Virus record (IMG/VR): IMGVR_UViG_3300020029_000043
Location: 1 to 6,059 of that record
Origin: a virus
Reading direction: 5' to 3' (one strand)
Length of the DNA: 6,059 bases
The position numbers were made by a program, and so were the translations under genes. Positions 1 to 6,059 of the stretch are shown here, piece by piece. How positions within the stretch are numbered: position 1 is the first letter of the stretch; every line of letters starts with the position of its first letter. A model generated the notes under the pieces. That model saw only the letters and a list, made by a program, of their open reading frames with translations. It was not told where the DNA came from and did not search any database.

Positions 1-121
1 CCGCGAAGCAATAGCCAGCTGCGGTATGGTCGAGACGCCGGACATGGAGACGCCTTCGGAGCTACCAACAGGAAGCAATCGACTATAGCGGTCAGGATTC
101 GAAGGTATAACGGCCATCGGA
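1..121. repeat. Terminal redundancy (left copy), identical to 5939-6059; assembly overlap of a circular molecule
   Basis: Read base by base: ccgcgaagcaatagccagctgcggtatgg...cggccatcgga occurs at both ends in the same orientation. The capsid reading frame continues in phase across the junction. Confidence 0.97.
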
Positions 122-1050
122 TGGGCGACAAGGAACGACCCAAGCGTAGTAACAGTCGTAGCGGCAGCGCCAGTAGCGAATTGACTTGAAGGACCCGCGG
201 TAGACAGCGAAGTATTTCCGGGATAGATGGTAGAGACGGGGTAACCATCCTTAGATGCGGTAATCGTAGAACCAAGGTCTGAAAGCAATATCTGAGAAAA
301 GAGATTTCCTCTATTATATGTATTATTCGACGACGACACAGACGAAGGATAGAACTGACTCTCAAAATAAGCATCGAGGAATTCGAGATTTCCGAATCTT
401 TGCGAGAAAAAAGTCGGCATGGCACCGAACTGAAGAACATTATACGCGGCACCGGTGCTATTGGGGATAAAATACCAACTACTAGGCCAAGCGAAAGAAT
501 AGAGTCCCCACTGGGAATAACCGTAGTAATTGCGAACAATGTCCCAATAAGCAAGATAAGAATCAGCAGTGCACCAGCCTAAAGGATACGACAACTGGGC
601 CGATGTAAGATTAGCAGACACCGGAACATTACTCGAGGTCGAAACCGGTATAGACGAGGGAATAACACGCAACCAACGAAGCAGCGAGTTCGAATAAGGA
701 TAATTATCTGACGTAAATTCGTACGAACCAGTAGAAGAAGCGGCAATAAAATTCAAACTCAAATTGTTCATATCAAACTTACTACTGTTCGTTCGCATCT
801 CCGGATGGTACAGCTGCAAAGGCACCCAGAAACGGTGAAGTCGAATAGTATAAGGGTTAAACGTCGGAACAGCAAGAGGATTGCTACGAATGTCAATGCC
901 CTGCTCGATAGAGATGCGGTCACGGGCATTAATAAAATCGATTCGCACCGGATATAAAATACCCGGTGTGCATGTAAAAGCCTTACTCTCAGGAACATCA
1001 TAACGAGAGTAACCATTCACAGCGTGAGAGATGAAAGGTTGTTTTCCCAT
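1..1050 (-). CDS. VP1: Major capsid protein (Microviridae F/VP1 family), N-terminal 350 codons; continues across the circular junction into 5938-5198
   Basis: This ORF is missing from the supplied track because it runs off the window edge. I checked every plus-strand triplet in phase 1-3, 4-6 ... 1048-1050 and found no tta/cta/tca, so the minus frame is open from the ATG at 1050-1048 to base 1. Translation begins MGKQPFISHAVNGYSRYDVPESKAFTCTPGILYPVRIDFINARDRISIEQGIDIRSNPLAVPTFNPYTIRLHRFWVPLQLYHPEMR. This resembles the conserved N-terminal beta-strand region of microvirus capsid proteins. It joins in frame to the 5198-6055 ORF, since MAVIPSNP at 117-115 equals 6055-6053. Confidence 0.93.
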   Translation of the reverse strand, partial: MGKQPFISHAVNGYSRYDVPESKAFTCTPGILYPVRIDFINARDRISIEQGIDIRSNPLAVPTFNPYTIRLHRFWVPLQLYHPEMRTNSSKFDMNNLSLNFIAASSTGSYEFTSDNYPYSNSLLRWLRVIPSSIPVSTSSNVPVSANLTSAQLSYPLGWCTADSYLAYWDIVRNYYGYSQWGLYSFAWPSSWYFIPNSTGAAYNVLQFGAMPTFFSQRFGNLEFLDAYFESQFYPSSVSSSNNTYNRGNLFSQILLSDLGSTITASKDGYPVSTIYPGNTSLSTAGPSSQFATGAAATTVTTLGSFLVAHPMAVIPSNPDRYSRLLPVGSSEGVSMSGVSTIPQLAIASR

Positions 1051-1053
1051 AAA

Positions 1054-2145
1054 TTAAATATTTAGTTGAAGTTTATAATGATCCTGCCAAAATTGGAGAA
1101 TGTCCAAATCCAACCAGGCAGGGGGGTCAAAATCAGGCATCTTCCGAGAAGACGCGGAAAAGCGCATTATTTGCTTCTGCTCCCACGTATATGACACTCT
1201 ACTGGATACGGAGGAATTGAGGCCGAACCGCTCAACACACAAAGAAACAATACGCTTAACCAGAGGAGAATCGCTAAAATGTGCATAAGCGTTAGCAGCG
1301 GCAATCGAACGTACAACCTCGTCCTCCGATTTAAGATATTTAAGATAATATCGAGGGATCGCGTAATTGTAACTGATAGCCTTCTTAGAATCATAATAAG
1401 ACCACGACGAAACACGAGCAGAAGGACGAGGCATATAGCCAAGAAAATCACCAACGCCAGCAGATACGAATTTTCGCGTATAACGGCGATGTTGGAGGAG
1501 GCAAGATAAAGGTGTAAGATTTCCATCTACGGTAACATATTTATCCGAGATTTCCTCGGGATTGAATTGAATTTGTTTAGTAACATACTTTACGCAATAG
1601 CGAGCGCGCTTATGGGTAGCCTTTGCCAGCCACACAAAGCCAAGGTCTCGAACAGCAGAACGAATGGTGTTATAAAGAACATTTGTGCCAAACAGAAAGC
1701 CGTGAAAATGTAATCGAGGCTCATTTCCCATTTCGGGATGAGTCCCGAACTCCTGGAAAAAGGCGTGCTTGAACGAATGGCCGAGTTTATGCCGCAAACG
1801 CTCGTTAAAACGGCGGATGAACCGAGAGGGGTCGAGCAAGGCTTCATTATAATACTTAGGAGCAATAGTTATAGTAATAAAAATGGCCTGCTGATTATTG
1901 GCCTTGCAATAGGCAAGCTCGCGTTCCAAGCGGACAAACCAATCATTGCGCTGACGACGCAAGCAGTCTTCACACTTTCCGCAGGGAACCATCAACCACT
2001 GGCGGGCGATATCCCAAGGGCGAAGAGCTAAGGCTGATTTAGCAACATCAGAACCATTTCGGCAAGGATTCTTCTTGTCAAAATAGCGACGATTGCGTAT
2101 CCATATGGGAGATGAACAAGGCATTAGAGTAAACTTCGAAGACAA
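1054..2145 (-). CDS. VP4: Rolling-circle replication initiator (HUH endonuclease, Microviridae VP4 / phiX gpA-like)
   Basis: Motif I is IFITITIAP. The HUH motif PRLHFHGFLF has HFH encoded at 1710-1702 (cat ttt cac). The double-tyrosine motif YCVKYVTK is encoded at 1599-1576 and closely resembles phiX174 gpA YVAKYVNK. An upstream Cys cluster reads VPCGKCEDC. The maximal ORF starts at 2145, but the ATG at 2124 (MPCSSPIWIRN...) is probably the real start; see findings. Confidence 0.93.
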   Translation of the reverse strand: MSSKFTLMPCSSPIWIRNRRYFDKKNPCRNGSDVAKSALALRPWDIARQWLMVPCGKCEDCLRRQRNDWFVRLERELAYCKANNQQAIFITITIAPKYYNEALLDPSRFIRRFNERLRHKLGHSFKHAFFQEFGTHPEMGNEPRLHFHGFLFGTNVLYNTIRSAVRDLGFVWLAKATHKRARYCVKYVTKQIQFNPEEISDKYVTVDGNLTPLSCLLQHRRYTRKFVSAGVGDFLGYMPRPSARVSSWSYYDSKKAISYNYAIPRYYLKYLKSEDEVVRSIAAANAYAHFSDSPLVKRIVSLCVERFGLNSSVSSRVSYTWEQKQIMRFSASSRKMPDFDPPAWLDLDILQFWQDHYKLQLNI

Positions 2146-2324
2146 TCAAATTTAATGCTAGGGTGATCAAGACGACAACGAACAAGGTAATCATTCGCAG
2201 AGGGCTCGTCGGCAAACCAGGCAATAACAACTCGTTTCCGACCTCGGTATGCGCCAATAGAATAGCGATGAGGAATGCTATTGATAAAAGGGGAAAATCT
2301 AGGACGAAAATCAAAATAATCCAT
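2124..2324 (-). CDS. Hypothetical small basic protein (66 aa), translationally coupled to Rep
   Basis: I use the internal Met of track ORF 2124-2387, giving MDYFDFRPRFSPFINSIPHRYSIGAYRGRKRVVIAWFADEPSANDYLVRCRLDHPSIKFDCLRSLL. The ATG at 2324 is preceded by ATTAATT, the same context as the ORF107 start. Its TAA stop overlaps the Rep ATG as TAATG at 2126-2122. The longer form would run through the noncoding hairpin island. I recognise no family. Confidence 0.5.
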   Translation of the reverse strand: MDYFDFRPRFSPFINSIPHRYSIGAYRGRKRVVIAWFADEPSANDYLVRCRLDHPSIKFDCLRSLL

Positions 2325-2366
2325 AATTAATATGCTGGTTATTGAACTATTCGCAACTGGCGTAAG

Positions 2367-2407
2367 GACGCAGGACGACAGCCTCAACGGCTGGGACGCT
2401 GCGCGTC
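2367..2407 (-). other. Imperfect hairpin in the noncoding island
   Basis: gacgc (2367-2371) pairs with gcgtc (2403-2407), and cagcc pairs with ggctg around the loop tcaac. The internal region pairs only partially. It is much weaker than the neighbouring hairpin. Confidence 0.3.
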
Positions 2408-2455
2408 TTCGGCCTCCATGGCTTCACTCCGTTCGAGATATACCGGCAAAGCTGG

Positions 2456-2512
2456 TTGACTTACCAGGACCGCAGGAGAAAAGGGGGGGTCTCCTGCGGC
2501 CTGGTAAGTCAA
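2456..2512 (-). promoter_or_regulatory. Very strong hairpin: 23-bp stem (13 bp, one bulged A at 2469, then 10 bp) with a 10-nt loop aaaggggggg (C7TTT on the coding/virion strand); function unknown
   Basis: All 23 pairs checked by hand. ttgacttaccagg(a)ccgcaggaga at 2456-2479 pairs with tctcctgcggcctggtaagtcaa at 2490-2512. It lies in the 220-nt gap between ORF107 and ORF66. By my count 2361-2560 is about 59% G+C, versus roughly 37-48% in the coding stretches I sampled. Confidence 0.85.
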
Positions 2513-2545
2513 AGAACTTTTCCACCGAGCGGGCGGGTTACTACT

Positions 2546-2869
2546 CTAGTTCCCTTTCCCTTCTTCCTGCGACGTGCCTTCATCGGAAACCAAATCAAAG
2601 TCAAATATAAGAACGAGTGTATTATCGAAAAACTCGATACTGAAATTAGGATACGCACTCAAGGCGTCTACGAGACTGAAAACAGAGCAATGCTCAATAT
2701 AGGGAGAATCAGCAATACTAGAATGCTCTACGTAGGTAGAAATGGGAGTACGTTTAAGAGTGTCAATGGAGAGTGAAGAAAACTGTCCATTTTCAATGTA
2801 GCCTACCTGGACAAGGTCAATCTTGAAGGCAGGATTAATGCGACGGATAACAACGTGAATTTGTGTCAT
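2546..2869 (-). CDS. Hypothetical protein (107 aa), acidic C-terminal tail
   Basis: Complete ORF on the gene strand, not overlapped by any better ORF. The start context ATTAATTATG is identical to that of ORF66. The ATG at 2869 lies 2 nt after the TAA of ORF109 (2874-2872). I recognise no domain. Confidence 0.6.
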   Translation of the reverse strand: MTQIHVVIRRINPAFKIDLVQVGYIENGQFSSLSIDTLKRTPISTYVEHSSIADSPYIEHCSVFSLVDALSAYPNFSIEFFDNTLVLIFDFDLVSDEGTSQEEGKGN

Positions 2870-2871
2870 AA

Positions 2872-3201
2872 TTAATGGGGTTGAGTTAAAATTGAAAAAA
2901 AGTATCTACAGAAATCTGCCCAGCGCCGAGACGCGTCATGCCAGAATTCACGACCTTCGGGGGTCGAGTCAAAAAGAAAAGCGCCGGTCAGAAGAAAAGA
3001 GTAGTCCATAGCGGGGAATGTCGCATAAGCGCAAATACGTTGCCGAATAAGGTCGCGAACAGACGTGGTGACCTGTCTGGCTGCTGCGAGATTCCTCGTG
3101 AATTTACGATAAAGATGATTGCGGACTAACCACTCGACGAAAAGGTAGTCTAAAACATCAACTCGTAAATCAAACTGACTAAAAGATTTTTGTGATTTCA
3201 T
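2872..3201 (-). CDS. Hypothetical protein (109 aa), Arg/Trp-rich, likely helical
   Basis: Complete ORF on the gene strand, first gene after the only sizeable AT-rich intergenic spacer (3202-3281). It is tightly coupled to ORF107. I recognise no domain. Confidence 0.62.
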   Translation of the reverse strand: MKSQKSFSQFDLRVDVLDYLFVEWLVRNHLYRKFTRNLAAARQVTTSVRDLIRQRICAYATFPAMDYSFLLTGAFLFDSTPEGREFWHDASRRWADFCRYFFSILTQPH

Positions 3202-3227
3202 AATAGTGTGGTTATTGGTTTACGATG

Positions 3228-3258
3228 CAAACATACAACAAAGGGAATAAATGAGAAA
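3228..3258 (-). promoter_or_regulatory. Candidate Bacteroidota-type promoter (-7 TAnnTTTG box plus a -33-like TTTC)
   Basis: The minus strand reads TATGTTTG (plus caaacata, 3228-3235), an exact match to the Bacteroides -7 consensus TAnnTTTG. TTTC (plus gaaa, 3255-3258) lies 19 nt upstream, a 3/4 match to the -33 TTTG at the canonical spacing. The site sits about 27 nt upstream of the ORF109 ATG. This is a pattern match only. Confidence 0.3.
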
Positions 3259-3281
3259 GTTAAAAAGGTCGGAAAAAATGT

Positions 3282-4562
3282 TTAATTTCTCCCATGATAG
3301 GCGCGGCGGGCATAGGTAGCACCTTCTCTATCACCGTCAGGCCCGTAAAACTCTCTCAACTCCTCGTAACCTTCGGGACCGGCAGGACCTGCGGACTTGC
3401 GACCGACATAAGAAGCACCGGCGATACCTGCGGCAGTAGCAAAAGCCTTTGTAACATCATAAAACAGAGCATTCTTGTTCTTGCGGATGCTAAACCAGTT
3501 ACCGGACAGACTCTGACGACCTTCACCAAGCTCAAGGCCACGAAGATAAGAGTAATATTCGCGACCTGTAATCTCCTCAAATTCTCCAGTAGGCTCACCC
3601 TTCTCGTTGACCAGGGGAACCTTTACGGGGGTTTCCCAAGTGACTTCAAACATGCGTTGCATATCCTTCTGCTGAATATCAAGAATATCAGCATGAGAAC
3701 GGGACTCACGTGCAGAAGCTTTAGCGGCATCGGCGACAGCGCAAAGATAAGCAAGGTTGGCAGCAGCAGACTGTTCAAGGAGAGGAATCTCAGCATCATT
3801 TTCAGCACGAATACGTTTAGAACGCTCAACCTGTTCAGCATAAGCGGCCTGAATGCGCTGAAAATCATAGGTGGCAGCGAGATCTGCATACTTGTTGTAA
3901 GCCTCCTGATTGATAGCCAACTCGCCATAATAACGAGCAAGCGAAGACTGATTGCTAATGTTAGCTCGCTTTAGTTGCTTCTCGAGCTCGATAAGGGCCT
4001 GACCTTGTTCCTTGGTGGGCATCCTGTTACGAATATCGTCAGCTTGGGCGTTATCCAGATTAGCGGCAGCCTTATTGCGTTCAATAGTTGAATTAACACC
4101 CATGGCCTCGAGTGCGACACCGGCAACGGCAGAACCAGCGCCAGGAGGCAGAGGGCTCGAGAAATCAAAAGATCCACCAGAAGGACCAGAAGCGCCTACG
4201 GAGCCAGCAGAGCCGCCGGACATAGTAGCGTTAACGCCGACACCGGAAGAGCCAAGTACGGCCGCAGGGTTAACACCAGCTTTCAAATAACGGTCGAAAA
4301 CCTTCGAAGGGTCGTTGTAAGCATTCTCATAGTCGAACTGCTTTTGCCAGTTAGCATAATTAATCTCACCTTGTTTCTGCATCTGCTCAAGGGCATACTG
4401 CTGCTGCAGTTTCATCTGCTTCTGCTGATACTTCCACTGACGCTTCAAACTAGGCTTAAGAAGGCCAGAGGCGACCTGACCGCCGGCCGAAATAGCAGCG
4501 GCGCCGAGCATAGCACCGGTGGAAACAGGCTCAACGTAGGACTTGAAATCAATAAGTCTCAT
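3282..4562 (-). CDS. VP2: Minor capsid / DNA pilot protein (Microviridae VP2 / gpH-like), 426 aa
   Basis: It is the second-largest structural-size ORF. It has a Gly/Ala-rich hydrophobic N-terminus (GAMLGAAAISAGGQVASG) followed by a Gln/Lys-rich probable coiled coil. FDRYLKAGVNPAAVLG resembles the AG(L/V)NP motif seen in annotated microvirus VP2 proteins. A long Gly/Ser/Ala low-complexity tract and further helical heptad-like sequence follow. Confidence 0.8.
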   Translation of the reverse strand: MRLIDFKSYVEPVSTGAMLGAAAISAGGQVASGLLKPSLKRQWKYQQKQMKLQQQYALEQMQKQGEINYANWQKQFDYENAYNDPSKVFDRYLKAGVNPAAVLGSSGVGVNATMSGGSAGSVGASGPSGGSFDFSSPLPPGAGSAVAGVALEAMGVNSTIERNKAAANLDNAQADDIRNRMPTKEQGQALIELEKQLKRANISNQSSLARYYGELAINQEAYNKYADLAATYDFQRIQAAYAEQVERSKRIRAENDAEIPLLEQSAAANLAYLCAVADAAKASARESRSHADILDIQQKDMQRMFEVTWETPVKVPLVNEKGEPTGEFEEITGREYYSYLRGLELGEGRQSLSGNWFSIRKNKNALFYDVTKAFATAAGIAGASYVGRKSAGPAGPEGYEELREFYGPDGDREGATYARRAYHGRN

Positions 4563-4563
4563 A

Positions 4564-4755
4564 TTACGGAAGCGAAAAATTGTTCGAACGAATGATATAA
4601 TCTACACGGACGGTGTCGATGTGAACACCATTGCGGTAAACTTTAGCCTGTGCGGAACACGAGGACAAGAAAAAGGTAGCCAGCGCGGCAACGATAGACG
4701 AGACGAGCGTCCAAAACGCTTTCGACTTATAAAAGGGTTGTTTAATATCAGACAT
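4564..4755 (-). CDS. Small predicted lipoprotein (63-aa precursor, 31-aa mature lipopeptide)
   Basis: I use Met38 of track ORF 4564-4866, giving MSDIKQPFYKSKAFWTLVSSIVAALATFFLSSCSAQAKVYRNGVHIDTVRVDYIIRSNNFSLP. It has a Lys-containing n-region, a 16-residue hydrophobic core and an L-S-S-C lipobox. Cys33 is encoded at 4659-4657. Its TAA stop (4566-4564) lies 1 nt before the VP2 ATG. The 37 upstream codons of the long form are Arg-rich and coincide with a structured terminator-like element, and they would bury the signal peptide. Confidence 0.6.
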   Translation of the reverse strand: MSDIKQPFYKSKAFWTLVSSIVAALATFFLSSCSAQAKVYRNGVHIDTVRVDYIIRSNNFSLP

Positions 4756-4780
4756 AGGGATAAAATTTAGAGAACGATAG

Positions 4781-4858
4781 AAAAATGCGCGGCCTCTCCT
4801 GCAGTCGTTACCAATAACCTTCAGCAATTCACGAACTCTTGCAAAAGGGGCCCGCGCA
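4781..4858 (-). terminator. Long imperfect hairpin followed by T5 on the coding strand; candidate intrinsic terminator or structured cis element after the capsid-ORF98 block
   Basis: On the minus strand, tgcgcgg(g)ccccttttgc (plus 4858-4841) pairs with gcaggagaggccgcgca (plus 4802-4786). That gives 7 G/C-rich pairs, a 1-nt bulge, then 10 more positions with 1 mismatch and 2 G-T/G-U wobbles. TTTTT follows immediately (plus aaaaa, 4781-4785). The fold is better on the minus strand than on the plus strand, where the wobbles become A-C mismatches. Confidence 0.4.
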
Positions 4859-4888
4859 CGTAACATATATCGTCAAGTAAAGGATATA

Positions 4889-5185
4889 CTATTTTTCTTC
4901 AGAATTGGAAGATTTAGAAGTAGGCTTCGACCTATCCAGCTCTGAATCAATAAGTTCCTGTCCAACCTCGAGACCATCGAACTTATCCATGCGGGAAAAG
5001 GAGTTCGGGTCAAAATCAATCTCAGGGTTAAACTTTTCACCCTTATCAAAGTCAGCCGACTCTGCCACCACATCTGGACGACCAGGAAGAACATCGACAG
5101 AACCAGAACCATCGAGAACAGAAAGAATACGCTGACCGCGAGAAACATAGGCGGGGGCGTCTTCAAGAAGCCAATCAAGTGCCAT
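4889..5185 (-). CDS. Acidic 98-aa protein; possible scaffolding-type (VP3-like) protein
   Basis: It starts 12 nt after the capsid TAA, with an AT-rich start context (CATTAATTTTATG). I count 22 Asp/Glu against 11 Arg/Lys. Small acidic proteins next to the capsid gene serve as scaffolds in other microviruses. The functional call is inferred from position and composition only. Confidence 0.55.
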   Translation of the reverse strand: MALDWLLEDAPAYVSRGQRILSVLDGSGSVDVLPGRPDVVAESADFDKGEKFNPEIDFDPNSFSRMDKFDGLEVGQELIDSELDRSKPTSKSSNSEEK

Positions 5186-5197
5186 AAAATTAATGTA

Positions 5198-6059
5198 TTA
5201 ACGATTAGACAAACGGGTTGCAAACGTCTTATTTACTAAATTCTTCTTTTGAACAGAATACGAAAGATTGACAAAGAAGTTATCTTCCAGATTGGAGGCA
5301 AACGGAGAGTTTACTTGACCCATATCCACGAACAAAAGGGAATAATACTGATTATAGCTAGCCGACAGAACACGCTGTTGAACCCAATAAGAATAAAGAG
5401 GGATATTGTTAGAGGCTTTTTGGAATCGAGACAGTTGACCAAGAACTTCATCAAACGAGGACCGAAACTCATTGAAACACGGTTCGTAGGCCACAGCTTC
5501 GGAGGCTGAGGTGGTTCCGAATCCAAATTGGAATCCGGGAACATCCTGATATCCAATATCATTATAAATAGGATTAAAATAATCGGCACCAGTATAATGG
5601 AGATAGTCAGGGTAAACACCTGCCCAATAGTAGACGGGGCGAATGCTCAGCATATCAATCATATAGCCAGGTTCGCGGAAATAATAAGACTGACGACGAC
5701 CAAGACGATCGTTGAATGCGATAGCACCACCCTGCTGTCCAAGGGGACCATTAACGCCATCACTAGAGAAATTATTTTGTCCAGCCTGATTCATAACAAT
5801 CTGAACATTGACAGTCTGCGAAGCGCTAAAGAGAAGCTTAGGACGGTCTACATGCTCGATTTTAGAAGCAAAAAAGGTCTCCAACCAATCACTATAACGA
5901 GAACCCCCAGCGCCAAGCAGGTCCTTGTATTCCTGAAGCCGCGAAGCAATAGCCAGCTGCGGTATGGTCGAGACGCCGGACATGGAGACGCCTTCGGAGC
6001 TACCAACAGGAAGCAATCGACTATAGCGGTCAGGATTCGAAGGTATAACGGCCATCGGA
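5198..6059 (-). CDS. VP1: Major capsid protein (F/VP1 family), C-terminal part; 5939-6059 duplicates 1-121
   Basis: The track ORF 5198-6055 starts at an internal Met only because the window ends. The frame is open to the edge and is contiguous with 1-1050 on the circle. The full gene is 1050..1 plus 5938..5198, which is 1,791 nt or 596 aa plus a TAA stop. That size is typical for a non-Bullavirinae capsid protein. Confidence 0.93.
   Translation of the reverse strand, partial: PMAVIPSNPDRYSRLLPVGSSEGVSMSGVSTIPQLAIASRLQEYKDLLGAGGSRYSDWLETFFASKIEHVDRPKLLFSASQTVNVQIVMNQAGQNNFSSDGVNGPLGQQGGAIAFNDRLGRRQSYYFREPGYMIDMLSIRPVYYWAGVYPDYLHYTGADYFNPIYNDIGYQDVPGFQFGFGTTSASEAVAYEPCFNEFRSSFDEVLGQLSRFQKASNNIPLYSYWVQQRVLSASYNQYYSLLFVDMGQVNSPFASNLEDNFFVNLSYSVQKKNLVNKTFATRLSNR
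5939..6059. repeat. Terminal redundancy (right copy), identical to 1-121
   Basis: Same as the left copy. Position 5939 corresponds to position 1. Confidence 0.97.

Follow-up and report, generated by a model that had tools for sequence, protein, structure and literature searches.

The 221 nt between positions 2545 and 2325 of the window (the whole 6,059-nt stretch of DNA analyzed here, which comprises a genome of 5938 nt plus a terminal redundancy of 121 nt) are the sole variable intergenic region of a gut microvirus, located between a J-like last late gene and the ORF66-Rep block. This island is a patchwork of four parts: the end of the J-like ORF, a central hairpin, a truncated GC-rich cassette, and the remnants of an accessory gene. 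We think it likely that the central hairpin is a terminator with a templated stem extension, lying beside a truncated mobile cassette and the accessory-gene remnants. The features discussed below are as follows.

2583..2509, minus strand: unannotated basic J-like ORF of 24 aa, MKARRRKKGKGTRVVTRPLGGKVL (translation; codon-position bias)
2456..2512, minus strand: 23-bp hairpin with an outer stem of 13 bp, one bulged nucleotide, an inner stem of 10 bp, and a 10-nt loop, CCCCCCCTTT
2470..2499, minus strand: inner stem-loop, CCGCAGGAGA / TCTCCTGCGG, the putative ancestral terminator hairpin common to all relatives
2456..2469, minus strand: new 3' arm, TCCTGGTAAGTCAA, in place of the family T-tract (GCTTTTTTGTCCA in relative L009; alignments)
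2443..2455, minus strand: weakened small hairpin H2, CCAGC TTT GCCGG (CCGGC TTT GCCGG in relatives; alignment)
2376..2444, minus strand: retained 5' two-thirds of the GC-rich "cassette A" (alignment, structure, covariation)
2407..2395, minus strand: P2, GACGC-GCA-GCGTC, an arm of the three-way junction
2393..2379, minus strand: P3, CAGCC-GTTGA-GGCTG, an arm of the three-way junction
2325..2378, minus strand: two accessory-ORF remnants, 2378..2344 and 2343..2325 (BLAST; the 76-aa ORF is intact in relative L259)
2124..2324, minus strand: ORF66, a conserved small protein directly upstream of Rep and overlapping it
2124..1054, minus strand: Rep

Limits of the island and the J-like gene

The island is rich in G+C, as an earlier note on this DNA had calculated: the value for positions 2361-2560 is 0.590 compared to 0.462 for the whole window, in agreement with the ~59% given there. 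The view that the region is structured beyond chance also held. When both strands were folded as DNA and as RNA, the 221-nt region had z-scores of -5.5 to -6.3 relative to shuffled sequences, and 0 of 200 shuffles folded as well. In the second intergenic gap (3202-3281), the sequence is AT-rich and shows no structure (z = -0.7). The description of the island as 220 nt of noncoding DNA was incorrect. Its first 37 nt (2545..2509) contain the last 12 codons and the stop codon of a 24-aa ORF, and the genuinely noncoding part spans 184 nt (2508..2325). The final 54 nt of this noncoding stretch are leftovers of a deleted accessory ORF, and global alignment revealed two clean deletions, of ~122 and ~155 nt, in the window's intergenic region. 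A search for a sigma-70 promoter in the island identified none, with genome-wide counts equal to shuffle expectation, and the Bacteroidetes-type TAnnTTTG box is absent from 2325-2508.

The 24-aa ORF overlaps the 3' end of ORF107 in a different frame. Among 64 genomes, the minor-allele counts at its codon positions 1, 2, and 3 are 19, 29, and 167, a coding signature, and all three stop codons are in use. Distant relatives retain the peptide, and its stop codon overlaps the ORF66 ATG in those genomes. Nine of the 24 residues are K or R and, as in the J proteins of phiX174 and G4, the N-terminal two-thirds of the peptide is rich in these residues. The peptide further resembles G4 J (MKKSIRRSGGKSKGARLWYVGGTQY) in layout and size (24 aa here compared to 25 aa), and the two have a C-terminal GG motif in common (TRPLGGKVL in the 24-aa peptide and LWYVGGTQY in G4 J). 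These sequence similarities suggest that the ORF encodes a J-like DNA-binding/packaging protein. Its gene closes the late block. Unlike J of phiX174 and G4, which lies between D/E and F, the 24-aa gene precedes the Rep block. It also differs from J in lacking a detectable sequence-family match: searches of Pfam (E <= 10, including Microvir_J) and PHROG (E <= 1) returned nothing, the sequence being too short and divergent for such a match. An invariant 5' box, AGTAGTnACCCGCCCGCTTGGTGGAAGAGTTCTTT, was considered as a candidate Rep origin and rejected, as it corresponds to the last 12 codons of the 24-aa ORF. The most conserved "noncoding" sequence of the region is thus explained by an unannotated gene for a putative J-like packaging protein.

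The central hairpin and its extended stem

The strongest inverted repeat of the genome lies at 2456-2512. The near-perfect 23-bp stem with a single bulged A and a C7TTT loop that the earlier note described is present as 13 + 10 bp. In plus-strand coordinates, the outer stem pairs 2456-2468 with 2500-2512 (13 bp), the bulged A is at 2469, the inner stem pairs 2470-2479 with 2490-2499 (10 bp), and the loop at 2480-2489 reads AAAGGGGGGG, which is CCCCCCCTTT (C7T3) on the coding (minus) strand. The TGA stop codon of the 24-aa ORF (2511..2509) falls within the 5' arm of the stem. The predicted stability of the hairpin is -41.3 kcal/mol as RNA and -25.8 kcal/mol as DNA, compared to -20.9 and -10.2 kcal/mol for the homologous hairpin of L009. 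As had also been noted, the coding-strand tail after the stem (ACCAGCUUUG) has no U-tract.

Comparison with relatives (60 relatives and 74 further sequences; 108 distinct relatives in all) points to what this hairpin may be. A GC-rich hairpin of 10-13 bp is present at the same place after the J stop codon in all 108 distinct relatives; it starts 7-12 nt past the J stop in these sequences and at the stop codon itself in the window. Among the 60 relatives, the hairpin has a median of 13 pairs, loops of 3-8 nt, and a dG of about -18 to -24 kcal/mol. The stem is followed by at least five T within 9 nt in 43 of these 60; approximately one quarter of them, mostly carriers of a type-B cassette, have pyrimidine-rich tails only and no clean T-tract. 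Across the 108 distinct sequences, a run of at least four T follows the stem in 90 and a run of at least five in 71. In a simple independent scan, the hairpin of L269 scored as terminator-like. Because a hairpin occupies the same place in 108 of 108 relatives, most of which have a T-tract after it, we read it as an intrinsic terminator, with the canonical 10-13-bp stem and T-tract in the relatives. In this family, it would end the late transcript by Rho-independent termination. The terminator reading had been set aside in the earlier note, a choice contradicted by the relatives' hairpin and T-tract at this very position.

The pattern of change in the stem is consistent with this assignment. 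Helix 1 (the terminator stem) has undergone compensatory changes and changes to G-U. The stems of the relatives contain 136 G-T pairs compared to 12 A-C mismatches. Selection for the fold therefore acts on the coding-sense strand, the only one on which G-U pairs are tolerated. The sequence and length of the loop vary freely among relatives, indicating that the hairpin holds no conserved nick or recognition motif. Of the structure described in the window, the inner 10-bp hairpin is therefore kept in relatives with compensatory changes, while the outer 13 bp were found in none of the 108 distinct relatives.

The window's version departs from the canonical form. It retains a GC-rich sense-strand stem-loop shortly after a stop codon. 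However, the T-tract that lies directly 3' of the stem in most relatives is missing (the tail is ACCAGCTTTG), and its 23-bp stem and 10-nt loop exceed the geometry of intrinsic terminators (stem of ~5-14 bp, loop of 3-8 nt). A similar GC-rich stem-loop is found between the end of a transcription unit and a replication gene in phiX174, which has leaky intrinsic terminators (e.g., in the H-A region upstream of gene A); the window differs from these in its 23-bp stem, its 10-nt loop, the lack of a U-tract, and the presence of the upstream stop codon inside the stem. With a 23-bp stem and no U-tail, the window's hairpin should be weak as a canonical terminator, and weakened termination would probably allow more transcription to run on into ORF66-Rep. 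With every gene of the circular genome on the same strand, such read-through is tolerated. Alternatively, the 23-bp stem could be cut by RNase III.

The extension looks like a quasipalindrome template-switch mutation when the window is aligned with its relatives. A 13-nt segment has been exchanged for the 14 nt of TCCTGGTAAGTCAA, with collinear flanks. Of these 14 nt, 13 exactly complement the upstream sequence TTGACTTACCAGG (2512..2500; 13/13 pairing). This upstream arm is common to the window, L009, and other close relatives, and the relatives carry the T-tract. The nascent strand may have folded back and copied its own other arm, replacing the T-tract with the reverse complement of the 13 nt that precede the stem. 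In addition, the inner stem of the window contains a second arm-matching substitution, in which a mismatch or bulge was "corrected". The bulge in TCCTGGTAAGTCAA is one extra T that is untemplated, and a perfect template switch would not give it. Mutations of this kind, associated with quasipalindromes, are well documented (PMC7202029, PMC3820800). As in the model of Ripley and Lovett, an imperfect ancestral repeat has been lengthened and perfected by changes templated by the opposite arm, and the derived tract is of similar length (PMC7202029, PMC3820800). The present case differs from the model in that it comes from comparison, leaves one untemplated T, and concerns a natural ssDNA phage genome in which a functional U-tract motif was destroyed.

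Three other accounts of the 23-bp stem were weighed. It is unlikely, in our view, that the 13-nt arm arose artificially, through fold-back or chimera formation at the hairpin during multiple-displacement amplification, library preparation, or assembly. Phi29 polymerase, commonly used to amplify ssDNA viromes, does switch templates at hairpins, and the extended arm is a singleton in one assembly: a 24-mer of the extended hairpin has 0 matches in IMG/VR, a 19-mer has a single chance match in metagenome contigs (in a gene of an unrelated 51.6-kb contig), and a 14-mer gave only chance matches in public collections, none with an inverted arm nearby. Similarly, look-ups with the exact ORF107 and ORF66 proteins of the window found no other record of them. 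However, typical chimeras are long inverted duplications, whereas here 13 nt were cleanly swapped for a nearly equal 14 nt in collinear sequence. The extension is also accompanied by the second arm-matching substitution in the inner stem, and the same intergenic region bears other bona fide lineage-specific changes, namely the two deletions.

We judge it quite improbable that the extension is adaptive, with the 23-bp dsRNA stem acting as an RNase III site or as a structure that sequesters the stop codon, and altering the 3' end of the late mRNA or read-through into ORF66-Rep. RNase III needs roughly two helical turns, with precedents in T7 and at the lambda sib site, and the stem is just long enough. 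The J stop codon lies inside the stem, and L082, L078, L036, and L053 are among the few relatives that pair the stop-codon region downstream of the inner stem, with 20-24 interrupted pairs. Against this account, the perfect long stem is present in a single genome, with no sign of spread or parallel evolution.

Finally, the earlier note had viewed the 23-bp hairpin as a signal on ssDNA: a complementary-strand origin of the G4, phiX, or M13 type, a Rep site, or a packaging signal. We consider this very unlikely. The hairpin is indeed highly stable as DNA on the packaged (coding-sense) strand, it occupies the one large intergenic region with structure, no U-tract follows it, and SSB-resistant hairpins prime synthesis in G4 (PMC13037366; the G4 origin was inspected). 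However, the outer 13 bp occur in 0 of 108 distinct relatives, a T-tract follows the inner stem in most of them, and G-U pairs are common in the stem. A required complementary-strand origin of the G4, phiX, or Ff type would be conserved, and the outer stem is missing from relatives and the region itself from distant ones. The loop and flanks lack the conservation of a nick site for a Rep of the HUH type. Relatives with a Rep ~72% identical at the nucleotide level have no such region, and in related genomes in which the J stop overlaps the ORF66 ATG there is no intergenic sequence at all; nothing essential, such as a Rep origin or packaging signal, can therefore reside there.

Anatomy and distribution of the GC-rich cassette

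Downstream of the hairpin, the small hairpin H2 (helix 2) has undergone compensatory GC<->AU and CG<->UA changes among relatives, and a conserved GTATAT (2442..2437) lies just past it. The full-length cassette is GC-rich and 127 nt long. The window retains GGTATATC, a conserved single-stranded segment, GGAGTGAAGCCATGGAG (2430..2414), and the three-way junction (2414..2373); the 3' strand of P1 and the hairpins P4 and P5 have been deleted. The "weaker hairpin" reported at 2367-2407 is real and corresponds to arms P2 and P3 of the junction. Since its copy of the cassette was truncated by two deletions, the window probably carries a partly disabled remnant.

Covariation supports the fold. In the alignment, 98.1% of cells pair, compared to 30-47% when the partners are slid; both partners have changed in 11 pairs, and none of 500 shuffles scored as high as the real alignment. 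The helices of the three-way junction contain 47 double-change cells and 1 wobble. G-U cells are far rarer in the cassette helices (9 of ~1120) than in the terminator helix (18 of 203; Fisher p = 1.5e-9). Because viral ssDNA and mRNA have the same sense, covariation alone cannot separate DNA-level from RNA-level function, either for the hairpin or for the cassette. A search of Rfam, as proposed in the earlier note, yielded no real match: the window (E <= 1) returned only a spurious mir-252 (25 bits compared to a gathering score of 45), and relatives with cassettes of types A, B, and C returned nothing relevant.

The loops have a recognizable form. P2 is GACGC-GNA-GCGTC, and all four bases occur as N among 34 genomes; the loops of P3 are GTTA or GTTAA, and the type C cassette contains CCGAAGG and GCGAAGC. 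These match the DNA mini-hairpin motif GCGNAGC / GCGNNAGC, with a C-G closing pair and a G-N-A or G-N-N-A loop in which N is free (PMC13037366, PMC3201870). G-N-A triloops closed by C-G are a stability motif of DNA and not of RNA (PMC13037366, PMC3201870), and the GCGNAGC mini-hairpin, which binds SSB poorly, is found at the complementary-strand origins of G4, St-1, and alpha3 and in RSF1010 ssiA (PMC13037366). A micro-ORF in the cassette (ATG GAG GCC ... TAA) was rejected: in several genomes the unconstrained N in the P2 loop gives a TAG stop codon, and substitutions come as compensatory pairs, not as synonymous changes.

The intact cassette is an optional module exchanged between genomes. 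The shortest intergenic regions (98-119 nt) lack it. Where present, it is single-copy and always located in the same syntenic intergenic region, on contigs that are without exception microvirus-sized. Copies are ~93% identical between microviruses with Reps that are only 27% identical, and one lineage carries the cassette in inverted orientation. One concern was that the region might be passenger DNA from a host chromosome. Exact pattern matching of the 24-nt cassette core against 185,579 bacterial species genomes returned 15 matches, all in high-GC bacteria and with flank identity of ~25%, the level expected by chance, and thus no cassette in bacterial chromosomes.

What the cassette may do

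We know of no complementary-strand origin or noncoding regulatory element described in gut microviruses, and a literature search returned no relevant report of conserved structures between the genes of microviruses that fall outside the phiX group. The cassette most likely acts through its structure in single-stranded nucleic acid. Our best guess, by analogy with known origins, is that it could be a hairpin cluster on viral ssDNA that excludes SSB and helps to start complementary-strand synthesis. We also propose, tentatively and as one possibility among several, that it may represent a new class of cis-element: a horizontally moving, orientation-tolerant GNA three-way junction that would withstand SSB and bring in host primase or a PriA-type primosome.

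The closest parallels are the primase-dependent complementary-strand origin of G4, St-1, and alpha3, located in the F-G region, and ssiA of RSF1010. Like these, the cassette is a GC-rich hairpin cluster on the viral strand in the main intergenic region and, unlike the 23-bp hairpin, it has mini-hairpin motifs of the GCGNAGC, GNNA, or CCGAAGG type (PMC13037366). It differs in having no sequence homology to them, in forming a three-way junction, and in being dispensable, inverted in one lineage, and truncated in the window. The cassette shows no conserved primase start triplet, and its inversion in one lineage argues against an orientation-specific priming signal. A second parallel is provided by the single-strand origins of rolling-circle plasmids (ssoA, ssoU, ssoT, and ssoW), which are structured, non-essential, dependent on host factors, and swapped between replicons with unrelated Reps; the cassette is likewise common to microviruses with 27%-identical Reps. 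The plasmid origins, however, are strictly orientation-dependent and have RS_B and CS-6 motifs, and neither property was found for the cassette.

It is possible, though doubtful, that the cassette works at the RNA level. It would then be a cluster of hairpins that tolerates either orientation, located at the late transcript's 3' end and 5' of the Rep block, and would attenuate read-through or shield the mRNA from 3' exonucleases in the manner of REP/BIME elements; alternatively, it would be a small RNA or a structured leader. The intergenic region preceding the Rep block is its invariable location in three lineages, its inversion is tolerated, and its Watson-Crick-only covariation means that the transcript of either strand can fold; in L259 and L309 an ORF follows it. 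However, the near absence of G-U pairs sets the cassette apart from the terminator in the same genomes, and its C-G-closed G-N-A triloops favor DNA stability, not RNA (PMC13037366, PMC3201870). Neither an Rfam family match nor a convincing promoter was found.

We give similarly limited credence to a reading of the cassette as a mobile GC-rich hairpin element, either selfish or neutral, that spreads among co-infecting microviruses without benefiting them; mitochondrial GC clusters, double-hairpin elements, and REP-like MITEs would be its counterparts. The dispensability of the cassette is equally compatible with such an element. The cassette is missing from the genomes of close relatives, has a far higher G+C content than the genomes that host it, is nearly identical in both orientations despite 27%-identical Reps, and decays readily, as in the truncated window copy; organelle genomes are known to harbor invasive elements that form hairpins (PMC2800124). 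Similar to REP/BIME elements and mitochondrial GC clusters (PMC2800124), it is short, hairpin-forming, intergenic in an AT-richer genome, present in either orientation, and moving. It differs from them in being single-copy in one syntenic gap, in its multi-helix covariation, and in having no identified mobilizing enzyme. The restriction to one intergenic site argues against a selfish element, and the several independent compensatory changes reflect selection for the fold within the clade. Furthermore, we saw no terminal repeats, target duplications, or associated transposase, and exact pattern matching in the 185,579 bacterial species genomes found no copies, only the 15 chance matches.

The 23-bp palindrome would be a recent mutational accident on an ordinary terminator rather than a dedicated replication signal, and serves as a cautionary case. 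It would also be a clean natural example of quasipalindrome "perfection" wiping out a U-tract, and the long-stem allele could be used to gauge how far microviruses depend on termination upstream of Rep. The hairpin is thus ordinary and in an unusual state; the cassette is the more interesting part, with more potential. As a covariation-supported module common to unrelated lineages, it offers a concrete, testable candidate in very abundant gut microviruses. If our proposal is true, the cassette would be the first origin of complementary-strand synthesis known outside the phiX/G4 group, and one exchanged among unrelated gut microviruses.

Gene layout and a small basic ORF at the edge of the island

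The two ends of the window share an exact 121-nt terminal redundancy (positions 1-121 and 5939-6059), and the circular microvirus genome is therefore 5938 nt. The same 121-nt overlap is found in two other contigs, L309 and L310, which suggests a common assembly pipeline. Every gene of the window is encoded on the minus strand. Because microviruses package the coding-sense strand, minus-strand sequence is present in both the viral ssDNA and the mRNA. The features are, in gene order:

1050..1, on to 5198 over the circle junction, minus: VP1
between VP1 and VP2, minus: two small ORFs
4562..3282, minus: VP2
between VP2 and ORF107, minus: ORF109
2869..2546, minus: ORF107
2583..2509, minus: J-like ORF, 24 aa, highly basic, MKARRRKKGKGTRVVTRPLGGKVL (from translation and codon-position bias)
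between ORF107 and ORF66: the island
2324..2124, minus: ORF66, abutting Rep
2124..1054, minus: Rep/VP4

A second intergenic gap, the 80 nt between VP2 and ORF109 (3202-3281), is AT- and T-rich and has predicted structure at chance level (z = -0.7).

The earlier note took the island as 220 nt of noncoding sequence. This extent must be reduced: the J-like ORF overlaps the 3' end of ORF107 in a different frame and reaches into the island, where its stop codon (2511..2509) lies inside the 5' arm of the hairpin, leaving 2508..2325 as the true noncoding sequence. Every close relative has a near-invariant box at the 5' end of this apparently intergenic region. We considered a replication origin as its explanation and rejected it, as distant relatives (Dulem virus 225, bajarodmic virus 624, Dipodfec virus UA23Rod_963 and MG945170) reveal the end of a peptide-coding sequence: in these genomes the box homologue continues directly into the ORF66 start codon and encodes a very basic peptide end, e.g. 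MSRKKKKTRSNGVRVVVRPVGGKVL. Across 64 genomes, minor-allele counts over the last 12 codons were 19, 29 and 167 at codon positions 1, 2 and 3, and all three stop codons are in use. These patterns mark 2583..2509 as a genuine coding sequence. The ORF is kept in all relatives, distant ones included, and is unannotated in every GenBank record inspected. Its 24-aa product is similar in size and layout to the G4 J packaging protein, MKKSIRRSGGKSKGARLWYVGGTQY; family models gave no match to the peptide, and "J-like" therefore denotes an analogy, not a family assignment.

Matches to the Bacteroidetes -7 motif TAnnTTTG occur in the window at 3228-3235, 2602-2609, 2147-2154, 774-781 and 3742-3749, all on the minus, coding strand (5/5). 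Three of the five lie 19-27 nt upstream of the start codons of ORF109, Rep and the J-like ORF. Five matches in the window are what chance would give (4.25 expected), so they are only a hint to host and promoters. In MG945664.1, a relative from pig faeces, ORF66 is almost wholly deleted (locus 5980-6039); the last ~45 nt are left, including ATTAAATTTGATTGTCT. They hold a -7 box of the Bacteroidetes type, TAAATTTG, which lies ~23 nt before the Rep ATG and is homologous to window 2154..2147. ORF66 may be dispensable, and a Rep promoter may lie within its 3' end.

A probable family terminator and its derived allele in the window

The earlier observation was largely confirmed, the noncoding extent excepted. 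The stem, bulge and loop are exactly as reported (arms 2456-2468/2500-2512 and 2470-2479/2490-2499, bulged base 2469, a 10-nt loop reading CCCCCCCTTT on the coding strand), and the fold of the region as a whole beats dinucleotide shuffles by 5.5-6.3 SD for both strands, whether treated as DNA or as RNA. No other inverted repeat in the genome is as strong as the hairpin. The surrounding sequence is G+C-rich (59.0% over 2361-2560 versus 46.2% overall), and in the window the stem is not followed by a U-tract.

For comparison, we gathered the stretch bounded by the J stop and the ORF66 ATG in 63 relatives whose Rep is 85-95% identical, together with 74 further sequences bearing the same cassette (described below), for 108 distinct relatives overall. 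A GC-rich hairpin occupies the same position in all 108. Across a 60-relative set, these hairpins have a median of 13 pairs, loops of 3-8 nt and dG of about -18 to -24 kcal/mol, and 43 of the 60 have at least 5 T within 9 nt after the hairpin; among the 108 distinct sequences, a T-run of at least 4 follows in 90 and of at least 5 in 71. A simple independent scan scored the copy in the close relative L269 as terminator-like. The stem sequence varies by sub-lineage with pairing preserved (CCCCAGGAGA, CTCCCGGGAGAG, CCTGCGGGAGA, CCCAGGGGAG), and the relatives' stems contain 136 G-T pairs versus 12 A-C mismatches, indicating that selection maintains the fold on the coding-sense strand. The loop is freely variable, with the C7 run present only in the window. 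Collectively, these features predict that the family hairpin is a Rho-independent terminator that closes the late gene block, directly before the Rep block. The H-A region of phiX174 has a terminator in a comparable position. The suggestion that the hairpin serves as an origin, Rep site or packaging signal gives way here, since the relatives' T-tailed stems and free loop fit a terminator instead.

The window differs from its close relative L009/L269 as follows:

L009: ...TTCTT TGACTTACCAGG CCCCAGGAGA cactcctt TCTCCTGCGGG CTTTTTTGTCCA CCGGC...
window: ...TTCTT TGACTTACCAGG CCGCAGGAGA ccccccctt TTCTCCTGCGG T CCTGGTAAGTCAA CCAGC...

The upstream arm TGACTTACCAGG, common to both, is on this alignment ancestral. 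A 13-nt T-tract segment has become 14 nt in the window, 13 of which are the exact complement of the upstream arm, and an inner-stem mismatch or bulge has likewise turned complementary. Clustered changes, each templated by the opposite arm, are the hallmark of template switching at quasipalindromes (PMC7202029; PMC3820800). Such a switch would have copied the opposite arm over the T-tract, lengthening the palindrome. Between L009 and the window, hairpin stability rises from -20.9 to -41.3 kcal/mol as RNA and from -10.2 to -25.8 as DNA, and the U-tract is lost. Because the long-stem allele is a singleton, with no second copy in searches beyond the window (IMG/VR, metagenome contigs, relatives), the 13-nt arm could still be an amplification or assembly artefact; the tidy replacement of near-equal length speaks for a real event. 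The best explanation of the window hairpin is the intrinsic terminator of the family in a derived state, extended by template switching and without its U-tract, rather than a dedicated origin, Rep site or packaging signal. This allele would likely terminate less and let more transcription through into ORF66-Rep, and might be RNase III-sensitive. By itself, it is of modest interest. In two relatives, L227 and L264, the apical part of the stem is missing through an internal deletion within this hairpin (GGCCCCAGG-TCC-TGTGGGC), a further sign that it is mutationally unstable.

A three-way-junction cassette shared among microviruses

We sorted the relatives by the sequence downstream of the terminator hairpin:

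minimal, 98-119 nt: terminator and a short AT-rich run only
type A, ~240 nt: the class to which the window belongs
type B: a separate class
type C: branched insert within the terminator loop (pig-faeces MG945713, MG945730, MG945141, MG945784)

In type A regions, the small hairpin H2 comes first, followed by two conserved elements, GTATAT and the single-stranded GAAGTGRAGCCATGGAG, then by a three-way junction and by hairpins P4 and P5. The junction is formed by P1, P2 (GACGC-GNA-GCGTC) and P3 (CNGCC-GTTAA-GGCNG). In 34 sequences, 98.1% of cells pair, versus 30-47% with partners slid; 11 pairs vary on both sides and 0 shuffles equalled the observed covariation score, tallies that count sequences, not events, the 34 being kin. 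P1 occurs in four Watson-Crick versions (GGCCG/CGGCC, GCTCG/CGAGC, GCCCG/CGGGC, GACCG/CGGTC). G-U pairs occupy 9 of ~1120 cassette cells versus 18 of 203 terminator-helix cells (Fisher p = 1.5e-9). P2 has a G-N-A loop, in which N takes all four bases, and a C-G closing pair, the GCGNAGC mini-hairpin motif. In DNA this motif is extraordinarily stable and binds SSB poorly, and G4, St-1 and alpha3 have it at their complementary-strand origins, as RSF1010 does at ssiA (PMC13037366, PMC3201870); we confirmed the G4 origin hairpin, GGACGGCGAAAGCCGTCC, in the G4 sequence. The near absence of G-U pairs and the GCGNAGC loop point to DNA-level or strand-symmetric selection on the cassette, unlike the RNA-level selection on the terminator.

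The type C insert (L001-L004, L020, L042, L054, L058, L065) places two GAA-triloop mini-hairpins, CAGCC-GAA-GGCTG and CCGC-GAA-GCGG, in the terminator-hairpin loop, bearing CCGAAGG and GCGAAGC. Their order is the reverse of the type A junction, as if type C were an inverted copy with GNA loops re-evolved on the coding strand. The pentamer CGAAR occurs five times in ~125 nt of cassette A (e.g. L009/L269 1160-1310: AACGAAGTG, GCCGAAGAC, GGCGAAACG, TTCGAAAGT, TTTCGAAGCG); these may be iterated sites for protein binding or a mere by-product of C-GAA-G mini-hairpin motifs.

The window's own cassette is, judged by alignment, a remnant. L259 (IMGVR_UViG_3300020030_000071) has the terminator, a full type A cassette and an accessory ORF of 76 aa. 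Relative to it, two stretches are cleanly deleted from the window: ~122 nt comprising the P1 3' strand, P4, P5 and the accessory-ORF start, and ~155 nt comprising most of the remaining ORF. Two ORF fragments are retained at 2325-2378, so that the island ends in 54 nt of gene debris (2378..2325). H2 is weakened (CCAGC versus the relatives' CCGGC). The intergenic region is in fast turnover. The accessory ORF (MKWLDLYPDILSSSCVSTPVANSS...) is an insertion in the intergenic region of this one relative, between cassette and ORF66. The sequence directly 5' of it resembles the post-cassette sequence of the distant L309 lineage, and cassette and ORF may therefore travel together.

The cassette core is found in 84 IMG/VR contigs, every one microvirus-sized, occurs in bacterial genomes no more than by chance, and matches no Rfam family. 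It is ~93% identical over 127 nt in genomes that have nothing else in common with the window, with Rep just ~27% identical. The lineage of L309 and L322 carries it oriented as the genes; another lineage, its Rep also ~27% identical to the window's, carries it inverted, against all genes, in the gap between VP2 stop and Rep start (L247 at 3139-3265, L310, L315, L318 and, from dog faeces, MG945515.1 at 5770-5930), with A-type or B-type cores. The same flanks enclose either core, depending on lineage, and the site is always the intergenic gap that precedes the Rep block. Sharing across such divergent Reps, both orientations and swapped cores show that the cassette is exchangeable and Rep-independent. 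Single-strand origins of rolling-circle plasmids have these properties too, but are orientation-specific, whereas the cassette is found in both orientations. We rank first, tentatively, an ssDNA element that works through its structure and aids the initiation of complementary-strand synthesis. Below it, and doubtful, stand an RNA-level attenuator or stabiliser and, equally, a selfish hairpin element. The GC-rich three-way-junction cassette, a structured element that is absent from Rfam and moves among unrelated gut microviruses, merits experimental follow-up.

Follow-up and report, generated by a model that had tools for sequence, protein, structure and literature searches.

A small predicted lipoprotein gene conserved in a clade of gut microviruses, a candidate for lysis or superinfection exclusion

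Results

A small open reading frame precedes the pilot protein gene

We analyzed a 6,059-nucleotide stretch of phage DNA, the whole of which is referred to here as the window. The carrier is a gut microvirus, a single-stranded DNA phage of approximately 6 kb. Its structural block is arranged in the order VP1-P98-LIP-VP2, where LIP is the lipoprotein gene. LIP lies on the minus strand (4755..4564, 192 nt) and comprises 63 codons and a TAA stop codon, with the ATG at 4755-4753 and the TAA at 4566-4564; the strand had not been given in the preliminary description of this DNA. The 63-aa product is MSDIKQPFYKSKAFWTLVSSIVAALATFFLSSCSAQAKVYRNGVHIDTVRVDYIIRSNNFSLP. The features of the locus are summarized in Table 1. 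The earlier statements that the gene has its own non-overlapping reading frame and that its stop codon lies 1 nt from the VP2 start were borne out: the frame overlaps with neither P98 nor VP2, the junction reads TAA-t-ATG, and the ORF map together with dN/dS indicates a genuine coding gene.

Table 1 Features of the lipoprotein gene and its flanking regions.
Feature	Position	Strand	Basis or remark
Lipoprotein precursor gene	4564..4755	-	ORF and translation; dN/dS 0.07, in this frame only; 3-periodic conservation
Signal peptide (predicted), residues 1-32	4660..4755	-	Charge, hydropathy, AlphaFold helix 12-34
n-region MSDIKQPFYKSK	4720-4755	-	Net charge +2
h-region AFWTLVSSIVAALATFFLSS	4660-4719	-	20 aa, hydrophobic
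Lipobox L30-S31-S32-C33	4657..4668	-	PROSITE PS51257 pattern and rule; Cys33 codon tgt at 4657-4659
Mature lipopeptide (predicted), 31 aa, CSAQAKVYRNGVHIDTVRVDYIIRSNNFSLP	4567..4659	-	Predicted beta-hairpin
Junction TAAtATG of the lipoprotein gene and VP2	4560..4566	-	Sequence; VP2 start at 4562
VP2, DNA pilot protein gene, 426 aa	3282..4562	-	PHROG 8689 'pilot protein for DNA ejection', E = 2.4e-9
Non-coding element 5' of the lipoprotein gene	4756..4888	-	Nucleotide conservation; core TACTTGACGATATATGTTACG at 4859-4879

The product resembles a bacterial lipoprotein precursor

The lipoprotein rule applied here combines the PROSITE PS51257 pattern with a Cys at position 15-35 and a K or R within the first seven residues. 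The 63-aa product conformed to the pattern and the rule through LSSC with Cys33, and among 153 candidate starts in the six frames of the window it was the only one to do so. Because 11.7% of mononucleotide shuffles of the window contained at least one ATG ORF that conformed to the same rule, the pattern in a single sequence is not significant alone, and the gene call rests on the comparison across relatives described below.

The charge of the n-region is contributed by K5, K10, and K12 against D3, and the h-region is uncharged with a mean Kyte-Doolittle hydropathy of 1.72. AlphaFold predicted a helix at residues 12-34 of the precursor (pLDDT about 93), followed in the mature part by two strands (35-42 and 48-55) that form a beta-hairpin. 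No acidic residue directly follows Cys33 in the mature peptide sequence, and thus the Bacteroidota surface-export signal is missing from it. Among 40 diverged homologues, 31 conformed to the full rule and 35 to the pattern; some relatives fail the rule owing to E at position -2 (LESC) or to a Cys beyond position 35. Judged from its sequence, the 63-aa product carries every feature of a bacterial lipoprotein precursor. The hallmarks of a signal peptidase II substrate proposed earlier (a basic n-region, a hydrophobic core, and the LSSC lipobox, the Cys of which proved invariant) were therefore recovered, as was the 31-residue length of the mature lipopeptide, which follows from the position of the lipobox in the precursor.

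Translation starts at 4755, downstream of a conserved non-coding element

The same frame is also open in the window from an ATG at 4866; translation from there would yield 100 aa, with the N-terminal domain rich in Arg and the hydrophobic segment internal. Of the 120 best database homologues, 117 are annotated in this form, and their full-length identity is 83-95%. The relatives argue against it. An in-frame stop codon lies within the 37 upstream codons in 8 of the 80 relatives (in seven, between the Arg-rich part and Met38), 6 of the 80 are frame-shifted with Met1 out of frame, and 4 of the 80 carry insertions of 10-32 codons directly before Met38. Diversity in the 37 upstream codons was equal at the three codon positions (0.098/0.103/0.113), and dN/dS was 0.54-0.82 in all three frames with a low pS of 0.15, so that the constraint acts on nucleotides and not on a protein. 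The ATG itself (4864-4866) sits within the core motif TACTTGACGATATATGTTACG, which is conserved also in genomes without the lipoprotein gene. The start at 4866, which the preliminary description had named as an alternative, was thus ruled out by the stops, frameshifts, and insertions in relatives and by the lack of codon periodicity, leaving it a negligible probability; the start is at 4755.

By its conservation, 4756..4888 is a nucleotide-conserved non-coding element, possibly a replication origin, whose core is shared with distant relatives that lack the lipoprotein gene. As a terminator or structured RNA it was not convincing (DNA fold z = -1.76). No sigma-70-like promoter or terminator matches were detected at the lipoprotein gene, no Bacteroides-type TAnnTTTG motif was found 5' of it, and an Rfam search of the whole window returned nothing relevant.

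Gene callers nearly always give the wrong 100-aa ORF, as the 117 of 120 best database entries illustrate. Because this annotation shifts the lipobox Cys to position 70, the lipoprotein signal is hidden from predictors, and this may be the reason why the family went unnoticed.

The signal peptide is conserved above the mature part

We compared 81 aligned sequences to evaluate selection on the gene. In the lipoprotein frame, pS was 0.61, pN 0.079, and dN/dS 0.07, versus a dN/dS of 2.7 in the other two frames, and diversity by codon position was 0.10/0.06/0.45. Met1 and the lipobox Cys were present in 80 of 80 IMG/VR relatives. Database searches yielded 401 homologues, which formed 50 clusters at 50% identity. 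Across 40 homologues down to 36% identity, Cys33 was the sole invariant column, position -1 was G, A, or S in all 40, and G43, H45, D47, and V49 were nearly invariant in the mature part. These comparisons of sequences show that the gene is real and under strong purifying selection. The preliminary description would have been contradicted by a lack of conservation of the ORF or its Cys or by synonymous-like drift in this frame; neither was the case. We consider it very probable that 4755..4564 is an expressed lipoprotein gene.

Conservation was higher in the signal peptide than in the mature part (3.24 vs 2.37 bits per column; dN/dS 0.047 vs 0.085). It extended along the whole length of the helix, with no significant helical-face periodicity (permutation p = 0.25). 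The mature part was replaced by unrelated peptides of ~30 aa in MG945453, MG945170, and P0168, in which the signal peptide was kept, and at least three unrelated versions of the mature peptide exist among the relatives. The earlier reading of this sequence had missed both that conservation peaks in the signal peptide and that the mature peptide can be exchanged.

Gene order differs between two clades

The TAAtATG junction with VP2, with its 1-nt spacing, was present in 124 of 128 members of the window clade, and a 2-nt spacing was found in 3 of 128. All 45 phage-database genomes with at least 63% VP1 identity have a small lipobox ORF directly before VP2, and the ORF therefore behaves as a core gene of the clade. 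Sister genomes at 45-50% VP1 identity are without such a gene. A second clade, which includes two Alistipes prophages, has the gene between VP2 and Rep, adjoining a dif-like site, at the head of the Rep block and at the prophage edge; the two prophages carry it alongside Rep, VP1, and VP2. The coupling to the pilot protein gene described earlier is thus tight in the window clade but does not extend elsewhere, where the gene precedes Rep. A LIP-VP2 fusion by frameshift or read-through was rejected, as the gene of the second clade does not adjoin VP2.

Prophages were sought with a 10-sequence alignment in 185,579 species genomes. No prophage copies of the window clade were found in these genomes, and the window has no dif/XerCD site, the single match, inside Rep, being at chance level. 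The window clade looks lytic. Since the two Alistipes prophages carry the lipoprotein gene, the host phylum of this phage group is Bacteroidota, with related prophages in Alistipes. No Shine-Dalgarno sequence precedes the ATG of the lipoprotein gene, an absence that fits Bacteroidota.

Long forms occur in a sister clade

The same module forms the N-terminus of a ~190-aa ORF with a J-like basic tail in a sister clade. About 30 of the 50 clusters are such long forms (172-223 aa), ending in ...RRGGRRGKGRPKxTKTIPLGGSHL. These forms suggest another reading of the small gene, as a stand-alone remnant of a longer envelope protein whose module anchors an assembly, packaging, or egress factor in the membrane. 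The number of long-form clusters with the shared tail speaks for it, and so does the tail itself, which has no ATG of its own in the long-form genomes, whereas an ATG start is always present where the tail is a separate ORF. However, the long ORF may lack selection, since in each genome 15-38% of synonymous resamplings leave the frame open by chance, and the middle 110 aa cannot be aligned between members. An exported protein with a DNA-binding tail is also topologically implausible. The hydrophobic stretch before the basic tail is only 11-16 aa. The short forms, moreover, are under strong purifying selection of their own, and in both clades they terminate at one and the same position behind the hairpin. 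We regard an origin as a remnant as improbable; in the sister clade, the module may be fused via an overprinted linker to a J-like DNA-packaging peptide. A u-spanin reading of the long forms was rejected because the hydrophobic stretch is too short and no endolysin is present.

The lipoprotein matches no described family

No significant match for the lipoprotein was obtained in Pfam, PHROGs, NCBIfam, PDB sequences, or Foldseek against the PDB. The weak matches (a Mycoplasma signal region, YgdI/YgdR, LPAM_1, a holin PHROG at 0.003, and spanin PHROGs at E = 0.05-0.24) were treated as compositional, on lipoprotein-signal or hydrophobic regions. PADLOC gave a weak but recurring similarity of several members to the N-terminus of PDC-M02A (best E = 6.7e-4), covering the lipobox region; PDC-M02A is a 'guilt-by-embedding' defence candidate and was taken as a lead only.

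Known small membrane-active proteins were also considered one family at a time. The window protein had no Pfam match at E up to 10, and Lysis_col, the Pfam family of the bacteriocin release proteins (BRPs), was absent among the families matched by any of the 40 homologues. Neither Llp nor Cor gave a significant PHROG, Pfam, or NCBIfam match, and Pfam Entericidin did not match. No i-spanin, endolysin, or holin was found among the ORFs of the window, and the 63-aa product ends after the hairpin, so that it does not have the form of a spanin. As for phiX174 E, the gene is not overprinted, has no homology to E, and encodes no Pro in the h-region. No paper linking microviruses with a lipobox or a lipoprotein gene was found in the literature. 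On these searches, the lipoprotein belongs to no described family.

Discussion

A tentative role in lysis

We tentatively favor, at less than even probability, the reading that the lipoprotein is a BRP-like single-gene lysis or release effector of the phage, and we place it ahead of a role in exclusion. The precursor would be inserted via Sec, Lgt would add diacylglycerol to Cys33, and LspA (signal peptidase II) would cut between Ser32 and Cys33. Two products would result: a 31-residue lipid-anchored beta-hairpin on the periplasmic side, and a 32-residue signal peptide remaining in the inner membrane. Lysis would then proceed as in colicin lysis proteins, the small lipoprotein accumulating in the envelope until it is breached. 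The gene appears to be translationally coupled to VP2 via TAAtATG; given this coupling within the structural block, the lipoprotein would build up with virion production, and its build-up in step with virions could serve as a simple lysis timer. The conservation of the signal peptide is unusually high, which suggests that this membrane segment itself acts on a specific target or has an activity that depends on its sequence, and an exchangeable mature peptide fits an active membrane segment. More doubtful is the specific proposal of a lipoprotein-type single-gene lysis as yet unseen in phages, in which hijacked host maturation would yield the 31-aa hairpin and the 32-aa signal peptide and one or both would breach the Bacteroidota envelope.

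Several observations count for lysis. The gene behaves as a core gene (45 of 45), its coupling to a structural gene is conserved, the size of the mature part is near that of BRPs, and no other lysis candidate (peptidase, holin, or endolysin) was found among the ORFs of the window. Lysis genes, which are peptidases, have been assigned only in other microvirus families and are occasional in surveys (PMC9239249); none is assigned in microviruses of the present kind, in agreement with the earlier statement that most non-Bullavirinae microviruses lack an assigned lysis function. Constraint is stronger on the signal peptide than on the mature part, and the signal peptide is kept when the mature part is swapped; these findings count for lysis because the membrane segment is functional in phiX174 E and BRPs. 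Against lysis, there is no similarity in sequence or fold to BRPs, entericidin, or any lysis family. To our knowledge, no phage relies on a lipoprotein alone for lysis, and the known stand-alone lipoproteins of phages serve superinfection exclusion or lysogenic conversion. The sister genomes without the gene must have some other means of lysis. Conversion or exclusion genes typically occupy a place like that of the gene in the second clade, by the dif-like site, and swaps of the mature peptide fit specificity changes in an exclusion protein equally well.

These last points bear on the main rival, in which the lipoprotein, like T5 Llp or phi80 Cor, serves superinfection exclusion or progeny protection. 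It would bind the phage receptor or the envelope site of the VP2 DNA-delivery tube, so that further phages are barred and progeny are spared inactivation on debris or vesicles. Exclusion is the known role of stand-alone small phage lipoproteins, and the gene lies between the capsid and pilot genes much as llp adjoins the gene of the receptor-binding protein. The gene is also the first by the dif-like attachment site in the two Alistipes prophages of the temperate clade; the unrelated mature peptides (at least three) are as expected of a specificity determinant; the lack of an acidic export signal after the Cys would leave the peptide facing the periplasm like Llp; and the similarity to PDC-M02A recurs, although it is marginal and lies over the lipobox region. 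However, exclusion leaves the signal peptide as the most conserved part unexplained, no similarity to Llp or Cor was found in PHROGs or Pfam, and the window clade, with neither a dif-like site nor a prophage copy in the species genomes searched, looks lytic. We consider exclusion somewhat less probable than lysis.

Less likely by far is that the product is a non-lipidated bitopic membrane peptide, an E-like 'protein antibiotic' whose helix stays in the inner membrane and inhibits a membrane enzyme of envelope synthesis, the motif of a small residue and Cys serving the interaction with that enzyme and not LspA cleavage. The phiX174 E protein is such a conserved transmembrane peptide with a tolerant tail. 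The helix at residues 12-34 is the best-conserved segment along its whole length, the mature part is replaceable, and the relatives that fail the PROSITE rule (LESC, or Cys beyond 35) would also fit. Such an architecture, one conserved transmembrane peptide with a tail that tolerates change, is typical of the single-gene lysis proteins of small phages (PMC7693330). On the other hand, the sole invariant residue is the lipobox Cys, preceded always by G, A, or S, which is what marks Lgt/LspA substrates; the geometry of the n-region and h-region is that of a signal peptide; and the lack of helical-face periodicity argues against a helix-helix interface.

Throughout a clade of gut microviruses, a stand-alone 192-nt gene for a predicted exported lipopeptide is maintained under strong selection in a 5.9-kb genome. 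The gene is a testable candidate for host lysis or superinfection exclusion in this phage group. Should the role in lysis prove correct, the abundant gut microviruses outside the phiX group would have their first lysis gene, one that defines a new class of small 'protein antibiotic' and points to a new envelope target in Bacteroidota. Should exclusion be right instead, microviruses would gain their first superinfection-exclusion factor, and with it an approach to the receptor or entry route.

Comparison with known systems

Entericidins A and B and other small lipopeptide toxins of bacteria share with the product a lipoprotein precursor of ~45-65 aa that gives rise to a short membrane-active lipopeptide, whereas the fold predicted here is a beta-hairpin and not an amphipathic helix, and the gene is viral and not chromosomal. 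The spanins Rz1 (o-spanin) and T1 gp11 (u-spanin) are likewise small phage-encoded outer-membrane lipoproteins, and the long forms are superficially u-spanin-like, in that a lipobox lies at the N-terminus and the C-terminus has a hydrophobic stretch and then a basic end. However, the genome encodes neither an endolysin nor a holin or i-spanin partner, the mature peptide is not rich in proline, and the window form has no C-terminal transmembrane domain.

T5 Llp and the Cor proteins of phi80, T1, and N15 resemble the product as stand-alone small phage lipoproteins, predicted to be in the outer membrane and facing the periplasm, encoded beside entry or recognition genes. The mature part of Llp is ~61 aa; that of the product is about half this size, there is no sequence similarity to Llp or Cor, and here the signal peptide is conserved above the mature part. 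E-type amurins have a transmembrane domain with a conserved Pro and inhibit MraY. With phiX174 E, the product shares a tiny phage without endolysin and a conserved membrane segment at the N-terminus, behind which the tail is tolerant and can be replaced, but E is overprinted in gene D and is no lipoprotein, whereas the gene here has its own frame and an invariant lipobox, with no homology to E. Single-gene lysis genes of small phages are lineage-specific and have evolved repeatedly (PMC7693330).

The colicin release proteins (BRP/Kil/Cel) are very small lipoprotein precursors with a mature part of ~30 aa, and in both cases the gene is encoded and expressed alongside a cargo that is due to leave the cell. 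In E. coli, BRPs activate the outer-membrane phospholipase OMPLA, and the ensuing envelope damage brings about quasi-lysis or release; we know of no equivalent mechanism in Bacteroidota. The present gene differs from them in that it belongs to a phage and not a plasmid, with no SOS or colicin operon and a host in Bacteroidota. The BRP format proposed earlier thus held for size and architecture (a mature part of 31 aa vs 28 aa) but not as a relationship of sequence or fold, which was likewise absent for entericidin, Llp, Cor, and spanins. The BRP precursor is 47 aa long and consists of a signal peptide of 19 aa, as against 32 aa here, and a 28-aa mature part (PMC2896534). According to references given in that paper, the BRP signal peptide is stable and toxic, and killing is exerted by both the mature lipopeptide and the signal peptide; a toxic signal peptide of this kind would explain the conserved signal peptide of the microvirus product.

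Genome organization

The window comprises the complete circular genome of a microvirus. Because the first 121 nt exactly repeat the last 121 nt, the circle was assembled with overlap, giving a unit length of 5,938 nt. The minus strand carries all genes of the window. Megablast analysis of the window returned partial matches only, at 72-81% identity, to faecal Microviridae of pig, civet, rodent, lemur and tortoise.

Features of the window, with coordinates on the 6,059-nt stretch
Feature	Position	Strand	Remark
Terminal direct repeat, 121 nt	1-121 = 5939-6059		exact
Rep/VP4	2145..1054	-	
VP1 (capsid)	start 1050, to 5198	-	across the circle junction
P98 (acidic 98-aa ORF)	5185..4889	-	
Non-coding element	4756-4888	-	core 4859-4879
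Lipoprotein gene	4755..4564	-	between P98 and VP2
VP2 (pilot protein)	4562..3282	-	
ORFs of 109 and 107 aa		-	after VP2 in gene order
J-like basic ORF, 24 aa, MKARRRKKGKGTRVVTRPLGGKVL	2583..2509	-	last before the circle returns to Rep
TAnnTTTG matches	3228-3235, 2602-2609, 2147-2154, 3742-3749, 774-781	-	Bacteroides-type -7 promoter motif

All five matches to the promoter motif were on the coding strand (5/5); one precedes the 109-aa ORF by 27 nt and another precedes the J-like ORF by 19 nt. Their number was not above chance (5 observed vs 4.25 expected), and the window search found none upstream of the lipoprotein gene.

Coding evidence and start codon of the lipoprotein gene

The small ORF reported in the preliminary description was located exactly, with its ATG at 4755 and its TAA at 4566-4564 on the minus strand, and a single base does separate this TAA from the VP2 ATG. 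The conservation in relatives that the same description proposed to check was found. A search of 5.8 billion proteins yielded 401 homologues, and an IMG/VR search yielded 151 loci, 80 of which were retained for alignment. Codon analysis of 81 aligned sequences showed textbook third-position variation over the 63 codons (diversity by codon position 0.10/0.06/0.45; pS 0.61, pN 0.079), with a dN/dS of 0.07 in this frame vs 2.7 in the other two frames. Met1 was invariant, and the residues directly before it were variable. On these comparative grounds, the ORF is a gene with its start at 4755.

The preliminary description had also raised a start at ATG 4866, giving a 100-aa ORF in the same frame; the comparative data refuted it. 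The 37 additional codons were unlike coding sequence, being equally and highly conserved at the three codon positions (0.098/0.103/0.113) with a dN/dS of 0.54-0.82 in every frame. An in-frame stop interrupted them in 8 of 80 relatives, in 7 of these just before Met38 (Met1 of the 63-aa form), a frameshift put the upstream ATG out of frame in 6/80, and insertions of 10-32 codons lay directly before Met38 in 4/80. The 100-aa ORF from this spurious ATG was annotated in 117 of the 120 best database entries (P0001-P0120). Because gene callers report this form, the lipobox Cys is moved to position 70 and hidden from lipoprotein predictors; the annotation is a systematic mis-annotation of this lipoprotein family.

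Features of the precursor

The signal-peptidase-II features first noted in the 63-aa product were confirmed. An n-region of net charge +2 is followed by a 20-residue hydrophobic core and an LSSC lipobox with Cys33, leaving a mature part of 31 residues. Among 153 candidate starts in the window, only that of this ORF passed the PROSITE PS51257 pattern and positional rule. Approximately 12% of shuffled genomes also gave a passing ORF, so it is the comparison with related sequences that carries the case.

When 1.84 billion cluster representatives were searched exhaustively with phmmer, 50 clusters were recovered, with no recognisably cellular protein among them. In an alignment of 40 homologues, down to 36% identity with the window protein, the lipobox Cys was conserved as the sole invariant column, position -1 was restricted to Ser, Gly or Ala, and K12, F14, W15, A24, L25, F29, G43, H45, D47 and V49 were near-invariant. 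The constraint at Cys33 and position -1 is as expected for Lgt/LspA substrates, and the product is very probably a lipoprotein. An AlphaFold model (mean pLDDT 83.6) consisted of a helix (12-34) and a beta-hairpin with strands 35-42 and 48-55. In Bacteroidota lipoproteins, the surface-export signal consists of acidic residues directly behind the Cys; none stand directly behind Cys33, and a periplasm-facing lipoprotein is therefore predicted.

The lipoprotein belongs to no described family. No significant match was found in Pfam (colicin-lysis, entericidin and lipoprotein families included), NCBIfam, PHROGs (spanin, holin and lipoprotein families included) or PDB sequences, nor among PDB folds by Foldseek. 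PADLOC gave weak recurring matches (best E = 6.7e-4) to PDC-M02A, a defence candidate predicted by 'guilt by embedding', a similarity that we take as a lead only. Full-text literature searches turned up no publication on lipoproteins or lipoboxes of microviruses. A large microvirus survey reported lysis-associated peptidases only in other families and set overprinted genes aside (PMC9239249).

Host, distribution and gene order

A prophage scan of one genome per GTDB species detected two integrated copies of the gene, in Alistipes montrealensis kh20 and one Alistipes MAG, both in microvirus prophages that also encode Rep, VP1 and VP2; the host phylum is thus Bacteroidota. A Shine-Dalgarno sequence is absent before the lipoprotein ATG, which fits this phylum.

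Two arrangements were observed among 154 loci. The order VP1-P98-lipoprotein gene-VP2 occurred in 138, the clade of the window, and VP2-...-lipoprotein gene-(~130-aa gene)-Rep in the other 16, both prophages included. The proposed coupling to the pilot-protein gene therefore stands within the window clade, where the TAAtATG junction is retained in 124 of 128 members, but not in the second arrangement; the link is clade-specific. A small lipobox ORF directly precedes VP2 in all 45 genomes of the phage database that share at least 63% VP1 identity with the window; a mature-peptide homologue was detectable in 38, and the other 7 carry a second kind of mature peptide, 2 of them behind the same signal peptide and 5 behind a different one. 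Since the gene was absent from genomes with VP1 at only 45-50% identity, it belongs to the core of a clade but not of the family.

Genomes of the second arrangement have, 70-110 nt upstream of the gene, a dif-like motif whose XerD arm, ATTATGTTAAAT, is exactly of the E. coli type (locus L084 at 7865-7900; also L088, L118 and L121). The motif is also present at the left junction of the A. montrealensis prophage, just after a host terminator, and this position fits XerCD-mediated integration. No dif-like site was found in the window.

Conserved upstream element

No coding region is as conserved as the non-coding element upstream of the gene. Between the P98-like gene and VP2, its core, TACTTGACGATATATGTTACG, is found again with 4 mismatches or fewer, also in distant relatives without the lipoprotein gene (PQ007228, PQ006256 and MZ089787), and the gene looks like an insertion next to this element. 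The core has ACTTGA(T/C) in common with the nick site of the phiX174 (+) origin, CAACTTG^ATATTAAT, and is therefore a candidate origin or Rep nick site. The element also contains an inverted repeat, GCGCGGGCC...GGCCGCGC, with a T-run behind it; its fold was not significant (z = -1.76).

Long forms and the J-like tail

In approximately 30 of the 50 clusters, the ORF continues past the hairpin for ~130 codons, read in the alternative frame of the gene that follows, ending in ...RRGGRRGKGRPKxTKTIPLGGSHL directly before Rep (for example L083 2986-3618, L084 7983-8591, L118, L121 and L140; proteins P0125-P0164). These long-form ORFs join the lipoprotein module in frame to a J-like tail by a linker that overprints a conserved ~130-aa gene, and would thus encode a putative fusion protein. 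The middle part was not alignable between members, and resampling of each genome that preserved the overlapped protein left the frame open by chance in 15-38% of cases.

The basic tail, detected in 111 of 156 sequences, lacks its own ATG in long-form genomes. In the window clade and others it is a separate ORF of 24-32 aa starting with an invariant Met; in the window clade, residues directly before this Met are variable. The ORF of the window is unannotated and, in a different reading frame, overlaps the 107-aa ORF at its 3' end. In size, charge and the C-terminal hydrophobic-GG-x-x-hydrophobic motif, the tail is similar to J, the DNA-packaging protein of phiX174, G4 and alpha3.

Modularity of signal and mature peptides

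By alignment, conservation within the lipoprotein is highest in the signal peptide (3.24 bits per column, dN/dS 0.047, vs 2.37 bits and 0.085 for the mature peptide). Its synonymous sites are saturated, indicating constraint at the protein level, and targeting alone does not demand such conservation. MG945453 (L086 3501-3704) and MG945170 (L087 3694-3891) have the same signal peptide with an unrelated mature peptide of ~33 aa, and five Dulem virus 210 records have that type of mature peptide behind a different signal peptide. Because the same signal peptide precedes unrelated mature peptides, the two parts exchange as separate modules. A conserved signal peptide with an exchangeable mature peptide points to a sequence-specific role of the membrane segment; no conserved helical face was found in the signal peptide (p = 0.25).

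MG945453, MG945170 and P0168, which has a third kind of mature peptide, share the signal peptide KSKKFWTLVAAIVAALAAFF. The lipobox ORF in the pre-VP2 slot of L156 (2392-2628; PP511404) has a mature peptide unrelated to that of the window, and one alternative mature peptide of such ORFs is TTRHYVVQSASSIKSGDTTRTTITYEQVGNFKRP.

Possible function

The precursor would be inserted by Sec, acylated at Cys33 by Lgt and cleaved by LspA at Ser32/Cys33, yielding a 31-aa hairpin that carries the lipid and, as the second product, the free signal peptide of 32 aa. We tentatively favour a lysis or release effector working like the colicin lysis proteins, since the genome lacks a lysis function, the gene belongs to the core of its clade and is co-expressed with structural genes, the signal peptide is conserved and the tail is replaceable. 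The main rival, superinfection exclusion of the Llp/Cor type (PMC9586334), has the precedent of stand-alone phage lipoproteins; it is also favoured by the cassette-like way in which the mature peptide varies and, in the temperate clade, by the position of the gene at the prophage edge beside the dif-like site. We consider it somewhat less likely than lysis. An unlipidated E-like membrane peptide is improbable, as is a remnant of a longer envelope protein.

The product would fall among the small envelope-active lipoproteins encoded by mobile elements. BRPs are 47-aa lipoproteins made with their cargo and lethal on overexpression (PMC2896534), and according to papers cited there, the BRP signal peptide itself kills the cell. 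The mature part of BRPs is 28 aa, compared with 31 aa for the mature lipopeptide described here.

Follow-up and report, generated by a model that had tools for sequence, protein, structure and literature searches.

The locus studied here raises the question of whether two intergenic hairpins that share short words are copies of one signal and, if they are not, what the second of them, hereafter element B, does. The window, by which we mean the whole stretch of 6,059 nt that was analysed, is a complete circular microvirus genome with a unit of 5,938 nt and a terminal redundancy of 121 nt, and all of its genes lie on the minus strand in this order:

Upstream of VP4, minus strand: ORF66, first in transcription order.
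2124 to 1054, minus strand: VP4/Rep (Pfam PF23343, with a weak match to Phage_GPA; PHROG replication initiation protein).
1050 to 1 and 5938 to 5198, minus strand: VP1.
5185 to 4889, minus strand: ORF98, a post-capsid ORF, followed by element B.
4755 to 4564, minus strand: lipoprotein ORF of 63 codons, after element B.
4562 to 3282, minus strand: VP2.
3201 to 2872, minus strand: ORF109.
2869 to 2546, minus strand: ORF107, followed by the first hairpin (hairpin A).
2456 to 2512, minus strand: hairpin A, to all appearance the family's intrinsic terminator, with a stem of 23 bp here and its T-tract lost; unrelated to element B.

Relatives at ~80% nucleotide identity come from the faeces of many animals. 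Genomes were compared in coding orientation after rotation to the VP4 ATG (window position = 2124 - (rot - 1), modulo 5938); the main comparison comprised 71 complete genomes, and other counts use 80, 83, 87, 59 or 116 genomes or sequences. One related metagenome contig (L276, NFZD01002047.1, 10,406 nt) holds a tandem pair of full microvirus genomes with their elements 5,644 nt apart; it is a concatemer or else a circle that the assembly went round twice.

The sequence-only reading had proposed, from the words TCTCCTGC, GCGGCCT and AAAAGGGG, that hairpin A and element B contain a duplicated or co-recognised cis element. The words are where it placed them, with TCTCCTGC at 2490 and 4795, AAAAGGGG three times (2286, 2479 and 4843) and the arrangements TCTCCTGCGGCCT and GCGGCCTCTCCTGC as described; GCGGCCT lies at 2496 and 4789 as claimed, and has an additional copy at 3844 that had been missed. 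The judgement that sharing three words is unlikely by chance was also borne out: in 20,000 dinucleotide-preserving shuffles of the two segments, counting maximal words of at least 7 nt, three or more shared words appeared in 0.065% (two or more in 1.6%, one or more in 18%), so composition alone does not explain the coincidence. This is the evidence in favour of a shared cis element, and the comparison with relatives goes against it, because among the 71 complete genomes each word is common to both elements only in this window (GCAGGAGA, AGGCCGC and CCCCTTTT) and the most that relatives have in common is the 7-mer CAGGAGA, which recurs in both elements in 13 of the 71.

The history of hairpin A points the same way. 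At its position at least 14 close relatives carry a plain intrinsic terminator made of AGGCCCCAGGAGA, a pyrimidine-rich loop, TCTCCTG(Y)GGGC and TTTTTT (that is, AGGCCCCAGGAGA-loop-TCTCCTGYGGGC-TTTTTT). Three differences set the window apart from its nearest relative. The 5' arm has undergone a C>G substitution (plus-strand 2497) that gives a once-bulged C a partner, and this single base completes both TCTCCTGC and GCGGCCT; only this genome has two of the words in its hairpin A. The loop now reads C7T3 and thereby supplies AAAAGGGG on the plus strand. In place of the T-tract stands an exact reverse complement of the 5' flank, so that the stem reaches 23 bp. Many other, more distant relatives have a wholly unrelated branched hairpin at this place, or none, with element B unchanged. 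An exact 21-mer of hairpin A had no match in IMG/VR, consistent with a hairpin unique to this genome. Hairpin A is thus, judging from its relatives, the family's ordinary intrinsic terminator, remodelled in this genome. The sharing of words is likewise best described as a lineage-specific accident of this one genome, since the words are unique to it and relatives have a stem-plus-T6 terminator there, and the coincidence was helped by both stems being built from AGGAG/CTCCT and C-runs. We consider a shared cis element very improbable. What survives in spirit is the suggestion of terminator-type hairpins closing gene blocks, hairpin A of the relatives being a stem followed by T6 and element B a GC stem followed by T5.

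Downstream of hairpin A (window 2325-2455, minus strand) we also observed several small GC hairpins with GNA-type triloops, such as GACGC-GCA-GCGTC. This cassette is present in some relatives and absent from others, and the region is a candidate single-strand DNA signal of its own.

Element B occupies window 4766-4882 on the minus strand (~115 nt) and is the most conserved stretch of the genome, above any gene. Averaged over columns, its identity is 0.949 (0.65-0.87 for the genes), and its two flanks are the best-conserved 30-nt windows of the whole genome. An ORF98 search of IMG/VR returned 187 relatives, and element B was present in all 80 contigs retrieved; with 41 GenBank microviruses (down to 71% identity) and 51 metagenome contigs also carrying it, it is known from about 280 related contigs and GenBank records in all, from pigs, rodents, lemurs, tortoises, birds and humans. 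Wherever an annotated record was inspected, it stands directly after the ORF98 homologue and before a lipoprotein or VP2 gene. In a recombination-breakpoint profile (correlation of left and right distance matrices, 71 genomes), it falls in a broad low-information valley at rot 2800-3450.

A 100-codon ORF (4564-4866) does overlap the element and would extend the small lipoprotein at its N-terminus; the window and 33 of 80 relatives keep this frame open, and some GenBank relatives annotate it as a 303-nt ORF. Against a coding extension, the element lacks codon periodicity (variability by codon position 0.062/0.078/0.077, compared with 0.31-0.40 at third positions of the flanking ORFs), 20 of 80 genomes have stops or frameshifts within the element that close the frame, a 35-nt insertion is present in two relatives, and the element contains covarying base pairs. 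Element B is non-coding, the description of the site as intergenic was correct in that the overlapping ORF is not a conserved reading frame, and we regard the coding explanation as practically untenable. Three records (MG945456, MG945141 and MG945455) annotate the 303-nt ORF across element B, the conserved gene being the 63-codon ORF from 4755; deposited annotations that extend the lipoprotein gene across the element are therefore probably wrong.

Database comparison gave no known counterpart. Rfam 15 at E<=1 returned nothing relevant, the one hit being a chance match of hairpin A to an miRNA, below threshold; ARAGORN detected nothing tRNA-like; and our literature search found no description of element B or of any microvirus regulatory RNA. 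A dif/XerCD attachment site, an idea put forward for Alpavirinae-like lysogeny (Krupovic and Forterre 2011, PMC3091885), was also considered and set aside, since inspection by eye gave only a partial likeness to a XerD arm (8/11). A search for integrated copies with a 19-mer of element B gave 4 chance hits in 185,579 species genomes, and none was seen in 401 sampled genomes of one bacterial class, which we took as Bacteroidia as the sample was centred on an Oceanihabitans (Flavobacteriaceae) genome.

Separately, two bacterial contigs were found to hold CRISPR arrays, one at 857-3382 of L277 (OGQV01000378.1, 45 kb) and one at ~8300-8800 of L255 (ERZ833963 NODE-1989, 21 kb), which have in common a 36-nt repeat, GTTGTGGTTTGATGTAGAATTTC(G/A)ATAAGATACAAC, with spacers of 29-30 nt. 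Of the 38 spacers in L277, 22 or more match this microvirus family, with hits to both strands and four of them in or beside element B, and L255 has a spacer for the 3' box of the element in the opposite orientation. These arrays point to the host lineage. The L277 array is adjoined by cas1-cas2, and our suspicion is that the system is of type II and targets DNA, but the 8 kb examined showed no cas9.

We derived the fold of element B from RNAalifold, a mutual-information scan and explicit pair counts, all of which agreed. On the coding strand it forms a three-way junction closed by the GC stem P1, with U5 directly after, and consists of the following parts:

4860 to 4882, minus strand: 5' invariant box CTTTACTTGACGATATATGTTAC (also given as CTTTACTTGACGATATATG), unpaired save for a possible GATA/TATC contact; contains ACTTGA.
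4852 to 4859, minus strand: 5' strand of P1, GTGCGCGG, pairing with 4785-4792.
4818 to 4850, minus strand: hairpin H1 (P2 plus P3), with a conserved 11-nt loop, GAGTTCGTGAA.
4810 to 4819, minus strand: exposed strand GGTTATTGGT, a candidate seed, invariant in the main clade.
4793 to 4809, minus strand: junction strand AACGACTGCAGGAGAGG, containing A92, which covaries with U49.
4785 to 4792, minus strand: 3' strand of P1, CCGCGCAT, with covariation.
4766 to 4784, minus strand: U/T tract and 3' invariant box TTTTCTATCGTTCTCTAAA (also given as CTATCGTTCTTTAAA); relatives read CGTTCTTTAA.

Pairing in this fold is kept by compensation. Overall, 99.1% of cells pair, and 95 cells carry double-sided changes; column shuffles gave 14.9 +/- 5.4, with none of 500 reaching 95, and controls with slid partners gave no more than 11. 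P1, composed of GUGCGCGG/CCGCGCAU plus CC/GG, shows G-C in 70, G-U in 8 and A-U in 8 sequences at pair 40/104. In H1, 5 of the 9 pairs change on both sides among the close sequences and 8 among the divergent ones, as at pairs 48/74 (U-A 62, C-G 22), 49/72 (C-G 37, U-A 32, U-G 17), 52/68 (C-G 58, A-U 8, U-G 6, G-U 5) and 53/67 (A-U 64, G-C 10, G-U 7, C-G 5). The divergent set of 23 genomes has both-sided changes at 13 pairs in total, and single-sequence folds of divergent genomes give the same three-way junction, with the junction strand replaced by a short hairpin, H2, whose loop is TGCA or TGAA. The 5' box is nearly invariant in 87 and 59 aligned relatives and falls within one of the two top 30-nt windows, the 3' box lies within the most conserved 30-nt window of the genome, and the T5 directly after P1 is nearly invariant in ~110 sequences.

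The sequence-only reading had held that the element folds better on the coding strand. By covariation this is so: of the 1,997 paired cells, 137 are G.U, a combination that the other strand would show as an A.C mismatch, and the fold is assigned to the coding strand on this basis. Single-sequence energies did not bear the claim out, with RNA folds of -36.5 (coding) and -31.3 kcal/mol (other strand) at z-scores of -2.5 and -3.3, and DNA folds of -15.0 and -16.3, respectively. One covarying pair conflicts with the three-way junction: U49-A92 (A1 columns 50/96; window ~4842/~4799; U-A 62, G-C 9, G-U 5, U-G 4, C-G 1, A-U 1) fits an alternative rod pairing of CCCCUUUU with AGGAGAGG, and may represent a second conformer or a tertiary contact. 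Three further helices were considered and rejected. The P0 stem (GACGATA/TATCGTT) retains only 4 invariant pairs, its variable positions being uncompensated; the P4 hairpin GUUA-UUGG-UAAC is compatible with the alignment, has one-sided changes only and is lost in divergent relatives; and a pairing of GTTAC in the 5' box with GTAAC showed no covariation by eye.

What this RNA-like structure might do is suggested in part by its 3' end. As had been claimed, T5 follows the element on the coding (minus) strand, at window 4781-4785, so that a GC-rich stem immediately precedes a U-tract on the transcribed strand, as in intrinsic terminators. Terminator loops are short (3-8 nt), and the RNA enclosed by P1 is instead structured and ~62 nt long; with so long a loop, element B goes uncalled in the consensus terminator scan. 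We found no canonical promoter between element B and VP2, so read-through past the element must occur. The same features would be compatible with a simpler role, in which element B works as a leaky intrinsic terminator or stabilises mRNA as a 3' hairpin and takes no part in base-pairing or replication: the GC stem is followed by a nearly invariant U5, the capsid genes ahead of the site are highly expressed and those behind it are needed in fewer copies, and read-through is required. Phages of the phiX174 type have intercistronic hairpins of this kind, which terminate transcription or stabilise mRNA, after genes J, F, G and H, and element B resembles them in having a hairpin and U-run on the coding strand after the capsid block, presumably leaky. 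It differs in that its stem closes a 62-nt three-way junction, its flanks are better conserved than the genes and one of its strands is complementary to the leader of another gene. A simple terminator would have no need of ~60 invariant unpaired bases, nor of a covarying 33-nt inner hairpin with a conserved 11-nt loop, and its conservation above any gene, like the failure of the consensus scan to call the site, would be out of keeping. We therefore judge a terminator-only role improbable.

The complementarity just mentioned involves the exposed strand of the junction. The seed GGTTATTGGT (4810-4819) is the reverse complement of ACCAATAACC (3210-3219), which lies ahead of ORF109:

3228 to 3235, minus strand: -7 promoter box TATGTTTG (TAnnTTTG, Bacteroidota-type), just upstream of the ORF109 leader.
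3210 to 3219, minus strand: leader motif ACCAATAACC, 18 nt upstream of the ORF109 ATG and complementary to the seed.

In 54 of 83 genomes this is the longest complementarity of element B to the rest of the same strand, and the leader motif forms an island of conservation within a variable spacer. Between 9 and 11 Watson-Crick pairs join seed and leader in 95 of 116 genomes. Within the main clade, leader variation comprises 20 genomes with C>T opposite G, which is G.U-compatible, versus 1 mismatch. Outside it, an alternative seed type, GGTTTTTGG, occurs with a matching leader, CCAAAAACC (also given as CCAAAAAC(C/T)); the seed GGTT(C/T)AAGG occurs with the leader CCTTTAACC, C(C/T)TTTAACC, giving two compensated pairs and one mismatch; and GGATTAAGG is a further compensatory type. 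Own leaders pair better than permuted ones (P = 0.024 with one row per seed type, n = 14). On the other side, about half of the most divergent lineages or seed types have no matching leader, and an unrestricted RNAduplex scan of the junction strand against each genome did not single out the leader, GC-rich coding hits dominating. Compensatory co-variation of seed and leader is thus suggestive, with modest support from these alignments.

The TAnnTTTG box at the ORF109 leader is present in 64 of 71 genomes and is the family's best such box. A second, inside ORF66 and upstream of VP4 (about 2147-2154, minus strand), is present in 49 of 71, and none was found between VP1 and VP2, a distribution that suggests two transcription units in the genome. 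A promoter for a separate RNA could not be recognised in the 5' box, where neither sigma-70 nor Bacteroidota (TAnnTTTG) spacing fits.

Base-pairing small RNAs derived from 3'-UTRs or encoded by phages include CpxQ and SroC in enterobacteria and GibS and MasB in Bacteroides. Element B shares with them a structured body, a Rho-independent-type end, a seed of ~10 nt complementary to a translation-initiation region, conserved and single-stranded, and a target that tolerates G.U pairs; it differs in being known from sequence alone and in having its target on the same small genome.

We therefore favour, at a probability of roughly 0.45, a reading in which the words are incidental and element B is a structured 3'-end RNA that serves both as a leaky terminator and as a base-pairing regulator of ORF109-ORF107. 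In this model the VP4-VP1-ORF98 transcript would carry element B at its 3' end, where it would act as RNA. Ahead of the lipoprotein and pilot genes, P1 with U5 would serve as an intrinsic terminator, probably a leaky one, or as a 3'-end structure. The 10-nt strand left exposed, GGUUAUUGGU, would form base pairs with ACCAAUAACC, where the ORF109-ORF107 mRNA begins, and this pairing, 18 nt before the ORF109 start codon, would limit or time translation. The invariant flanking boxes may carry a second, DNA-level replication function. An RNA mechanism is favoured because the best-fitting features, namely the terminator-type stem with U5 and the exposed seed, are RNA ones. Among the points against it, a terminator stem closing a 62-nt structured insert is atypical, the evidence for pairing comes from one large clade plus a few divergent lineages, and an RNA role leaves the invariance of the unpaired flanks, including the one 3' of the U-tract, unexplained.

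These flanks bring in the main alternative, a DNA-level origin module in which the fold, in the packaged strand, marks the start of the complementary strand and a flanking box is the nick site of VP4, the candidates being ACTTG^A (5' box) and GTTCTTT^AA (3' box). The layout would recall the intergenic region of f1, whose minus-origin hairpins adjoin the plus-strand nick on its 5' side. Several observations fit: the region is the most conserved of the genome, unpaired bases on both sides included, and the fold is strand-specific. Complementary-strand origins include the PriA (n') hairpin of phiX174, the oric of G4, hairpins B and C of f1/M13 and the plasmid ssoA, and element B is like them in being a strand-specific intergenic fold kept by covariation with conserved unpaired bases, the packaged strand being assumed from the family and a priming role putative; it has no sequence similarity to any of them and no RSB/CS-6 pattern. 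The GNA-triloop cassette after hairpin A is an equally good candidate for such an origin.

For the 5' box, the comparison is with the 30-nt viral-strand origin of phiX174 and G4 (CAACTTG^ATATTAATAAC...). ACTTGA, which resembles a phiX-type nick core, is present at the 5' box in 67 of 71 genomes; beyond it come an AT-rich spacer of 13 nt and then a conserved GC box, spaced much as in the phiX 30-nt origin. Only a 6-mer matches, however, the second box is a different one (TGCGCG), the site is far from rep, the T of CTTG varies in about 8 genomes (CTCGA, CTGGA, CTAGA) and the two-box signal CTTGAT-N13-TGACAC is absent even with up to 3 mismatches allowed.

For the 3' box, the comparison is with the f1/M13 nick site, GTTCTTT^AATA. 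This is matched by CGTTCTTTAA in most relatives, the decamer being identical to that around the gene II nick site in the M13 record, and the copy in this window reads GTTCTCTAA. A gene II-family protein and a single copy per replicon, which go with the f1/M13 type, are both lacking here. M13 gpII belongs to the Pfam families Phage_CRI and G2P_X_C, and VP4 to PF23343 with its weak Phage_GPA match; as the families differ, the resemblance to f1 has no protein-family backing, and we rejected a link between the nick-site likeness and the Rep family. The box GTTCTTTRA is conserved beside both elements A and B in most relatives (GTTCTTT beside element B in 70 of 71 genomes), at exactly two conserved positions, rot 3288 and rot 5546, with both copies pointing the same way and none on the opposite strand. 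A pair of active nick sites would split the replicon and would not be tolerated. The second copy stands as follows:

2509 to 2521, minus strand: second GTTCTTTRA copy, AAAAGTTCTTTGA, just upstream of hairpin A.

It is part of a second conserved non-coding block (window 2509-2545, minus strand; rot 5518-5554) that comprises a small GC hairpin, CCGCC-N5-GGTGG, then 4 nt and GTTCTTTRA; the hairpin is variable in relatives, and this copy of the box degenerates in divergent relatives, a further point against its being an origin signal.

The box may also mark places where hairpins have been gained. In two relatives, L001 (3313-3347) and L003 (MG945713, MG945784), the 35-nt insertion lies downstream of element B exactly after GTTCTTT and contains a very stable GCGAAGC mini-hairpin, an observation that speaks for an origin. 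In L242 and L234 the second GTTCTTTRA runs directly into the ORF66 ATG; as these genomes lack hairpin A and the cassette there, both look like an insertion after the second box. This suggests, from the positions alone, that hairpin DNA inserts preferentially after GTTCTTTRA.

Conserved compensatory hairpins in other microvirus clades have tentatively been given an origin role (PMC9865509), which adds to the case for an origin. Reekeekee- and roodoodoo-microviruses have conserved intergenic hairpins with compensatory substitutions, whose function is only inferred (PMC9865509). These are the nearest published parallel to element B, and they differ from it in clade, in sequence and in being simple hairpins for which long-range complementarity is not reported (PMC9865509). 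An origin module would leave both the complementarity to the ORF109 leader and the nearly invariant U5 unexplained, and we consider it unlikely as the account of element B, though still to be taken seriously. It and the regulatory-RNA reading are compatible and not exclusive of each other: virion DNA is presumably of mRNA sense, as in the Microviridae that have been studied, and covariation cannot separate a role as RNA from one as single-stranded DNA when the virion strand and the mRNA have the same sense.

Returning to the terminator-closed regulatory RNA, we hold as a tentative proposal that element B might be a phage-encoded regulatory RNA, the first in Microviridae, whose seed would couple transcription of the capsid genes to translation of the ORF109-ORF107 accessory operon, and that it might overlap replication signals. 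Bacteroidales gut microviruses are among the most abundant phages of the human and animal gut, and to our knowledge no cis-acting signal has been defined experimentally in any of them. Element B is a sensitive marker sequence for the clade and a precise target for first experiments on the control of transcription, translation or replication in these phages. The pairing of seed and leader, if real, would mean RNA-based regulation in a 6-kb single-stranded DNA phage.
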